A DNA stretch of 64,000 bases from Candidatus Poribacteria bacterium (lineage in GTDB: Bacteria > Poribacteria > WGA-4E > PCPOR2b). Location of the stretch: positions 3,840,001-3,904,000 of the forward strand of contig OZ242326.1 of assembly GCA_965208325.1 (NCBI GenBank), written 5' to 3'. This document shows, piece by piece, positions 1 to 64,000 of the stretch. Both the position numbers and the translations under genes were made by a program. Numbering within the stretch: position 1 is the first letter of the stretch; each line of letters opens with the position of its first letter. A model generated the notes under the pieces. It saw only the letters and a list, made by a program, of their open reading frames with translations, searched no databases and was not told where the DNA came from.

Positions 1-1
1 G

Positions 2-970
2 TTCAATCGTCTGAAAACACTTTGCCGTTCAACCTACCGTCCTGAAGTTTTGAGCGAAATTGGGAGTTTTGGGGGGCTTTTCGCGCTCGCCGAATTTGAC
101 AAGCCAGTGCTTGTGTCTAGCACTGATAGTGTTGGCACAAAACTCAAAATCGCTTTTATGATGGATATGCACGATACGGTGGGGTACGATATTGTGGCGC
201 ACTGTGCCAACGATGTCCTCGTACAAGGCGCTGAGCCGCTCTTTTTTCTGGACTATATCGGCACCAGCACGCTCCGTCCTACAGTCGTTGAGCAAGTCGT
301 AAAGGGAATCGCAAAAGGTTGCCGAGAAACCGGTTGCGCGCTGATTGGCGGAGAGACGGCAGAGTTGCCGGATTTCTACGCTGACGGTGAATACGATCTC
401 GTCGGCACAATAGTGGGCGTCGTTGAGCGTTCCAAATTGATTACGGGTAGCGAGATTCAACCGGGCGATTGCTTAATCGGTTTGAAATCACTCGGATTGC
501 ACACCAATGGGTTTTCACTGGTTCGCCATATCCTGTTCAATGTTTGCGGGTATGACCTCGATCAATACATCCCCGACCTCGGCGTGGCACTCGGTGAAGA
601 ACTGCTCAAGCATCATAAAAGCTATGTGAAACCGGTTCTGAATCTGCGGAAGAAGTGGAATGTCAAAGGCATCGCGCACATTACCGGCGGCGGGTTATCC
701 GATAACATCTCACGTATACTACCAAAAAACTGTCGTGCTGAAATCCGCAAGGGATCGTGGGAAATCCCGCCAATCTTCTCCTTTCTCCAAGAATGCGGAA
801 AGGTTGAGGAAACTGAGATGTACCACGTTTTCAATATGGGCATCGGATTGGTGTTGGTAATTCCGCTCGAGCAAGTTGATGCGGCGCTCGACGCGCTCAA
901 GGATATGAGTGCGTCGCCGTTTCTTATCGGCAAAATCCTTCATGGAGAAAAGGAGGTACACATTGTCTGA
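2..970 (+). CDS. purM: Phosphoribosylformylglycinamidine cyclo-ligase (AIR synthase), 5' truncated by window edge
   Basis: Motifs GSFGGLF, STDSVGTK, GAEPLFFLDY, IGGETAE, GLHTNGFSL, AHITGGG, FNMGIG. Frame is open from position 2. Confidence 0.97.
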   Translation, partial: FNRLKTLCRSTYRPEVLSEIGSFGGLFALAEFDKPVLVSSTDSVGTKLKIAFMMDMHDTVGYDIVAHCANDVLVQGAEPLFFLDYIGTSTLRPTVVEQVVKGIAKGCRETGCALIGGETAELPDFYADGEYDLVGTIVGVVERSKLITGSEIQPGDCLIGLKSLGLHTNGFSLVRHILFNVCGYDLDQYIPDLGVALGEELLKHHKSYVKPVLNLRKKWNVKGIAHITGGGLSDNISRILPKNCRAEIRKGSWEIPPIFSFLQECGKVEETEMYHVFNMGIGLVLVIPLEQVDAALDALKDMSASPFLIGKILHGEKEVHIV

Positions 971-1697
971 AACACCTATCGAACAAACACTTGTCCAAGA
1001 ATTAACCGCCCTGCTTGAAAAGACAGACTTGCGGGTAATCCTGCGCGCAGTTGCTGATGAACCCGATCCGGATGTTGCCATTTTCTTGGTGACGCTTCAG
1101 CAAGCTTCTCCAACCCTCGCTAACCACGCCTCCCAAATCCTCATCCACCTTCGAGCTGATAAGCAGATTGCTGTCGCTGAGCAGATTACAACCACAGATA
1201 TTGTTGAGTCGGAACGCGTACGGGAAATCCACACGCGCTTGATTGAAAATATAGTAAGTGCGACGAATCAGACCACGGTTCTTGGGGACGGCAAATCTAA
1301 TCTGATTAAACTGCTAGGACGGATGAAGACAGACGATCAGAACCGCCTGCTGGATTCACTGGCCGCAAGGCAACCAGACATAGTCAACGACATTCATGAA
1401 CGGCTCTTCACATTTGCTGATCTCGCAACACTGAATGATTCGGCGATACAGACAATTTTGCAAGTGCTCGATCCCAGCACCATTGCGCTCGCACTCCACA
1501 ATGCTCCTGAAGAGGTGCGTCAAAGGTTCTTTGAGGGCATGTCCGATGAATTGACCGCCAATGTCGAAGACGAAACAAATCGGTTGACCTTTGAACAGAC
1601 GCAAATCGCCGACACTGCCCGGCAGTCTATCGTTACCCTCGTCCGAAATTTCGCATCCAAAGGTATGATCTCGACCGATCGAGAATCCGACGAGTAG
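963..1697 (+). CDS. FliG middle/C-terminal-domain-like protein
   Basis: 'ERLFTFADLATLNDSAIQTILQVLD..IALAL....EEVRQRFFEGMS' resembles the FliG C-domain. AGGAGG precedes a TTG at 963 that overlaps the end of purM. Confidence 0.7.
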   Translation: MSETPIEQTLVQELTALLEKTDLRVILRAVADEPDPDVAIFLVTLQQASPTLANHASQILIHLRADKQIAVAEQITTTDIVESERVREIHTRLIENIVSATNQTTVLGDGKSNLIKLLGRMKTDDQNRLLDSLAARQPDIVNDIHERLFTFADLATLNDSAIQTILQVLDPSTIALALHNAPEEVRQRFFEGMSDELTANVEDETNRLTFEQTQIADTARQSIVTLVRNFASKGMISTDRESDE

Positions 1698-1766
1698 TTC
1701 ACACCTGCAAATCCCTGATTCGTTCGGTTCTCCAAAAACTGCTGCTTACCGGGGCATCCATTTATA

Positions 1767-2732
1767 GTGAATGACCAGAAAATCCTTCCCGTTCGCATTG
1801 GCGTGTCTACCTGTCTGTTGGGTGAAAAAGTACGGTTCGATGGTGGACACAAGCGCGATGCATTTCTTGTAGATGTCTTTGGGCGTTATGTGGAATGGGT
1901 ACCGGTATGCCCCGAAGTGGAGATGGGGTTAGGAACGCCGCGCCAACCCATTCGACTAACCCAGCAAGAGAACGGCATCCAGATTTTAATATCCAAGAGC
2001 GGCGTTAACCACACCGAAGCCATGCGGAATTATGCTGCAAGACGGGTCGAAGAATTGGGGAAGGAGGACTTGTCCGGTTATGTGCTCAAAGCCAATTCCC
2101 CTAGCTGCGGCATGGAGCGGGTGCGGGTGTATCAGCCTTCAGGCATCGCTAACCGGACCGGTACAGGACTGTTTGCTGGCGTGCTAATGAAATCGTTCCC
2201 AAACCTACCCGTAGAAGAGGAGGGGCGGCTGCGGGACGCGCGTCTACGAGAAAATTTCATCAGCCGCGTTTTCGCTTATCAACGGTGGCAGCGCGTGACG
2301 GAAATCGGGTTCAACCGAACCGCATTAACACGATTCCACGAACGCCACAAATTTCTGTTGATGGCTCACAACCAGACCGGCACGCGGCGGTTAGGACGTT
2401 TGCTGGGAACGCCAAAGCAATTCTCCGACGACGGCGCACTCGCATCCGAATACCTTCAAGAATTCTCCAACGTCATGCGGCGTACACCAACCATCCGCAA
2501 CCACACAAACGTACTGCAGCACATGGCGGGATATTTCTCGAAGGAACTCACGTCTGATGACCGGCGAGAACTCGCCGACACAATCCTCCGATACAAACAG
2601 GAACTCCTGCCGCTGATTGTCCCGATAACGCTCATTCGCCACTATGTGCGGAAGCACAACGTCGCGTACCTCCAAAATCAGGTTTATCTCGACCCGCACC
2701 CGCACGAGTTAATGCTGCTAAACCGACTTTAA
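1767..2732 (+). CDS. DUF523 + DUF1722 protein (2-thiouracil desulfurase-like / YbgA family)
   Basis: GVSTCLLGEKVRFDGGHK, CPEVEMGLGTPR, SPSCG; C-terminal HTNVLQHMAGYF, PLIVPITL, YLQNQVYLDPHP. Confidence 0.92.
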   Translation: MNDQKILPVRIGVSTCLLGEKVRFDGGHKRDAFLVDVFGRYVEWVPVCPEVEMGLGTPRQPIRLTQQENGIQILISKSGVNHTEAMRNYAARRVEELGKEDLSGYVLKANSPSCGMERVRVYQPSGIANRTGTGLFAGVLMKSFPNLPVEEEGRLRDARLRENFISRVFAYQRWQRVTEIGFNRTALTRFHERHKFLLMAHNQTGTRRLGRLLGTPKQFSDDGALASEYLQEFSNVMRRTPTIRNHTNVLQHMAGYFSKELTSDDRRELADTILRYKQELLPLIVPITLIRHYVRKHNVAYLQNQVYLDPHPHELMLLNRL

Positions 2733-2942
2733 TAGGACTTGCGCTTTTCCGTTTGTTGCTGCGCAGTTCTTTGCGAGGCGTCTACTCGTTCACTTGCTTT
2801 TAGATCGCCGGCACACGATTTTATGTAGAATCGGGCAATAAAGCAATATACCATCGTAACCGCTATGGCGCCATTCACCCATGCTATAAATATTTGGGGT
2901 CAAAGGCGTAAACCATTTCATAAATACTTTTTGAGCAGACTA

Positions 2943-3178
2943 GGTTCTGTTGACATTTCATCACAACTGAACAATCATGGGGGCAGTGCACAGCCCCGAG
3001 ACGATTCGTAGGGTTGGGTTACCCAACCCTCTTTTCTCAATCATATCTGTATGATTAGGAGTTTCTCGCCAGCGGTTGATTTGTGGGCGGGGTGACCTAA
3101 TAAACACTATCGCCCTCGCTATTCACTCGGTTGATCCCCTACGGTTACGGAGGGATTTACACAAATGTCAACACGCCC
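2943..3178. mobile_element. IS5-like MITE copy 1 (non-autonomous)
   Basis: Ends GGTTCTGTTGACATTT ... AAATGTCAACACGCCC with TA on both sides, internal GTAG REP hairpin, no transposase. Same ends at 3744-3987 and 48221-48419. Confidence 0.7.
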
Positions 3179-3204
3179 TAATGAGAAAACAGGAGGATGG
3201 TATT

Positions 3205-3660
3205 GTGTACAAAACAAAAATGCCCGCTTTTTTTAGAATTTCAGCAGAAGGTATGGAATCCCTGATTAAAGGTTGTATATATTCCGTTTTGTGCATAACC
3301 ATGGTTGTGGTTGCGAGTTCTGGTTGTGTTCCGTCGCCTGCGCAACTGTCACAGACGGAAAAGAAATTGGAAGGCGCCCTCGATTTTGGGGCTGCGGGAA
3401 CTTTGCCAGCATGTTACCTGACTTTTAACGAACCCCATTTTGTCAATCGAATTGTAATAAATACGAAATACTCAGTCAAGGGCATCGGTGTCTATATCTC
3501 AACCGGAAAAGACTTGTGGTATCACGTCAAGCAGTTCAAGCGACCTATAATCGGTGCAACTAGTGTCAAAATTGGAAGGAAAACTGATATTATTCGGGTG
3601 ACAAGGAGTATACCGGCTGCACCCGTAGCGGTGCAGAGCATCGAAGCGTTCGGCAACTAA
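3205..3660 (+). CDS. Putative lipoprotein, hypothetical (start uncertain: 3205 GTG or 3253 ATG)
   Basis: AGGAGG before the GTG at 3205; hydrophobic stretch ending in lipobox-like ASSGC; beta-rich C-terminus. Confidence 0.55.
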   Translation: MYKTKMPAFFRISAEGMESLIKGCIYSVLCITMVVVASSGCVPSPAQLSQTEKKLEGALDFGAAGTLPACYLTFNEPHFVNRIVINTKYSVKGIGVYISTGKDLWYHVKQFKRPIIGATSVKIGRKTDIIRVTRSIPAAPVAVQSIEAFGN

Positions 3661-3743
3661 ATCGTCCAGCCGGCGCATTATAGTTGGAGGTGCCTCTCTA
3701 TTTTTGCCGATAGAGACAAAACATATTCGAATTTTTATGACTA

Positions 3744-3987
3744 GGTTCTGTTGACATTTCATCGCAACTGGACAATCAAGAACGGTGCACATACACATGA
3801 CGCTTCGTAGGGGTTGGGTTCCCCAACCCTTTTGTCAGAATCAGATACGATTTTGGACTGCTGTAGGTTGTTTGACCAAAATCGACTCAATCTGTATGGG
3901 TAGAAGTTCCCTGCCCGCGTTGGTCAATGGGCGAGGTAACCTCGCCCCTACGATTACAGGCCGTTTTACATAAATGTCAACACGCCC
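3744..3987. mobile_element. IS5-like MITE copy 2
   Basis: Same terminal IRs as copy 1, TA flanks, and an inverted pair of GTAG REP hairpins inside. Confidence 0.7.
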
Positions 3988-3994
3988 TAGTAAC

Positions 3995-5365
3995 TCAACC
4001 GCCGTTCAAGCGAGACCCACTCGTTACACACTCGATTGAGGAGTACACAACGTCGAGAAGCTGGTCCAGTTCGGATACGGATATTTGCAATGGGGGCATC
4101 AACACAATCGTATTGACGATTGGACGAAGCATCACGCCGCGCTTCAATGCCGCTTTGCAAACTTCAATGCCAACCTTTTCTTCAAGCGTGTACGGCTCCT
4201 TCGTCTCTCTGTCTCGCACCAACTCTACGCCGGCAGCCAACCCGCAAACGCGGACATCTCCGACATGGTCAAGACTGTAAAATTCCATGAGACGCCTCTG
4301 GAAGTGTGCAATAGTCGGCTGAATCTTATCAAGAAGCCCCTCTTTTTCAAAAATCTCTAAGTTCGCGGTCGCTGCCGCGCACCCCAACTGGTTACCCGTG
4401 AACGTGTGTCCGTGAAAGAACGTCTTGAGTTCTTTGTATTCTCCCAAAAAGGCATTGTAAATCTCATCGGAAGTGAGCGTCGCCGCCAAGGGGAGATATC
4501 CCCCCGACAACCCTTTCGCTGTACACAGAATATCTGGGACGGCATCTTCATGCTCGCACGCCCACATCCGCCCCGTGCGTCCAATTCCGGTCATCACTTC
4601 ATCCAAAATGAGAAGTGTGTTGGATCTCCTCGCTAGCGTTTCCACTCCCTTCAAGAAACCTTCAGGGGCGGTAATCATGCCGCCTGCGCCTTGAATCAAC
4701 GGCTCAATAATTATCCCGGCAACCTGCCGATTAAACTCCTGTAAGGTTTTCTCCAGTTCACGCAGGCAATAGTCTCTGACAGCTTCAGGCTGGTTTCCGG
4801 CGGGGGAACGGTAGACATAAGGCGCCGGAACGTGAACGGTTTCGAAAAGAAGGCCGTCAAACGTGCGGTGGAATACCTCAATACAGCTAACACTCATAGC
4901 GCCTACGGTGTCGCCATGGTAAGCGCTATCCAAATTCACGAAAATCTTGCGTTCAGGCTCACCCTTGTGCTGCCAGTATTGGTACGCAATCTTTAAGGCA
5001 ATCTCTACCGACGTCGCGCCGTTGTCCGAATAAAAGACCTTGTCTAATCCTTGCGGCGTAATCTCAACAAGTTTCTTCGCCAATTTAATGGCCGGGACGT
5101 TGGAATACCCTAACAACGTCGAGTGTGCAATCTTGTCAATTTGCGCCTTGGTGGCATCGTTAATCTCTTGCCGGTTGTGGCCGTGGACGTTTGTCCACAT
5201 CGAAGCCACCCCGTCTATGTAGCGGTTGCCCGCCGTGTCAATTAAATAGACCCCCTCTCCCCGTTCAATAATAACCGGCTCTTCCGCGAGCCAATCTTGC
5301 ATTTGCGTGAATGGGTGCCAAAGATAGCGCCTGTCCCAATCTATCAGTGTCTGCTTGTCCAACAT
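3995..5365 (-). CDS. bioA: Adenosylmethionine-8-amino-7-oxononanoate aminotransferase
   Basis: LWHPFTQM, DGVASMWTNVHGH, YHGDTVGAMS, IIIEPLIQGAGGM, DEVMTGIGRTG, AKGLSGGYLP, FFHGHTFTGN. Confidence 0.95.
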   Translation of the reverse strand: MLDKQTLIDWDRRYLWHPFTQMQDWLAEEPVIIERGEGVYLIDTAGNRYIDGVASMWTNVHGHNRQEINDATKAQIDKIAHSTLLGYSNVPAIKLAKKLVEITPQGLDKVFYSDNGATSVEIALKIAYQYWQHKGEPERKIFVNLDSAYHGDTVGAMSVSCIEVFHRTFDGLLFETVHVPAPYVYRSPAGNQPEAVRDYCLRELEKTLQEFNRQVAGIIIEPLIQGAGGMITAPEGFLKGVETLARRSNTLLILDEVMTGIGRTGRMWACEHEDAVPDILCTAKGLSGGYLPLAATLTSDEIYNAFLGEYKELKTFFHGHTFTGNQLGCAAATANLEIFEKEGLLDKIQPTIAHFQRRLMEFYSLDHVGDVRVCGLAAGVELVRDRETKEPYTLEEKVGIEVCKAALKRGVMLRPIVNTIVLMPPLQISVSELDQLLDVVYSSIECVTSGSRLNGG

Positions 5366-5405
5366 CACAATTTGAGTTACGGCTGAATGCCAACCGCCCA
5401 AAATA

Positions 5406-5445
5406 AAAATGCGGAATCTAGGGCACGCCCCGGATTCCGCATTTT
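5406..5445. terminator. Bidirectional intrinsic terminator
   Basis: AAAATGCGGAATC-loop-GATTCCGCATTTT hairpin with A/T tails, just after the stop of 5465-6706. Confidence 0.75.
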
Positions 5446-5464
5446 GGTTAAACTTGGTTACGAA

Positions 5465-6706
5465 CTACCCCTTTAATTTTGCATAGTGAACTTCATGCTC
5501 AGTCGGCAAATCTTCAACTTTGCCTGACTTCGGAACAATTATTTCAAGCAGCTTGTCGCGATACGTATACCGGAAGTTTTCAGGGTTCCCCTCAATATGG
5601 AACGTGTTCGTGAACCCGTTGGGGAATGAACTTGCCCGTCCGAGCACATCGCTGAATCGAGGATCCTCTAGCTTCGACTCAACAGTCAAAATATTCCCGT
5701 CCAGATGAACCTGATACGCATAGTCAGGCATCAAATCTGGCAGGTTGTGCTCCTTCTTGTATTCACTATCAGGCACCCACCGCGGGAACTCAACTTCGAT
5801 AATATAGCGGTCTGCTGTGGTTTTGAATCGGTGCATCATGCCGTAACGGCGGTAGCGTTCTCGCGTGTCCTCGGCGTAAATGTGACCATCCGCAAGAACC
5901 GCCCCAGGTAGGCTTGAGCGCGGTGCGTCTGGCTCAACGGCAATCACCGGGCGCAGCCATGATAGCAGCGGAGTCGCAATAAACGATGGCAGCCAACCGT
6001 ACCACGCGGCGCCGTAACGCGGCTCCTCTTCGCTTTCAGTCGCAACTAGTACATCCTTGAATCGAAACATGCCTTCACCAATTGCGAGAGCCACGCCAAG
6101 CAATATGAACAAGTTTCCTCGGCTTGTAAATAGGTCAACACCCCAAACCGCCGCGCCAATCATGAAAAACGCAAGCGGGTAAACCGCCAAGTTAATCAAA
6201 CTGTTAATTCCCGTCGAAACCGACGCGCTGAACACCTTTGCGTCTGACGCCAATTCCTCTAGGTCGCTCTTGAATCTCGCCGATAACGCTCCCAACCATG
6301 GTTGCGAAAACATCACGTGCATGCGGAAAAAACCGCGAATCGAAGATTTTGGCGCTTCGAGCATTTGGACAAATTCTTCGACTTCGGAAGCCCTAAACGC
6401 TTCATCTTCTTCCCCTTGCGCAGTTCCGCCTTGTCCAGTCCCTTCACCCGCACCCGGTTTAACAAATGTCTCAAAAAACTTGCTGTTTATTTCATTGTAC
6501 GAAGTCCACTCTTCCGGCACGTCATCAATCATAAAAATCGCATCAACAGGGCATGCGGGCTCACATGCGGCGCAGTCAATACACTCTGCAGGATTAATAT
6601 AAAGTTGTTTTTCCCCTTCAGTTGTATGAATACAGTCCACAGGACACACGTCAACACATGCAGTGTCCATCACATCCACACACGGTTCACAGATTACATA
6701 CGCCAT
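5465..6706 (-). CDS. Ferredoxin (FdxA/7Fe type) fused to membrane segments and a C-terminal Hsp20/alpha-crystallin-like domain
   Basis: N-terminal CEPC..D.ACVDVCPVDCI...CIDCAACEPACPVDAI; two to three hydrophobic segments; C-terminal 'YTYRDKLLEIIVPK' is like Hsp20 ends. Confidence 0.75.
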   Translation of the reverse strand: MAYVICEPCVDVMDTACVDVCPVDCIHTTEGEKQLYINPAECIDCAACEPACPVDAIFMIDDVPEEWTSYNEINSKFFETFVKPGAGEGTGQGGTAQGEEDEAFRASEVEEFVQMLEAPKSSIRGFFRMHVMFSQPWLGALSARFKSDLEELASDAKVFSASVSTGINSLINLAVYPLAFFMIGAAVWGVDLFTSRGNLFILLGVALAIGEGMFRFKDVLVATESEEEPRYGAAWYGWLPSFIATPLLSWLRPVIAVEPDAPRSSLPGAVLADGHIYAEDTRERYRRYGMMHRFKTTADRYIIEVEFPRWVPDSEYKKEHNLPDLMPDYAYQVHLDGNILTVESKLEDPRFSDVLGRASSFPNGFTNTFHIEGNPENFRYTYRDKLLEIIVPKSGKVEDLPTEHEVHYAKLKG

Positions 6707-6754
6707 TTTCCGTCTCTCCTAAAACGAAACCGATTCCTTCGAAATCTCACCAAA

Positions 6755-6783
6755 ATTATATCACAGTCCAATTCACCTGACAA
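6755..6783 (-). promoter_or_regulatory. Sigma70-type promoter for the ferredoxin fusion gene
   Basis: Minus strand TTGTCA-N17-TATAAT, about 50 bp upstream of the ATG. Confidence 0.6.
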
Positions 6784-6815
6784 GAATATTTGAACCCGTG
6801 TGCGCTCCGATGACA

Positions 6816-8471
6816 TTACGACAATCCAACTTTTAATTCGGCATTCAAGTCCAAAATGTGTTGCCTATAGGCGTTTACTTCGGCGGAAACCTTGGCCTTG
6901 TCCCAATGTCCGCGCTCAACGAGAAACTGTGCGATTTTCGGCGCAGTATCAACGCCCTGTCCATCCGTCAAACCGATGCGCATCCGGCGCCAGAGTAGGT
7001 CGTCGAGAGTCATCGCCATTTCGCCCCAAAAGGCATAGAGCACTTCCGCTTTCAAGAATGCTGACGCTTCCGGCATCGGTTCCGCGAGCGATGGATCCCG
7101 GTCTATAAACGTCAAGATAGCGCCCGCTCCCGCGCCGTAGCGTTGGACAATCCGTTCCCAATCGGCATCCGCCAGCACGTCGTTCTTTCGAGTCATCCCC
7201 TCGGCATTTAGCAACGGATTCGTGCCGGTCTTGCAGTGACGTGGACGCTGAAGTTCTTCCGCGATGTAGTTGACGGCTTCCTCGGCAATCTGTCGGTGCG
7301 TGGTTAATTTTCCACCGTAGATATACATCACCCCGCTGTCACTCTCGGCAATCAAGTGTTCTCGTGAAACAAAACCGCCGTTTTTGGAGGCGATTAAAGG
7401 GCGCACACCAGCGTATGCCGAAACAACGTCCCGCCGGTTTGCCGCCGCCGTTGGAAAAATCCGCGCCGTTTCTGCTAAGAGATAGTCCACCTCGTCACTA
7501 GACGGGCGCACCGCGTCAAGATCTTCTCCAGGATCGGATTCAGTGGTGCCGACCGCGGACAATTCCGCATCGTATGAAAGTGTAAACACAATGCGGGGTT
7601 TCTCATTCTTTCGCTTTTCCGACCGTGTAAACGCGGCGATACCGTAGCGGTTCGGGTTCAATCGGGGCAATAGAATGTGAATCCCTTTCGCCTTCCGGGT
7701 TGTCAACCTCGGCACACCGTTATAGGCAGAGTCCTTTTCCCATAACCGGTCCGTCCATGGCCCCGTCGCCGACACAACTTTCCGAGCGGCAATCTCAAAC
7801 TGTTCCCCGGATATTGCATCCTCAACTCGTACTGTATACCCGCTGCTAGAACTATTGTACTGAGCATCGGATTCGAGAAAGCGTACGTAGTTGGTGATAA
7901 CCGCACCGTGCTGATGTGCATCCTTGAGTGTCAGCAGGGTCAACCGCGCATCATCGACCATGCTATCCCAAACGACGACGCACCCTTTCAACGAATTCGT
8001 CTCAATAGGTCCGACCAAACGCTGAATCTGCGCCGCATCACGGTAGGAACATGCCCGCTCAGCGTCATCAGTTTTAGAGAGATGATTGTAATACCGCGCC
8101 GCAATCTGCATACCGGAGAGCGGATACGGATCGCCCTTATAATTGAGTATGGCAATGGGTAACGGCTTGACTAGGTTCGGCGCGATACGCAACAGTGTCT
8201 CTCGTTCACGCCGCGCTTCCTTTATCAGCGAAAAGTCGCGCTTGATAAGGTATCGAAAACCGCCGTGGATCAGTTGGGATGTCGCGCTGCTTGTACCGTT
8301 CGAAAAGTCGCCCTTTTCAATGAGCGCAGCCTTGAAATGCCCGTTTAAGGCGAGGTCGCGTATTAAGCCCGCCCCCACGATGCCGCCGCCGATGACCAAG
8401 ACATCAAACGGCTCGCTTGTTAAGCGTTTGATATTGTGAGCCCGAGTTCGCGCTGAAAATTCGGTCGACAT
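6816..8471 (-). CDS. glpD: FAD-dependent glycerol-3-phosphate dehydrogenase/oxidase
   Basis: DVLVIGGGIVGAG, GTSSATSQLIHGGFRYL, VDDARL, ATGPWTD, AYAGVRPL, GGKLTT, EMAMTLDDLL.RR. Confidence 0.88.
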   Translation of the reverse strand: MSTEFSARTRAHNIKRLTSEPFDVLVIGGGIVGAGLIRDLALNGHFKAALIEKGDFSNGTSSATSQLIHGGFRYLIKRDFSLIKEARRERETLLRIAPNLVKPLPIAILNYKGDPYPLSGMQIAARYYNHLSKTDDAERACSYRDAAQIQRLVGPIETNSLKGCVVVWDSMVDDARLTLLTLKDAHQHGAVITNYVRFLESDAQYNSSSSGYTVRVEDAISGEQFEIAARKVVSATGPWTDRLWEKDSAYNGVPRLTTRKAKGIHILLPRLNPNRYGIAAFTRSEKRKNEKPRIVFTLSYDAELSAVGTTESDPGEDLDAVRPSSDEVDYLLAETARIFPTAAANRRDVVSAYAGVRPLIASKNGGFVSREHLIAESDSGVMYIYGGKLTTHRQIAEEAVNYIAEELQRPRHCKTGTNPLLNAEGMTRKNDVLADADWERIVQRYGAGAGAILTFIDRDPSLAEPMPEASAFLKAEVLYAFWGEMAMTLDDLLWRRMRIGLTDGQGVDTAPKIAQFLVERGHWDKAKVSAEVNAYRQHILDLNAELKVGLS

Positions 8472-8472
8472 G

Positions 8473-9855
8473 TCAAGCCGTATATTGTTTCGCGAGCATT
8501 TCGGCATGAAGCGCAACTTTGCGGATGGCGGCGAGCACGCCCGCCGCTGCGTCAGGGATCGGATCTGCTAAAACCGGCAGAAACACCAACCGTGAGCAGG
8601 CTTTTTCACTGACGGGCAAATCGCCCGCAGCCGTGCCGCGGTAGTCGCCGCCCATTTCCGGCGTGCACAAACTACCTCGTCCCTCGGTGTAAATATCTAG
8701 CCCTTCCGTAAACAGCGGTAGGTTGTGGAGAAGCGGATACGGGTTGTCGTTGGTTGGCAAACTGCCCGAGAAGATTGGCACCCCGTCGCCGACTAAAAGC
8801 GGGTACGGATTATTGTTCGCAAGAACCCCCTCTTTTCGGAGCGCATCTGCAAAGGCGGGCGCCGGAAATCCGCAGAGTTCAGCCTGATCGTAATGGACCG
8901 GGAAACCAAAGAAACCCGCCGGTTCTGTTCCCGCATACCTCTCAACAGGATTTACCCCCGCAATTGATTCCAAACCGTCTGATACCTCTTGAATGTATGC
9001 GCGGCGCTTCGCGTTCAGCGCATCCAGTTTCTCCATCTGTACCGATGCGATGCCGATAGCAAGCGGGTGCGCGCGGTATTTGACGCCAAGCCCCATCGGG
9101 GGGAGATGCTTGTATGTGGAACTACCCCCTTCAATTTTAACCGAACGGTTCACCTGGCCAAGTAAACAGGCGCGCTCAAACACCGCGGGGTCGTTGGTTG
9201 CCAGTACGCCGCCTTCGCCGGCGCTCACCGGTTTGCTGCCTTGTAGACTCCAGGCGCCCGCGTGTCCGATACTTCCGCACGGCTTGCCTTTGTAACTTGC
9301 GCCGTGTGCGTGAGAGCAATCCTCTATCACCGGCACCCCAGTCTCCTCACTCAACGCCATCAGCGCATCCATATCGCACACGTTTCCCCACAGATGCACC
9401 GCCACAATCGCTTTCGTTCGGTCAGTGATGCGCCGCCGCACATCTGCCGCGTCAATTAGCAAAGTTCGCGGGTCAATCTCGCAAAAGACCGGTTTCGCCA
9501 TCAGCATCAACGCCGGCGTAATCGAACAGATCCACGTATAAGTCGGGCAGATGACTTCATCGCCGGGACCAACCCCGAGGCCGAACATGGCGCTGTGAAT
9601 CGCCGCGGTTCCGTTGATAAGGCTTATCGCAAATTCGGTGTGATGCCGTTCACGCCACATCTCTTCAAACTCCTGAACCACTGGGGACGCGCCGGAAAGC
9701 TCGTTCCGCAGCGTCATCTCATAGGCAATCTGCGCTTCTGCGTCCGTGATTTGCCGCCACTGCTCAAGTTTTGGATAAGCCGAGTCTGAGTCGGATTCAA
9801 AAACCGGCGTTCCGCCCAGAGCGGCAGGCAAGTTTTTCAAATCGGAATTTGGCAT
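8473..9855 (-). CDS. DegT/DnrJ/EryC1/StrS PLP-dependent aminotransferase
   Basis: NGTAAIH, GPGDEVICP, VHLWG, IEDCSHAHG, SLQGSKPVSAGEGG. Confidence 0.92.
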   Translation of the reverse strand: MPNSDLKNLPAALGGTPVFESDSDSAYPKLEQWRQITDAEAQIAYEMTLRNELSGASPVVQEFEEMWRERHHTEFAISLINGTAAIHSAMFGLGVGPGDEVICPTYTWICSITPALMLMAKPVFCEIDPRTLLIDAADVRRRITDRTKAIVAVHLWGNVCDMDALMALSEETGVPVIEDCSHAHGASYKGKPCGSIGHAGAWSLQGSKPVSAGEGGVLATNDPAVFERACLLGQVNRSVKIEGGSSTYKHLPPMGLGVKYRAHPLAIGIASVQMEKLDALNAKRRAYIQEVSDGLESIAGVNPVERYAGTEPAGFFGFPVHYDQAELCGFPAPAFADALRKEGVLANNNPYPLLVGDGVPIFSGSLPTNDNPYPLLHNLPLFTEGLDIYTEGRGSLCTPEMGGDYRGTAAGDLPVSEKACSRLVFLPVLADPIPDAAAGVLAAIRKVALHAEMLAKQYTA

Positions 9856-9946
9856 GAGATGTAGATTAACCCCTCGTTAATTTCAATCTGTGTCGAACCC
9901 CAAATGCGAATTGGCAGTTCACCTTAATAGTTAATTCCATTGTATT

Positions 9947-10058
9947 TTACTCATTACGCCTTACTCATTACGCCTTACTCATTACGCCTTACTCATTACG
10001 CTTTACTCATTACGCCTTACTCATTACGCTTTACTCATTACTCATTACTCATTACTCA
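9947..10058. repeat. Heptamer tandem array, 16 units: (TTACTCA TTACGCY)x6 then (TTACTCA)x4
   Basis: Read directly from the sequence; intergenic between the divergent aminotransferase and TonB-dependent receptor genes. Confidence 0.95.
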
Positions 10059-10420
10059 ATGGGTGCGGTTCCCAAACCCCGCCTACCGCAGCGTAATTGT
10101 GACACCTGCGCTACGCTGTTGTATCACTTCTACAACAGGTTCTCTGAATTCAACCTTGAATATCCTAGCCCGTACTGAAATTTGATTTTGGCATTTAAAT
10201 TGCAATTTCCTAGGGAAGAATAGCATATTCGAGGACTTTTGTCAATACGGCGCAAGTTCCCGCTAGCAGAGCCTCTTTTTCCTTTAAGTCCGTTTCTTCC
10301 CTGTCAATCCTAAGAACTGCCGGGGCAGGTTGTTACGAAAATTGTGTAACTTGTGCTTATAAAAAAAGATTAGTTTTTCAGGCTTCTCTTTGTCGTATTA
10401 GAGAGCACTCTCCAACACTC

Positions 10421-10449
10421 TTGACAGCAAGTGCGCCTTAGGCTACAAT
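10421..10449 (+). promoter_or_regulatory. Sigma70-type promoter of TonB-dependent receptor
   Basis: TTGACA-N17-TACAAT, 33 bp before the ATG. Confidence 0.7.
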
Positions 10450-10482
10450 GCAAGAAATAATCGTCCAATAAGAAAGAGATTA

Positions 10483-12816
10483 ATGCGCCAAAAATTTAAC
10501 CGGTATTTCAATGTATCGGTGCTCATTATGCTAACGTTCGTGACGTCCCTCCTGTTTGCGCAAGGCGCAGGTCGTATCAACGGATATCTACACGACAAAG
10601 TTTCCGGATCCCCGTTGCCATACGCTAGAATTATACTGGGTGACACTCAATTTACCGCCGTGTCCGATGTACACGGTTATTATGTGTTGAGCGGAATTCC
10701 GCCGGGTAGCTACAAGCTAATCGTTTCAAAGGCGCGGTACGAGCGCGTTGAGAAGGAGGTTGAAATTCAGCCGGACGGTGAGCTAAGGCTCGATATTGAG
10801 GTCGCGCCGGAAGCGGTTGAACTTGAGGAAGTGACGGTAACTGGGGAATTAACACGGTTTAAAGAAGATGTAGAAATCAGCCGCACGCACATCAGTTCTG
10901 AAGACATAGTAAATACCCCGTCATTTGTTGAAGCCGATGTGTTTCGCACAATTCAACAACTCCCGAGTGTCACTTCACAGAGCGACTTCAGCTCTGCGCT
11001 GATCGTCCGCGGCGGAAGGCCCGATGAAAACTTGGTACTGGTTGACGGTGCGGAGATTTATAACCCTTATCATCTTGGCGGGTTGTTCTCCACTTTCAAT
11101 GCGGACACTATTGCCGATGCTAAATTCTTGGCGGGCGGCTATCCCGCAGAGTACCCCGGTAGACTGTCGTCTATCTTGGACATCACCTCAAGAGAGGGGA
11201 AGCAGATTAAAGGAAAAGGAGAAGTCTCGCTCCTCAGCAGCAAAATGATGCTGGAAGGGCCGTTCTATAAGGGTGCTTGGATTATCTCCGGTAGAAGAAC
11301 CTACTTCGATCTCATTGCCGAACGGTTCAACCGCGCAAGAGGAGAGGATCAGGACTGGCGATACTACTTTTGGGACGGCCAAATCAAAATCTTTAGCGAT
11401 CTGAATGCGGAAAACAGGTTGACCTTCTCGACATTTGATGGACGTGATGTTCTGACGTTTTTCTATACTGGCGAAGATGAGTATTCGGACGACACCACAG
11501 ATTTCAACTGGAATTGGGGCAATAACGCGCCCAGCTTGAAGTGGCGGTACGTTCCAAACGCGAAGTTCTTCTCAGAACTTGTATTAACGCGCTCCAATTT
11601 CGATTTTGACGTGGATCTGGAAGTCACCGAAGTCGACATTGATGCTAGCGAAGACCAAACTGTCGCTATGGCGAACAACCAGATTCAGGACTACTCGATC
11701 TCGGAACGGTTAACCTGGTATCTTTCGCCTCAGCATACCCTTAAGATGGGAGCCACGGCAAAAAAACTGAACATGGAATTTAATTTGCATGTGGATAATG
11801 TCAATTACTTCGACGTCGCGCAAGACGCCTACATCTTTAACGCCTTCATTCAAGATAAATGGAAACTCAACGACCTGCTCTCGCTTCAGTTCGGATTGCG
11901 CGGCACCAAATATGAGTTGCACGATAACATCTATCTCGATCCGCGTTTCGGATTCAAATACCTGTTATCGGACAATCTGACGTTCAAGGGAAGTTGGGGG
12001 CGGTTCAGTCAATTCCTTTTTACTGTGAACGACGAAGATCAGGTGCTGCAAATCGTCGATTTTTGGCTGCCGGTGCCCGAAGAATTTGATGCGATAAAGA
12101 ATCAACATTTCATTCTTGGATTCGAAAGATGGTTTAATCCGGGATTTACCGGTTCGGTTGAGGCATATTATAAACCCTACAGCAACGTCCTCACTAGCAA
12201 TCTCGGCAACGATCCCGGCCGTGCGTTTGATGAGTTCATCTCCGGTACAGGGCGTGTCTGGGGCTTGGAGTTTTTCCTGAAGAAAACCGCGGGGAAATTT
12301 ACGGGCTGGCTCGGTTATTCATACTCTAATGTGGAAAGGCGGTTCGATTTCAACGAAGATGGAAAGATCGAAAAAACAGAGAATCGTGCGTCGGAAATCT
12401 ATCCACCCAAATATTCGAGACCGCATTCGCTCAACTTTGTTACCAGTTACCAGATGAGCCGGAACAACCGGTTCTCACTCTCCTGGACCGTGTCAAGCGG
12501 TCAACCTTATACGCCGGTCGTCGGCAAAGTCTATTATGGGGGTGACTCGCCGGATAACCCTTATAGGGACGTTATTAGTATAGAAGGCAGAAAAAATTCA
12601 TCGCGGTATCCGCCCTACGTACGCGGAGATATTGCCTGGATTAGAGACATCTCACCCTTCGGGGCGAACGGCAAATTCAAATTGCAGGTCATCAATTTTA
12701 CAAATCATTACAACTATCTACTCTATATTTGGGATCACGATCGTTCGCCGTCAAAAGTTACAGCAATTAGCATGTTTCCAATTATCCCGACATTCGGAAT
12801 AGAATTTGAGTTTTAA
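10483..12816 (+). CDS. TonB-dependent receptor with N-terminal carboxypeptidase-regulatory-like domain
   Basis: Signal peptide; plug motifs DVFRTIQQLPSV, VRGG.PDEN, GGYPAEYPGRLSS; C-terminal Phe (GIEFEF). Confidence 0.92.
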   Translation: MRQKFNRYFNVSVLIMLTFVTSLLFAQGAGRINGYLHDKVSGSPLPYARIILGDTQFTAVSDVHGYYVLSGIPPGSYKLIVSKARYERVEKEVEIQPDGELRLDIEVAPEAVELEEVTVTGELTRFKEDVEISRTHISSEDIVNTPSFVEADVFRTIQQLPSVTSQSDFSSALIVRGGRPDENLVLVDGAEIYNPYHLGGLFSTFNADTIADAKFLAGGYPAEYPGRLSSILDITSREGKQIKGKGEVSLLSSKMMLEGPFYKGAWIISGRRTYFDLIAERFNRARGEDQDWRYYFWDGQIKIFSDLNAENRLTFSTFDGRDVLTFFYTGEDEYSDDTTDFNWNWGNNAPSLKWRYVPNAKFFSELVLTRSNFDFDVDLEVTEVDIDASEDQTVAMANNQIQDYSISERLTWYLSPQHTLKMGATAKKLNMEFNLHVDNVNYFDVAQDAYIFNAFIQDKWKLNDLLSLQFGLRGTKYELHDNIYLDPRFGFKYLLSDNLTFKGSWGRFSQFLFTVNDEDQVLQIVDFWLPVPEEFDAIKNQHFILGFERWFNPGFTGSVEAYYKPYSNVLTSNLGNDPGRAFDEFISGTGRVWGLEFFLKKTAGKFTGWLGYSYSNVERRFDFNEDGKIEKTENRASEIYPPKYSRPHSLNFVTSYQMSRNNRFSLSWTVSSGQPYTPVVGKVYYGGDSPDNPYRDVISIEGRKNSSRYPPYVRGDIAWIRDISPFGANGKFKLQVINFTNHYNYLLYIWDHDRSPSKVTAISMFPIIPTFGIEFEF

Positions 12817-13021
12817 GAACCTGTTTAAAAGTTCATTTTTTACGGCTCCAGTTGTCTTAAGTCAAAGCCCCAGAGGGGATCTTCGATCATCAAATCGAAG
12901 ATAGTTTTTTCAGTAAAATAGAAACGCCATTCACCATACATCAAAAGCCCCAACGGGGCGACAGATTATAGCAACTCAAACGCCCAAGAATGGCTTGCTC
13001 ACCTATAATTCAAACAGACTC
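12817..13021. mobile_element. IS5-like MITE with TAA target duplication
   Basis: TAA|GAACCTGTTTAAA ... TTCAAACAGACTC|TAA: imperfect terminal IRs, internal AAAGCCCC..GGGG hairpins. Confidence 0.7.
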
Positions 13022-13034
13022 TAAGAGGAAAACC

Positions 13035-14072
13035 GTGCATATTCTAAGAATCTGCCTCGCGGCGCTCTTGCTAGTTGCCGCACTCTCATGCGAGCGGGAA
13101 CTGGAAGTCGCCGATTTCAGAGATGATTTCGGAAATTACCAACCGGAACTAAAAATTGAGGGTTTGCTTGACTATGATAATCCGGAAGACTCCATCATTC
13201 GGATTATCAGAACCGAGGCGATTACCGAATCTGATGTTTTCGACGGAATTGACAATGACGGAGACGCCGAAATTGACGAATTTGATGAGACGCTCCCGCT
13301 TATTCAGGATACAACGGCTACCGTCACAGTGACGAATTTAAATTCGGGCGAGGCATACGAATTTCAGTACGTTACGCTGGCGGAGGAGTTGTTCTATCGG
13401 GAATTTCATGAAGATTCCCACGGCGTGGGTCAAACAAGGGTTTTTGGCGATGGAGGCTACACACCAAAAAGTGCGGACGGTTTTCAGGTCGAACTCTTTG
13501 CCCAATACCGTTTAGAAATCTATTCCGAAGCCTTCGACCAGGCCATTACCGGCGTGACCACAGTCTATCCGCCGGTTGAATTCATCGACATTGATACCCT
13601 TTCAACCCTTGACGGCGGCCGCATAACCCTAAATAGAGATGTCGAAAAGACAATCTATTGGCGTTCAGATTTGGAGGTGACGTCATACTTCGTTACCGTT
13701 GTTACCGTATTTGAATTAGACAACGCATTTCTTGAAGAAGAGCTATTCTTTGAGGACCCGCAACTCCATGAGAACGAACGGTTCGTCGAATCTGTCGATT
13801 CGTTTTCATTGTCCAGGGACAATGATTTGACAGAACAGCACGGCGTCTCAATCGGCAAAGAGAGTTTCTTTGTGGGGCGCGAGGCAAATGCCGGCAAAAC
13901 CTTGTCAATAATCGTCGAAGGTCTCAGCCCGGAATATGGGCGTTACATCTTTTCGGCATTGCCGCTGAACGATGCGCAGAGATCCAACCTTCGCGATCAA
14001 GACGGAAAACCCGTCATGGGCGCTTTCGGCGCAACCGCATCAAACACCATACAAGTAGCAATCGAAGAATAA
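13035..14072 (+). CDS. DUF4249-like lipoprotein partner of the TonB-dependent receptor
   Basis: GAGG RBS + GTG, lipobox ALSC, 'LKIEGLL' after the N-terminus, C-terminal 'SNL.....GAFGA', acidic DGIDNDGDAEIDE motif. Confidence 0.7.
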   Translation: MHILRICLAALLLVAALSCERELEVADFRDDFGNYQPELKIEGLLDYDNPEDSIIRIIRTEAITESDVFDGIDNDGDAEIDEFDETLPLIQDTTATVTVTNLNSGEAYEFQYVTLAEELFYREFHEDSHGVGQTRVFGDGGYTPKSADGFQVELFAQYRLEIYSEAFDQAITGVTTVYPPVEFIDIDTLSTLDGGRITLNRDVEKTIYWRSDLEVTSYFVTVVTVFELDNAFLEEELFFEDPQLHENERFVESVDSFSLSRDNDLTEQHGVSIGKESFFVGREANAGKTLSIIVEGLSPEYGRYIFSALPLNDAQRSNLRDQDGKPVMGAFGATASNTIQVAIEE

Positions 14073-14606
14073 GTTCTTGTAGGTTGGGTAGAGCGGAATT
14101 CACCAAAACGGTGTCAGCAGCAGTTTTGCGCTCCAAAATTCAAATCATGCTTGGTTGTAATTAACGCGTAGCGAAACCCAACTCTTTTGAAAACTCCGGC
14201 ACCCAAAACGATTACCGAACGAAAAACCCGTCCCATTTACGCGAAAACTCCGCCGCATTACTTGCCAAACAATTAACACATACAATCCAATTTCTAAATT
14301 CCCCCCTGATAAGGGGGGCTAGGGGGGTTGACACCCGTTTTTATCTGGATAGCGCACTTCAGGTTGAAATTCGCCGATCCATAAGTCATCGAAGGGCATT
14401 GTCAGCATCTACACCACTGTAGGCGGGGCATCTTGCCCCGCAAAGTAGTAGGCACACGCCGTGTGCCGTAATCTTCTGTAAAACCACACTAACCATACAC
14501 AGCAATCGCGTAATCAAGCGATCGAATAGGGCGCAATAGTCTTCGGCGCCTGTATCCTGTAGGAGCAATCTCCGAATCGCGGTACTCATTTAAAACCGAG
14601 TTTTTT
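14073..14606. repeat. Composite GTAG-family REP cluster whose last hairpin is split by the DUF1670 element
   Basis: GTAGGTTGGGTAGAGCG, CCCCCCTGATAAGGGGGG, GTAGGCGGGGCATCTTGCCCCGC, GTAGGCACAC.CCGTGTGCC, GTAGGAGCAATCTCC. 14353-14600 is near-identical to 17863-18100. Confidence 0.85.
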
Positions 14607-14689
14607 ATAGTTTGTATCAAATGACCCCATGAGTTAAACTGATAACAGATGTTATTTCCATCAATTACCATGAATCCATGGAGGTCATT

Positions 14690-15490
14690 ATGAAACCACA
14701 AAGTCATTCAAACTACGGTATCAATCGTCTGGAATCAAAGACGGCGAGAGCGGCAATTATTCAGAAGATTGCGTCAGACTTCAATCTGATGCCTATCCTT
14801 GCCGAAGCCTACTATAATCAGATTTCTTCCTACTTTGCCCAACACGCCGATATTAAACTCACATCAGGCCAAATCTGCTATGAAGCCGTAGCCGCCGACG
14901 AACCCGCAGGTAAACACATTGCCTTAGCCAAAAAGGTCTCCTGCCAACTCACCCTCAATGATGTGCACACCGATCTTGAGGTGTTAGCCAACTATGGACT
15001 TGCAGGACTCAGACGACATCGAATCTTACGGTTAACCAAACAAGCCTATGACCAAGACGCTTTGCTCAGCTATGAAGATTTAGCGGTGCTATTAACCACC
15101 AGCCCGGCGACCGTCAAACGAGACATTCGACAGTTGAAACAGCAAGGGTTTTTTGTAATGACTCGCGGCGCCAAACACGACATGGGCCCCGGCATCTCTC
15201 ATAAAACCCAAATCCTAGAACTGTACTTTAAAGGCTATCAATTCACCGACATTGAGCGAAAGACGAACCACACCGAACGCGCCGTGTTGAGATACTTGCG
15301 TAATTTCACTCAGGTAGCAACCCTCCATCATCAAGACTTTCCAAAGGAACAGATACGGCTCATCACCCATCTCTCTGACCGATTGATTCGTGAGTATCTC
15401 TCCCTGTATGATAAATACGAACATACAGAGCGAATGACGACTTTACTTCATCCTGAACCCGTTGATGAAAAAAAGGGGGAAAACTCATGA
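14690..15490 (+). CDS. DUF1670-family protein A (HTH-containing)
   Basis: GGAGG RBS; motifs GQI.Y.AV...EPAGK, R..RI.RL..QAYDQ.ALLS.EDLA.LL, TRG..HDMGPG.SHK, H...AV.RY. Confidence 0.85.
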   Translation: MKPQSHSNYGINRLESKTARAAIIQKIASDFNLMPILAEAYYNQISSYFAQHADIKLTSGQICYEAVAADEPAGKHIALAKKVSCQLTLNDVHTDLEVLANYGLAGLRRHRILRLTKQAYDQDALLSYEDLAVLLTTSPATVKRDIRQLKQQGFFVMTRGAKHDMGPGISHKTQILELYFKGYQFTDIERKTNHTERAVLRYLRNFTQVATLHHQDFPKEQIRLITHLSDRLIREYLSLYDKYEHTERMTTLLHPEPVDEKKGENS

Positions 15491-16380
15491 GTAAATCATT
15501 GACTCGAACCGAAATCAACGAGAAGAAAATCAGACGTATCAATGATAAATCGTTGCGGCAGTTGCTGATTCATCGCTTTATCAATTCCTATGGGTATGAC
15601 AAAGGCGAAGTGACTGCCAAAGCCATTGTCGATGACATCGTCAAAACTATTGAAGACTATTTCCTGATTCGCTTGCCACTTGATAAACTCGCCGCTGGAG
15701 AACAACTTCCTGATGAACGAATGCTTAGCTATGGTCAACTGGTTTGGATGGCTGTGCCGATTGACGAATATCCACAGAGAGCCAAGTCAATCGTTAAAAC
15801 CCGCATGAAGCCTGTGGTTTTAAGCTTTGTGGCCCCCGAGGACATTGAACACTATTACAGCGGCTTCAGCTCTCGTGAACTCAGAATTCATCGATTGGTG
15901 CGATGGTGTTATCAAGCCTATGACCAAGGGGCATTGTTGACTCAACTAGACCTGGCTGTGTTGCTCAACGTCCGCGACCCAGTAGTGAGTGAGTATGTCA
16001 ACGAGTGGCAAAGCACCAGTGGAAAAATCTTGCCCACTCGCGGCAACATTCACGATTTATCGGCGGCAATTACACACAAGAAGGAGATTATTACCCTTTA
16101 TCTACAAGGGCACCTGACTCCGACCATTGCTGCCAAAACCAAGCACTCCAAAGAAGCTGTTGACCGATACATCCATGATTATGAGTCCGTTAAGATTGTT
16201 CGCACCGCTACCGATGACATTGACAAAATCTCTCAGATTACCAAACTTTCCAAGCGCGTCATCTCTCAATATCTCGACCTAATTCCTCAACATTCGCTGA
16301 ATGACATCAACGCAAACTTGGAAGACGGCAAAGATAACACCGTGCCGTCCAGTTCCAAACCTACAGGAGACTTGCAATGA
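15487..16380 (+). CDS. DUF1670-family protein B
   Basis: ATGA overlap with protein A; paralogous motifs GQLVWMAV, QAYDQGALLTQLDLAVLL, PTRGNIHD, THKK, HSKEAVDRY. Confidence 0.85.
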   Translation: MSKSLTRTEINEKKIRRINDKSLRQLLIHRFINSYGYDKGEVTAKAIVDDIVKTIEDYFLIRLPLDKLAAGEQLPDERMLSYGQLVWMAVPIDEYPQRAKSIVKTRMKPVVLSFVAPEDIEHYYSGFSSRELRIHRLVRWCYQAYDQGALLTQLDLAVLLNVRDPVVSEYVNEWQSTSGKILPTRGNIHDLSAAITHKKEIITLYLQGHLTPTIAAKTKHSKEAVDRYIHDYESVKIVRTATDDIDKISQITKLSKRVISQYLDLIPQHSLNDINANLEDGKDNTVPSSSKPTGDLQ

Positions 16381-16698
16381 CAGCATACGCCTATTATTGC
16401 TTAGACATGGGAAAACAACGTCTCTTTCTTTGGCATCGGCTTGGCACGCCATAGCCATTTTGGTATACTTTGTCACGCTTCTAGCCAAACCAAATGAATT
16501 TCTTGACGGATAAGCTAATTAAGCCAACATAACTCGCTCATTTGATGATGGCTCGAAGTCAGTAACCACGCGCATTCCAACTATCATCAGGTCATTTGAT
16601 ACTATTTCTTCAAAACTCGGTTTCTCCTAATCCTATGATTTCAGCCTGAACAATGTCTCAGGCAAAATCGTAATATACCCGAAAGGAGTTGAAATACT

Positions 16699-17496
16699 AT
16701 GCCAATCAAAACTTTCCGATTCATGATAGTTCTCTTGGTAATCGTCGCTGTGTTTGGACGAATGTGTATCGCCGGTACCTGGATTGACGATTTCAGTGAC
16801 CGAAACCTTCCAGATTGGGGGCCTCCTAGGGGGCCGCAACATTTTGGGGGCGGTCGAATAAATGACGGGGTTAACGCAGGTGTTGTTGATGGACACTTCC
16901 ATTATGAAGGGAAAAAACAACGAACAAGTCATAATTTGAAGAATTGGGGATTAGGGAAAATCCAAGATTTTTCGCTCGAGTTGAAGTTTATGTTTAGAGA
17001 CATCCGAGACAGCCTGGAGAGTTCTTGGACAATTCGATATGCCTCATTTAACGAAGAAAAGGGGGATTTCGACGGGTTTATGAGCTTTTTGTGGTATCCC
17101 GATTCCGAAGGGAAACCCAACGTTTCATTTATTACGATTGATCGCTACGAGTTGAGAGTGCCGGAGGATTTTCCAGAATTGGGGCAAGGCTGGATGCCAG
17201 ATCTCGCTGCAATAGACAGCTTTGCATTCGAAGAAAAGGTCTGGTACACGTTGAGGATTACACGCGAAGAAAACCAATATACTTTTTCGATGGACGATGT
17301 AATTTTATTCGCAGAAGATGATACAGTGCCGATGGGTACGATTGAGCTGTCATTTCATGGATGGTTCACCGTCTGGTTGGATGATTTTACGGTGACCGGC
17401 CCCGATGTTCCGAATGGAGGACCTGGCTTTATGGGAGTCAATCCATCGGCAGAGGGAGTAACGACGATGTGGGGAAAGCTCAAAGCACAGAACTGA
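16699..17496 (+). CDS. Secreted beta-sandwich (concanavalin/DUF1080-like) protein with C-terminal TTMWGKLK motif
   Basis: Signal peptide, 'WIDDFSD', 'WYTLRI', 'G.I.L.......WLDDF.V.GP', ends GVTTMWGKLKAQN. Confidence 0.75.
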   Translation: MPIKTFRFMIVLLVIVAVFGRMCIAGTWIDDFSDRNLPDWGPPRGPQHFGGGRINDGVNAGVVDGHFHYEGKKQRTSHNLKNWGLGKIQDFSLELKFMFRDIRDSLESSWTIRYASFNEEKGDFDGFMSFLWYPDSEGKPNVSFITIDRYELRVPEDFPELGQGWMPDLAAIDSFAFEEKVWYTLRITREENQYTFSMDDVILFAEDDTVPMGTIELSFHGWFTVWLDDFTVTGPDVPNGGPGFMGVNPSAEGVTTMWGKLKAQN

Positions 17497-17637
17497 CAGA
17501 AACCGTTCTCCCGAATATTCTCCCTTTTTCCAAGGGATATTAATCGAGCGGATAGCGAAGGCGAAAGTCTCCTTGTGCAATTTAAAACCGAGTTTTTTCT
17601 TCAAAACTCGGTTTCTCCTAATCTTAGTTTGTGGTCA

Positions 17638-17859
17638 AGTTCTTGTAGGTTGGGTTGAGCGATCAACCGACCGAATAGGGAGGGCGATAGTCTTTTCTTG
17701 CCTTATCCTTATCGCTTCCGATAAACCAAAAGTTCCGCAATACCCAAAAGCGTTGGGTTCGCTGCACCTTAACAATTTCAGCACATATTAAAATACCGAT
17801 ATCCATTGGGCATTTTTCGCGTCTTTCATTTAATCCGCTTAACCCAACCTACAAAAACT
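17638..17859. repeat. REPIN-like unit bounded by inverted REPs
   Basis: AGTTCTTGTAGGTTGGG ... CCCAACCTACAAAAACT; interior shared with 19016-19290 and 22360-22690. Confidence 0.85.
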
Positions 17860-17862
17860 TAA

Positions 17863-18143
17863 GCACTTCAGGTTGAAATTCCCCAATCCATAAGCCATCG
17901 AAGGGCATTGTCAGCCTCTCCACCATTGTAGGCGGGGCATCTTGCCCCGCAAAGTAGTAGGCACACTCCGTGTGCCGTAATCTTCTGCGAAATCACACTA
18001 CCCATCCACCGTAACTGCGCAATCAAGCCATCGAATAGGGGCGCAATAGTCTTCGGCGCCTGTATCTTGTAGGAGCGATCTCCGTATCGCGGCACTTATT
18101 TGAAACTGACTATTTTCTTCAAAACTCGGTTTCTCCTAATCCC
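17863..18143. repeat. Composite REP block, uninterrupted counterpart of 14353-16633
   Basis: Near-identical to 14353-14606 joined to 16606-16633; a third copy lies at ~19310-19561. Confidence 0.85.
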
Positions 18144-18244
18144 AATTGCAGTCCGATTCTCGGATTTAATAGATTCTAACGTGATTTCAGCCTGAACAAT
18201 GTCTCAGACGAAATCGTAACCCTTTAGACAGGAGTTGAAATACA

Positions 18245-19014
18245 ATGCCAATCAGAACATTCCGATTCATGATTGTCCTCTTTGTAACCGTCGCTGTGCT
18301 TGAACGAATGTGTATCGCTGGTACGTGGATAGACGATTTCAGTGACCGAAACCTTCGAGATTGGGAAGGCGGTCTAATAAATGACGAGGTTAGCGCAGGT
18401 GTTGTTGGTGGACACTTCTATTATAGAGGAAAAAATGAACGAGCAGGTTATTATATGAAAAATTTGGCATTAGGGAAAATCCAAGATTTTTCGCTCCAGT
18501 TGAAGTTTATGGTTAGAAACCTCCGAGACCTACGGCAGGGTTTTTTGACTATTGAATATTCTTCATTTAACGAAAAAACGAGGGGTCACGACGGGATTAT
18601 GCAATTTCGTGGTATCCCCATGGGGAACCCAAAATTAACATTATGGATGTTACAATTGATCGCTTCGAGCTGAGAGTGCCGGAAGATCAGCCAGAATTGG
18701 GGCAAGGCTGGATGGCAGATCTCGCTGCAAAAGACAGCTTTGCATTCGAAGAAAAGGTCTGGTACACGTTGAGGATTGCACGCGAAGGAAACCAATACAC
18801 TTTTTCGATGGGCGATGTTATATTATTCGCAGAAGATGATTCAGTGCCGATGGGTAAGATTGAGCTGTTATTTTTTGGAAGGTGTACCGTCTGGTTGGAT
18901 GATTTTATCGTGACCGGCCCCGATGTTCCGAATGGAGGCCCCGGCTTTTTGGGAGTCAATCCATTGGCAGAGGGAGTAACGACGATGTGGGGAAAGCTCA
19001 AAGCACAGAACTGA
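18245..19014 (+). pseudogene. Frameshifted paralog of 16699-17496
   Basis: ORFs 18245-18673 and 18643-19014 align to the N- and C-halves; one base is missing near 18605-18609. May be a sequencing artefact. Confidence 0.75.
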
Positions 19015-19015
19015 C

Positions 19016-19561
19016 AGTTCTTGTAGGTTGGGTTGAGCGGGTTTCACCAAATGATGTACAATTTCACATTTCGCCCTAGGAGTCTAACGACGTTCAAGAT
19101 CCGATGGGCAGAGCGTAACCCAACGCTTTTCGCATTTACGCATGTTTTCCGATAAACCAAAAACTCCGCAATACCCAAAAGCGTTGGGTTCGCTACACCT
19201 TAACAATTTGGGCACATATTCAAATACCGATATCCATTGCGCATTTTTCGCGTCTTTCATTTAATCCGCTTAACCCAACCTACAAAAACTAATTGCAAAT
19301 TATTGCGCCCAATCCATAAGCCATCGACGGGTATTGTCAGACGCTACCCCATTGTAGGCGGGGCATCTTGCCCCGCAAAGTAGTAGGCACACTCCGTGTG
19401 CCGTAATCTTCTGTGAAATCACACTACCCATACACCGCAACCGCGCAAGCAAGCGATCGAATAGGGCGCGATAGTCTTCGGCTCCTGTATCCTGTAGGAG
19501 CGATCTCCGAATCGCGGCACTTATTTTAAACCGGGTGTTTCTGAGAAAACTCGGTTTCTCC
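19016..19561. repeat. REPIN-like unit plus composite REP block
   Basis: Same REP modules as 17638-18143. Confidence 0.85.
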
Positions 19562-19671
19562 AGCCCATTGTACGTCCTTCCCGCCTCAATTCCAACCTAG
19601 ACCTATACCCAACTGTCGGTTCAGCGCTTAAACTCGAAGATATTTGAAAATGTCTGTCGCTATAGGCTACA

Positions 19672-19872
19672 ATAATAGAAAATCGTGTGTAAGGTTCGAC
19701 ATCTAGGAGCCGTGTATCAATGGATGCTGAGACCGTCAAAAGCCAAGGGGTGGAATATGTTATACTACCGAGAGTAGAACACGAACAGCTCATTGAAGAT
19801 GCGGTGATGCTTAGCGACATTCGCTAGTTCCGTTAGGCAAAAACCGCTGACGTGGAAACCTACCCACTGAAT
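19672..19872 (+). pseudogene. Remnant of a RelE-like toxin C-terminus followed by a decayed antitoxin N-terminus
   Basis: Translates '..KIVCKVRHLGAVYQ' then ATG 19720 'MDAETVKSQGVEYVILPRVEHEQLIEDAVMLSDIR*FR*AK', with two in-frame TAG stops. Confidence 0.45.
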
Positions 19873-20023
19873 TGTGAAAATGTCGGGGATTCTCACGTTT
19901 TTACCGATTGAATCGGGTCGATCAAAAAAAGCCGGTAAGCTTGTCGCAACTGTCCACCCTTCATATTCGAGGATGCGCGAAAGATTAAGATGAATTCTTT
20001 CGCAGTTTTAGAGAGGTGCAATA

Positions 20024-20260
20024 ATGAGCCAAATTGTTGTAAATCCAGAAATTCTGGGTGGGAAACCGATTATCGAAGGCACTCGCCTGAGTGTAGAGCA
20101 TGTGTTAGGGTTACTCGCGAGCGGAATGTCCCACACAGAGATTTTTGAAGCCTACCCGGAGTTAAATGAAGAAAATCTTCAATTGGTGCTCGCGTATGCC
20201 TCTCGGGCACTCCGTGATGAGGTGATAATCGATCTCCCATTCACCTACGGCAAGGCTTGA
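20024..20260 (+). CDS. DUF433-family antitoxin
   Basis: IVVNPEILGGKPIIEGTRLSVE..L..LA.G.....I...YP.L. Confidence 0.9.
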   Translation: MSQIVVNPEILGGKPIIEGTRLSVEHVLGLLASGMSHTEIFEAYPELNEENLQLVLAYASRALRDEVIIDLPFTYGKA

Positions 20261-20354
20261 CAATGCTACCCCGCGTGTGACTGACATAAACATTGAGGTT
20301 ACCATCAGACAGCAAATGAAAACTAATCGAGACTAAGCGAGAGCAAATCATATC

Positions 20355-20674
20355 ATGGCAGAATTTACCCTCAGTTCAGGAAACGTCTTTAAGGATTTAG
20401 GGCTCCTAAATCCCGACGAACGATTGGCGAAAGCCAAACTTGCACATGAGATTAATAGCTTGATTGCCGATCAGGGAATGACTCAAAAGAAAGCTGCGGA
20501 CTTTTGGGTATGAGCCGACACAAAATGACAGAGCTGAGAAACGGTCGATTAAAGAACTTCACCATTGACAATCTATTTTCTCTTCTCGGAAAACTCGATC
20601 ATCAGGTCGAAATCGGAGTTAGCCCGAAGTCAAGTCACGATATGCAGGAAACCATTGATGTTGCTTTTATTTGA
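20355..20674 (+). pseudogene. XRE/HTH_37 (HigA-like) regulator with two frameshifts
   Basis: MAEFTLSSGNVFKDLG...AKAKLAHEI...GMTQKKAADF; -1 shift near 20505 and +1 shift near 20567; ends LDHQVEIGVSP..AFI*. Confidence 0.7.
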
Positions 20675-20964
20675 CGCTGTGTTAAACTTTTCAATCTCAC
20701 AAAATATCACAGCCAATGTAAAATTGGTGTGAGATTTTGTTGAATTTTGTGACGTTTTGTGACACCGGAGTTGTCAAAATCGCCGGTTATCGACATCGTC
20801 AAAAAACGCCGGATACTAGACCTAGACTAGCTTCAACCCGTAAGACCATGGGGAAACAACGTCCATTGCCGATGAAAATCGCCGAAATATGTGACATTCT
20901 GTGAGGTTTTGTGACATTGCACTTTTGAAACAGGTACACAGCGTTTCACACATCGTCGGTCGAC

Positions 20965-21795
20965 ATGACTGAAAACTACGTTTATCCCAATATTCGCCAG
21001 TCCGTTTGGATCCTGGTCCTATTCCTCGTTCTAGTGACCGTTTTAGTTGTTCCCTTGTACATTATTGAGACGGTTACTGAATTTCCGCTGTTAGAGCACC
21101 CCGTCGGCCTTATCTTTATTCAGCTTATTGCATACGGGTTAATTTTGACAAGAGGGATTAAACGAGCCAAAACCTCTCTCAGCGAAATTTGTCCGCTTGT
21201 GCCGGTAAGACTTTCCGTACTGTTACCCATGGCAATTACAGTAATCGGCACGTTTATCCTGCTTTCTGAAATAAATAACCTGCTACGGAGCTTCCTGCCC
21301 ATACCAACATCGCTCACTAGCTACGTTGAAAGTCTTGTGAGTGCAAGCCGTTGGGGAATCATTATTGCTATCGTAGTAGTTGCACCCGTGATTGAAGAAC
21401 TGTTATTTCGAGGATTAATACTACGCGGCTTTCTGAGTCATTATAGCACGCGAAAAGCTATTCTAGCTTCTGCCATATTGTTCGGGTTGCTTCACTTCAA
21501 TCCTTGGCAGTTTATTGGTGCCACTACATGGGGCATTCTATTCGCATGGTGGTTCGTTCAAACGCGCTCGATTCTCCCCTGCGTTTTTGGTCATGCTCTC
21601 GTTAATGCATTGGCTTGCACGTCACTTTTTCGATTGAAAACACCGGGCTTCATGGACGCATTCCGCCTTGGAGGGTGGCTAAACTTCCTCGCCTTCGTAT
21701 CAGCAGCGGCAGGAGTTTGGATCCTAATCCGTCAGTTTCGGAAATCGAGCGACACGGTTCCAGCAGATGTGTTTGGACATGAATCCAACGACTGA
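20965..21795 (+). CDS. CPBP-family (Abi/CAAX) intramembrane glutamic endopeptidase
   Basis: APVIEELLFRG, FGLLH, GHALVN motifs; multiple transmembrane segments. Confidence 0.92.
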   Translation: MTENYVYPNIRQSVWILVLFLVLVTVLVVPLYIIETVTEFPLLEHPVGLIFIQLIAYGLILTRGIKRAKTSLSEICPLVPVRLSVLLPMAITVIGTFILLSEINNLLRSFLPIPTSLTSYVESLVSASRWGIIIAIVVVAPVIEELLFRGLILRGFLSHYSTRKAILASAILFGLLHFNPWQFIGATTWGILFAWWFVQTRSILPCVFGHALVNALACTSLFRLKTPGFMDAFRLGGWLNFLAFVSAAAGVWILIRQFRKSSDTVPADVFGHESND

Positions 21796-22010
21796 AGATG
21801 GAAATGGTGCCTAATAGTGATTGTTTCGCCAATAATGTTTCGCTATAATGAACCGGTGGGGTTGCTGAAAGACAAATTAACTTGCGCCGACTCTGATTGC
21901 TATACTCCGTCCGTTGTCGCAAAACTTCACAGCCTATGAGAAACTCTTTCGATGCTCCTTAACCTCGCGCCTATCGAATAGTTCAGGTGTATCGCAATTT
22001 GGAGGTTGGC

Positions 22011-22361
22011 ATGACCGAAAACTCCCTTTACCCCAATATTCGCCAATCCGTTTGGATTTTCGTATTACTCACGATTCTGACGTTAGGCATAGGTATCATC
22101 CTCGGAATTCTTGAGTTTGCTATCCACGATCCACTGTTGGAGCACCCCGCTGTCATTGCATTGACGAATCTCGTCGCTTTCGGACTAATATTGGCGATGG
22201 GATTGAAACGCGCCAATGCGTCGTTGGGAGATATATGTCCGCTGGTGCGGATACCACTGACGCTAGTTTTCCCTATGGTCCTCACCGTGATAGGCACGGG
22301 CATCCTACTCTCCGAAATTGATAACCTGTACAATTTTTCCTGCCCATGCCAGTATTTTTAG
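22011..22361 (+). pseudogene. Truncated paralog of the CPBP gene
   Basis: MTENSLYPNIRQSVWI matches the N-terminus of 20965; frameshift near 22329, then cut off by a REPIN at 22360. Confidence 0.8.
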
Positions 22362-22690
22362 TTCTTGTAGGTTGGGTTGAGCGGATTTTACCAAATGGTG
22401 TACAATTTCACGTTTTGCTCTAGAAGTCTAACGACGTCCAAGATCCGATGGACAGAGCGTAACCCAACGATCAACTGAGCGAATAGCGAAGGATCAACCG
22501 AGTGAATAACGAGGGCGATAGTCTTTTCTTGCCTTATCCGTATCGCTTCCGATAAACCAAAAGCTCCGTAATACCCAAAAGCGTTAGGTTCGCTACACCT
22601 TAACAATTTCAGCACATATTCAAATACCGATATCGATAGGGCATTTTTCGCGTCTTTCATTTAATCCGCTTAACCCAACCTACAAAAACT
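22360..22690. repeat. Mosaic REPIN-like unit
   Basis: Inverted REP ends; 5' part matches 19016-19125 and 3' part matches 17661-17859. Confidence 0.85.
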
Positions 22691-22792
22691 TACGCGCTTC
22701 AGATTGAATTTTCCCGATCCATCAGGCGTCGAATGGCATTGCCAGACTCCACCTAGCAGGCGGTTATTATGCTTCCAAAAAGGAGATTACCG

Positions 22793-23284
22793 ATGAATAA
22801 TCAAAAAACAGAATTTACTAATTTTTTACTGGCGCTTGCCTACGTAATTGCATTTTTTACAATTTTGCTATTTGTTATCGGATTGATTGTCGCGTTTGTG
22901 GCGGGCGAATGGAGTTCCATCTGGAAGTTAACAGGAGCAGGCACGCTTATAGGTGTTGCAATTGCAGTTCTGTTTCTCATCGTAGGTGGAATTGGACAAC
23001 TAATAGAAAGGGGGTATGGTTTTCATTTATTGATGTTGGCACTTGGTTTATGTGCTTGTTATTTGTATATAAATGCCGAATTCGAGCCCCTGTCTGAATG
23101 GCAAAATCAATATCTAACTGGCAACGATGCGCCATCACAGTGGAAAGTTGGAGAATGGACAATTTTTAAGGCAGACCACCCCAGCGACGCACAAGAGTAT
23201 ATTCGTGATACATGGGAACAAGCCAAAACGAAACATGACAACAATTGGCTTAGACGCATGTTCTCGGACAATAAGGATAATTAG
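22793..23284 (+). CDS. Hypothetical membrane protein
   Basis: AGGAGA RBS; three hydrophobic segments; AT-rich coding sequence. Confidence 0.7.
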   Translation: MNNQKTEFTNFLLALAYVIAFFTILLFVIGLIVAFVAGEWSSIWKLTGAGTLIGVAIAVLFLIVGGIGQLIERGYGFHLLMLALGLCACYLYINAEFEPLSEWQNQYLTGNDAPSQWKVGEWTIFKADHPSDAQEYIRDTWEQAKTKHDNNWLRRMFSDNKDN

Positions 23285-23376
23285 ATACATTCGCTCCCTA
23301 CATCGCAATTGTCTAACGATGAGTTGCGCGCAATTATGGTGCAACTACGAGCACAACGTAGCGCGGAAGAACAGTA

Positions 23377-23736
23377 AGTTCTTGTAGGTTGGGTAGAGCG
23401 GATTTATCCAAACCGTTGCATTAACAGATTGCCGCTCCCAATTTCGAATTATGGTTTGTGGAATTTCAAGCGTAGCGAAACCCAACGCTTTTGAAAACTC
23501 CGGCAACCAAAACGACTACCAAACGAAAAATCCGTCCCGTTTACGCGAAAACTCCGCCGTTTTTCATTGTACCAATTATCATCGTATCGACCTTAACCCT
23601 CGCCTCTCCAAACGTCCCAAAAAGCGTTGGGTTTCGCTGAACGTGAGTTAACACCAAGCATGTTGCGTTTCTGGCGGTAAGAACTATCGCCCTCCCTATT
23701 CGGTCAGTCGATCGCTCTACCCAACCTACAAAGATT
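23377..23736. repeat. REPIN-like unit
   Basis: AGTTCTTGTAGGTTGGGTAGAGCG ... CGCTCTACCCAACCTACA; interior resembles 14073-14256. Confidence 0.85.
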
Positions 23737-23812
23737 TTGCTTACCGCGACTTACGCCCTTTTTTTTATGGACTATAAAAACTGTAATTTTGTGTGTCCAA
23801 AAAAGAGGCAGA

Positions 23813-23841
23813 TTGACACCAAATTGCTTCTGACGTATAAT
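23813..23841 (+). promoter_or_regulatory. Consensus sigma70 promoter
   Basis: TTGACA-N17-TATAAT upstream of the PhyH gene. Confidence 0.8.
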
Positions 23842-23898
23842 TGGTGAATCTAATGCGGCAATATGTACAATGCACACACCAATTATCGGAAGAAAATT

Positions 23899-24846
23899 AT
23901 GGAAACTCATGGCGTTTCAAGCGGCGACCTTGAATCCGCGCTCACGCATCTTTCCGAACACGGATACGCCGTCATTAAAGGCGTGCTTAGCGGCGACGAA
24001 ATCCAGCACTACCGAAGTCTTGCGGCGGAACTCTTTGCACGAGAGCGACACCATCCCTACGAGCCGGAAGACGGGCCTGCGTTGCTGGGAGATGCCGAGA
24101 TTGAAGTGTATCTAAAGGAGAGCTACCGAATTAGCGAGGCGGAACAGGCGCGGCTCATGCGTCGAATCCGGCATACACGCGCCCAAAACCGCGGCACGCC
24201 GTGGCCCGTCGCCCCTTCAGAGGTCGTTAAGAATTTCCTTCACCTGCCGACCCTGTTCGATTATGACCAGTCGCAGCGTATCTGGAACTTAGTTAACAAA
24301 GCCCCGGATATCGGAAAACTAATAGAACATCCGGCGGTGCTTTCGTTGGCGCGGGCGGTTCTTGGGGACGATTGCGTACTCGCCGACTGCAGCGCCACTA
24401 GTATTGGAGCGCACACCGGCGAAGGCGGGGCGTGGCATGTGGATGTGCCGCTCGGTCAGTTGCCGGAACCTCTGCCTGACTTCCCGCTGACCATCCAGAA
24501 CGCCTGGATGCTAGATGCGTTCACAACGCGCAACGGGGCAACTCAGGTTGTTCCCAAAAGCCATCGCACCCGCAGAAAGCCCGATTGGGGCGGGCAGCAG
24601 GAGGACGGGAAGATTCTGACGGGACCTGCCGGCTCGGTGGCAATCTGGCTCTCAAATACATGGCACCGGTCGGGGCCCAACGCAACCGGAAATCCCCGCC
24701 GGGCAATCCTCTGCTACTACTCCCGCTCATGGATAAAGCCGTTTACCGATTTTACATTGTGCCTAGACCCGGAAATCGCGAAAACTTTCTCACCGGGTTT
24801 GCGGTATCTTTTAGGATTTTCAGCCAACGCACCTGTGCGAGGATAG
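23899..24846 (+). CDS. Phytanoyl-CoA dioxygenase (PhyH) family Fe(II)/2OG oxygenase
   Basis: GYAVIKGVL, WHVD (HxD), NGATQVVPKSH, AGS....SNTWHRSG.N....R. Confidence 0.9.
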   Translation: METHGVSSGDLESALTHLSEHGYAVIKGVLSGDEIQHYRSLAAELFARERHHPYEPEDGPALLGDAEIEVYLKESYRISEAEQARLMRRIRHTRAQNRGTPWPVAPSEVVKNFLHLPTLFDYDQSQRIWNLVNKAPDIGKLIEHPAVLSLARAVLGDDCVLADCSATSIGAHTGEGGAWHVDVPLGQLPEPLPDFPLTIQNAWMLDAFTTRNGATQVVPKSHRTRRKPDWGGQQEDGKILTGPAGSVAIWLSNTWHRSGPNATGNPRRAILCYYSRSWIKPFTDFTLCLDPEIAKTFSPGLRYLLGFSANAPVRG

Positions 24847-24909
24847 GAGATTCAAGATTGCGTTATTCCAAAATCCATAAATATCTGATATAGGGAGTGC
24901 ATGCTTCGC

Positions 24910-25137
24910 TCATGGATGTGTTTCCGGATGACGGGCAAATTTATCCTCAAGCGAATCGCGCCGCTTGCAAATTCCGTCAATGTTTTTTCCTAGAGTGTCA
25001 TGCTCACGACTCAACTGCAATCTTAAATCGTCAATTCGCTTATTCACTCCATCGATCTCACGGACAATGATAAATCGGACTGACCCAATAATCGCTACAA
25101 TTGGCACAATCAACTGTATCCAATCAGCAGCCTGCAT
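24910..25137 (-). CDS. Small membrane-anchored coiled-coil protein
   Basis: GGAG RBS; N-terminal transmembrane helix followed by heptad-like REIDGVNKRIDDLR. Confidence 0.55.
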   Translation of the reverse strand: MQAADWIQLIVPIVAIIGSVRFIIVREIDGVNKRIDDLRLQLSREHDTLGKNIDGICKRRDSLEDKFARHPETHP

Positions 25138-25403
25138 TGTAAATCTCCGTTTTGCTCTCGGCATTAGAGTAATCAGTTGCTAGTCACATAATAACACACA
25201 TCGGGGGGCTTATCAAAACAAACGCCTACCAAGGGCACCGTTCACAAAAACCCACGGCTGAGCATCAGCCAACGGCGTCAGGGATACACTGGGGTGCAAG
25301 CGAATATTTGTTAGCAAGTTTAACCTCAATCTTTGTTATCTATCTCTATCTGTCAACTTCTACCGTGTGACATGAATCGCCGAACTTACGGAGGCACACA
25401 AAA

Positions 25404-25691
25404 TTGGATACACAAGCGATTCAATACCTCACTGAAATCCTGTCTGCGCTTGGAAAAGAGGCGGAGGAGTTTGAAAAGGAAGCCCGTTTGTTATTGGCGC
25501 TGAAATATTACGAAACTGGCAAACTCAGCACCGGACTCGCGGCTCAACTTGCCGGTGTGCCGAGCACCACCTTTATATTTCTTCTTGGCAGGCACGGTCT
25601 GTCGCCCTTTGGAGAAACACCTGAAGAGCTTGAAGAATCTTTCGAAAATGCAAGAAAAGCCAGTAATCGCCAACCCACACGGAGAGGATGA
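25404..25691 (+). CDS. UPF0175-family protein (antitoxin-like)
   Basis: LALKYYETGKLSTGLAAQLAGV...F..LL. Confidence 0.8.
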   Translation: MDTQAIQYLTEILSALGKEAEEFEKEARLLLALKYYETGKLSTGLAAQLAGVPSTTFIFLLGRHGLSPFGETPEELEESFENARKASNRQPTRRG

Positions 25692-28626
25692 TGTCCGAAC
25701 GTTCCGCTGTCCAGAACCCGATGCTCAAATACGCCGCCGAGATTGGCTGGGAGGCTATCCCGGCATCGGACGCGCTGCCGATGCGCTGCGGCGATAAGGG
25801 GCTTTACTTTGCCGACGTGCTGGAAGCCCAACTGATGCGGTTGAACTGGGGCATACTGGACGAGACGCGCTGCAAGGAGATTGTTAGGCGGTTGAATCTG
25901 CTCAACCCGACGCTGGAGGGGAATCAGCGCGCGCTCTCGTGGCTGCGCGGAGAGCAGTCGATTTTTGTGCCGACTGAGAGCCGCGAGCGGAACGTTACCT
26001 TGATAGATTGCGAGGCGCCAGACAATAACCTGTTTCATGTGACCGATGAGTGGTGGCAGCGCGGCACAGTCCACCGAAACCGCGCCGATGTCGTATTCCT
26101 GATTAACGGGATTCCGGTAGCCGTGGTGGAGACCAAATCCGCGGGCAAAGCGGACGGATTGGCGGCGGGAGTGGAACAGATTCGGCGCTATCACGAGGAG
26201 ACACCGGAGATGTTCACCACCGCGCAACTGTTCGGCGTTACGCAACTATTGGAATTCTTCTATGGCGTCACCTGGAACGTCAGCCGGAAAAATCTGTTCA
26301 ACTGGAAAAGCAGCGTAGCCCCCCTGATAAGGGGGGTTGGGGGGTTGCAACACCAAGACTCATCTGATTCGGAGACCAGCGAGCCGGCAAACTACGAGGC
26401 GAAGGTCAAGACTTTCTTCGACCGAAAGCGCTTTCTGGGAACCTTGCGCGAGTCGATAATTTTCCAGAGCAGAGACGACGCGCTTACCAAAGTCGTGTTG
26501 CGCCAGCACCAGACCCGCGCCGTGGAGAAGGTTATCGAGCGGGTTTACGACCCGCACAAACGGCGCGGGCTGATCTGGCACACGCAGGGCAGCGGCAAGA
26601 CCTTGACCATGATTACCATTGCCTCGCGGTTGCTGCGCGGCGGCGGTGAGACGGAAAAGCCGACGGTGTTGATGATAGTCGACCGTAACGAATTGGAGAG
26701 CCAACTCTTCAAAAATATCGCCGGCTACGGCATCTCAACCCCTAAAGTCGCAGAAAGCAAGCATGACCTGCGGGAGATTTTGGCGTCAGATTACCGCGGC
26801 TTGATCGTGTCGATGATCCATAAGTTCGACGATATTCCGGCGAATATCAACACCCGCGAAAGCGTGACCGTGTTGGTCGACGAAGCGCACCGCACCACGG
26901 GCGGCGATCTGGGCAATTACCTGATGGCAGCGCTGCCCAATGCGACCTACATCGGTTTCACCGGCACGCCGATTGACAACCTCGCTCAAGGCAAGGGGAC
27001 GTTCAAGGTGTTCGGCGTGGATGACGAGAAGGGCTATCTGGATAAATACGCAATCGCCGAGTCCATTGAAGACGGTACCACGGTTCCGTTGAATTATGCG
27101 CTTGCGCCGTCCGAACTGCGGGTTGACCGCGAAACCTTGGAGCGGGAATTCTTAAACCTCGCGGATGCTGAGGGTGTCAGCGACTTGGAGGAGTTGAACG
27201 CAATTCTCGACCGAGCAGTTCGGTTGAGAGAGATGATGAAAGCCCCGGATCGGATCGATAACGTGGCAGTGTCTGCGGCGAAACATTTTCAGGAGAACGT
27301 TGAACCGATGGGGTTCAAAGCGTTCTTGGTAGCCGTCGACCGCGAGGCGTGCGCGTTGTACAAGACAGTGCTTGACAAACATCTACCCTCAGAATATTCA
27401 GAGGTGGTTTATTCCGATGACACTAAAGACTCCGCGCTCATGAAAGCGTATCACCGCAGCGGCGAGGAAGAGAGGGAGATACGCAAGAAATTCGCCGATA
27501 AACCGCTCACCCGAAAATTTTAATTGTGACCCAAAAGCTGTTGACAGGCTACGACGCGCCGATTCTCTACTGCATCTACCTGGATAAACCGATGCGCGAT
27601 CATGTGCTGCTGCAAGCCATTGCCCGTGTCAACCGGCCGTACGAGGATGACGACGGGTTGGTGAAACCTTATGGGTTCGTTTTGGACTATGTTGGCATTT
27701 TCGAGGATCTGGAAAAAGCCCTCGCCTTTGATTCGGACGTTGTGGAGAGCGTGATTCGGAATCTTGACGTGCTCAAGGAGGCCTTCGCCGAACGGATACG
27801 TGACGATGCGCAGGCGTATCTGCCCTTTGCCCGTGGTTGGGATGACAAGGCGAAAGAGCGGGCGATTGAGGGTTTCAACGACAAGGACGCGCGGGAGGCG
27901 TTTTACAAATTCTTCAGAGACACCCAAAACCTCTATAACATAATTTCGCCTGATTCCTATTTGCGCCCGTTCATGGACGATTATCAAGCGTTGGCATCGC
28001 TTTATAGTCTCATTCGGAACGCCTACGCTGACCGCATTTTCGTTGATAAGGAGTTGACCGCCAAGACGCGGGAACTGTTGCAGCAACATACGGATAGCAA
28101 TCGGTTTGAGATGCCGGGCGCGATTCAAGAATTGAACGCGGACACACTGAAGGAAATTAAGCAGAATTACAGTTCCGATACGGTGAAGGTGTTGAACTTG
28201 CGCAAGTTTTTGCAGAAGAAAATCATTGACGAAAGCCGGTCCAAGCCGTTTCTGATTTCGATTGGGGAACGCGCGGAGGCAATCACGGAGGTGTACGAAA
28301 ATCGACAGTTAACCACGCAGCAGGCCTTGATTGAATTTGAACAACTAGCGGAGGAATCTGAACGCGCTTCAAATGAGCGCGACGAACTGAATTTGGACGG
28401 AAACGCCTACGCTATTTATACGATTCTCAAGACCGTCACGGAAAACATTAACCCCGAGCGTGCGCGGGACCTAAATAAAGCCTTTGACCAGTTTCCCGAT
28501 TATCAGTGGGACGAACGCCAAAGGAGCAAATTGCGGAGCATGTTCTACGCAGCGTTGAGACCCATAGTTGGAACCGAAAACCTGATTGATGCGACAAACC
28601 AACTGCTGAGGCTGGAACGAGTATGA
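25688..28626 (+). pseudogene. hsdR: Type I restriction endonuclease subunit R, split by a -1 frameshift near 27500
   Basis: RADVVFLINGIPVAVVETK, WHTQGSGKT, DEAHR, GFTGTP. Restoring one A gives KILIVTQKLLTGYDAP, which joins LQAIARVNR in 27526-28626. Confidence 0.88.
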
Positions 28627-28979
28627 AGGGCGAAAGTATCTGGAACGATTCGGAGGATTTGAAAGCGGCGGTGCGGCAGTGGGCGGACCGCATCGGTGTG
28701 CAGGTGCGGGAGATACATCTGCGGGACATGCGGCGGAAATGGGCTTCAATATCGTTGAATGGGCGGTTGACGCTCAACACGGATCTCGTCAATCTGCCAA
28801 AGGCGTTGGGCGAGTATGTGATTGTCCACGAGCTTGTTCACCTCCTCGCCCCCAACCACGGTGTGCTGTTCAAGAGTTACATGTCCGCCTACCTCCCCGA
28901 CTGGCAAGACCGTCAACGCGCCTTACAAAAATCGCCTGATGTGCTCGGTGAGTCCTCCCCTTTTCGAAGGGGGAGCTAG
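28623..28979 (+). CDS. M48/YgjP-like (DUF45) zinc metalloprotease, short form
   Basis: MRRKWAS, YVIVHELVHL..PNH...F; typical hsdR neighbour. Confidence 0.88.
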   Translation: MKGESIWNDSEDLKAAVRQWADRIGVQVREIHLRDMRRKWASISLNGRLTLNTDLVNLPKALGEYVIVHELVHLLAPNHGVLFKSYMSAYLPDWQDRQRALQKSPDVLGESSPFRRGS

Positions 28980-29039
28980 AGGGGGTTCGGCACAAATCAC
29001 ATATGCTATATCCGATAACCAATTTCGACCATGAATTTA

Positions 29040-29357
29040 TCAATATGTCAATATTTTAGCATGTTCTTCTGACGATATCCGAATGCTCACCTCACAGTTC
29101 AAGCGTTTCAGGAACCGCATGAGTCGCTCAACGCTATAGTACGAAAGTTTAGCGGCTTTAAGGCGGGCAATCTCGGGCTGTTTCACACCAAGCAACTTTG
29201 CTGCCTCTACTTGGGTTAGCTGGCGTTCCTCCATTATGCGGAAAATTTCCGCTCCTAACTCCGCCTTTAACATCTCTTCTTCAGCGACCTCATCGGGAAA
29301 ACCTAAATCCTTAAAGATGTTTCCGCTGCTTTGTTCTACCTTGATTCTATTGCTCAT
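29040..29357 (-). CDS. XRE/HTH_37 (HigA-like) antitoxin or regulator
   Basis: SSGNIFKDLG, LTQVEAAKLLGVKQPEI, YSVERLMRFL. Confidence 0.88.
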   Translation of the reverse strand: MSNRIKVEQSSGNIFKDLGFPDEVAEEEMLKAELGAEIFRIMEERQLTQVEAAKLLGVKQPEIARLKAAKLSYYSVERLMRFLKRLNCEVSIRISSEEHAKILTY

Positions 29358-29862
29358 GCGCCTATTTCTGCCTCCTTCGCTCGCCTAAAATTTCGTCAAA
29401 TCTAAATTTCATTATAACTAATCAGCTATATCTCGACAAGTACCAAAGTAATAATAAGATGCTTTTTCATTCATCATTGCCTCTGAGTCTAGCAAAGTAC
29501 AAAATTTCACAGTAAGGTTCCGCGTTCCCTCCGGCATAAATTGCAAAGAGTTCAGTCATAGCCTGAGTTCTCACGCTTTTTTTGTCAGTATCGAATTTGC
29601 GTCATTCCTCGGTTTACTGTGAAAACTGTGAAATTCTGTATGAGGCAACAAGATAATTTTACGCGTATTATCGCTTTCGCCGAAAACCCATTCCCCTTTC
29701 AAAATTCACCATTTCCCGCATCTCAATGGAAGCGTATCATACCAAAGAACCCGAGTTTTTTGGAAAACTCGGGTTCTAGATTTTTCTCACCGTGGTGTAA
29801 ACTCAGAAGGAGGTTTTTCGTCATAAGAATGGACTCAAAAGAATAAAGGCATAATACACTGA

Positions 29863-32106
29863 ATGAAGCAATTTTCCATATACCTCCTTTTCATCTTATC
29901 CTTCCAATCCAACATTATATTTGGACAGGAATCCGAAACCCTCACCGGGGAAATTTTCGGTACAATCTATCAAGAAGGCATTAATCAGCCCGTTCCATCA
30001 GCACGAGTTCGCATCGTCGAAACCGGCGCCCGCACAACGTCCGGTCCCACGGGCGAATTTCGATTCCGTAACCTTCCCGCCGGAGACTACACACTCGCCG
30101 CAACCGCATCCGGTTTTCTTCCCGCCGCTGGCGTAGCCGTCACGGTCAAACTTGATGAAACCACCCAACTTGAGATATATCTTGAGCCGGAGACAGTTCT
30201 GCTTGATGAGGTTGAGGTGACGACCGATCGTCCGGCGTCGACCGTCGGACGAGAGACTCTGGGCGGTTCCGAGATTCAGCGCGTCCCCGGTGCCATTGGC
30301 GATTCCCTGCGAGCGCTGCAAGCCCTGCCCAGTGTCGGTGTCGCAAACGACTTCAGCGGCGCCCTTTATATTCGCGGCGGATCCGACGAGGACAACCTCT
30401 ACTACTTCGACCGCGTGCCAATCGGCTATCCCTATCATTTCGGCGGGATTGTCTCCTCACTCAGTTCCGAAATTATTGAGCGAATCGACGTTTACGCCGG
30501 CGGTTACGGCGCCGAGTTCGGCGTTGATTCCCAGGCGGTAATTGACATCTTTTCGCGGGACGAAAACACGGATGGGTTTCGGTCAAAGTTCAACGTCAAC
30601 CTGCTCTATTCCGAAGGGCTGGTGGAGGGGAAACTTGGAGATCAGGGGTTCTGGTATCTTGCCGGACGGCGGAGCTACATCGATTTTTTCTTGAGTTCGG
30701 TGTCGTTTGACACTGGACAAATCACCAGCTTCCCGCGGTTCTGGGATTATCAGGTAAAGGCCGGTTATGACCTCTCTGATAAACACCAACTCTCCGCGAA
30801 CGTGTTTGCTTCAGGCGACAGCTTTGCGCTCAAGCTCGACGGTGAAGATGTCGATGAGGACTTTAGAGGCAATCTCAACTTCGGAAGCGGGTTTGAGGGC
30901 GCAGGCGTTCACCTGCGTTCCCGTCTTACCAATCGGCTCTCATCTTTTCTATCATTGACCCGTTCCTATTTCGAATTCGATATCAACATCGGTGCTGGAT
31001 TATCTCTCAAAATTGATGCCCCGCAGTACAACCTCCGGGAAGACCTCGCCTACACGTTAACGCCGAAGCATCAACTCGAATCCGGCGTGATACTCGGCAT
31101 TGAGCCCGGTAAAGCCATCGGCACGTTCGCCCGCCCGCCCGATGAAGGTGAAGTTGATTACGACTTCCGGTTTGTCGAAAAGACAACTTTCGACGAATCG
31201 GTCGCGAGACGCCGTATGGAAATCTATCTGCAAGACCGCTATAGCGTGCTGCCGTTTTTGACAGTCGTGTTCGGTCTGCGTACCGACTACCTAAGCGGCA
31301 TAGACGAACTGTCCCTCCAACCGCGGGGGAGCCTCCTGCTAGGCATAGCGGACGGATCGCAACTCCAATTCGCTTACGGCAACTACAATCAGGTGCCAGG
31401 CCCGCCGAGACTGACCCGGAGCGTTGGGAACCCCAACCTCAGCACCAGCCAAGCGAACCACTATGTGTTGGAGTTCACGCGCCAAGTTTCGCCGGCAACG
31501 GAGTTTAAAGTCGCAGGTTACTACAAGAACCTTGCCGATCTTGCCACAGTCGACGCCGATGCGAGGTATCTTAACCAAGGTGTTGGGTATGCGCAAGGCA
31601 CTGAGGTGTTCCTCCGGCATCGCGCAGGAGATCGATTTTTGGGATGGGGCTCGTACGCCTATGGACTTTCCAAACGGCGCGACCGCCCTGATGAACCCTA
31701 TCGCTACTATTCGTTTGACCAAACGCACGTTGCTACGTTTGCGGCGACGTACAGGCCTGCGTCCACGTGGGAGGTTGGGGCAAAATGGCAATATCGAACC
31801 GGAAACCCTTACACACCAATTCTCGACGCGAATCTTGGCACTGATCCGCGCAACGGAGAGCCTATCTATTTCCCGCTCTACGCAGAGATAAATTCGGCGC
31901 GATTTCCGCCGTATCACCGATTGGATGTGAAGTTCAGCAAAGCATTTCGGTTTGATAGCTGGGAGATTGGCTTCTTTATCGAACTCCTGAACGTCTATAA
32001 TCGCAAGAACCTGCTTGACTTCAACTACAGCGAGGATTACTCCGAAAAGGACGAAATCTACCAATTCCCCATTCTGCCGTACTTAGGGGTTACCACCGAG
32101 TTCTAA
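29863..32106 (+). CDS. TonB-dependent receptor
   Basis: Signal peptide, carboxypeptidase-regulatory-like domain, plug DSLRALQALPSV/IRGG...N, YHRLDV, C-terminal Phe. Confidence 0.92.
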   Translation: MKQFSIYLLFILSFQSNIIFGQESETLTGEIFGTIYQEGINQPVPSARVRIVETGARTTSGPTGEFRFRNLPAGDYTLAATASGFLPAAGVAVTVKLDETTQLEIYLEPETVLLDEVEVTTDRPASTVGRETLGGSEIQRVPGAIGDSLRALQALPSVGVANDFSGALYIRGGSDEDNLYYFDRVPIGYPYHFGGIVSSLSSEIIERIDVYAGGYGAEFGVDSQAVIDIFSRDENTDGFRSKFNVNLLYSEGLVEGKLGDQGFWYLAGRRSYIDFFLSSVSFDTGQITSFPRFWDYQVKAGYDLSDKHQLSANVFASGDSFALKLDGEDVDEDFRGNLNFGSGFEGAGVHLRSRLTNRLSSFLSLTRSYFEFDINIGAGLSLKIDAPQYNLREDLAYTLTPKHQLESGVILGIEPGKAIGTFARPPDEGEVDYDFRFVEKTTFDESVARRRMEIYLQDRYSVLPFLTVVFGLRTDYLSGIDELSLQPRGSLLLGIADGSQLQFAYGNYNQVPGPPRLTRSVGNPNLSTSQANHYVLEFTRQVSPATEFKVAGYYKNLADLATVDADARYLNQGVGYAQGTEVFLRHRAGDRFLGWGSYAYGLSKRRDRPDEPYRYYSFDQTHVATFAATYRPASTWEVGAKWQYRTGNPYTPILDANLGTDPRNGEPIYFPLYAEINSARFPPYHRLDVKFSKAFRFDSWEIGFFIELLNVYNRKNLLDFNYSEDYSEKDEIYQFPILPYLGVTTEF

Positions 32107-32219
32107 CGGAGTTATTCAACTAGCCGCCTGAATCCAGCTATAGTAAGGCCGTGACTATTAATGCACTGCGGCGGGTTCGGTTGCCTAACCAATCCCGTCC
32201 GTCCTGTTCTCCTTCTGCC

Positions 32220-35200
32220 TTACAACTCCGCGACAACCTCCATATTCATGCGGTGTTCAGGCTTCCGCTGTTTTGTCGAGAGCAACCGGTAATTGAATCT
32301 TAACAATAGGTCTGTCACCTTGTGAACCTTGTAACTCGCGGTGGCTCTGATTTCGTGGCTGACACCCTCGTAGAAGTTGTATCGCGCAAAAGGGATGCCG
32401 CCTTCGCTGGTGCCGTGGCCGATTCGGTATTTGAAATCAATCCGGCCCTTGCGGATAAAGGAGTAGACTATCTGATTTTGGATTGAGAGTGTTCGTGTCT
32501 GAGCCTCCGGTTCGTTATCAAGGTGCTCCAAATCCGAAGTAATTCCGTGACTGCCAACCACGCCAAACCGCACCGTACGGCTGAGTTCGTAACGGAGTTC
32601 CATTGAATTAAGCCGTTCATATTGCATGAGATCTGAGATTTGCTCCGCCGCTTTGCCTTCCAGATTCAATTGGGTGAATTCATCTCGCTCGCGGCGAACC
32701 TCACACCTCGCACGCAATGAGAACTTCGCCGTTGGATTAATCGTCATGTGAATGTCCCAATCTCTCCCGCGGCGTCGGCGTTCGCGGTTGTTGATGCGTT
32801 TGTTGAGGAGCTGGTTAGTGTTAAACCCAACATCTAAATTCAACGCCGGTGATGGAGAGAAGTCAAGCCGGTACCGCTGAACCCTTCGCCCAAAGATGGT
32901 CTGTTCATTCTGTAGGTTTCGCAATAGGAGGAGTGAAGACGGGTCGGAAATTTCCTGTTCTTCCGCAATGCGCACCTGAAACTCCCCGCGGATAGCATTT
33001 GCTAGCCATTCAAACCGATCGCGCATCGTTGTTGGCGGGTTAGGTAAGGTATCGGGTAGAATCGGGTTAATCGGAGAGCCGCCCCCGCCTTGCGGCTCGG
33101 CAGGCTGCTTCGATAACGTTTCACCGCTAGCGTACCGAAATGTATCGAGGATACTGGTAGCGGAGTCTCGTGTTCGGCGCCGGCGCGCAAACATCCGGCG
33201 CGGCTGAACGCGAACTCGAAACTTAACATCAATCGCAGAAACAGGCTTGTCATCAACGTTCTGGATAAATCTGATATAATTCCCTTCCTCGAAATCCTCC
33301 CGGTAATGCAGTTCATCAATTTTCACGTAATGCCCCTCACCCGGCGGGATTTCTCTGCCCGTCAGCGGATGAATGTTAGTGTATATTTCCCGCCGCTCTG
33401 TCGCGAGCGTCTTATCGAGTTCATAGACCATCTCGCCATCCAACGCGCGGTTGAATGGTGTCAGGCGCAGGTTAATATCCGCCAATTGCGTCGTTGAATC
33501 AGCGCCTTCCGCTCGCTGTGACTCATACAAACGCCGAGAGAGGTTCGCCGCAAAGTTTGTCCATTTTCGCGGCCGCGAGAAGAATCCAATCGTCCACGTT
33601 TTCGCGCTCGTCATCTGCTTCCAGTCCGAAAAGGCGAGCGTCTCCTCATCAACCACAATCAGCGGTTCTTTGTCAAATGCTTCCTCAAGGGAATATTCCG
33701 TATTGATGGACGCCCACTGGAAGTCCGCAAGATTAATCCGGCCGGTGGAGATGTCTCGCTTCCGGTTCAGGTTCTGTAAATCAGTTGTATTCAGATCGGT
33801 TGACTCCAACTGTTCGATTGAGGCATTCAAATCAAATGGGCGAATCCGCTGGAAGATACTCCACATCGTCCGGTCCTTGCGAAATTGGTCTTGTCCTCTG
33901 ACCTTTGACGTGCTGCTTCGGTAATCGCTTCTCACGCGGGGAAGGATTGGACGTTTCACTAAACCGCCCTGCGGTTTGAATTCAAATCCGCCGTTGAAAT
34001 TGTTGCGGATAGTTATGCCGTCGGACGCATTCCCCTCGCGCTCGCCAGGGTCGAGTGCAGTAGAAACTCCGGCTCCAGTCAAGCCGTCAATCGCAGGTTG
34101 AATCTTAAAACGCTCCTCCGTTCGTCCAATTCCTGAATCAAGATTCAACCACCCAAACGGTCTAAACTGGAGATCGAAATCTAGTGATCTTTCATCAGGC
34201 GATTGCCCGCCGCCAGATGCGCTGAGCAAATACAAATCATCAAATCTTTCTTCAGAGTACTGCTCCTCGTAGCGGAAGCGTGTACGGTTTGTGCTCGATG
34301 CGCCGACCGGCACAAACTCGGCATCAAGCGATCGGACATCTAAATTCAGTTGCAGTTTGTTGCTCGACGAATTTGCCAGAAATTTCCACGCCCGACTGAG
34401 CACCTTCGCATCCCGTTCGGAAAATGTGTTCTCATCAAGTGCGCTAAAAGCCATCTGTCCCTCAACCGATGTCCAATCTGTCGGGTGGAGGCGCCCCTCA
34501 ATACCCCATACGGTGTGCCGCTGCGGCGCCGTAAGCGAGTTCCCATCGGAGCCCAATTCATTCTTTTTCAAATCCTCAATATCTTGTTCGTTGAGGATAA
34601 TGAACGCGTTTTCGGGGTCGTTCAGATCCGATTCAACGGCGTATGCGAGGCCAACTGCTGCCCGCCCGTCCGGCAGCAGATTGAATAACCCGCTTACGCC
34701 CTGTAAATTCCGCTGATAAGCAAGGTCTTCCGGGATAAATTCAAAATCAATGCGGATGCTGTCGTTGCTGGTAATCAGATGTTTGCTTGTGAATTCGATG
34801 ATGGGGTCGCCGTAATCGCGTATTACATAGTCATGGTTTTCACCGCGCCGCATCCGCTCACCGTTGAGCCAGACAATTTCCGTCCCCGCCTTAACAATGA
34901 CAAATTCGCCATCCACGTCAATTCGATATTCGCTGCGCCCCTCCTCTGCCCGTATGGTCTTGCTCGCGGATTCCCCTTTCGGGATGCTGCTTGGAATTAT
35001 ATGGAATGACCCCCACTTGAAGTTTCCTTCGACCTGGACGCCTTCCAACGCCCTTGGAAAGAAAATGAACTCGGAATTTCCGAGCGATCCCTCAAAATCG
35101 CCCAAGGTCGCTGTCACGTTCGGACTTGTAATCCGAATCAGTTTCTGGTCGATGTCTTGGATGTCCTCTGTCGTGCCCTCCGGCTGGATTGGCAGGTCTT

Positions 35201-35933
35201 GATCCGAAAGCAGGGCGATTACGCTCACGTTTTCCGAAACTTTGCCGTCAACGCTAATCCGCAATTCTTGGTTTTGAGACAACGCTCGTCCGCTGCCGAC
35301 TGAAACCCCAAACGTCTGCGTTCCCGTGACTTGCAGGGGAGGCTGTGCGGTTTCTGTGGACGGTCGCCGTGCGAAATCGGGCTGAAGACCAAATTCGCTT
35401 TCTGCGGGCGGTTGCTCGGTTAACGGTTGTTTCTGTCGAAACAGATTGCGTTTGTACCGTTTTTTGATTTCAAAGGGCAGCGCGTGGTATGTGATGTTGA
35501 CGATAACATCCGGCGCGTAGTCGTTCAGAAGGGCGACAGTTCCAGCGTGATAATCAATTCGGTAGTCCTCGTCTTTCGTGATTTTTTCGCCATTGACGGT
35601 AACTGTTTCGCTGTCCCGGACGATTGGGAGGTGCTTTAAGGAAAAGGGATTGGACAGGTCTTTAAACCTCGCCGTCTCCGACTTTTGCAGAAGAGAAATG
35701 GTCGGAAGTTGGAGGTCACTGGTTAAGGGTTTGGTAGGGTTTGCCTCTTCCGCGCCAGAAGCCGTAGCGCTGATATAACTGGATAGTAGCAGGCATATCA
35801 ACAGCAGAAGGTTTCGGAGAGAAAATACACAAAATTGTGTGGCGCGAGACGGTAGAAAAGGGATTGGAGTATCTGATTGAGTGGTTATAAAAAACTGATT
35901 GTACACCGCCACATCTCGTTTCCCTTTCTCCAA
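32220..35933 (-). CDS. Very large predicted outer-membrane beta-barrel protein (start uncertain)
   Basis: 1237 aa with a hydrophobic signal, two 'SE.V..NG......DY.I.Y' modules, LSDQDLPIQPEGTT motif and amphipathic beta-strand C-terminal half. Confidence 0.75.
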   Translation of the reverse strand: MEKGKRDVAVYNQFFITTQSDTPIPFLPSRATQFCVFSLRNLLLLICLLLSSYISATASGAEEANPTKPLTSDLQLPTISLLQKSETARFKDLSNPFSLKHLPIVRDSETVTVNGEKITKDEDYRIDYHAGTVALLNDYAPDVIVNITYHALPFEIKKRYKRNLFRQKQPLTEQPPAESEFGLQPDFARRPSTETAQPPLQVTGTQTFGVSVGSGRALSQNQELRISVDGKVSENVSVIALLSDQDLPIQPEGTTEDIQDIDQKLIRITSPNVTATLGDFEGSLGNSEFIFFPRALEGVQVEGNFKWGSFHIIPSSIPKGESASKTIRAEEGRSEYRIDVDGEFVIVKAGTEIVWLNGERMRRGENHDYVIRDYGDPIIEFTSKHLITSNDSIRIDFEFIPEDLAYQRNLQGVSGLFNLLPDGRAAVGLAYAVESDLNDPENAFIILNEQDIEDLKKNELGSDGNSLTAPQRHTVWGIEGRLHPTDWTSVEGQMAFSALDENTFSERDAKVLSRAWKFLANSSSNKLQLNLDVRSLDAEFVPVGASSTNRTRFRYEEQYSEERFDDLYLLSASGGGQSPDERSLDFDLQFRPFGWLNLDSGIGRTEERFKIQPAIDGLTGAGVSTALDPGEREGNASDGITIRNNFNGGFEFKPQGGLVKRPILPRVRSDYRSSTSKVRGQDQFRKDRTMWSIFQRIRPFDLNASIEQLESTDLNTTDLQNLNRKRDISTGRINLADFQWASINTEYSLEEAFDKEPLIVVDEETLAFSDWKQMTSAKTWTIGFFSRPRKWTNFAANLSRRLYESQRAEGADSTTQLADINLRLTPFNRALDGEMVYELDKTLATERREIYTNIHPLTGREIPPGEGHYVKIDELHYREDFEEGNYIRFIQNVDDKPVSAIDVKFRVRVQPRRMFARRRRTRDSATSILDTFRYASGETLSKQPAEPQGGGGSPINPILPDTLPNPPTTMRDRFEWLANAIRGEFQVRIAEEQEISDPSSLLLLRNLQNEQTIFGRRVQRYRLDFSPSPALNLDVGFNTNQLLNKRINNRERRRRGRDWDIHMTINPTAKFSLRARCEVRRERDEFTQLNLEGKAAEQISDLMQYERLNSMELRYELSRTVRFGVVGSHGITSDLEHLDNEPEAQTRTLSIQNQIVYSFIRKGRIDFKYRIGHGTSEGGIPFARYNFYEGVSHEIRATASYKVHKVTDLLLRFNYRLLSTKQRKPEHRMNMEVVAEL

Positions 35934-35970
35934 ATTGTAAACCTATTCAGCCAGCCGGTTTTCCGCCTCA

Positions 35971-37131
35971 CTATTTTTCCAGTGGCGCTGCCTCTTCATT
36001 GTCAGCGGTTTCTAAAGGGCGGTAAACAACCTGAAACACTTGGATGGAGTTTGTCCCAATATCGCTGACAAAAATGCGGCTGTCCCGCGAGATTGCAATG
36101 CCGGCGGGTTCGACAAGCTCATCACTGGTAAACGCCATTACGGGTTGACCATCTCCTTTGAAAATCTGTACCCGCCGATTTCCGCCGTCAGTCACGTAAA
36201 GGTAGTTCCAGCGGTCAAGTGCAATATGGCTCGGCTCTCGAAATTGGCCGAGTGCATCGCCCTCAATTCCCCACATCTGGACAAGGTTGCCGCTGAAGTC
36301 ATATTTTTTGATGCGATTATTGCCCGAATCCACAATGTATACATTTCCGCGAGTATCAACAACCAGATCGATTGGGTCGCGGAATTGTTCCATTGCCCTG
36401 CCAAACTCTCCGCGTATCATAGCGGGCAACCCGTCTGTGTCGAACTGGATAAAACGGTGGTTTCCGGTATCGGTTGTATAAACTTCTCCGTTTCGTCCGA
36501 TGCCAACCCCTTCAGGCAGATCTAATTCGATTGCTCGATTTTCCTCACCCTCCCGTAGGTCATAATCCAAGCGGCTTCCAACAACGATACGGAAAATTCG
36601 ATCCACTAAGTTGCAATACTGGACGCGGCTATTACCGGTATCCGCAACATAGAGCAGTTCGGTCCGCTGAAAGTTAATAGCCACATCCGTAGGTGTATCA
36701 AATTCACCGGTTCGCCAGCCGTGCCTGCCGTATTCCGCAATGAAATTCCCATCTGTGCCAACTACCTGAATGCGGTTGTTGCCTGAATCTGCAACGTAGA
36801 GTTGTCCGCGGTGGTCTAAATCTAATCCAACGGGACGCAGAAATTGTCCAGCACCCTGTCCTGGACGTCCAATCGATTCAACATAGTTCACGCCCAAGAT
36901 GGTTGGTGCGGGGAGATTGTGAATGGAGGAAATAACCTTTGGGGGGGCGGCTTTCAGCGGCGTCTTGTTGTTCTTTGGCTCAACGGTCTCACCGTGCGGT
37001 GCGTGTCGAACCGCAGAACAGCCCAAATTGAAGGAGAGCGCAAATACAGTGAGTAGGAAAAGCCAATGCGTGCAGTTTTGCGTCGCTCTAGATGATTGCA
37101 CCCGGTTGATTCGACCTACAAAGTGCAACAT
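35971..37131 (-). CDS. NHL-repeat lipoprotein
   Basis: Lipobox NLGC; repeated F..P.....D..G.LYVADSGNNRIQ. Confidence 0.9.
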   Translation of the reverse strand: MLHFVGRINRVQSSRATQNCTHWLFLLTVFALSFNLGCSAVRHAPHGETVEPKNNKTPLKAAPPKVISSIHNLPAPTILGVNYVESIGRPGQGAGQFLRPVGLDLDHRGQLYVADSGNNRIQVVGTDGNFIAEYGRHGWRTGEFDTPTDVAINFQRTELLYVADTGNSRVQYCNLVDRIFRIVVGSRLDYDLREGEENRAIELDLPEGVGIGRNGEVYTTDTGNHRFIQFDTDGLPAMIRGEFGRAMEQFRDPIDLVVDTRGNVYIVDSGNNRIKKYDFSGNLVQMWGIEGDALGQFREPSHIALDRWNYLYVTDGGNRRVQIFKGDGQPVMAFTSDELVEPAGIAISRDSRIFVSDIGTNSIQVFQVVYRPLETADNEEAAPLEK

Positions 37132-37134
37132 CGC

Positions 37135-37752
37135 CTAGCCTTTATGCGTTTGGAATTTGAAAACAAACGTCGATTCTGTATCGTCGAACTCGGTTCGCAC
37201 TTTGGGAACGATGACGCGGAGGTGCGACGATTTGATGCTTCGCTTGCGAAAATACAGAAAGAACTGCGTGCGGCGTTTCGGCATCACCGTTGTTTTCTCA
37301 ATATCCTCGCGCGGCAAAACGGCGTGATCGCCCTGTATCTGGAGCGCCGGATTCCATCGAAACACATCAGCCCCAAATTCCGGCGGCAGCTTGGGTCTAA
37401 AATTCTTGCCGAGGTAAAACGTCTCCTGAGATTTATCAATCGGTCGGGTTTTATCGCCCGCCTGATCTAGCATCCAGCAATCCTTCTTCTTGAACGAGAT
37501 AAAGTGGTCCGTATTGTTATAGATTAAAACGCCAAAAGCATCAACGGCTTTTACGTCGTTTAGCGGTACTGCCATCGCTGTAATACCGTTCTTTTCATAA
37601 ATAACTGTCCCTGACTGAGGCAAGATAGTTGCTTCAGGGTCAAATACAGGAATTATCCGGACCGTCTGAAGTGCCGAACAGCTCAGTTGAATATATATTG
37701 TCAAGATGAAAATTATCTTAATGCAAATTTGGAGAAATCCGTTCATTTTCAT
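37135..37752 (-). CDS. Hypothetical lipoprotein
   Basis: Signal peptide ending QLSC; 3 bp from the NHL gene. Confidence 0.7.
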   Translation of the reverse strand: MKMNGFLQICIKIIFILTIYIQLSCSALQTVRIIPVFDPEATILPQSGTVIYEKNGITAMAVPLNDVKAVDAFGVLIYNNTDHFISFKKKDCWMLDQAGDKTRPIDKSQETFYLGKNFRPKLPPEFGADVFRWNPALQIQGDHAVLPREDIEKTTVMPKRRTQFFLYFRKRSIKSSHLRVIVPKVRTEFDDTESTFVFKFQTHKG

Positions 37753-37884
37753 TCATGCTCCTATTCGGTAGTGCGCTAGCAAGTTATAGGTTGATGCATC
37801 AGTACACCCGTAGCTTTCATTATCCCTTTGGATTCTCACTCCCGCAAATTTTGACGGGATTGGAAATACATTCGCAAGAAGGTA

Positions 37885-38709
37885 TTATGAATTCGAGTGA
37901 ATTTCATGGGTCGTTGCTTTTCGTCCAACTGTCTGCTTGTCGGCGAAAAAGGCAAGCAATTTTCCCAATAACGTAGGTAACTCTTGGCGCTGGGTGTTCA
38001 AATCTATGAGCACATCTGATTGCGGCGAGTCTGAAAGATTTGGAATTCCGTCGCCCCGATGCACAACTTTCTTCTGCTCCGATACAACCAGATCGCCGAG
38101 GGGAAATCGTGTTGAGAATCCACCGGTTACACCTATATCTGTTAAGGCTGTAATCTGTGGGAGACGTGCTTGTGATAAGCCATCCAGCTCGATTTTCAGA
38201 TGTGTAATTTCAGCGGGTGTCAGTTCGGATTGCTTCGGCTCATCTGACTTCCTCTTTGCGAGGCCGTCGCTCGGATAGACGGTTATAAGCGGGAGATTTT
38301 TTTGCAATGACGCGCGGATGCACGTGAGCAGCGTGACAAAGTGGCCGCGTTGAGGAACGGAATATGGATGCACGACCGCTAGAATTGCGGGGTGACCCGA
38401 AATTGTACCGTCCCCCGCGGCGATTAACTGCCCCAGCTCGTCCGGAAATGTCGTATGCGATACGAAATCCATGAGTTCAAGCGATTCTAAGAGCGATTCT
38501 GGCGCCAACGGAGGGTAGAGATTCATCAGCGGCTCCGTATCAAATAGGTGGAACAGGCGTTCCTCGGCAGGCATAGGTGAATAATGGTCGCAGTGGGGGC
38601 ACGTGTAGAAATGGCGCTTTAATACCTGATTAAACACCGGTTCATCACAGTGCGAGCACTTCTTCCACAATGCATCGCGTCTTTCTGTGTAATGCGTTAT
38701 GTCAGTCAC
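37885..38709 (-). CDS. Degenerate AccD-like (carboxyltransferase beta) protein
   Basis: LWKKCSHC...CPHCDH zinc finger and VTGG...LGD...E are retained; GGSMG and SGGARMQEG motifs are absent. Confidence 0.65.
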   Translation of the reverse strand: MTDITHYTERRDALWKKCSHCDEPVFNQVLKRHFYTCPHCDHYSPMPAEERLFHLFDTEPLMNLYPPLAPESLLESLELMDFVSHTTFPDELGQLIAAGDGTISGHPAILAVVHPYSVPQRGHFVTLLTCIRASLQKNLPLITVYPSDGLAKRKSDEPKQSELTPAEITHLKIELDGLSQARLPQITALTDIGVTGGFSTRFPLGDLVVSEQKKVVHRGDGIPNLSDSPQSDVLIDLNTQRQELPTLLGKLLAFFADKQTVGRKATTHEIHSNS

Positions 38710-38742
38710 AACCGTACTCCGCGAGAGTGTGAAAATTCTAAT

Positions 38743-39087
38743 TCATTGAAAACTAGCCACAGCCTCATCTTCATTGTCGTACCGATCGAAGATTGTCATC
38801 AGTTTCGCCATGACAATTAAATTCTTAATGTTCCCGCCAACATTGAGCAGTGCAATTCGTCCGCCATTCCGCTGAATTGATGTATAAGCGGCAACAATCA
38901 CGCCGAGGCCAAAGCTATCCACAATACGCACGCGTTCGAGATTCAACACAATTTTCGCTATGTTACCCGCGGCAATTTCGATTTGTGCATCAATTGCGCG
39001 CTTGAGGTCCAGACTGTCGGATCCGGCGATTCTCCCCGCAACATCCAAAATAGTAACGTCATCTCTCCGACGAACTACAATCTCCAT
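38743..39087 (-). CDS. STAS-domain anti-sigma factor antagonist
   Basis: LNLERVRIVDSFGLG; ends DNEDEAVASF. Confidence 0.92.
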   Translation of the reverse strand: MEIVVRRRDDVTILDVAGRIAGSDSLDLKRAIDAQIEIAAGNIAKIVLNLERVRIVDSFGLGVIVAAYTSIQRNGGRIALLNVGGNIKNLIVMAKLMTIFDRYDNEDEAVASFQ

Positions 39088-39257
39088 CCAATCCTCCGTG
39101 TTGTACTATCTCAGTAAAGGGTATCCGAAAATTTGCGTTCTACGGGCGAAATTTAGGTGGGTGCAACTGTACGGGTTTGCTATACGCCCAAAGCGTAGGT
39201 TTGGCCATTGAAACTCGCCGTCGGATTGGCACGTCTTACGCCAAACCGGGGTTAGGT

Positions 39258-39698
39258 CTACTTCTGTTTGTTGCTCGGCGATTTCTTGTACTTCACCATC
39301 CTTACCGTTGTCCCTGGAGCCTCATAGGTAACTGCGTCCATACAGGTTTCCATCAGAAATATTCCTCTACCGCTGCTCTTCAACAAATTTTCCGGATTCA
39401 ACGGATTCTCTACGCTATTTCGATCGAACCCGGCGCCCCCATCCTGAACAACAACCGTAATCTTGTCTTGATTGAGGATGAACTCAAAACGAGCGCGTTT
39501 GTTTACATCCTCCTTATTCCCATGTTTAATCGCGTTCGTGCCTGCCTCAATCACCGCCAAATTAACCTGTTCCCTCGATTCATCATCGAATCCCATCTCT
39601 TTGAGAATTTGAGAGATTACCGAATCCAGAACATATACGAGTTGCATTGAACTCGGTATATCTAGGCTAATGACGTGCCCTTCGGGCGTCCGGTCCAC
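39258..39698 (-). CDS. RsbW-like anti-sigma factor / Ser kinase
   Basis: LAVIEAGTNAIKHGN, DGGAGFD, GRGIFLM...MD. Confidence 0.92.
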   Translation of the reverse strand: MDRTPEGHVISLDIPSSMQLVYVLDSVISQILKEMGFDDESREQVNLAVIEAGTNAIKHGNKEDVNKRARFEFILNQDKITVVVQDGGAGFDRNSVENPLNPENLLKSSGRGIFLMETCMDAVTYEAPGTTVRMVKYKKSPSNKQK

Positions 39699-39702
39699 TT
39701 CC

Positions 39703-40887
39703 CTACTTCTCCCCGTGCTTGACTTTTATGGCGACAATCGTAAGGTCGTCATTCCGGTGATTCTGCTTTCCACTGAACCTCAAGAGATCTGCCTCGATTG
39801 CATCGCAAAGCATTTGAGCGGATAAATGCTTGTTGGTGTCAATACATTCAATGAGCTTTTCTTCACCGTACAGTATACCATCGTCCTCTCGTTCTGTTTC
39901 TGTAGCGCCGTCTGTGTAAAGAAGTATTCCGTCCCCCGGCGCGAAATGAATTGTCTCAGATTGAAAAGTCGCAAAATCGAAACTGCCGAGTATCATGCCG
40001 CCGGCTTTCAGCGAAGTGATTGTGCTGCCTTCATTTTTCAAATATAAGGGGTAACAGTGCCCCGCATTTGAATAGGTGAACGTCATAGATTCCGTATCTA
40101 AAATCCCATAAATCATCGTCGCAAATAGATCCGGATCGGTATCCGCGAAAAGCAAATCGTTAATTCGCTTTAACGCCGCAGACGGCGAAGATTCTTCGCG
40201 GCATACCAGCCGCAAAGCAGTTCGAATCATAACCATGAGTAAAGCTGCCGGAATGCCCTTGCCGCGGACATCCGCGATGGCGATGCCCAAGTGATTTTCC
40301 GTCAAAGGGATAAAGTCGTAAAAATCACCCGATATTGTCATCGAACTCCGCAGTACGCCAGCGATATCATATCCCGGCAAATCGGGAGATTTTTGCGGCA
40401 GCAACTTTTGCTGGATTATCGCTGCTGTCTTAAGATGGAATGCCAACTGTTCCACGCCGGATTCGCTAAACTGATCGCCCATCGCGCCTATTAGAGGATT
40501 AATATATTTCGTCGGGCGGGTTCGCCCGAGAACGGCTTCTATTCGCGCCGTGAGCTCATCTAGCTGGAAAGGTTTTGTGATATAATCGTCCGCCCCCGAT
40601 CGTAAGCCTTGAATTTTTTCATGGGTTTGTGCCTTTGCAGTGAGCATGATGACAGGGATTGTACGGGTTGCCGCATCCGACTTGAGTCTTTCGATTACCT
40701 CAAAGCCGTCCATCTCCGGCATCATGAGATCCAGTAGAATGAGGTCCGGCGCGTGATCCTTTGCGCATTCCAACGCACTGCGTCCGTCGGACGCAGTTAT
40801 GACGTCGAACCCGTCGGCTGTCAAGCTTGCCTCGACCAATTCGAGGATGTCTATATCATCATCTACGGCTAAAATCGTCTCAGCCAT
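39703..40887 (-). CDS. REC-PP2C (RsbU/RsbP-like) phosphatase
   Basis: REC domain (DD, DLMMP, KPF) plus SGDFYD, IADVRGKG, YTDG, DDLT. Confidence 0.93.
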   Translation of the reverse strand: MAETILAVDDDIDILELVEASLTADGFDVITASDGRSALECAKDHAPDLILLDLMMPEMDGFEVIERLKSDAATRTIPVIMLTAKAQTHEKIQGLRSGADDYITKPFQLDELTARIEAVLGRTRPTKYINPLIGAMGDQFSESGVEQLAFHLKTAAIIQQKLLPQKSPDLPGYDIAGVLRSSMTISGDFYDFIPLTENHLGIAIADVRGKGIPAALLMVMIRTALRLVCREESSPSAALKRINDLLFADTDPDLFATMIYGILDTESMTFTYSNAGHCYPLYLKNEGSTITSLKAGGMILGSFDFATFQSETIHFAPGDGILLYTDGATETEREDDGILYGEEKLIECIDTNKHLSAQMLCDAIEADLLRFSGKQNHRNDDLTIVAIKVKHGEK

Positions 40888-43192
40888 TACCTGTATGCTC
40901 CTGCTCATCGACTTCTGTCAATTTATGCGCGATGGGACTCGACACAGGCAGTACAAACTGAAAATTGCTGCCTCTCCCCTGATCCCCTTCATCAACCCAT
41001 AGCCTTCCGCCGTGTGCTTCAACAATGGATTTTGTGATGGATAACCCCAAACCAGACCCGCCTTTCTGGCGTGTGTGAATATCGCTGCGTTGATAAAACT
41101 TTTCGAAAATTTTCTGGCGTTCTTCAACTGGAATGCCTGGCCCTGTATCAATAACTTCAACATGAAGGAGGTTGCCGTCGACTTTGAGCTTGACGGTGAC
41201 TTCTCCATTATCGGGCGTAAATTTGATGGCATTGCCAATGAGGTTTGTAAATGCCTGACCCATCCGCGCCTCATCACCTATAATTGCTGGAAGAGTTTCG
41301 GGGCTGACAAAATTCAATTGGATAGCCTTCGCATCAGCTTGCGGCCGGATTTCTTCAATGCGATGATTGGCAATCTCCAAGAGCATGATTGGCTCTTGAC
41401 TCATCTGGATACGGCCGGATTCAATCCGAGAAACATCAAGCAAGTCGTTGATGAGTGCTGCCAGCCGCTTCGATTGGCGGTGCACGCGAATAAGGCTGTT
41501 TTGTTGTTTTTCATTGATAGGCCCCGTTTTACCGTCAAGAATAAAGGATACGAAACCGATGATAGAGGTCAACGGCGTTCGAAGCTCATGGGAGACCAGA
41601 GAGATAAAGTCAGATTTCATCTGATCGATTTCCTTTTCTCGCGTAATGTCATCAAAAACATAAACAATGCCAAGCGAGAAACCGTTTTCGTCAAGGAACG
41701 GACTGGCAACCACGCGTACAACCCTTTGCTCGCCGTCGTGGCCTACATTGACTTCAGATATAGCCGAGTTGTCTTGCGAAATCTGGGACTGGCTGTCCTT
41801 GATTACTTGTGTAAGTTCCACATCCCGGATTATTTGGGTGAAATCTTCACCGATCTGATCCACGCTCACGTTTAGTAGAAATTCAGCAGCGGGATTGATA
41901 TGAAGTACGCGGTTGTCACCATCTACAAGAATCAGCCCTTCTGCCAGACTGTTCACGATGGCGGACATCTTTTTCTCCTCTTCAGTCAGTTTGCCGACGG
42001 CAGTTTCGAGATGCTTTCGCATTGAATTGAATTCCTGCGCTAGAACTCCAACCTCGTTGCTGCCGGTGACAGGTATCTTTTGATTAAAGTCACCCTGCCC
42101 CATGGCTCGCGCCGCCCTCGCCACCCGCATAATTGGCGTCACTATACGTTGCGAGACTACCAAAGCGATAATCACAACTACGATGCATGAAACGATTGTG
42201 AAGGTCAAGATGCGGCGCGTGAGTTTTGTGATTTCCGGAAAGGCTAGCCGTTCGGGTTGTGAAACCAAAATTGCCAAGTCAATAAATTTTATACTGCCGC
42301 TGCCAGATGTGTCTTCCCGTGGGGTGCGAGCCCAAGCATAGACTTTCTTTTCGCCTTGACTGTTCCGTTCTCCCTCCATCTCATAACCATGGTCTTCTGC
42401 GCCGGCATTAATGAAATCGAAAACGGCATTGCTAAATTCTATATGATCCGAGAAACCATATCCACTTTCCCGCGCAGCCGCAATTACCCGTCCATGTTTA
42501 TTTATGATGAACGTTTCGATACCCTCAAAAATTTTATCTGCTTTGGACGATGATTTAACCATTTCTGAAAGTTCAGGAATTGTAATGTTGGCTCGGAAGA
42601 CACCAATTACTCTTGAACTTGGGCTCTCAGACCTGCGGATAGGCAAAGCAACCGTCAGAATGTGGCGCTTTTCGACATCGTCGAATTGAAGGTCCTCGAT
42701 GTAATCATAGCCAAGTCCATTATTATAAGCTTTGTGCCACCACTCGTCGTTGATTGGCCGCACAGATGGCTTCTCAGCCGTCGAGATAACTATTTGCCGA
42801 TGGAGATTCGTAATTGTAATTTCGCTGCCCGGCCCGGCGTGTCCTTCAAGCTGCCTTATACTATTTCGCAACGTGGAATTAACACGGCGTAACGTGGAGA
42901 GTTTTGAAGGATTTGACAATTCGTCTCCGTTTGCTTGGGCGACTCTATCGCATATTTCCGGTATGTGGTTTTTGATGTTTTCTAGGCGCCTCTGGATGCT
43001 TAAATGCGCATGATTAAGTTTGCCCTTTGCAAATCGTACTAAGCTTTCAGCAATTGTATTCTTTAGCGCAATCTTACCGTCCCGATGCACCAGAAAGGAA
43101 AATAACAGTAGAGGTATTAGTGAAACGAGCAGAAAAAGTAGTACAAGCTGTCCACGCAAGCCCGTTTTGAGATAAAGAGATTTCATTGTCAT
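40880..43192 (-). CDS. Membrane sensor histidine kinase (extracytoplasmic sensor, HAMP, PAS, HisKA, HATPase)
   Basis: Two transmembrane helices, HAMP, SHELRTPL, NLIGNAIKF, DTGPGI, GSGLGL. Confidence 0.95.
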   Translation of the reverse strand: MTMKSLYLKTGLRGQLVLLFLLVSLIPLLLFSFLVHRDGKIALKNTIAESLVRFAKGKLNHAHLSIQRRLENIKNHIPEICDRVAQANGDELSNPSKLSTLRRVNSTLRNSIRQLEGHAGPGSEITITNLHRQIVISTAEKPSVRPINDEWWHKAYNNGLGYDYIEDLQFDDVEKRHILTVALPIRRSESPSSRVIGVFRANITIPELSEMVKSSSKADKIFEGIETFIINKHGRVIAAARESGYGFSDHIEFSNAVFDFINAGAEDHGYEMEGERNSQGEKKVYAWARTPREDTSGSGSIKFIDLAILVSQPERLAFPEITKLTRRILTFTIVSCIVVVIIALVVSQRIVTPIMRVARAARAMGQGDFNQKIPVTGSNEVGVLAQEFNSMRKHLETAVGKLTEEEKKMSAIVNSLAEGLILVDGDNRVLHINPAAEFLLNVSVDQIGEDFTQIIRDVELTQVIKDSQSQISQDNSAISEVNVGHDGEQRVVRVVASPFLDENGFSLGIVYVFDDITREKEIDQMKSDFISLVSHELRTPLTSIIGFVSFILDGKTGPINEKQQNSLIRVHRQSKRLAALINDLLDVSRIESGRIQMSQEPIMLLEIANHRIEEIRPQADAKAIQLNFVSPETLPAIIGDEARMGQAFTNLIGNAIKFTPDNGEVTVKLKVDGNLLHVEVIDTGPGIPVEERQKIFEKFYQRSDIHTRQKGGSGLGLSITKSIVEAHGGRLWVDEGDQGRGSNFQFVLPVSSPIAHKLTEVDEQEHTGNG

Positions 43193-43202
43193 TTGATGAA
43201 CG

Positions 43203-43547
43203 CTATCCGTCCGGATCAAACGCGTTTATTGCAGATTCTTCGTCCATGTAAATTTCGAGAATAGTATTTAGCCGTGTAACCTGCAAGACATTCATAACAG
43301 CTTTTTGTGGGTTCAGTAAGACAAGCATGCCGCCCTGCTTTTTGAGAAACTGCAAGATGGCTATAATCATTCCAAGCGCGGAGCTATCAAGTAAAGGAAC
43401 GTTTGTCAGGTCTAGAATCAATCGCCCTTCGCTCTTCTCGATCTGCTTATCCATTTCGCGGCGAAGTGCATGTGCCGCATTTCCAAGGATTTTGCCCTCC
43501 ACGCGAAGAATGGGAATGTTGTGCTTACTGATGGTTGTCTCAAACAT
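43203..43547 (-). CDS. STAS-domain anti-sigma factor antagonist
   Basis: LDLTNVPLLDSSALG; ends DEESAI. Confidence 0.9.
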   Translation of the reverse strand: MFETTISKHNIPILRVEGKILGNAAHALRREMDKQIEKSEGRLILDLTNVPLLDSSALGMIIAILQFLKKQGGMLVLLNPQKAVMNVLQVTRLNTILEIYMDEESAINAFDPDG

Positions 43548-44252
43548 CTAATGAAACTCCTTAATCCTTCGTATAGCGACGTAGGTGCGATTGAGTTCGT
43601 CAATTTGGCAGTTTATAATGGATTGGATGCCGCCGTTGAAGAGCTGCAACTTGGATTTGGCGCTCCGAATTTCGGTTTCGACGTTACGCGGCTTATACGC
43701 AATCCAAGTCCCGTCTGGTTTTAGTAACGGCAGGCAGTAAGCTAACGAGTCTGCTATTGAAGCGACATAACGTGTGAGTACCCAATCATAAGCGTTAGCA
43801 TGCTGGCTCATTTCAGCACATTCTTCCGCACGCTCCCCAATAACACATATATCTTCCCAAGTTGCGGCGTCGTCAGATTGCGCATCCCTGCGGAGTTGAG
43901 CAATAAGGTAGTGCAGAAAACTCACCTTCTTCAGTGAAGATTCAACTAGGGCAAGCTGAAGCTCAGGCAGAATAATTTTTATTGGAACGCCTGGGAAGCC
44001 CGCACCTGTCCCAACATCAATCACTGAATCACGCGGATTGATAGAAAAATCGTGAAGCACACTCAACGAATCGAGGAAGTGTTTAACAATAATTCCATAA
44101 TCATCCCGAATTGATGTCAGATTCATTCGCGAATTCCAGCGTTTGAGTTCAGTCCAGTACGTGATATATTGATTAATCTGTAATTCTGTTAGCGGGAAGC
44201 CGTGCTGGAGAAAGGTTTGCTTTAGCAGGATTCGGAAATCATCAGTATTCAC
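43548..44252 (-). CDS. rsmG: 16S rRNA m7G527 methyltransferase
   Basis: WNSRMNLTSI, KHFLDS, DVGTGAGFPG, ES..KK..FL, RAEE. Confidence 0.93.
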   Translation of the reverse strand: MNTDDFRILLKQTFLQHGFPLTELQINQYITYWTELKRWNSRMNLTSIRDDYGIIVKHFLDSLSVLHDFSINPRDSVIDVGTGAGFPGVPIKIILPELQLALVESSLKKVSFLHYLIAQLRRDAQSDDAATWEDICVIGERAEECAEMSQHANAYDWVLTRYVASIADSLAYCLPLLKPDGTWIAYKPRNVETEIRSAKSKLQLFNGGIQSIINCQIDELNRTYVAIRRIKEFH

Positions 44253-44300
44253 TGATTTATGAATTATTGAGTATTAGTTAAAATGTATTGGGGGCACTCG

Positions 44301-46202
44301 TTATGCGATTTTCGCCGTTTGGCTCCGCTGGAATTCCTTTATCCGCACCATCAGGATGGAAATATCCGCCGGTGAAACTCCAGGAATGCGCGACGCCTGC
44401 CCGATGGATGCCGGGTGAATCTTAGCAAGTTTTTCTCGTGCTTCGGTTTTTATTCCGTGAATACTTCCGTAATCAATTTCGTCCGGAATCGGAAGATGCT
44501 CCAGCTTCTTGAACCGTTCAATCTGAAGCGTTTGACGGCGAATGTAACCATCATATTTTATCTGAATCTCCACCTGTTTCTCTACCGCAGTTGGAAGCGG
44601 CCGGATTGGGGGCGAAAGTTGTTTAATCCCTTCATAACTCATCGCAGGGCGCTTCAGCAAATCAGCCAGAGACGTGGGTTTATCTAACCCATCAATTCCG
44701 CACTGTTTCAATTCATCCAACGTCCGAAGGGTTGGGTTGAGAACCGTTTGGTTTATGCGTTCTAACTCCTCTTGAATGAGTAGTTTTTTTTGTTGGAATC
44801 GATTGTACGTGCTGTCATCAACAAGCCCAATGCGACGTCCGATTTCAGTCAGCCTCAAGTCGGCATTATCCTCACGAAGTGCTAGGCGGTATTCCGCACG
44901 GGAGGTGAACATGCGGTACGGTTCACGAATGTCCCTCGTAACGAGGTCATCAATGAGCACACCGATATATGCTTGAGAACGATCGAGGATTAACGGTTCT
45001 TGGCCGCGTACTTTTAAGGCGGCATTGATTCCGGACATTAGCCCCTGCGCAGCGGCCTCTTCGTAACCGGTAGTTCCATTCAGTTGTCCGGCAAAGAAAA
45101 GATTCTCCACACGCTTCGTTTCGAGGTTCGCATAAATTTGCGTTGCAGGGGCAAAATCGTATTCCACAGCGTAAGCAAAACGCAAAATCTGTGCATTTTC
45201 CAGTCCTTTGATGCTGTGCACCATCTCGACCTGAACCGCTTCAGGTAAGCTGGCAGAAATTCCGTTTAAGTAGATTTCGTCAGTATTTCTGCCTTCGGGT
45301 TCAACAAAAATCTGATGGCGGTCTTTGTCCGAAAAGCGCACCACTTTATCTTCGATAGAAGGGCAGTATCGCGGTCCGATACCGACTATTCGCCCGCTGT
45401 ACATCGCAGAACTTTTGATGTTGTCCCGAATGATTTGGTGAGTTTTCTCATTCGTATAGGTCAAATGGCAAGGCATCTGCGCTTGCGAAATTTTTTCAGT
45501 TGAGAACGAAAACGGACGCGGCGGTTCGTCGCCCGGCTGAATCGCCATGACATCGAAATTCACCGTATCTTTTTTGACGCGGGGAGGCGTTCCAGTTTTT
45601 AGACGACTGATTTCAAAACCGAGTTTCAAGAAACTCTCTGATAATTTTTCTGCGGAGGATTCTCCGGCGCGGCCCGCGCTGTAAGTTACTTCTCCCACGT
45701 GGACCAATCCTTTGAGAAATGTGCCTGTGGTCAGCACAACTGTTTTACCCAGAAACGCAGTGTCGGTATGGCTCAGTATACCGATGCACCTTCCGTTTTC
45801 AGTCAACAACTCCTCCACCAATACCGGTTCAATATCGAGACGTACTTGTTTCTCCAACACCCGCCTCATCTCGTGCTGATAAGCCTCCTTGTCAGCCTGG
45901 GCGCGGCTTGAACGGACAGCGGGCCCTTTCTTCGTGTTCAACTGCCGAAATTGGATTCCCGTTTTATCAATATTTTTTGCCATCTCGCCGCCAAGCGCGT
46001 CAATCTCCTTTACCAGATGCCCTTTGGCAAGTCCGCCAATTGCTGGGTTGCAAGACATTTTGGCGATAGTATCCAAGTTGATGGTGGCAATCAATGTCTC
46101 ACAGCCCATTCTTGATGCTGCAAGTGCAGCTTCACAGCCGGCATGACCCGCACCGACAACAATTACGTCGTATTGTTTAGGATAGACAGTCAATAATCTC
46201 AC
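44301..46202 (-). CDS. mnmG: tRNA uridine-5-carboxymethylaminomethyl modification enzyme
   Basis: VGAGHAGCEAA, MSCNPAIGG, KTGTPPR, GPRYCPSIEDK, NGTTGYEEAAAQG, EPYRMFTSRAEYR. Confidence 0.98.
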   Translation of the reverse strand: MRLLTVYPKQYDVIVVGAGHAGCEAALAASRMGCETLIATINLDTIAKMSCNPAIGGLAKGHLVKEIDALGGEMAKNIDKTGIQFRQLNTKKGPAVRSSRAQADKEAYQHEMRRVLEKQVRLDIEPVLVEELLTENGRCIGILSHTDTAFLGKTVVLTTGTFLKGLVHVGEVTYSAGRAGESSAEKLSESFLKLGFEISRLKTGTPPRVKKDTVNFDVMAIQPGDEPPRPFSFSTEKISQAQMPCHLTYTNEKTHQIIRDNIKSSAMYSGRIVGIGPRYCPSIEDKVVRFSDKDRHQIFVEPEGRNTDEIYLNGISASLPEAVQVEMVHSIKGLENAQILRFAYAVEYDFAPATQIYANLETKRVENLFFAGQLNGTTGYEEAAAQGLMSGINAALKVRGQEPLILDRSQAYIGVLIDDLVTRDIREPYRMFTSRAEYRLALREDNADLRLTEIGRRIGLVDDSTYNRFQQKKLLIQEELERINQTVLNPTLRTLDELKQCGIDGLDKPTSLADLLKRPAMSYEGIKQLSPPIRPLPTAVEKQVEIQIKYDGYIRRQTLQIERFKKLEHLPIPDEIDYGSIHGIKTEAREKLAKIHPASIGQASRIPGVSPADISILMVRIKEFQRSQTAKIA

Positions 46203-46246
46203 ACCTCTCCAAGTATTTCGTGGTATTGGTCAGACGGATTTTGCGC

Positions 46247-46275
46247 TTGTAATTTGTGCCGAGATATGTTAAGAT
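46247..46275 (+). promoter_or_regulatory. Putative tRNA promoter
   Basis: TTGTAA-N17-TAAGAT with an extended TG, 12 bp before the tRNA. Confidence 0.55.
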
Positions 46276-46287
46276 AAAAATAAATCC

Positions 46288-46371
46288 GCCGGAGTGGTGA
46301 AATCGGTATACGCACTGGACTCAAAATCCAGCGAGCCTCGGCTCATGTCGGTTCGAGTCCGACCTCCGGCA
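46288..46371 (+). tRNA. tRNA-Leu(CAA)
   Basis: GCCGGAG/CTCCGGC acceptor stem, anticodon arm CTGGA-CTCAAAA-TCCAG, long variable arm, GTTCGAG T-loop; CCA not encoded. Confidence 0.95.
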
Positions 46372-46397
46372 TCGTTGATAACACTGCTGCAAAATTC

Positions 46398-46430
46398 GCC
46401 ATATAGCAAATAACGCTATATGGCTTTTTT
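46398..46430 (+). terminator. Intrinsic terminator after tRNA-Leu
   Basis: GCCATATAGC-loop-GCTATATGGC followed by TTTTTT. Confidence 0.85.
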
Positions 46431-46449
46431 GTTGAACCGAATTACATGA

Positions 46450-47001
46450 TTACGTTTTAACGCTTAGTTCCCGAAGGGCGCCGTCATAACAATTATAAGT
46501 GTCATCATCAAACAAAACGAAGCGGACCTCTTCAACACCTTCGTGCTCCTCAACGAATGCCTTTATCGCCTTGAGTGCGGTAACTGCTGCTCTTTCAATC
46601 GGATACCCGAAAGTCCCCGTGCCAATCGAAGGGAAGGCAATCGTCTTGATGTGAAAATTTAAGGCTGAAGTTAAACTCGCCCGGTAGCAGCTTGCAAGCG
46701 TTTCAGGTTCACCCGAATTCCCGCCGCGCCACTTGGGTCCAACGGTATGAATGACATACTTCGCCGGCAAATATCCCCCCGTTGTGATGACTGCTTGTCC
46801 GGGCGGGCAACCTCCCCGGTAAGCGCGAATATCATTGCATTCCTCCGAAATCGCCGGTCCGCCCGCGCGTCTAATTGCGCCATCCAAACCGCCGCCTCCT
46901 AACAAACTAGCGTTGGCGGCGTTGACGATAGCATCAACGTCCTGAGTGGTGATATCACCCTGCACCACTGTAAAAAGTGTTCGGTTGATTTTCGTTTCCA
47001 T
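46450..47001 (-). CDS. Macro-domain O-acetyl-ADP-ribose deacetylase (YmdB-like)
   Basis: GDIT, DAIVNAAN, GGGG.DGAI, VIHTVGP, AFPSIGTG.FGYP. Confidence 0.93.
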   Translation of the reverse strand: METKINRTLFTVVQGDITTQDVDAIVNAANASLLGGGGLDGAIRRAGGPAISEECNDIRAYRGGCPPGQAVITTGGYLPAKYVIHTVGPKWRGGNSGEPETLASCYRASLTSALNFHIKTIAFPSIGTGTFGYPIERAAVTALKAIKAFVEEHEGVEEVRFVLFDDDTYNCYDGALRELSVKT

Positions 47002-47082
47002 TGTACATTCTCTTCCTTTGGGTTAGCATAGGTATCGGTCTGCGTGTTTTGCGTACATTTTGAACCGCTTGTCCTTACCATG

Positions 47083-48162
47083 TTATATAAACGGTAGAAG
47101 CACCACCGTAGCCTTCACGCGGCCGCTTGGCGTTTCGACTTCCACGTCACTGCCGGCATCCGTTAAAGCAGTCCGCACATACCCCATACCGACGGTTTCT
47201 CCGAGCGTTGGGGAGTTAACCGCACTCGTAATCCAACCGACCTCCTTTTCACCGTTGAAAATGCGGCTGCCCTGTGCCGGTGGGGTGTCGTGGTCAATCT
47301 TGAATCCTCGCAACAGCCGATTCGGGTGGCCGCGATAGTGCATGCGCGCAACAATCTCCTGGCCTATATAGCACCCTTTTTCAAAATCGAGAGCATTATT
47401 GAGCTCCGCTTCTAGAGGTATGATTGCATCGGTCAATTCCGATCCGTATCGGGGAATACCCGCTTCAATGCGCAGTGAGTTCAGGGCGGTCAGTCCCACC
47501 GGGTAAGCCCCAAACTCACGCCCTTTGGTCAGGGCAGCAGCCCATAGCCATTCCATGGATGCCGATGCTGCGTAAAGGTTATACCCAATTTCGCCAGTTT
47601 CGTTTTGCCGGATACACACCATCCATCTGTCTTCCACGCGATGAGCGGCGGTACGATGTTCATGAAGTTCATCAACATTTAGTCCATAGGCGTTTCGGAG
47701 CAGATTCGCCGATTTTGGGCCGTGTATCCCAATCATGCCCGTCCTAGCCGTGACATTCTCTATAACGACATCGTCCGCGATAAGATACTTGTCTAATTCT
47801 TGAGCGAGAATCTGCGTTGTGTCAGCGTTAGTCTCAATGGTGATAGCCTCTTCCAGAACATACACGCTCATGTCCGCTATGAGTTTCCCGCGGTTAGTCA
47901 AGATTGTTGCGTAGTTTCCTTCCCCGACACTAAGCCCTTCAACATCATTGGATATAATCCGATGCAAATATTTCGCGCGATCTTCTCCCGTCAATCGGAC
48001 CCTGCCGCGATGCGAGAAATCAATTATGCCAACCCCGGTTCTAACTGCACGGTGCTCTTCCAGCGGATCGGCATAATAGTCAACCAATTTCCAGCCTTCA
48101 TGAATCTCTTTGAACGTCGCCCCATGAGCGCGATGAGTTTCATACAGAGGCGTTGTTTTCAT
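47083..48162 (-). CDS. GcvT/YgfZ-family folate-binding aminomethyltransferase
   Basis: TPLYETH, D.SHRG, LRIEAG, KGCYIGQEIVAR (YgfZ signature). Confidence 0.9.
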   Translation of the reverse strand: MKTTPLYETHRAHGATFKEIHEGWKLVDYYADPLEEHRAVRTGVGIIDFSHRGRVRLTGEDRAKYLHRIISNDVEGLSVGEGNYATILTNRGKLIADMSVYVLEEAITIETNADTTQILAQELDKYLIADDVVIENVTARTGMIGIHGPKSANLLRNAYGLNVDELHEHRTAAHRVEDRWMVCIRQNETGEIGYNLYAASASMEWLWAAALTKGREFGAYPVGLTALNSLRIEAGIPRYGSELTDAIIPLEAELNNALDFEKGCYIGQEIVARMHYRGHPNRLLRGFKIDHDTPPAQGSRIFNGEKEVGWITSAVNSPTLGETVGMGYVRTALTDAGSDVEVETPSGRVKATVVLLPFI

Positions 48163-48220
48163 ACCTTGAAGTTCCCCGCTGTTCCGTCGGTGGTAGTTTT
48201 CACAAGTGCTTCGTATACTA

Positions 48221-48419
48221 GGGCGTGTTGACATTTTGGTGTTACTAATGCAACATACAACTGTTTAATTCGCCAAAAACCCAAGTCGGGGGCGATGTCT
48301 GACGTATAAGGGCAACCACATGCGTTGCCCCTAAAAGGATTATGTAAGGGCAGGTCTTATGCCTGCCCAGAAACTCAGGTCATGGAGATGGGTTAAAATT
48401 TCCAATTGTCAACAGAACC
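48221..48419. mobile_element. IS5-like MITE copy 3 (reverse orientation)
   Basis: TA|GGGCGTGTTGACA ... TGTCAACAGAACC|TA with internal REP hairpins. Confidence 0.7.
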
Positions 48420-48747
48420 TAGTACGAATCCTCATTATAGCGCACCGTGAATTGAAAATCAAGTCGGCGGCAGAACTTTTCTGTTTTCTCCATCAATCGT
48501 AACCATAAATCGCTAACTCTTCAAATGTAAGAGCGATCTCCGAATCGCGGCTTCTTCGCTCAACCAATATTCAACCCGAAATCCACAGATTTCTCTGCCG
48601 CAGTCTCAGTTTTGAAACCGTTTTTGCGGCATAGTAAAACCGATTTCGTGCGAGTATCGGAAAAAATGTTGACCAACGGGTAGCCAATATACTACCATTT
48701 AACGAGATTTTTGCGGACTAATGGAATTCGTCTAAGCAAGTTTAGGC

Positions 48748-50691
48748 GTGGGGGTAAAAGGATTGAAAATTTTTGTGCCGGGGCGTATTTGTCTATTTGG
48801 AGAGCACAGCGATTGGGCAGGCGGCTATCGCCGAACGAATGCCAGTTTGAAGAAAGGCTACACAATAATCACGGGCACTAGCCAAGGACTGTACGCGGAA
48901 GTTAAACCGCACCCAACCAAGCTGATTCTTTCAACCTCGTTGAGCGATGGAACGAGCGAAGGCCCCTTTGAATTGCCTATGGAGCGTGGGGCACTTCGAG
49001 AAGAGGCGGAAAAAGGCGGTTTTTTCAGTTATGCTGCCGGCGTCGCTTATCAGGTTCTTACGCACTACCGCGTGCGCGGCCTCGAAATCAATAACTATCA
49101 TACAGATCTGCCGGTGAAGAAAGGGCTTTCGTCCAGCGCTGCGGTCTGCGTGCTAGTCGCCCGCGCCTTCAACCGTATTTATGATTTAAAAATGACGGTT
49201 CGCGGCGAAATGGAGTGCGCTTACCTCGGCGAGATTACGACGCCTTCCCGCTGCGGACGCATGGATCAGGGATGCGCTTACGGGAATCGCCCCATTATGA
49301 TGACCTTCGACGGCGATCAGATTGATGTCCAGCCCCTTAGTATTTCGAAAGATTTGTTCTTTGTAATCGTTGACCTCGGCGCCAGTAAAGACACAAAAGA
49401 AATTCTGAACAGATTGAATCACTGTTATCCTTTTGCTGAAGGCGAACTTCAAAAGAATGTTCAAAAATATTTGGGGCGGATTAACGCCCAAATAACCCGC
49501 GAAGCGTCTGATGCACTGCGCAAAGGCGATGCGACGCGAATCGGCAGCCTCATGAACACAGCGCAGGCAGAATTCGACAAGCATCTTCAACCCGCATGTC
49601 CGTCGCAATTGACTGCTCCCGTCCTACACAAAGTGCTGAATTACGAAGCCATTCAGACGTATATTTTTGGTGGAAAAGGCGTAGGCTCGCAAGGTGATGG
49701 ATCTGCGCAATTTATTGTCAAAGATGAAGCTTGCCAGCGGAAGGTCATGGATATCCTTGAACGCGATTTTCAGATGTCATGTTTGAAGCTGGTAATTCAG
49801 TCCGGGCGGAGCGTAAAAAAGGCAGTCATCCCCGCGGCAGGTTTTGGCACCCGTCTGTTCCCTGCCTCAAAAGCCATTAAGAAGGAGCTTTTTCCTATCA
49901 TCGATCGACAAGGACGAGCCAAGCCCGTGATAATGGCAATTGTCGAGGAAGCAATCAGCGCCGGAATTGAAGAGGTCTGCTTGATTGTGCAAAACAGTGA
50001 CCGCAGGCTGTTCGAGGAGTTTTTCAGCGCACCGCCGCCGGTGGAAAACTTCAATAAACTATCGCGGGCGGATCAGGAGTATTGCCGGTATCTCCTCGAC
50101 CTCGGACACCGGATTACACTGGTGACCCAAGATGTTCAGGAAGGATTTGGACATGCCGTGTTTTGTGCGCGGGAATGGGTTGGGAATGAACCCTTTCTAC
50201 TCATGTTGGGGGATCACCTGTATGCGTCGGATTGTGAGACCCCGTGCGCGCGGCAACTTTTGGACGTATACGATCGCGCAGGGCACAGCGTGGTTGGATT
50301 GAAAACTACACCGGCATCAGAAATCCACAAGTTCGGTTGCGTAAACGGGATTTGGCAAGAGCACGGTTCTCTGCTTTCGGTGACGGCGTTCCACGAAAAG
50401 CCTGATATCGATTATGCTCGTGAACATCTGCATGTGGAAGGCCTGGAAACCAATCAATTTCTAACCCTATTCGGACAGTATGTTATCACTCCAAATATCT
50501 TCCACTATTTGGAAGAACATATCGCGCATAACGTCCGCGAACGGGGAGAATTTCAGTTGACGTCATGTCTCGACAAGTTGCGGCAAGAGGAGGGATTTTC
50601 GGGTTATCTTGTCAAAGGTAAGTGTTTTGACATCGGCCTCCCGGAGGCATACCGAAAATCAATGATCGCCCTGCAGGCGGCTTATCAATAA
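48748..50691 (+). CDS. GHMP sugar kinase fused to a GalU-like nucleotidyltransferase
   Basis: PGRICLFGEH, P.KKGLSSSAA, CGRMDQ; then KKAVIPAAGFGTRLFPASK..KKE, QEGFGHAV, LGDH, GEFQLT. Confidence 0.9.
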   Translation: MGVKGLKIFVPGRICLFGEHSDWAGGYRRTNASLKKGYTIITGTSQGLYAEVKPHPTKLILSTSLSDGTSEGPFELPMERGALREEAEKGGFFSYAAGVAYQVLTHYRVRGLEINNYHTDLPVKKGLSSSAAVCVLVARAFNRIYDLKMTVRGEMECAYLGEITTPSRCGRMDQGCAYGNRPIMMTFDGDQIDVQPLSISKDLFFVIVDLGASKDTKEILNRLNHCYPFAEGELQKNVQKYLGRINAQITREASDALRKGDATRIGSLMNTAQAEFDKHLQPACPSQLTAPVLHKVLNYEAIQTYIFGGKGVGSQGDGSAQFIVKDEACQRKVMDILERDFQMSCLKLVIQSGRSVKKAVIPAAGFGTRLFPASKAIKKELFPIIDRQGRAKPVIMAIVEEAISAGIEEVCLIVQNSDRRLFEEFFSAPPPVENFNKLSRADQEYCRYLLDLGHRITLVTQDVQEGFGHAVFCAREWVGNEPFLLMLGDHLYASDCETPCARQLLDVYDRAGHSVVGLKTTPASEIHKFGCVNGIWQEHGSLLSVTAFHEKPDIDYAREHLHVEGLETNQFLTLFGQYVITPNIFHYLEEHIAHNVRERGEFQLTSCLDKLRQEEGFSGYLVKGKCFDIGLPEAYRKSMIALQAAYQ

Positions 50692-50807
50692 CCCTCGTAA
50701 GTGGATTGACAACGTTCAACCTCCCCAATCCCACCATATTCTCAACCCAAAGATGAGTAACCTTCTCCCCTCAGACTCATTTTTTCCCCAGTGCTCCGTA
50801 CTCAGGA

Positions 50808-51089
50808 TTACGATGTTTTGCGTTGGTCAGGGAACGAAGTCATTTGCCTCGGAATAACAAACTGCTCAATCAACCGTCGAAATCGTGACGCGTAGATGAG
50901 TTGATATAAGCCCATCTGGTCCGGTATAAGTTTCTCGGCTTGAACCCGTGTTTGGTTAATTAGTTCCACGGCTTCCCACAACGTCAGGTTACCCCATTGC
51001 AACTGCTCGCTTGTACAATCGACGACTGTTTTGAGTTGGGTTAGCAAAGTGTCTTCCGTAGAATTGGCGTGCATAATACACCGTACCAT
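50808..51089 (-). CDS. Hypothetical helical protein
   Basis: 93 aa ORF co-directional with the MBL gene; contains YQLIYASRFRRLIEQF. Confidence 0.6.
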   Translation of the reverse strand: MVRCIMHANSTEDTLLTQLKTVVDCTSEQLQWGNLTLWEAVELINQTRVQAEKLIPDQMGLYQLIYASRFRRLIEQFVIPRQMTSFPDQRKTS

Positions 51090-51112
51090 TGAAAGTCACG
51101 TGAATCGGTATT

Positions 51113-51823
51113 TCAACTCAAGGTTCCACCGGGTTTGAGTTCAATGATTTCCACAGCAAGGTCCGCGGTCAGTTCACGCAGCGCATCCGGTGTTCCGGTT
51201 AGCACTGGAAACGTCCCGTAGTGCATGGGAATGATGGTAGGAACATTAAGCAATCTCGCTGCATACGCCGCCTCCCTCGGTCCCATGGTGAAGTAATCCC
51301 CGATCGGAAGGAGTGCGAGATCCGGTTGGTAAATTTCGCTGATGATTCGCATATCACTAAACACGTTTGTGTCCCCGGCGTGGTAAATCTTATATCCATT
51401 TGGAAATTCGACGATATACCCGGCCGGTTCGCCGCCGTAAACGATTGAACCATCGGCTTCCGTAATACCGTTGCTGTGATTTGCATGAACCATCGTCACG
51501 TTAATCCCGTTTACAGTTTGAGTCCCGCCTTTATTCATGGCGCTGATGTTCTCGACGCCTTGCGCTTCAAGCCAACTACCGGTTTCGAGAATCGCCACTA
51601 CTGTGGGTGTATATTCCTTTGCTAACTCGACAGCGTCTGCGAAGTGATCAGCGTGCGCGTGCGTGATGAGCATAGTGTCAATTTTATCAAATGTTTTGAG
51701 GTCGTCCGGGCAAGACGGATTGTTCATCACCCACGAATCAATTAAGGTAGTTTGTCCATCAAATTCAACCTTAAACGTCGCATGTCCCAGCCATGTGAGT
51801 TGAATGCCGTTTTTCAGTGCCAT
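51113..51823 (-). CDS. UPF0173 metallo-beta-lactamase-fold hydrolase
   Basis: WLGHA, THAHADH, YHAGDT, LPIGD.FTMGP, IPMHY. Confidence 0.92.
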   Translation of the reverse strand: MALKNGIQLTWLGHATFKVEFDGQTTLIDSWVMNNPSCPDDLKTFDKIDTMLITHAHADHFADAVELAKEYTPTVVAILETGSWLEAQGVENISAMNKGGTQTVNGINVTMVHANHSNGITEADGSIVYGGEPAGYIVEFPNGYKIYHAGDTNVFSDMRIISEIYQPDLALLPIGDYFTMGPREAAYAARLLNVPTIIPMHYGTFPVLTGTPDALRELTADLAVEIIELKPGGTLS

Positions 51824-51957
51824 GTAGTATCCTCCGTAATGTAAACCATTATGTTCAATTGATGTGCGCTTTGCAAATAGTTTAAATAGATAATCGCTGT
51901 CAGTTCGCTGTCCAATTATACATGGGCTGCATGACCCTTTCAACCAGAATTTTGATA

Positions 51958-51986
51958 TTGACGACAGCCAATACAGCCGTTATAAT
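51958..51986 (+). promoter_or_regulatory. Sigma70-type promoter
   Basis: TTGACG-N17-TATAAT upstream of the FAH gene. Confidence 0.65.
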
Positions 51987-52051
51987 CAACCATCGTAAAG
52001 TCTTAACCGCCCTAAGGTTCTTGAACTAATACCCAAAGAGTAGGAGAGCCA

Positions 52052-52987
52052 ATGAAATTAGTAAGTTTTCAGAGTTCTGATGGCACCAAACTGGGTGCAC
52101 TCATCGACGACCGAATCTTAGATCTCCAGACCACCTACCGAGCTGCCGTCGTAGATCCGGCTCTGCCCAAACTCTTAGCCGGCATGGACGCTTTTCTCGA
52201 AAGCGGGCAACGTGCATTTGATGCTGCGACTCATTCCATTCGTGTTGCGGAGGCGTCCCCTGAGAAAGCAGTTTGGGTGAAGGCTCCGCTCTTGCCGCCT
52301 GTTCCCAACCCAAACAAGATATTGCTGCTTGCCGGAAACTATGCCGCCCATATTGAAGAAGGCGGCGGTAAAGCTTTGAGTAAGGTAGAGACCACGCCGC
52401 GTGTATTCATGAAACCGCCAAGCACAACTCTGATAGCAACCGAACAACCCATTGTTATTCCCGCTAACGGTGCATTCATTGACTGGGAAGCTGAGCTCGG
52501 CATCGTCATCGGAAAACGCGGAAGATTTATCAGTGCCCACGATGCTCACGACTACGTCGCGGGATATACCATTGTCAACGATGTGTCAGAGCGTAGGTTA
52601 AAAGTCAAGGACTCGCGGGTTCCCCGGGACGGAGATGGATGGTTTGATTGGCTCAATGGAAAATGGTTTGACACGTTCGCGCCGATTGGCCCCTGCTTGG
52701 TAACCAAGGACGACATTCCAAATCCGGATGATTTGCATCTTACGCTGCGGCTTAACGGCGAGGTCAAGCAAGATGCCAACACCGGGCAGATGATTTTCAA
52801 CACGGCTGAGTTGGTCGAGTTTATTTCTACGCTGGTCACCCTCGAACCCGGGGATATTATATCAACTGGTACCCCGTCCGGCGTTGGACACCCCGATGAA
52901 AAACTTGCTGATGGTGATGTTGTTGAAATCGAGATCGAAAAAATCGGGGTTCTGCGAAATCCGGTTGTTCAGATGACAAACGCGTAA
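52052..52987 (+). CDS. Fumarylacetoacetate hydrolase family protein
   Basis: NYAAH, DWEAEL, NDVSER, K.FDTFAPIGP, GDIISTGTPSGVG. Confidence 0.93.
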   Translation: MKLVSFQSSDGTKLGALIDDRILDLQTTYRAAVVDPALPKLLAGMDAFLESGQRAFDAATHSIRVAEASPEKAVWVKAPLLPPVPNPNKILLLAGNYAAHIEEGGGKALSKVETTPRVFMKPPSTTLIATEQPIVIPANGAFIDWEAELGIVIGKRGRFISAHDAHDYVAGYTIVNDVSERRLKVKDSRVPRDGDGWFDWLNGKWFDTFAPIGPCLVTKDDIPNPDDLHLTLRLNGEVKQDANTGQMIFNTAELVEFISTLVTLEPGDIISTGTPSGVGHPDEKLADGDVVEIEIEKIGVLRNPVVQMTNA

Positions 52988-53031
52988 TTTTCTGCTTATC
53001 GAATAGAGATAGATAAATCGCGAGGTGACTC

Positions 53032-54111
53032 ATGAAACCGAAATCGGGAATTGAAACTATCCACCCTTATCAAGGCGGCAAACCGATTGAAGAGGTCCAA
53101 CGCGAATTAGGAATCACCGATATTATCAAATTGGCGTCAAATGAAAACCCGCTTGGACCCTCCCCCCTAGCGAAAAACGCCATCCAACGGGCGGCCGATC
53201 AGGTGCATTTTTATCCTGATGGAGATGCGTATTACCTTAAAACTGAACTTGCAAAACACGTCGGCGTAGCACCCGAGAACCTAATCTTGGGAAACGGCTC
53301 TAACGAAATTCTGCAGATAGTCGGGGAGACCTACCTGTCGCCCAATGACGAGGCAATCTATTCTGAAAGCGCATTTGTCGTGTACATGCTTGTATCCAAG
53401 ACCTGCGGCGCAAAATCAATTGTCACACCGATGCGAAGATTCACACATGACCTTGAAGCGATGGCGGACGCAATCACCGATCAAACGCGTATAGTTTTCA
53501 TTGCAAATCCGAACAACCCAACTGGTACAATCGTGACGAGTGATCAGGCGGATCAATTCATGGAGCGTGTGCCGGATGATGTGCTCGTGGTCTTTGATGA
53601 AGCATACTTTGAGTATATTTATAGGCCCGACTATCCCCACACACTGCCATTGATCCAAGAAGGCCGCAACGTCGTAATCACACGGACGTTTTCCAAGATT
53701 TACGGGCTAGCCGGTTTGCGAATCGGATACGGCATTGCGAAACCGGAGATTATCCAGATGATGAACCGTGTCCGACAGCCGTTTAACTGCAACTCAATCG
53801 CACAAGAGGCGGCAAGGGCAGCGCTAAGGGATGACGCGCATGTCCGCTTTAGCCGGCAGACTAATGCCGCGGGCAAAGCCTATCTGTACGGCGCGTTGAA
53901 TCGAATAGGAATAGAATACGTCGAGTCCGACGGTAATTTCATTCTGGTTCACCTCAATCAATCCGGTCAGACCGTCGCCGACGCGCTCATGCGGAAAGGT
54001 GTAATTGTCCGTCCCGTCGCTGGATACGGATTCCCGAATTCAATCCGAGTGACCATCGGTAAGCGTGAAGAGAATGAGCGGTTTGCAGATACCTTGAAAG
54101 ATGTATTGTAA
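53032..54111 (+). CDS. hisC: Histidinol-phosphate aminotransferase
   Basis: KLASNENPLG, GNGSNE, NPNNPTG, DEAY, RTFSKIYGLAGLRIG. Confidence 0.93.
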   Translation: MKPKSGIETIHPYQGGKPIEEVQRELGITDIIKLASNENPLGPSPLAKNAIQRAADQVHFYPDGDAYYLKTELAKHVGVAPENLILGNGSNEILQIVGETYLSPNDEAIYSESAFVVYMLVSKTCGAKSIVTPMRRFTHDLEAMADAITDQTRIVFIANPNNPTGTIVTSDQADQFMERVPDDVLVVFDEAYFEYIYRPDYPHTLPLIQEGRNVVITRTFSKIYGLAGLRIGYGIAKPEIIQMMNRVRQPFNCNSIAQEAARAALRDDAHVRFSRQTNAAGKAYLYGALNRIGIEYVESDGNFILVHLNQSGQTVADALMRKGVIVRPVAGYGFPNSIRVTIGKREENERFADTLKDVL

Positions 54112-54209
54112 TTCGAGATGCGTCGACCGGCAAAGTCGGTGAGTTGCAAATGAAGTTCAAAAAAGGTAAACCAAAAGGAATGTCCATTGCGTAGGAAAGG
54201 TTTTTTCCA

Positions 54210-54268
54210 TTGACAACCGCGGTTTAAATCGGGTATCTTTTAGGGCTGTCAAGCCAAATATCTTGACA
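54210..54268 (+). promoter_or_regulatory. Promoter and palindromic operator upstream of ylxM
   Basis: TTGACA-N18-TATCTT followed by TGTCAAG-N8-CTTGACA (54247-54268). Confidence 0.55.
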
Positions 54269-54303
54269 CCTCTAAACGAAGTCAGTGGCTGGGGCATTCC
54301 ATT

Positions 54304-54669
54304 TTGGCAATTGAAAAACTGAAGTTTGTCCACTTGTGCGATTTCTATGGAAATCTCCTAACTGAAAAACAGCGGGGATTCCTCAAACTGCATTATGAAC
54401 AAGATTTGTCGTTCGGAGAGATTGCCGCACGCTTTGATGTCACACGTCAAGCCGTCTGTGATTCAATTAAGTCAGCCGAAACTGCCCTCGAACGCTATGA
54501 GCACGCGCTAGGTCTGCTATCCGATTTTCACCGTCAGAGAGAAGTGTTTACGGATATATTGACGCGTCTTGAGGGTTTAGAACACGGACTTGATAATAGA
54601 GAAAAGATTTGTGCAATTCAATACATTAGAAAATGCGTCTACGCATTGATGGATTCTTCAGAATCCTAG
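54304..54669 (+). CDS. ylxM: YlxM/UPF0122 DNA-binding protein
   Basis: DFYGNLLTEKQ...Y..DLS..EIA....TRQAV.D; directly upstream of ffh. Confidence 0.88.
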   Translation: MAIEKLKFVHLCDFYGNLLTEKQRGFLKLHYEQDLSFGEIAARFDVTRQAVCDSIKSAETALERYEHALGLLSDFHRQREVFTDILTRLEGLEHGLDNREKICAIQYIRKCVYALMDSSES

Positions 54670-54687
54670 AGTACATTAAGGCTTCGC

Positions 54688-56067
54688 ATGTTTGAGAGTT
54701 TGACTGAAAAATTACAGGGCACCTTCAAGAAGCTTAGCGGGCGCGGAAAATTGACCGAAAAAAATGTTTCCGACGCCCTCAGAGAGGTCCGGTTTGCGTT
54801 ATTGGAAGCGGATGTAAATTACAAAATCGTCCGAGATTTTATCAATGACGTAAAGGTCAAGGCGCTAGGCCAAGAAGTGCTCGGCAGCCTAACACCCGAG
54901 CTTCAAATCGCCAAGATTTTTGGGGATGAACTCACGAAGCTAATGGGAACCGAAGTTGAGAAAGTCAAGATTGCTTCAAGCGGGCCGACAATTATTATGA
55001 TGGTGGGGCTGCAAGGTTCCGGTAAAACAACCGCGGCTGCTAAAATCGCTCTCCAATACCGCGCAGATGGGCGCCAACCGCTCTTGGTTGCCGCAGACAT
55101 TTATCGGCCGGCAGCCATTAAGCAACTTCAAATGCTCGGCGAGGAAATTGACGTGCCTGTTTTTTCCATGGGGACGGAGGTTTCGCCGGTCAATATTGTT
55201 CAAGCCGCCGTCAAGAGCGCTGTAAGTCTTGCCCAGAATTTTGTCATCGTCGACACTGCTGGACGACTGCATGTAGATGAAGAGTTAATGGAAGAACTGC
55301 GGTCGATTAAGTCGGCTGTTAGTCCCACCGAAATCCTACTTGTTGTCGATGCGATGACAGGCCAAGACGCGGTCAATATCGCCGAGAATTTTAACACCGA
55401 TTTGGACATTGACGGCGTAATTCTGTCCAAGCTCGATGGGGATGCCCGCGGCGGCGCTGCCCTCTCGATACGTGCCGTTATCCAAAAACCCATCAAGTTC
55501 GTCGGCGTTGGCGAAAAGGTTAGCCTAACGACGCTCGAAGAGTTCCATCCTGACCGAATGGCTTCGCGCATTTTGGGGCAAGGTGATTTCAGTACGTTAC
55601 TCGAAAGAGCCGAATCCGTTTTTAGTGAAGATCAAGCGAAAGAACTGGAACGTAAACTGACTGATAAACAGGGTTTGGATTTCGAAGATCTCTTAATCCA
55701 AATAGAGCAGATTAAAAAGATGGGGCCATTGGATCAGCTGATTGAGATGATTCCCGGAGCAAATAATTTGCCGATGAAAGGTATCCAAGCTGACGAGTCG
55801 CAATTGAAATACGCCAAAGCAATCGTACAATCCATGACACCCCAGGAGCGTAGAAATGCTCGCATTCTCAATCATAGCCGACGCCTTCGGATTGCCAACG
55901 GAAGCGGTACTTCAGTTCGCCAAGTGAACCAATTGGTAGAGCAACTGAAACTCATGAACCGCATGGTTAAACAACACACCGGACTTGAAATGCCTCAACT
56001 CGCGGCGAGGCAAATCGGGAAAAGACCCAAGGGTATGCAGAAGCGCAAAAAGCGCAAGAGGCGCTGA
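54688..56067 (+). CDS. ffh: Signal recognition particle protein
   Basis: ALLEADV, GLQGSGKTT, DTAGR, KLDGDARGG, M domain RIANGSG. Confidence 0.97.
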   Translation: MFESLTEKLQGTFKKLSGRGKLTEKNVSDALREVRFALLEADVNYKIVRDFINDVKVKALGQEVLGSLTPELQIAKIFGDELTKLMGTEVEKVKIASSGPTIIMMVGLQGSGKTTAAAKIALQYRADGRQPLLVAADIYRPAAIKQLQMLGEEIDVPVFSMGTEVSPVNIVQAAVKSAVSLAQNFVIVDTAGRLHVDEELMEELRSIKSAVSPTEILLVVDAMTGQDAVNIAENFNTDLDIDGVILSKLDGDARGGAALSIRAVIQKPIKFVGVGEKVSLTTLEEFHPDRMASRILGQGDFSTLLERAESVFSEDQAKELERKLTDKQGLDFEDLLIQIEQIKKMGPLDQLIEMIPGANNLPMKGIQADESQLKYAKAIVQSMTPQERRNARILNHSRRLRIANGSGTSVRQVNQLVEQLKLMNRMVKQHTGLEMPQLAARQIGKRPKGMQKRKKRKRR

Positions 56068-56111
56068 GTGAATCAGTAAATCGTTAATCTTTACGAATGA
56101 GGAGGTAATAT

Positions 56112-56534
56112 TTGCCAGTTAGACTTAGATTGCAACGCCATGGAAGAAAAAAACGCCCTTTTTATCGGCTCGTGGCTGCCGATTCGCGCAGCCAAAGGGA
56201 TGGACGCTTTCTTGAAAGGCTTGGTTACTATAATCCGTTGACCAATCCAGCGGAAATTGTTGTCAATGAAGAAAAGGCTTTGAAATGGCTGAATCAAGGC
56301 GCACGCCCATCGGATACAGCCAAGAGTCTTTTGTCAAAAGCCGGAATCTGGGAGAAGTACATCAACGAAAAATTAGGGATCGTCCAGACGAATAGCGATG
56401 GGGATAGTTCTGACCGGCATAACTCGGAAACAGAACCCGCTCCCGATGACCAACCATCGTCGTCGGCCGATGAGCCGAATTCAACTTCCGATGAAGAGGT
56501 AGAGGAAAACACAGCCTCGGAGACAACTTCGTAA
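56112..56534 (+). CDS. rpsP: 30S ribosomal protein S16 with acidic C-terminal extension
   Basis: [40 protein letters not shown]. Confidence 0.95.
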
Positions 56535-56766
56535 GCACCGGAGGAATCAGACGAAGATGTGGTTCTAAACTCGATTCCATGCGCTGTGCTATTGCTTAAT
56601 ATCCAAAATTCGCCGATTGCTGAGAAGAAACGAACGAGTGAATAACGACGGATCAACCGACAGCAAAAGTTTTCGCCCTCGTTGTTCACTCGGTTGATCG
56701 ATTTGGATTTTATTGGCTGGCGGTCATTCCGAGAAGCTGAAAAACCGTACGTCATAAGGATGTTTC

Positions 56767-57006
56767 ATGTTGAAGGATTTGATTGAATTCATTGCGCAAT
56801 CTCTAGTAGACCATCCGGAGCAAGTTAAGGTACGTGAGATTGAGGAGGAAAAGGTAACGGTAGTAGAGTTGAGCGTCGCAGGCGAAGATTTGGGAAAGGT
56901 AATTGGAAAGGGCGGACGTACCGCGAAAGCCATGAGAGCTGTATTGCTTACGGCTGGAGTTAAAGCCAACAAAAAAACAGTGCTGGAAATCATCGAATCG
57001 CATTAG
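56767..57006 (+). CDS. khpA: KH-domain RNA-binding protein
   Basis: LVDHPE.V, DLGKVIGKGGRTA. Confidence 0.92.
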   Translation: MLKDLIEFIAQSLVDHPEQVKVREIEEEKVTVVELSVAGEDLGKVIGKGGRTAKAMRAVLLTAGVKANKKTVLEIIESH

Positions 57007-57062
57007 TTTCTTAATCCGCCAAAGCGCTATCCCCGTGCCAAAAAACTACGTGAGAATAGACA

Positions 57063-57470
57063 ATGGCTGTTATTGTAAAACGACCTGTTATTGTGAAGAA
57101 TATTGTCACGCAGGCTTTTAAAGAACAACTCACCGCGGAGCTAACGCAAGCAATTCAACAGATTGAGGAGTGGCTCGAACAGGAAGAATTCAAGAGTCGC
57201 CGCATGATTTCAGAAGCGCAAAAACACGATGCGCGCCGCGTCAGTCAGTTGCGTGAGCAAGCAAGACAGGAACGGGAAAAACAGGAACAGGTCAGGAACA
57301 ATCTCAAGCAGAAATTAGAACAAGTCCAGCAACTTGAAATTGACAGCCTTTTCGTCAGCGGGACGTATGATGCGCCTGTCAAAATCGAAGTTGGCGATGA
57401 CATTCGCACCAAACTGTCGCAGGCGGATATAGTTGTTAAAGACGGAATCGTTGTTCGGATTACTGAATGA
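57063..57470 (+). CDS. ylqD: YlqD-family protein
   Basis: KRPV.VK.IVT, coiled coil, VGD.......DIVVKDG.V; position between khpA and trmD. Confidence 0.8.
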   Translation: MAVIVKRPVIVKNIVTQAFKEQLTAELTQAIQQIEEWLEQEEFKSRRMISEAQKHDARRVSQLREQARQEREKQEQVRNNLKQKLEQVQQLEIDSLFVSGTYDAPVKIEVGDDIRTKLSQADIVVKDGIVVRITE

Positions 57471-58199
57471 ATGAGAATTGATGTCATCGCGCTATTCCCA
57501 GAAATCATACTTCCTGCGCTGCAAGTCGGTATCTTAAAACGAACGCAAGATGCCGGGAACTTGACAATCAATGTTCACAATCTCCGCGATTTTACCGCGG
57601 ATCGGCATCAAACCGTCGATGATTATCCGTACGGCGGCGGCGCGGGGATGATTATGAAGCCCGAACCCCTCTTTACTGCCGTCAGAACGTTGAGCCGCGA
57701 TTCGACAGCGCGAGTTATCTATTTGACGCCGCAAGGCACGCCTTTTACGCAGTCGCTTGCCGAAGCCCTTTCGCTTGAATCACATCTTCTGCTGATATGT
57801 GGGCGTTACAAAGGAATTGATGAACGCGTTCGAATGAAATTGGTCACAAACGAGATATCCATTGGGGATTACGTGCTGAGCGGGGGCGAGATTCCGGCGC
57901 TAGTTCTAATTGATGCAGTCGGGCGAGTTCTGCCGCGCGCCTTGGGAGATTATGAGTCCGCGCAGGGAGATTCTTTTAGCCAAGAGTTGCTTGATCACCC
58001 GCACTACACCAGGCCGGCCGAGTTTGAGGGTATGACAGTTCCTGAAGCACTCTTGAGTGGGAATCACGAAAAGATTACGGAATGGCGGCATGAACAATCG
58101 CTCAAACGGACGGCTGAACAACGTCCAGAACTGCTTGAGAAATATCAGCTCACTGAAGAGGATATCGCGTATTTGGATAGCCAAAAACCTGAACGATAA
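57471..58199 (+). CDS. trmD: tRNA (guanine-N1)-methyltransferase
   Basis: VDDYPYGGGAGM, CGRYKGIDER, SIGDYVLSGGE, YTRP, LLSGNH. Confidence 0.97.
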   Translation: MRIDVIALFPEIILPALQVGILKRTQDAGNLTINVHNLRDFTADRHQTVDDYPYGGGAGMIMKPEPLFTAVRTLSRDSTARVIYLTPQGTPFTQSLAEALSLESHLLLICGRYKGIDERVRMKLVTNEISIGDYVLSGGEIPALVLIDAVGRVLPRALGDYESAQGDSFSQELLDHPHYTRPAEFEGMTVPEALLSGNHEKITEWRHEQSLKRTAEQRPELLEKYQLTEEDIAYLDSQKPER

Positions 58200-58321
58200 A
58201 CCAAGAGCGTGAGGAAGTTTGGCAGGCACAAGTCCTGTCCCAACAACGGATTCATTCTCTTCAGGGGCAACCCTTGTGGTTGCCCTGCTACTAAAAAAAA
58301 TATTAAGGAAGTGAAATAACC

Positions 58322-58678
58322 ATGAATCTGATACAATCTGTTGAAAGTAAGTATATTAAGGATGATATTCCTAATTTTGGTCCAGGAGATACAGTGAGAG
58401 TGAACACCCGAATTCGTGAGGGGAAAAAGGAACGCACCCAAGCGTATGAAGGGACCGTGATTCGGCGTACTAAAGGTGGATTGAGTTCAACTTTTACGGT
58501 ACGCCGGGTTGCGTATGGCGAGGGAACCGAACGAACGTTTCCGCTGCACTCGCCAAACATTGAGAGTATTGAGGTCGTTCGATTCGGCGCCGTGCGTCGA
58601 GCCAAGCTATACTACTTACGTAATCGGACCGGTAAATCAGTGCGCATCCGTGAGAAGAAGCAGTCGAGTGACGCATAA
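58322..58678 (+). CDS. rplS: 50S ribosomal protein L19
   Basis: [31 protein letters not shown]. Confidence 0.97.
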
Positions 58679-59002
58679 ATCTCTAAAACAACGGTGCCAT
58701 CCTAGATTTTACCACCTTTAGCGTTAGTCATTTAGGAACCCTCATAGAAATTGCCTTCGGTACGGGCGTGTCACGCATTGACTTTTGATTATTGTTATTC
58801 TTCCCCACGGCTGGGAGGTCGCATCAATTCCCCTCCTTGCCAAGGAGGGGTTAGGGGAGGTCGTAAGTTGAGATTTACTTTCCTCCATGACATGGCTTAC
58901 GATTACCCAATGTTCTCCTACAGTCTTCACTAGTTTTGGAGCCGAAACGTTTTTTTCGGGTTAATTTGTGAAAATTCTGATTTCTACAGCTGTGCAAGGC
59001 CT

Positions 59003-59986
59003 ATGAGGAAAACTCAATCAATAACGGACACCTCGCCGGAGCGTGCAAACGGCAAGAATGCAGAAAAACTCCGGTTCTGTGTCGTCGCCGATTGGCACGG
59101 TGCGCATGAACCGTTCGGCGAGTTAGCGCATCGTCTCATTGAAGAACGGCCTGAATTTGTCCTAGTTCCCGGCGATCTAGTTAATGCGAAAGGCGGAGAT
59201 CCTGCCCCTTGGGAACACTTCTTTGCAGGCATACGTCCCTTGCTTGACGCCGGCATCACGTATTATCCTGTACCCGGCAATCACGATTTCGATGGAGACA
59301 TCGCCGCCGCTCAACACGAGTGGATAAAAAGGTTTGACCTTCCGGACAATCAGTTCTTCTATTCCTTCGATTCCGGCCGCGCTCACTTCACGGGGTTGTG
59401 CGTCACGAAAGGGATGTTCATCCATGAATTCGACCTGTCCGACGGGCGTATATCGCAACGCAAATGGTTCGAGGGCGATTTAGAATCCTCGCGCCATGCG
59501 CGCTGGCGCTTCATCTTCCACCACGAGCCGGGCGCAGCGTTTTGCCGACTCAGTACCCCCAATGACGGCCTAGGACTCGCGGAGGTGTCCGAATCGGTCG
59601 AACCACTCGCATTCCGCGAAGGCGTGGATCTCATCTTTCGAGGCCATCAACACCTCTACGAGCGCACATATCCCGTCAATCCAATCGAAAAAGTGCGCGA
59701 CGACCGCCGCGGTGTTGTTCTCATTACCGTTGGCGGCGGCAACATCAATTACCGTCCGATAGACCCTGCGGACGCTGTCCCCAAATGGTTTGACGCTGTA
59801 ATCAGCGTACACCAGATGCACTACCTCACAATTCAGTTGACTGAAGACAGACTGGATGCCGAGGCGAAGAATCTTGCCGGGGAAGTGTTCGATCGATTCA
59901 CCATCCAAAAGTTTCCCGACGGATCACGAGAATGGGGTGGCCTCCCACCGACGCCCGTCTTCCTCGTCGAAAACCAACCGTGCTAA
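59003..59986 (+). CDS. Metallophosphoesterase (purple acid phosphatase-like)
   Basis: DWH, GDLV, GNHD, HH.P, GHQHLYER. Confidence 0.9.
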   Translation: MRKTQSITDTSPERANGKNAEKLRFCVVADWHGAHEPFGELAHRLIEERPEFVLVPGDLVNAKGGDPAPWEHFFAGIRPLLDAGITYYPVPGNHDFDGDIAAAQHEWIKRFDLPDNQFFYSFDSGRAHFTGLCVTKGMFIHEFDLSDGRISQRKWFEGDLESSRHARWRFIFHHEPGAAFCRLSTPNDGLGLAEVSESVEPLAFREGVDLIFRGHQHLYERTYPVNPIEKVRDDRRGVVLITVGGGNINYRPIDPADAVPKWFDAVISVHQMHYLTIQLTEDRLDAEAKNLAGEVFDRFTIQKFPDGSREWGGLPPTPVFLVENQPC

Positions 59987-60010
59987 CGAAATCGAGCACG
60001 AAGAGTAATT

Positions 60011-60724
60011 ATGCAAACTGGAACACGATCCGACACATCCGAACCCGCCGAATACGACGAGGCTGTCCGTCTTAATCCAAACTCTGCCGAAGCCTATTTT
60101 AACAGGGGAAAAGCGAGGGCTACCCAAGATCAAGAACCGTCCGCAATTTTGGATTATGATGAGGCACTCCGTCTCAACCCGAATTTCGCCGAAGCCTATT
60201 TCCATCGGGGTTGTCTGAAAGACTTCCTAGCACCACGCGAGTCTATTCTCGCGGTTAGCCGTGCGTCATTCCGTTGCGCGATTGCAGATTTTGACGAAGC
60301 CATACGACTAGGCCTTGAACTCTCCCTACTCTCTCACGCCTATTACAGACGAGGCCTAGCGAAATACAATTTGGACCAATATGAAGCCGCCATTCTCGAT
60401 TTTGATGCAGCTCTCAGTCTTGACCCAAGCGATTCCGAAAGTATCGACGGACGCAAGGACGCGGAAGGCACGCTAAATTTCTATGAGGGTGGGATTGCTC
60501 GTATGGATGGAAGGATTAAGCAGAATCCTGATGACATCAGAACCCTCAAGATCCGGGGCGAAACACAAGGCTTTTTAGGACGCATGCAGGAAGCGAAATC
60601 AGATTTTCAGATCATTCTAAAACTCACTATGGACACAGATGTAATAACAGAGATAGAACGGCACCTTCAAGAACTTGACAATCCCGACTATTGGCAGCAA
60701 TATAGCTGGCGGACCGAAGGTTAA
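60011..60724 (+). CDS. TPR-repeat protein
   Basis: Repeated A..LNP..AEAYF.RG. Confidence 0.9.
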   Translation: MQTGTRSDTSEPAEYDEAVRLNPNSAEAYFNRGKARATQDQEPSAILDYDEALRLNPNFAEAYFHRGCLKDFLAPRESILAVSRASFRCAIADFDEAIRLGLELSLLSHAYYRRGLAKYNLDQYEAAILDFDAALSLDPSDSESIDGRKDAEGTLNFYEGGIARMDGRIKQNPDDIRTLKIRGETQGFLGRMQEAKSDFQIILKLTMDTDVITEIERHLQELDNPDYWQQYSWRTEG

Positions 60725-60736
60725 ATATAGATTTTG

Positions 60737-60900
60737 TGGGGTGGGTAGAGCGATCAACCGAGTGAAAAAACGAGGAGGATAGTCTTTCGAAATCATTGTA
60801 GGTTGGGTTAAACGGGCTTGACTAAACAGTGTCGGTATGTCTGGAAGGATTGGTGGTTTGATGGCGATGAAAATTTTATTACCCGCAGCGTAACCCAACG
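60737..60900. repeat. REP cluster
   Basis: GGGTAGAGCGATCAACCG and GTAGGTTGGGTT...CGTAACCCAAC. Confidence 0.75.
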
Positions 60901-60965
60901 CTTTTTGTTAATTGGGGTGTGTATCGTTTAGCCGTGCCGGTTTCGGTATACGAAAATCTTTTGGC

Positions 60966-61754
60966 TTATGATTCCCAGACAAAAACTTGTTTCTCGTAAA
61001 TAATTTCAAACCCGTTGCGCTCCAGATTCCTCAGCGATGTTTTAAGCATGGTGAGGGTTTCACTGCAGGCGATTTGGCATCCGAGTTCAGCGGCTCGATT
61101 AAGGCGCGCCTTTATGAGCGCATTTTGCCCGCCCTTTCCTCGGTGCTCTTCAGACGTGGCTGCCCAGCCTAGGTAAGCGGTATTACCATGTATCCCTAGT
61201 ATCGCAGCGCTTACGGGAGCGTGGTTTTCATAAGCTAGAAAGTGTTCAAACTCAGACAGATTAACGCTATCAAAGAAGAACGAACAGTTCCAAGGATTGT
61301 AAATTTGTCTGATTGCATCGGCACGGTTTTCAATCTCTAGCCTAGGGACGCGCTCAACTCTGAGATTGGTGGCGTGCGGCGCTACCTCCTCGACAGGACG
61401 AATTAGCATGGGATACTGCGTACCTTGAAATGGCTTAAACCCTTTGTCTAGTAGCCACGTGACAATTTCATCTCGCTGGGGATTCGGGCTAACCCAGAAA
61501 AAGAATCGCTCAATCTGCGATTCTTCCATTGTGTTCAGGATCTTCAAGAAATCGGTCTGGGAAACCTCGGCACCGCACCCGAAATATTGTACGGCGTTGC
61601 CGTTGGCTGAAGGATACGGCGACGACGCTGAAGACGGATCAATTGTAACAATAGCGTTCCCAATATTACGACACCGATGGTTACGCGACCTCGAACATTG
61701 GATTTCTTTCCGTTTGAAGACCCTGAGTCTCTTGGCAATCTCATAAGTCGTCAT
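60966..61754 (-). CDS. GNAT-family N-acetyltransferase
   Basis: YLGWAAT.EEHRGKGGQNALI..R...A...G, S.RNLERNGF. Confidence 0.85.
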   Translation of the reverse strand: MTTYEIAKRLRVFKRKEIQCSRSRNHRCRNIGNAIVTIDPSSASSPYPSANGNAVQYFGCGAEVSQTDFLKILNTMEESQIERFFFWVSPNPQRDEIVTWLLDKGFKPFQGTQYPMLIRPVEEVAPHATNLRVERVPRLEIENRADAIRQIYNPWNCSFFFDSVNLSEFEHFLAYENHAPVSAAILGIHGNTAYLGWAATSEEHRGKGGQNALIKARLNRAAELGCQIACSETLTMLKTSLRNLERNGFEIIYEKQVFVWES

Positions 61755-62088
61755 TTTGTTTATCAATTGGGCTTTCAAAAGCCAACCGGTAACCATCGGG
61801 ATCTTTGAAATAAAAGACATCCATGTTATTTCCAACGAAGGTTTCGCCTACTTGAATGCCGCGCGCTTTAAATTCTCCGTGTGCCGCTTTAGCATCATCA
61901 CAAATAAAATATAGCGTAATCCCACCCCCAAGATTCGCGGGCGATTCGCCTTGAAATTTTTCCAGCATCAAAGCGCTATCGTCGCGTTGCAGCCAGCACC
62001 ACCGCAACTCGCCGTCCTTTACCCACTTGTGCCGCATTTCGAACCCGAGGCCATCAACGTAGAATGCGACCGACTTTGCCATGTCCAC
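61741..62088 (-). CDS. VOC/glyoxalase/bleomycin-resistance family protein (start may lie up to ~50 bp upstream)
   Basis: D.AKSVAFY...LGF, LYF..DD, F.DPDGY.L.F. Confidence 0.88.
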   Translation of the reverse strand: MDMAKSVAFYVDGLGFEMRHKWVKDGELRWCWLQRDDSALMLEKFQGESPANLGGGITLYFICDDAKAAHGEFKARGIQVGETFVGNNMDVFYFKDPDGYRLAFESPIDKQNDDL

Positions 62089-62255
62089 AGCGGTGAATAA
62101 GGGGACCGTCTGTGAAATACTGACCTTTGATGAATGCGTGATCTCTACTCCTAATGTGTTCTAGGTTATTGAGTTTCATTTGAATCAGTCGCGAATTGGC
62201 GCGCTTTTGCCCGAATCAGTAGCGCATGTGATACAGGTAAGACCAGCTTAATTGT

Positions 62256-62517
62256 TGTAGGTTGGGTTAAGCGGATTAGACGAAACAGTGTCGGTTTGTT
62301 AGAAAGGTTTGGTGGTTTGATTAAGTCAAAAAATCTTGTTATAGACAGCGTAACCCAACCTACAACCGACCCAATAGGGAGGGCGATTGTCTTCCTCTCC
62401 CAGTTTTTGAAAGGTCTGGTTTTGCTATTATAATTTTACCAAGTTCGTGGTTTTGTATTTATAGCTTTATTTTTCCTCAAATACGTAAATGATATTACCC
62501 ACTTAACCCAACCTACA
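62256..62517. repeat. REPIN-like unit
   Basis: TGTAGGTTGGGTTAAG ... CTTAACCCAACCTACA. Confidence 0.8.
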
Positions 62518-62544
62518 TTACTCAAGGTGTGTCTTGCGTAAAAA

Positions 62545-62856
62545 TCATTCGTCGCCTTCTTTATCGCGTTCTGGATTATCGACAAACCAACCACTGCGCC
62601 ATATTGATCGGATTTCTGCTTCGATGTTTTCTATACGAGATTCTACTGTGTCAATGCAATTGCTGACTTCCTTAATATCCTCTTTGGTAGCAAGAGGTTC
62701 AATTGCTTCCTTAATAGCTGCTTTGATGTCATCTTTGGTAGCTACTGTCAAAAGAATTTCACGGTGTTGTTGCGTAATTTGCAACGTAAGTTTCACGACC
62801 GTGAATATAATCCCAACCGAACCAAACGTGAAGACAATTAACATGGCAACTTCCAT
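62545..62856 (-). CDS. Small membrane-anchored coiled-coil protein with ATKxDI repeats
   Basis: GAGGGAG RBS; N-terminal transmembrane helix; ATKDDIK...ATKEDIK. Confidence 0.65.
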   Translation of the reverse strand: MEVAMLIVFTFGSVGIIFTVVKLTLQITQQHREILLTVATKDDIKAAIKEAIEPLATKEDIKEVSNCIDTVESRIENIEAEIRSIWRSGWFVDNPERDKEGDE

Positions 62857-63044
62857 TTTTTCTCCCTCGTAACCATATACAGTTGCGTAACCAAGGAAAA
62901 CAAACTTACCGGGACGATAACCACTATTATACTGTTATTAGGTGTGCCAGTGTCTCGTTAGAAATGCGCTCTTGGCAAAATCATTTACTATCCTCGTATA
63001 TCCAACCTCAGGACGATTTTAGCCTGTCACCAATCAGACCATCT

Positions 63045-64000
63045 TCAGAGTATATACTTACTCAAATCCTGATCCTTAACAACTTCCGCTAACTGGTTGC
63101 TGACATAATCCGCATCAATTTTAATATCTCTCTCCTCCATGCTTGGGGCGTTGAAAGACAGGTCATCAAACAGCCTTTCCATAATGGTATGTAAACGGCG
63201 TGCGCCAATGTCCTCAACCGACTCATTGACCTGAAACGCTAGTGCCGCGATTTCGTCAATCGCGTCTTCAGTGATACAAACCTCAACTTCCTCCGTTTTC
63301 AACATTGCGATGTATTGTTTCTCCAGTGCGTTTTTCGGCTCGGTGAGAATCCGTTTAAAGTCGTGCTGATCTAAACTTTTGAGTTCGACCCGAATCGGGA
63401 AACGTCCCTGCAGTTCCGGAATCAAATCCGACGGCTTGGATGCGTGAAAGGCACCCGCAGCGATGAATAATACGTGATCAGTGCGCACCATGCCGTACTT
63501 TGTCGCTATCGTACTTCCTTCAATTATCGGTAGGATGTCGCGTTGAACCCCTTCGCGTGAAACATCTGGTCCAGATTTCGATTCGCGTCCAGCAATTTTA
63601 TCAATCTCATCCAGAAAGACAATCCCCGAATTCTCGACTCGTCCGATAGCTTCCCCCACAACCTTATCCATATCAATCAGCTTTTCCGCTTCCTCCTGCA
63701 TAAGAATGTGGCGCGCTTCATCGACCGTTACGCGGCGTTTCTTCACCTTTTTGGGTAGAAAGCTGCCGAACATATCCTTAAAGTTGATGTCCATTTCTTC
63801 GATACCCGATGGAGAAAAAATTTCAATAAAGGGAACAGATTGGTTCTTCACGCTAATCTCTACCGGCTTATCTTCTAGTTTGCCGTCTCGAAGCATCTTT
63901 CGAAATTTCTCTCGCGTCCGCAAGTACCTAGTTTTCTCTTGTTCACTGACGGCCTCTTCTTGCTCCGGTTCAATCTCCTCGCTATCACCAAGTTCCAAGT
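63045..64000 (-). CDS. hslU: ATP-dependent protease ATPase subunit, 5' truncated by window edge
   Basis: [51 protein letters not shown]. Confidence 0.97.

Follow-up and report, generated by a model that had tools for sequence, protein, structure and literature searches.

Insertion sequences (ISs) are classed by the chemistry of their transposases and, to our knowledge, every established IS family uses one of a few catalytic folds. Elements of the HUH type have no terminal inverted repeats (IRs). IS1111 elements, which belong to the IS110 superfamily and include ISPa11, ISEc11, and ISKpn4, are described in the excerpted text of Siddiquee et al. 2024 (PMC11187229) as having sub-terminal IRs of 11–13 bp, a left terminal extension of 7 bp and a right one of 3 bp, with a 3′ non-coding region and without target duplication. 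Some ISs target REP sequences: ISPsy8, ISPa11, ISPpu9, ISPpu10, ISRm22, and ISRm19 are catalogued, in the excerpted text of Tobes and Pareja 2006 (PMC1525189), as transposase-bearing elements with “REP-recognizer transposases”. Here, we describe an element that shares with the latter group its specific insertion into extragenic palindromes but encodes no recognizable transposase. It carries just two genes, translationally coupled paralogues that belong to DUF1670, a Pfam family without assigned function. We found no published description of a DUF1670 element family, and no paper naming DUF1670, in the literature.

The element lies in a 64,000-nt stretch of DNA (“the window”, whose numbering is used throughout) from the 4.7-Mb chromosome of a sponge symbiont of the Poribacteria, a genome that is 95.6% complete in a single contig (Table 1). 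A first-pass annotation of the window, made from the sequence by itself, had proposed a mobile insertion with an empty-site control close by. Matching the element against its own genome bears this out: there are four copies in all, each of 1999 bp and 100% identical over all 1999 bases. Boundaries were defined by comparing the four filled sites with 84 empty hairpins and with the orthologous empty site in a sister genome of the same genus (G003), where the syntenic region lacks the element; the right boundary is ambiguous by up to two T (16606–16607). The surroundings of the copies differ, while position within the hairpin loop and orientation are shared by all four. Two copies (L002 and L004) have flanks that are unrelated outside the hairpin halves; the other two (L001 and L003) have related repeat blocks in their flanks. 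The duplicated block without the element that had been reported in the window is also real: the left-flank block at 14374–14605 is repeated at 19309–19540 (89% identity) and at 17883–18114 (68%), and the right-flank blocks are repeated after 18182. Paralogous and orthologous empty sites together establish 14607–16605 as a real, recently active mobile element in a genuine REP hairpin. The identity of the four copies shows that it is moving now.

Table 1. Features of the element and of its target (window coordinates)
Feature	Position	Strand	Remarks
Left half of target hairpin: arm AAACCGAG and loop T-run	14593..14606	+	Host DNA
Whole element, 1999 bp, tips ATAG...CTAT	14607..16605	+	Four identical copies; filled versus empty sites
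Left terminal extension of 7 nt, ATAGTTT, beyond the IR	14607..14613	+	Found in 24 of 24 aligned copies, irrespective of target
Candidate weak promoter, TTGTAT-17-TAAACT, for the two genes; overlaps the left IR	14612..14640	+	Putative, from the sequence by itself
Left sub-terminal IR GTATCAAATGACC, 13 bp, containing the 9-mer ATCAAATGA (14616–14624)	14614..14626	+	
ORF1, DUF1670, 266 aa (alternative start 14678)	14690..15490	+	Pfam PF07900, E 7.6e-64
ORF2, DUF1670 paralogue, 297 aa; start overlaps ORF1 stop	15487..16380	+	Pfam E 1.1e-59
Non-coding right end, 225 nt	16381..16605	+	
Outward sigma-70-type promoter TTGGCA-17-TATACT, TG before the −10	16441..16469	+	Best of its region; agrees with the consensus at 10 of 12 positions
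Inner 9-mer TCATTTGAT (16538–16546) and imperfect hairpin, TGATGATGG (16543–16551) with CTATCATCA (16581–16589)	16538..16589	+	
Right sub-terminal IR GGTCATTTGATAC, 13 bp	16590..16602	+	
Right terminal extension TAT, 3 nt	16603..16605	+	TATTT after the IR in 24 of 24 aligned copies
Right half of target hairpin: TT, CTTC, arm AAAACTCGGTTT	16606..16623	+	Host DNA
Target hairpin, intact and unfilled, inside the window	17585..17614	+	

Insertion leaves no long target duplication, as had been supposed. The filled site reads six T, the element, and two T, and the orthologous empty site has seven T; thus, between zero and two T are duplicated. The same genome holds a 394-bp gene-less derivative with both element ends, as well as solo right ends. 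Several junctions of other kinds were looked for. One Logan contig from run X6 joins 14605 to 16605, which fits recent mobility. Four runs were searched for a circle junction through their Logan contigs, a type of assembly that drops rare forms, and none was seen. A pattern for abutted right and left tips had matches in 3 of 121 Poribacteria genomes; closer examination showed insertions next to words resembling CTATTT, or else short relics, and they were rejected as circles or tandem dimers. A possible excision footprint is seen in two tandem REP loops of this genome that read TTTTTTATGGTTTTTTTCTTC, and runs X1 and X6 have contigs in which 14613 is joined to 16605; a phylum-wide search for the loop pattern returned only these two loops and one further match, the level of the reversed-pattern control.

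The target is the loop of a 30-nt REP hairpin, the palindrome AAACCGAGTTTTTTCTTCAAAACTCGGTTT, and the flanks of the element are its two halves, in line with the first description of the flanks as palindrome arms; besides the intact copy, the window contains variants near 18102–18132 and 19528–19557. The genome has 50 exact and 84 near-exact (≤4 mismatches) unfilled hairpins, so that the insertions occupy 4 different REP copies out of 88 filled and unfilled. Orientation is the same in the four copies and in all 13 REP-borne elements among 24 aligned copies and relatives (the window copy included). It is the target, not the element, that forms a REP/RAYT system, with an abundant extragenic palindrome and a Y1 gene flanked by its copies. 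The REP-associated Y1_Tnp protein has 189 aa, with His-Tyr-His and Tyr-Ile-His-Leu-Asn-Pro motifs, and its gene has the hairpin once upstream and a hairpin cluster downstream. It is one of two Y1_Tnp genes in the genome, both outside the element and each flanked by its own REP family. Relatives of the element also insert at non-REP sites, namely gene ends. In sister lineages, the target word lies where genes with type IX secretion tails end in Lys-stop, and elements in relatives replace the stop codons of secreted-protein genes. The insertion point lies just 3′ of a short T-rich word, which the right tip of the element, CTATTT, resembles.

The ends of the element are conserved independently of these targets. 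All 24 aligned relatives keep the arrangement TTATAGTTT-IR ... IR-TATTT, and a locus with only a left end (L017) has TTAGTTT in place of ATAGTTT. Since the 7-nt and 3-nt extensions are constant at different targets, they belong to the element, and the suggestion that ATAGT might be a coupling sequence of the Tn916 type is rejected. The right extension could be given any value from 3 to 5, as the next bases are T in element and target alike. The whole genome (4.7 Mb) has 10 exact matches to the IR 13-mer: eight at the ends of the four copies and two at relics of related elements. IRs with the core TCAAATGACC bound seven distant relatives (L043–L049). For one of these (L045), the flanks are hairpin arms as well, with a 10-bp stem; L050 has a different IR, of 22 nt. 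It had been envisaged that homologous gene pairs might lack such ends, or that the same ends might elsewhere flank a conventional transposase. Instead, relatives keep both IR-bounded ends and empty sites, and in this genome the IR is found only at DUF1670 elements and their relics, never beside a conventional transposase.

This anatomy resembles that of IS1111 closely. The perfect 13-bp sub-terminal IR and the extensions of 7 nt on the left and 3 nt on the right, as first noticed in the window, agree with the layout given in the excerpt of PMC11187229. Also in common, as far as that text goes, are a long non-coding region 3′ of the genes, the lack of a clear duplication, the strict choice of site and orientation, and targets of folded sequence, with ISPa11 likewise found in a REP. 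However, IS1111 has a DEDD/RuvC-like transposase with PF02371 at its C-terminus, whereas the element encodes two proteins made of helix-turn-helix (HTH) arrays. The IS1111 promoter is assembled only at the circle junction, whereas the element has a complete promoter inside its right end. Lastly, we detected no target-complementary RNA segment in the element, and the same element uses two or three types of site. IS630 and Tc1-mariner elements have a DDE domain and duplicate TA, whereas the element has no DDE domain and is flanked by T rather than TA. A MITE has no genes and shares its ends with a transposase-bearing master element; by contrast, this element has two conserved, intact genes, and its IR is confined to DUF1670 elements and relics.

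The two genes are full-length members of the DUF1670 family, with scores of 215.5 (ORF1) and 201.9 bits (ORF2) against a curated cut-off of 25 bits. They overlap in an ATGA (15487–15490), and their products are 34% identical over 186 aa (E 2e-27), which confirms the annotation of a translationally coupled, paralogous pair. ORF1 most likely starts at 14690, after a GGAGG at 14680–14684; its homologues mostly have 264–266 aa. Profile searches with Pfam and NCBIfam found no DDE, DEDD, HUH, serine-recombinase, or tyrosine-recombinase gene in the element, which upholds the initial list of absent enzymes and adds the last to it; in Pfam, DUF1670 and HTH families were the only ones matched by ORF1 and ORF2. 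NCBIfam gave no IS model for the proteins, the best match being to the HTH stretch of the IS1 transposase (E 0.012). In PHROGs, the DUF1670 proteins matched HTH regulators only; in PADLOC, they had no match, nor did ORF2 in a tblastn search of a plasmid collection.

Structure prediction points in the same direction. The AlphaFold2 model of ORF1 (mean pLDDT 90.6) has an N-terminal domain of helices and a beta-hairpin, a winged HTH, and two more HTH units, and the model of ORF2 (mean pLDDT 77.3) has the same architecture. The best matches in whole-library structure searches reached Z 6.8 for ORF1 and Z 6.4 for ORF2, and all were HTH or winged-HTH proteins; no RNase H-like fold was among the structure matches of either. 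Foldseek returned nothing from the PDB at E ≤ 0.001 for either model, and a profile of 76 homologues compared with PDB sequences had an HTH as its best match (E 0.029). Whole-protein searches gave no known fold for the N-terminal domain, and residues 1–100 of ORF1 had no useful match in the ESM Atlas. Both proteins are thus predicted to be chains of HTH modules that bind DNA, and neither model contains a known catalytic fold. Residues 190–236 of ORF2 align to the HTH of Tn3 resolvase (Z 5.7). The invariant Arg-Gly, His, and Tyr residues appear, in the models, at positions at which HTH domains of the resolvase type contact DNA, and need not be catalytic. The N-terminal domain has a conserved Glu-Pro-x-Gly-Lys loop and, following the beta-hairpin, a Glu-Asp; the loop is degenerate in ORF2 of this element. 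ORF1 also has a Thr-Arg-Gly...Ser-His-Lys linker. Fused DUF1670 proteins with two and three units exist, and other domain types were absent from all 12 that were scanned, which argues that the units work together. Judging from gene coupling and these fused homologues, ORF1 and ORF2 most likely form a hetero-oligomer.

The non-coding right end is also conserved: its last ~145 nt can be aligned over 13 distinct relatives, with a mean column identity of 82%. The outward promoter has TATACT in all 24 aligned copies and TTG(G/A)CA in 22. On the left, the −10-like TAAACT/TACAGT is kept in the same alignment; the site as a whole falls below the threshold of the promoter scan and so was not listed by it. 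Signs of a structured RNA are few. A consensus fold of the right end has 13 pairs, and a compensatory change in just one of these lends a structure weak support. The folding energy of the tail is no better than that of shuffled sequences (z +0.94). An Rfam search of the element found no RNA family, only a chance snoRNA row at E 0.31; with no Rfam intron match, a group I or II intron and an IStron were rejected. As for a guide to the REP target, the longest matches between non-coding region and target are 5–6 nt, a length reached by 241–288 of 300 shuffles. Similarly, for 12 distinct non-coding regions compared with 24 targets, the mean match was 7.24 for targets of the region's own class (n = 123) and 7.07 for the other class (n = 165); these exact-match tests are low in power, as published guide segments are short.

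DUF1670 is widespread. PF07900 is present in 36 of 121 sampled Poribacteria genomes, with 1–22 domain matches per genome (a complete element accounts for about two), and in one of three other genomes of the same genus. At E ≤ 0.001, the family comprises 1237 representative clusters and, besides bacteria, it is found in the archaeon Methanosarcina acetivorans, which served as a control genome. Short contigs, of ~1–2.7 kb, carry the majority of the 120 closest homologues. The order at eight of eight distant metagenome loci with a DUF1670 match (~32–50% identity to ORF1) is an ORF1-type gene and then an ORF2-type gene. Gene pair and IR core persist together in relatives down to ~40% protein identity.

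We favor the view that the element is an autonomous, active insertion sequence of an undescribed family, in which a complex of the DUF1670 proteins itself breaks and joins DNA, and we give this reading a probability of roughly 0.45. The HTH arrays of ORF1 and ORF2 would read the asymmetric ends: on the left, the 7-nt extension and the 13-bp IR; on the right, the inner 9-mer, the hairpin, the 13-bp IR, and the 3-nt extension. The same proteins would also read the T-rich target, with T-(A/T)-(C/T)-T-T on its left side, in REP loops or at gene ends. From the IS1111-like anatomy of the DNA, we infer excision to a circle or to another junction of abutted ends. The excised form may then undergo site-specific strand exchange at a TT core. 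Insertion is orientation-specific and adds at most two T. Once the ends are joined, transcription from the conserved outward promoter of the right end would run over the junction into the gene pair. Catalysis would call for an active site of an unrecognized kind, for which the N-terminal domain, with its Glu-Pro-x-Gly-Lys loop and Glu-Asp, is a candidate. More tentatively still, the DUF1670 pair may constitute a new class of transposase or recombinase beside the DDE, DEDD, HUH, serine, and tyrosine enzymes, one that consists of HTH arrays and a small N-terminal domain, acts alone, inserts in the manner of IS1111, with fixed orientation, at a two-base core in hairpin loops and gene ends, and occurs in bacteria and archaea.

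The chemistry might instead be supplied by the host, or by another element. In the former case, the DUF1670 proteins would only recognize the ends, pair them with the target, and recruit or activate a housekeeping enzyme that breaks and joins DNA, for example a Xer-type tyrosine recombinase or a topoisomerase. We regard this as somewhat unlikely, even though the modelled proteins look purely DNA-binding, and though a spread over bacteria, archaea, and 1237 clusters would fit reliance on a universal host enzyme. The excerpted accounts of recombinase-less elements with an HTH-bearing activator (PMC6744903, PMC9226527) offer a precedent. Elements that exploit Xer, such as CTX-phi and TLC-phi with XafT, resemble this one in carrying HTH-type proteins and no recombinase gene of their own. 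However, they are phages or satellites at the single dif site, whereas this is a 2-kb, multi-copy element at repeat sites, 84 of them unfilled, and, in relatives, at gene ends. We know of no host enzyme that acts at such sites. The 61 candidates from a regular-expression search for dif-like sequences were weak, and none stood out as a clear site with which the ends could be compared. Alternatively, the element may be non-autonomous, moved by an unlinked conventional transposase, most plausibly a Y1 HUH enzyme, either of the IS200/IS605 type or REP-associated, that acts on single-stranded DNA, with the DUF1670 pair as a regulatory or targeting passenger. The junction does look HUH-like: like IS200/IS605 and other HUH elements, this one inserts 3′ of a short specific word that its right tip resembles, without clear duplication, at hairpins, and in a fixed orientation. 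A Y1_Tnp gene is present in all five high-copy genomes and in 35 of the 36 genomes with DUF1670, as well as twice in this one. This co-occurrence is uninformative because Y1 is almost everywhere (107 of 121 genomes, including 72 of the 85 without DUF1670), and in one DUF1670-bearing genome, G021 (94% complete, 110 contigs), no Y1_Tnp was found. Moreover, each of the two Y1 genes here has copies of its own REP family around it, as genes of REP-associated transposases do. The element itself differs from the HUH type as well: IS200/IS605 encodes a Y1 HUH TnpA, whereas neither ORF1 nor ORF2 matches PF01797. HUH elements have sub-terminal hairpins at both ends in place of terminal IRs, whereas this element has a perfect 13-bp IR that co-varies with the gene pair across the family, a weak hairpin at the right end only, and an insertion point inside the loop rather than beside the foot of the hairpin. 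A mere passenger would also not be the only content constant among the elements examined, in a family of more than 1000 representative clusters. Overall, a Y1 helper seems to us improbable.

The likeness to IS1111 raises the question of whether the element is an IS1111/IS110 derivative moved in trans by a DEDD transposase, with a seeker or bridge RNA from the 3′ non-coding region. The IR, the 7/3-nt extensions, the non-coding tail, the lack of duplication, the REP target, and the fixed orientation would all be expected from the excerpted description of that group, and an RNA could start at the conserved outward promoter. Yet PF01548 and PF02371 have no match in the whole genome, despite the four identical copies, and PF01548 is absent from four of five other element-bearing genomes examined (G003, G081, G097, and G099). 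The chance-level matches between non-coding region and target, alike for own and other target class, and the absence of an Rfam match also count against such a derivative, as do two near-identical elements, L015 and L016, in different types of site. This reading is largely refuted, and we accord it very little probability. Less probable again, to the point of being negligible, is that the element has no mobility of its own and that its copies spread with duplicated REP-containing blocks, as the related flanking repeats of L001 and L003 could suggest. Against this stand the unrelated flanks of L002 and L004, the occurrence of the same block, free of the element, both in the window and in the sister genome, and relatives with the same ends at non-REP sites; the empty sites refute spread by block duplication alone.

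The combination of IS1111 end anatomy with the lack of an IS1111 enzyme sharpens the question of what the catalyst is. With so short an element, ends known to the base, and a target of only 30 nt, this question is directly testable. Genome annotators currently overlook DUF1670 elements. A strong outward promoter is present in every aligned copy. Whichever way the question is answered, the result would be new: if the DUF1670 pair is the catalyst, it would cut and join DNA in a way so far unrecognized; if not, a small element would be borrowing a host enzyme at dozens of sites.

The 1999-bp element at window 14607-16605 is mobile: it moves as a defined unit into the loops of REP hairpins, in one orientation, and its gene content is the DUF1670 pair only. 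Four copies (L001-L004), 100% identical over their full length, are present in the 4.71-Mb single-contig genome. All four have as their target the same 30-nt palindrome, AAACCGAGTTTTTT/CTTCAAAACTCGGTTT, entered at an identical point and in identical orientation, with sequence outside the palindrome that is unlike between copies. Uninterrupted palindromes are also found in the genome (50 exact; 84 near-exact, with <=4 mismatches). The corresponding syntenic position in G003, a genome of the same genus, is an empty site, in the order upstream gene (92% identity), left block (86%), hairpin, downstream gene (81%); its hairpin has no insertion, and there is a two-base overlap between the flanks. 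Position 14605 is likewise joined to 16605 in a contig from an unrelated sponge metagenome (run X6), a joint whose source could be a paralogous block. In filled sites, the element is preceded by six T and followed by two (three in L004), and a loop of seven T is found in eight hairpins of the genome and at the orthologous empty site. By these T-run counts, the duplicated target bases number 0-2, all T.

The two genes, ORF1 and ORF2, overlap in an ATGA and are paralogues, with 34% identity over 186 residues (E 2e-27). Beyond the inverted repeat (IR), the element extends by ATAGTTT at its left end and by TAT at its right end, and its tips read ATAG...CTAT. The 9-mer TCATTTGAT has a second direct copy in the right end, 54 nt inward of the terminal copy.

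Positions of the element's features, of its hairpin targets and of related solo ends (window positions, except those on C1, the contig of the window's own genome)
Feature	Position	Strand	Details
ORF1	14690-15490	+	Pfam DUF1670, E 7.6e-64
ORF2	15487-16380	+	Pfam DUF1670, E 1.1e-59
Left IR	14614-14626		13 bp, perfect; GTATCAAATGACC
Right IR	16590-16602		13 bp, perfect; GGTCATTTGATAC
Outward sigma-70-type promoter	16441-16469		TTGGCA-17-TATACT; strongly conserved; -10 invariant in 24/24 copies
Target hairpin copies in the window	17585-17614, 18102-18132, 19528-19557		
Solo right ends of related elements	C1:2718953, C1:2657334, C1:2325643, C1:4459142		

Two rare hairpin loops, at G000:C1:1973077 and 1973528, read TTTTTTAT(G/A)GTTTTTTTCTTC, which is the remnant expected of a filled seven-T site that has lost the whole span from the left IR through two bases beyond the right IR; they may be an excision footprint. 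Runs X1 and X6 contain contigs that join 14613 to 16605. Next to the element on its downstream side is a gene of 265 aa without a Pfam match (window 16699-17496), and a paralogue of it, with 82-90% DNA identity, lies another 1.5 kb along (18245-19014). This paralogue has probably undergone a frameshift, since its coding sequence is divided between two overlapping frames (18245-18673 and 18643-19014).

The target of the element is a true REP: a Y1 (HUH) transposase gene of the same genome is flanked by copies of the hairpin, as for REP-associated tyrosine transposases. This gene lies outside the window (G000:C1:3321744-3322310; 189 aa; motifs His-Tyr-His and Tyr-Ile-His-Leu-Asn-Pro), and a single target hairpin lies immediately upstream of it, with a group of further copies on the downstream side, the layout described in PMC2817692 and PMC3333891. 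Elsewhere in the genome, the target hairpin forms regular arrays with a spacing of ~159-216 bp. A second, more abundant REP-like family has the core GGCGGGGCATCTTGCCCCGC (70 exact; 296 with <=4 mismatches; window copy at 14419-14441), and variants of this family lie on both sides of a second Y1_Tnp gene (G000:C1:1955941-1956273). Summed contig depth is very high over window 14387-14473, in both DNA and RNA runs.

With each species represented by a single genome, a scan recovered 28 loci in ~10 Poribacteria genomes, with 82-96% identity to ORF1, and this assigns the organism to the Poribacteria. We aligned the window copy with the 23 loci for which both ends were found (n=24), and all 24 show TTATAGTTT-IR at the left and IR-TATTT at the right. 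Their sites are of several kinds: a REP-type hairpin, always in the same orientation, for 13 (one hairpin being degenerate); the end of an opposite-strand gene for 10; and another kind of site for one. At gene ends, the left flank is TATTT or TACTT, which reads on the other strand as Lys and positions 1 and 2 of a stop codon; the tip of the element provides a new Lys-stop. The window's own genome retains a derivative of 394 bp that has both ends but no gene (G000:C1:2139014-2139408) and four or five solo right ends; these relics are the remains of the gene-end insertion habit. Immediately before three of five relics are genes that end in a type IX secretion tail (TIGR04183; 28.6-32.2 bits; cut-off 23) and take their stop codon from the element tip; the remaining two adjoin no open frame. 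Two near-identical copies in one genome (L015 and L016) occupy one non-REP and one REP site, and L026, which is 94% identical to the window ORF1, lies at a gene end; therefore, the same proteins use several site types. These site types share a T-rich word with TT at its end. In three more genomes, insertions lie immediately 3' of CTATTT-like words, one such word being the tip of an older copy, and so the preferred target word is similar to the right tip of the element itself.

At E <= 0.001, a search with ORF1 found 1237 representative clusters (50% identity level), and DUF1670 is also present in a control archaeal genome, Methanosarcina acetivorans. Within Poribacteria it is patchy, with 1-22 domain matches in each of 36 of 121 sampled genomes and about two matches per complete element. 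The gene pair and its ends are inherited together: the order of ORF1-type then ORF2-type gene holds in 8/8 distant metagenome loci that gave a DUF1670 hit (~32-50% identity to ORF1), and seven of these elements (L043-L049) are bounded by IRs with the common core TCAAATGACC, one of them between the arms of a hairpin with a 10-bp stem. The eighth, L050, has a different IR of 22 nt. Some homologues are fused proteins of three or two DUF1670 units (P0130, P0133, P0137 and P0140, ~930-950 aa; ~25 others, 500-660 aa), and none of the 12 scanned has any other kind of domain. In a distant subfamily (L043:2405-4625 and L044:330-2545), a third gene lies inside the IRs, upstream of the pair; its 162-aa product has HTH_3 and SprT-like metalloprotease domains (His-Glu-x-x-His motif), and this predicted protein may serve in regulation or in the processing of protein-DNA adducts.

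The DNA anatomy of the element resembles that of the IS1111 family, which Siddiquee et al. 2024 (PMC11187229) describe as having sub-terminal IRs of 11-13 bp, terminal extensions of 7 bp (left) and 3 bp (right), a transposase gene followed by a long non-coding region, no true duplication of the target, and a circular intermediate whose junction forms a promoter. Its targets are folded sequences (REP for ISPa11), and its DEDD transposase binds RNA of the non-coding region with two short target-complementary segments. The DNA features recur exactly in the element (IR of 13 bp; extensions of 7 nt and 3 nt; non-coding region of 225 nt), but it lacks the DEDD protein, and the searches made gave no sign of the RNA. 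PF01548 and PF02371 have no match in the window's own genome, and PF01548 is absent from 4/5 other element-bearing genomes. Matches between the non-coding regions and the target are not above chance; the right end shows little covariation and matches no Rfam family. RNA-library contigs of a relative (run X17) give coverage from the second half of ORF1 through the right end; this coverage agrees with transcription but fixes no start site.

AlphaFold2 models of ORF1 (76 sequences; mean pLDDT 90.6) and ORF2 (50 sequences; pLDDT 77.3) have a common predicted architecture: three helices, a beta-hairpin, a long helix and a winged HTH, joined by a conserved, flexible linker (Thr-Arg-Gly ... Ser/Thr-His-Lys) to two further HTH units. 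Foldseek returned no match for either model at E <= 0.001. In a structural search against representatives, which barely tested the N-terminal 100-125 residues, the best Z was 6.8 for ORF1 and 6.4 for ORF2, and all matches were to HTH or winged-HTH domains (NiaR, TrpR, sigma region 4, small terminase and, at Z 5.7, the Tn3 resolvase HTH). No library searched gives ORF1 or ORF2 a transposase name, and NCBIfam, which has models for recognised IS families, has none for them. The full-text literature searched (i.e., outside subscription journals and ISfinder) contains no paper on DUF1670, PF07900 or IPR012872.

Our leading reading, to which we give a probability of about 45%, is that the DUF1670 pair itself performs the chemistry, with the unmatched N-terminal domain as its likeliest seat. 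Rather unlikely, in our judgement, is catalysis by a recruited host enzyme. We consider it more doubtful still that an unlinked conventional transposase acts on the element; the most plausible such enzyme would be a Y1 HUH protein, and no element with the same ends in the window's own genome carries a conventional transposase. All other readings together are very improbable. We propose that the two paralogues form a hetero-oligomer, as suggested by their translational coupling and by the fused homologues. Its many HTH units would recognise both the short T-rich target and the asymmetric ends. By analogy with IS1111, these ends may be united in a circle or synapse, and the outward promoter would then read into the gene pair. 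Strand exchange would take place at the TT common to the right tip and the target.

Follow-up and report, generated by a model that had tools for sequence, protein, structure and literature searches.

Paired DUF1670 proteins of a TT-flanked insertion sequence share a conserved signature predicted to lie on a helix-turn-helix module

In the window, i.e., the whole stretch of 64,000 nucleotides from a Candidatus Poribacteria bacterium that was analysed, the adjacent DUF1670 proteins A and B are encoded by a TT-flanked insertion sequence that has no other genes, and the C-terminal motif shared by both proteins is probably a family signature placed on a helix-turn-helix (HTH) and not a tyrosine-recombinase domain. 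The pair is the entire cargo of an undescribed 2-kb mobile element that lacks a recognisable DNA-cutting enzyme. To our knowledge, all characterised prokaryotic transposase and recombinase classes (DDE, DEDD, HUH, serine, tyrosine and Cas1-type) are recognised by their catalytic fold. Here, a widespread, mobile and site-specific element is found whose entire protein content resembles DNA-binding modules, meaning either that a new DNA-cutting centre is concealed in a helix-turn-helix or that an insertion sequence has outsourced its catalysis. The five residues invariant in the family represent a short mutagenesis list to choose between these two options.

The insertion sequence comprises 1,999 bp on the + strand (5'-ATAG...CTAT-3'; 14607..16605) and is delimited by four near-identical genomic copies with invariant ends. 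Inverted-repeat detection and alignment of the ends across copies place the terminal inverted repeats of about 22 bp at 14607..14632 (left, ATAGTTTGTATCAAATGACCCCATGA) and 16584..16605 (right, TCATCAGGTCATTTGATACTAT), both given for the + strand. An internal copy of the end motif on the same strand (16536..16548, GCTCATTTGATGA), identified by sequence match and differing from GGTCATTTGATAC at three positions, is possibly an extra protein-binding site. The four copies are 99.6–100% identical across about 2,037 nt and account for the eight DUF1670 matches of the genome, which form four pairs. The ends are identical in 11 further copies from five other genomes, and the partition into ATAG...CTAT with TT on both sides fits 15 of 15 copies. 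Moreover, a metagenome contig links 14605 directly to 16605, omitting 1,999 nt, and in the same-genus sister genome G002 the orthologous hairpin is uninterrupted and the element is absent. Near-identical copies, inverted ends, a flanking repeat and an empty orthologous site, the generic features of bacterial insertion sequences, are thus all present. They demonstrate the mobility of the element and define its ends, and they bear out the original prediction in so far as it assigned A and B to a DNA-rearranging element. Among related genomes the element is patchy and multi-copy (9 of 41, including G000), and tblastn of A against plasmids gave no match.

The copies also show the target. In this genome, the insertion point is a T-run in the loop of a REP-like hairpin. 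Copy alignment assigns the left half of this hairpin to 14593..14606 (AAACCGAGTTTTTT), with TT at 14605-14606 as left flanking repeat, and the right half to 16606..16623 (TTCTTCAAAACTCGGTTT), with TT at 16606-16607 as right flanking repeat. All four copies reside in the same hairpin type and in the same orientation, with the left arm on the left, and the genome contains 125 intact hairpins of this kind. The target is either a TT in a hairpin loop or a last Lys codon. Excision footprints, i.e., enlarged-loop hairpins with element ends, were sought in this genome and none was found.

ORF A (14678..15490, + strand, 270 aa) and ORF B (15487..16380, + strand, 297 aa) are translationally coupled by an ATGA overlap. 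The true start of ORF A is probably the ATG at 14690, yielding a protein of 266 aa; this codon is preceded by GGAGG at 14681-14685, and the first four residues of the ORF are absent from 85 of 88 homologues. Both proteins score far above the gathering score of 25 bits for PF07900 (A: 215.5 bits, E 7.6e-64; B: 201.9 bits, E 1.1e-59) and are full-length members of DUF1670, a family without functional annotation. They are paralogues sharing 34% identity across 186 residues (E 2e-27). Literature searches for 'DUF1670' or 'PF07900' returned no paper; the division of the family into unit types A, B and X is new from this analysis, as is the Asp-His-His-Tyr signature. At E≤1e-3, the family accounts for 1,237 representative clusters from many bacterial phyla and archaea. 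The A and B genes are invariably adjacent and relatives exist as fused single polypeptides of the types A-B, X-A and X-A-B, in which no domains besides DUF1670 units were found (fused relatives of 500–950 aa). These fusions and the adjacency suggest that A and B very probably act together. The heteromeric working proposed earlier is retained in this respect, but not the tyrosine-recombinase identity attached to it.

The original prediction was based on a C-terminal pattern G-x11-H-x7-Y in both proteins, and the strings that it quoted are confirmed. Protein A reads T162-R163-G164..H167-D168..S174-H175-K176..G186-x11-H198-x7-Y206, the motif region from R163 to Y206 (15164..15295, + strand) being defined by conservation and AlphaFold secondary structure. 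In B, it reads T184-R185-G186..H189-D190..T196-H197-K198..G208-x11-H220-x7-Y228 (T184 to Y228; 16036..16170, + strand), based on conservation, including that of G186, D190, H197, K198, G208, H220 and Y228, and on weak HTH matches. In 88 A-like proteins of about 30–83% identity, R163 is present in all 88, Y206 in 85, G164 in 84, H175 in 83, H198 in 81, K176 in 73, D168 in 72 and R205 in 71; three A-like proteins lack the Tyr at position 206. Across 39 DUF1670 loci, which span many phyla and extend to a Thermoplasmata archaeon (the related-locus search used a 12-sequence X-A alignment, and P0162 as query gave no match), G164, D168, H175, H198 and Y206 are all kept in 40 of 40 A units and 24 of 24 B units. 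These five residues (protein A numbering) are the family-wide invariant core, and the conservation of the Tyr, for which the original prediction had suggested a check, is borne out in both unit types. X units, the third type, which occurs in fused relatives, have lost the set (H175 in 3/27, H198 in 2/27, Y206 in 7/27) and have L/I/V in place of H198 and I/L/W in place of Y206. The nine residues listed originally as conserved therefore fall into different groups: D168, H175, H198 and Y206 hold family-wide, but as invariant residues R163 is restricted to A-type units (P or A in 24 of 24 B units) and K176 to B-type units, and R205 and H167 are variable. The bare three-residue pattern carries little information. 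It is present in 65 of the 2,744 genome ORFs of at least 200 aa, and the version with x8 occurs in 60 of them. The extended pattern D-x6-H-x22-H-x7-Y is confined to the eight DUF1670 ORFs of this set. The shared pattern is thus probably the conserved core of the DUF1670 family.

The structural context of the motif was assessed on an AlphaFold model of A (pLDDT 90). In the motif region, the model predicts a loop containing R163, G164, D168 and G170 followed by the second HTH with helices 175–184, 189–196 and 200–218; residues 161–180, including the D168 loop, have a lower confidence (pLDDT 75–80). The region shows the tri-helical arrangement of HTH_23/HTH_29-type domains. It superimposes on the HTH of DesR with an rmsd of 1.7 Å over 49 residues, and sigma region 4 likewise matches. 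Residues 198–234 of B match HTH_29 (E 0.016) and HTH_23 (E 0.09), each below cut-off, and the equivalent region of the relative P0252 matches HTH_23 with 28.1 bits, above the cut-off of 24.6. Furthermore, 8vd6, a designed protein made of HTH repeats, can be aligned with positions 175–231 of the profile (E 3.4e-4) and has Leu opposite H198 and Y206. According to the model, the motif probably sits on a short loop and the second of three HTH modules, and the 8vd6 alignment together with the X-unit substitutions suggests that H198 and Y206 occupy HTH positions 10 and 18, which ordinarily belong to the hydrophobic core. The whole protein is composed of a small alpha/beta N-terminal domain followed by a long helix and three HTH modules (wHTH, HTH, HTH). 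A search with the N-domain model gave only weak HU/IHF-like matches with scores below significance. Searches of DUF1670 proteins in NCBIfam, PHROGs, PDB sequences and the Protein Atlas returned HTH-type matches only, those in PHROGs being weak transcription-regulator entries and those in the Atlas archaeal HTH_23-type clusters with scores ≤0.80. The alternative already envisaged in the original prediction, that the pattern is just a conserved HTH, is correct as far as the structure goes, but it leaves unaccounted for the His and Tyr at usually hydrophobic HTH positions in both paralogues. A plain HTH has no need of an invariant core His and Tyr or of a loop Asp, which counts against it as best explanation. 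These residues persist from bacteria to archaea in paralogues as divergent as A and B, and their joint loss in the X unit is what one would typically expect of residues in an active site or metal site, and not of packing residues.

A known catalytic domain was found neither in A nor in B. No DDE family of Pfam, NCBIfam or PHROGs matched either protein, and structure searches with models of the two halves of A gave no RNase-H-like DDE protein among the matches listed. Similarly, the listed Foldseek and VIA matches of the full model and the N-domain contain no integrase, topoisomerase IB, telomere resolvase or DDE protein. HUH endonucleases, which have a His-hydrophobic-His metal motif on a beta sheet and a Tyr helix, were considered on account of the His/His/Tyr composition; no HUH family matched in any search, and the two His of A are separated by 22 residues and belong to a helical module. 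Acidic positions conserved in at least 66 of the 88 A-like proteins are, besides D168, only E75, D99, E122, E133, D134 and E191, which are located in helices or a hairpin tip. As judged from conservation, the best candidate residues of such a centre are Asp168-His175-His198-Tyr206, the sole family-wide polar signature, whose role may be catalytic, metal-binding or structural.

For the element as a whole, we suggest that A and B would assemble as a heteromer, perhaps pairing through the weakly HU/IHF-like N-domain, and that its HTH arrays would bind GGTCATTTGATAC at the element ends as well as a TCAAA-like sequence in the target. The heteromer would bend the DNA and would join the element to the TT dinucleotide with a 2-nt stagger. 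More tentatively, the heteromer could be a transposase of a new catalytic class with an Asp-His-His-Tyr centre on a remodelled HTH, to which Arg163 of A and the Lys of B contribute. In such a transposase, Y206/Y228 or a metal held by His/His/Asp would cut at TT with the 2-nt stagger, both in the element ends and in the target, and the X unit of larger relatives would be an inactivated paralogue with a role in DNA binding only.

How the DNA is cut might be explained in three ways, each of which is rather unlikely when taken singly. Firstly, A and B might be a new Tyr-nucleophile enzyme on an HTH scaffold, convergent with but not homologous to tyrosine recombinases and the 5Y-CAP domain of type II topoisomerases/Spo11. 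Each strand would be attacked by one Tyr (Y206 of A, Y228 of B), the His/His/Asp residues would serve to activate the Tyr or to bind a metal, and R163 of A with K176/K198 of B would complete a composite site, by which the heteromer would cut TT with a 2-nt stagger. The retention of the five core residues in all A and B units across phyla and their loss in X, the complementary distribution of R163 and K176, the lack of an alternative catalytic candidate in A or B and the fixed 2-nt TT flanks in 15 of 15 copies all point in this direction. There is also a precedent, since in Spo11/Topo VI-A the catalytic Tyr is located on a winged-helix domain and the DNA is cut with a 2-nt stagger. However, the side chains at HTH positions 10 and 18 would normally face the core, away from the DNA at the recognition helix, and 3 of the 88 A-like proteins lack the Tyr; we regard a nucleophilic Tyr as doubtful.

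Secondly, the Asp-His-His-Tyr set might bind a metal or form a buried hydrogen-bond network, either stabilising the second HTH or using the metal for hydrolysis with no covalent Tyr intermediate. Asp, two His and Tyr are classic metal ligands, and they stand where X units and the designed HTH have hydrophobic residues, implying that they are neighbours inside the module. The reduced pLDDT of the D168 loop is as expected where a ligand is needed. Structural zinc sites, however, usually rely on Cys, and this assignment is improbable on balance.

Thirdly, A and B might only recognise the ends and the target, cutting and joining being performed by a host enzyme or a transposase encoded elsewhere, comparable to the IMEX elements, for which Xer carries out strand exchange. 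This would fit the DNA-binding or architectural character of all recognisable modules in A and B (wHTH, HTH, HTH and the weakly HU/IHF-like N-domain). However, the gene content is constant across many bacterial phyla and archaea, which argues for self-sufficiency of the element. The same ends are found on no other element of the genome, where they are restricted to the four copies and three solitary right-end remnants. Moreover, neither a hairpin-loop TT nor a last Lys codon is a dif/Xer site. Outsourced catalysis has a low probability as well.

Tyrosine recombinases (XerC/XerD, Cre, lambda Int; PF00589) share with the DUF1670 proteins a G-x11-H-x(7 or 8)-Y pattern with the Tyr on a helix and a role in DNA rearrangement. 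The Xer-type form G-x11-H-x8-Y cited in the original prediction was confirmed on the XerC/D-like ORF of this genome, which ends in AGQPIDRVATILGHSSVNTTKIYT. That A and B are true but very divergent members of this class, heteromeric like the RIT or Tn554 trios, is nevertheless very improbable, the local likeness and a 'GHS' ahead of the Tyr helix in many relatives being opposed by the absence of any PF00589 match for A and B at E≤1 with a model that finds four genes in the genome (best E 1.2e-39), by an hhalign probability of 0.9% between the 88-sequence profile and the XerC/D-like protein (over 20 columns that fall on the third HTH, off the motif), by a best BLASTP E of 0.35 for B against the same ORF, by a span of 44 residues from R163 to Y206 compared to about 170 residues of the recombinase catalytic domain, by the lack of a conserved HxxR between H175 and H198, by the missing Arg I in B units and the variable R205, by the modelling of the motif region as three short HTH helices, by the His-Tyr spacing of x7 instead of x8 in a pattern that is frequent by chance, and by inverted ends that are imperfect, measure about 22 bp and have TT on both sides in all 15 copies. 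PF00589 membership is accordingly not supported; a profile match, the Arg-Lys-HxxR-His/Trp-Tyr set over about 170 residues and a 6–8-bp crossover core are all lacking, and in place of such a core the element shows inverted ends flanked by a 2-nt repeat. The resemblance to G-x11-H-x8-Y is probably a chance overlap with the generic sequence rhythm of HTH domains.

Other mobile elements resemble the DUF1670 element in part. IS630/Tc1-mariner elements have short inverted ends, duplicate TA on insertion and bind their ends by tandem HTH domains with a basic linker. The DUF1670 element likewise has short inverted ends, a fixed dinucleotide (TT instead of TA) and tandem HTH modules with a basic linker, but it encodes two paralogous proteins instead of one, neither A nor B matches a DDE/DDD domain, and its insertion is strongly site- and orientation-specific. 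The latter property is known from IS110/IS1111 (DEDD) and IS607 (serine recombinase), some of which insert in REP-like hairpins with a 2-nt core common to junction and target. The DUF1670 element shares the site and orientation specificity, the REP-like hairpin and the 2-nt repeat with these systems, whereas its proteins have no DEDD or serine-recombinase domain. An Rfam scan of 14300–16800 at E≤1 gave one chance snoRNA hit (E 0.3), the 263-nt right non-coding end has a folding z-score of 0.05 and is thus not structured beyond chance, and a search inside the element for guide-like complementarity to the target hairpin found no stretch of at least 9 nt. Compared to IHF alpha/beta and HU, to which similarity stays below significance, the DUF1670 proteins add the long helix and the three HTH modules.

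IS892 is a possible relative. Literature searches pairing 'insertion sequence' with 'Por_Secre_tail' found no paper. Genes of this type are currently annotated as 'DUF1670' or 'biotin operon repressor', and the insertion sequence is therefore overlooked by pipelines. This overlooked element interrupts repeats and re-terminates genes for type IX secretion substrates.

Two DUF1670 (PF07900) genes are adjacent, with an ATGA overlap between ORF A (270 aa, 14678-15490) and ORF B (297 aa, 15487-16380). Both match the Pfam family over their full length (E 7.6e-64 and 1.1e-59, respectively), and they are 34% identical to each other across 186 residues. Translation of ORF A probably begins with the ATG at 14690, so that the annotated-style start at 14678 would be wrong: GGAGG is located upstream of this ATG at 14681-14685 and the first four residues are absent in 85/88 homologues. 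Residue numbers refer to the 270-residue ORF throughout. A and B are the only genes of an insertion sequence that looks autonomous, is specific for site and orientation, and has fixed inverted ends and a TT on both sides; its proteins are composed of DNA-binding modules. The eight DUF1670 matches in this genome represent four A+B pairs, i.e., four copies of the element that are 99.6-100% identical across approximately 2,037 nt. Eleven more copies from five genomes, at 76-96% identity, show unchanged ends, ATAGTTTGTATCAAATGACC... and ...GGTCATTTGATACTAT. A partition as ATAG...CTAT (14607-16605; 1,999 bp) with flanking TT fits all 15 copies, two of which are flanked by CTT at their left and TTT at their right end and are compatible with the TT partition but not with a 3-bp duplication. 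In a sponge-metagenome contig, 14605 is joined to 16605 and 1,999 nt are skipped (depth 4, weak). DUF1670 is patchy and multi-copy in relatives, occurring in 9/41 genomes including this one with up to five copies, and is absent in two of three same-genus genomes.

All four copies in this genome lie in one orientation within the hairpin AAACCGAGTTTT-TTCTTC-AAAACTCGGTTT, which occurs uninterrupted 125 times in the genome. G002, a genome from the same genus, has an uninterrupted orthologous locus (...GAAACCGAGTTTTTTTCTTCAAAACTCGGTTTCTCC...). In three further related genomes (G018, G022 and G006) the element sits behind the final Lys codon of genes encoding a type IX secretion C-terminal domain (FlgD_ig, 28.9 and 38.7 bits; Por_Secre_tail, 26.9 and 24.6 bits with a cut-off of 27) and itself provides the TAG stop. 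Common to the hairpin and the Lys-codon targets is TT followed by C(N0-2)CAAAA, the latter resembling in sequence the TCAAAT in the element's own ends.

The C-terminal strings on which the original prediction was based are present in A (nt 15164-15295; T162-R163-G164, H167-D168, S174-H175-K176, G186-x11-H198-x7-Y206) and in B (nt 16036-16170; T184-R185-G186 to G208-x11-H220-x7-Y228), and the pattern is kept across the family. Among 1.84 billion cluster representatives searched, 1,237 relatives were found at E<=1e-3. In an alignment of 88 A-like proteins, most of which share 30-45% identity with A, R163 is invariant, followed by Y206 (85/88), G164 (84), H175 (83), H198 (81), K176 (73), D168 (72) and R205 (71). 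Moreover, there are fused relatives of 500-950 aa in which two or three DUF1670 units are the sole Pfam domains, with the unit order X, A, B in single polypeptides of 930-952 aa. Scanning representative genomes with an alignment of these fusions resulted in 39 loci (L040-L078) from Bacillota, Spirochaetes, Planctomycetes, Actinomycetota, Gemmatimonadota, Desulfobacterota and one Thermoplasmata archaeon, and parsing of all their units revealed the three types A, B and X. With units sorted by crude score thresholds, so that a few are misassigned, G164, D168, H175, H198 and Y206 are present in 40/40 A units (R163 in 39/40) and in 24/24 B units, which all carry Lys176 and have Pro or Ala at the R163 position. 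The accessory X units, N-terminal in the fusions, have lost this set: H175 is kept in 3/27 (mostly Arg instead), H198 in 2/27 (mostly Leu/Ile) and Y206 in 7/27 (mostly Ile/Leu). An A unit is followed by a second five-residue unit or a truncated downstream unit in 32/39 loci; the second unit is absent in four loci although there is room of >2.3 kb, and four more reach the contig end first. The family-wide signature is G-x3-D-x6-H-x22-H-x7-Y. The original observation is thus confirmed and made more precise, as not all of the nine residues listed hold across the family: R163 and K176 are each specific to a unit type, and conservation does not extend to H167 or R205.

Positions 10 and 18 of the helix-turn-helix (HTH) motif are classical hydrophobic positions. 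A confident AlphaFold2 model of A built from the 88-sequence alignment (mean pLDDT 90, pTM 0.68) starts with three helices at residues 13-56, followed by a beta hairpin (65-72, 86-92), a long helix at 96-125 and a winged helix at 128-155. R163, G164, D168 and G170 are located next, in a short helix and loop with a pLDDT of 75-80; residues 175-184, 189-196 and 200-218 then form a three-helix module, and residues 223-230 and 234-246 another helix pair. Within the second module of this model, H175 begins the first helix, the turn contains H198 and Y206 is residue 7 of the third helix. The single match of a PDB sequence profile search, at E 3.4e-4, was 8vd6, a designed HTH-repeat protein whose entry is cited in a protein-design paper (PMC12339374). 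Its Leu residues align opposite H198 and Y206, which together with the Leu/Ile/Trp in X units places both residues at HTH positions 10 and 18. The suggestion that the pattern is just a conserved HTH is therefore correct regarding the scaffold, and leaves unexplained why the His/Tyr pair and the upstream Asp/His are kept in both paralogues from bacteria to archaea.

The Asp-His-His-Tyr set is found in both subunits and lost in X, with R163 restricted to A and Lys176 to B, and by this conservation pattern it behaves like a candidate active or metal-binding centre. A and B probably form a heteromer, as suggested by gene fusion, adjacency and translational coupling, which would bind the end sites and a similar target sequence and would join the element at TT, the stagger being 2 nt. 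A Tyr acting as covalent nucleophile is considered unlikely. A metal or structural site is a reading that is likewise doubtful, as is catalysis by a host factor. Searches of Pfam, NCBIfam, PHROGs, PDB sequences and the Atlas returned only HTH-type matches. In the fusion-type elements the B-type unit occupies the C-terminal half of proteins of 430-470 aa, and the approximately 200-residue N-terminal extensions of longer B-type proteins have no Pfam match; these extensions cannot be essential, since the A+B element, which lacks them, is evidently active. For the non-coding ends of the element, no Rfam family, only ordinary RNA stability and no target-complementary stretch were found.

True tyrosine-recombinase ancestry, as proposed originally, is highly improbable. 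The reference pattern G-x11-H-x8-Y itself was confirmed, as the XerC/D-like ORF of this genome ends ...AGQPIDRVATILGHSSVNTTKIYT, matching exactly, and the likeness of A and B ends at this G-x11-H-x(7/8)-Y string. PF00589 is not among the matches of A or B at E<=1, while the profile matches four genes in this genome as positive control. Comparing the 88-sequence profile with the XerC/D-like protein, hhalign gave a probability of 0.9% over 20 columns, which correspond to the third HTH and lie off the motif, and BLASTP of B against this ORF gave a best E of 0.35. Furthermore, the HxxR box is absent in A and B, the first Arg is missing from B units and R163 to Y206 span 44 residues in all. Of the 2,744 ORFs in this genome with >=200 aa, 65 contain G-x11-H-x7-Y and 60 show the recombinase spacing (x8); D-x6-H-x22-H-x7-Y is found in the eight DUF1670 ORFs only.

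A literature search, with subscription-only journals and ISfinder outside its scope, returned no mention of DUF1670 or PF07900 and no description of such an element. New here are the test of the tyrosine-recombinase idea for DUF1670, the A/B/X unit classification, the five-residue signature and, within the Poribacteria lineage studied, the 2-nt TT partition with the hairpin-loop target.

Genome-wide, the search for element ends revealed nothing beyond the four copies and three solitary right ends without the remainder of the element, located outside the window near 2139015, 2718950 and 4459139 of G000:C1 (ATAGTATCAAATGACC, exact or with one mismatch); the remnant at 2718948-2719055 matches the right end over 108 nt (82%). 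The left junction of the G018 copy L025 (G018:C1:245300-248300) adjoins a degenerate right end (…GGTTATTTGATACTATTT|ATAG…), and this right-end-TT-left-end order is expected of a site resembling a tandem or circle junction. Of the four G006 copies, L035 and L032 have internal interruptions of approximately 0.85 and 1.1 kb, respectively, and look degraded; in this genome, B frames are either split or have an in-frame TGA. In the runs X1, X5 and X6, one contig each connects 14613 with 16605 through a single T, giving a hairpin with a loop that retains ATAG(TTT) of the left end; the matching side is only 21 nt long. This junction, possibly an excision footprint, was not found in the genome studied here. 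The element lies inside a block of composite, dispersed repeats (14072-19600; families D1-D8), which includes the 125-copy hairpin and a GTTCTTGTAGGTTGGGT(A/T)GAGCG inverted-repeat unit, and many of its repeats have more copies across the genome. A paralogous gene pair is located at 16699-17496 and 18245-19014 (DNA identity of 82-90% in pieces), the second gene consisting of two overlapping ORFs (18245-18673 and 18643-19014) and thus being probably frameshifted.
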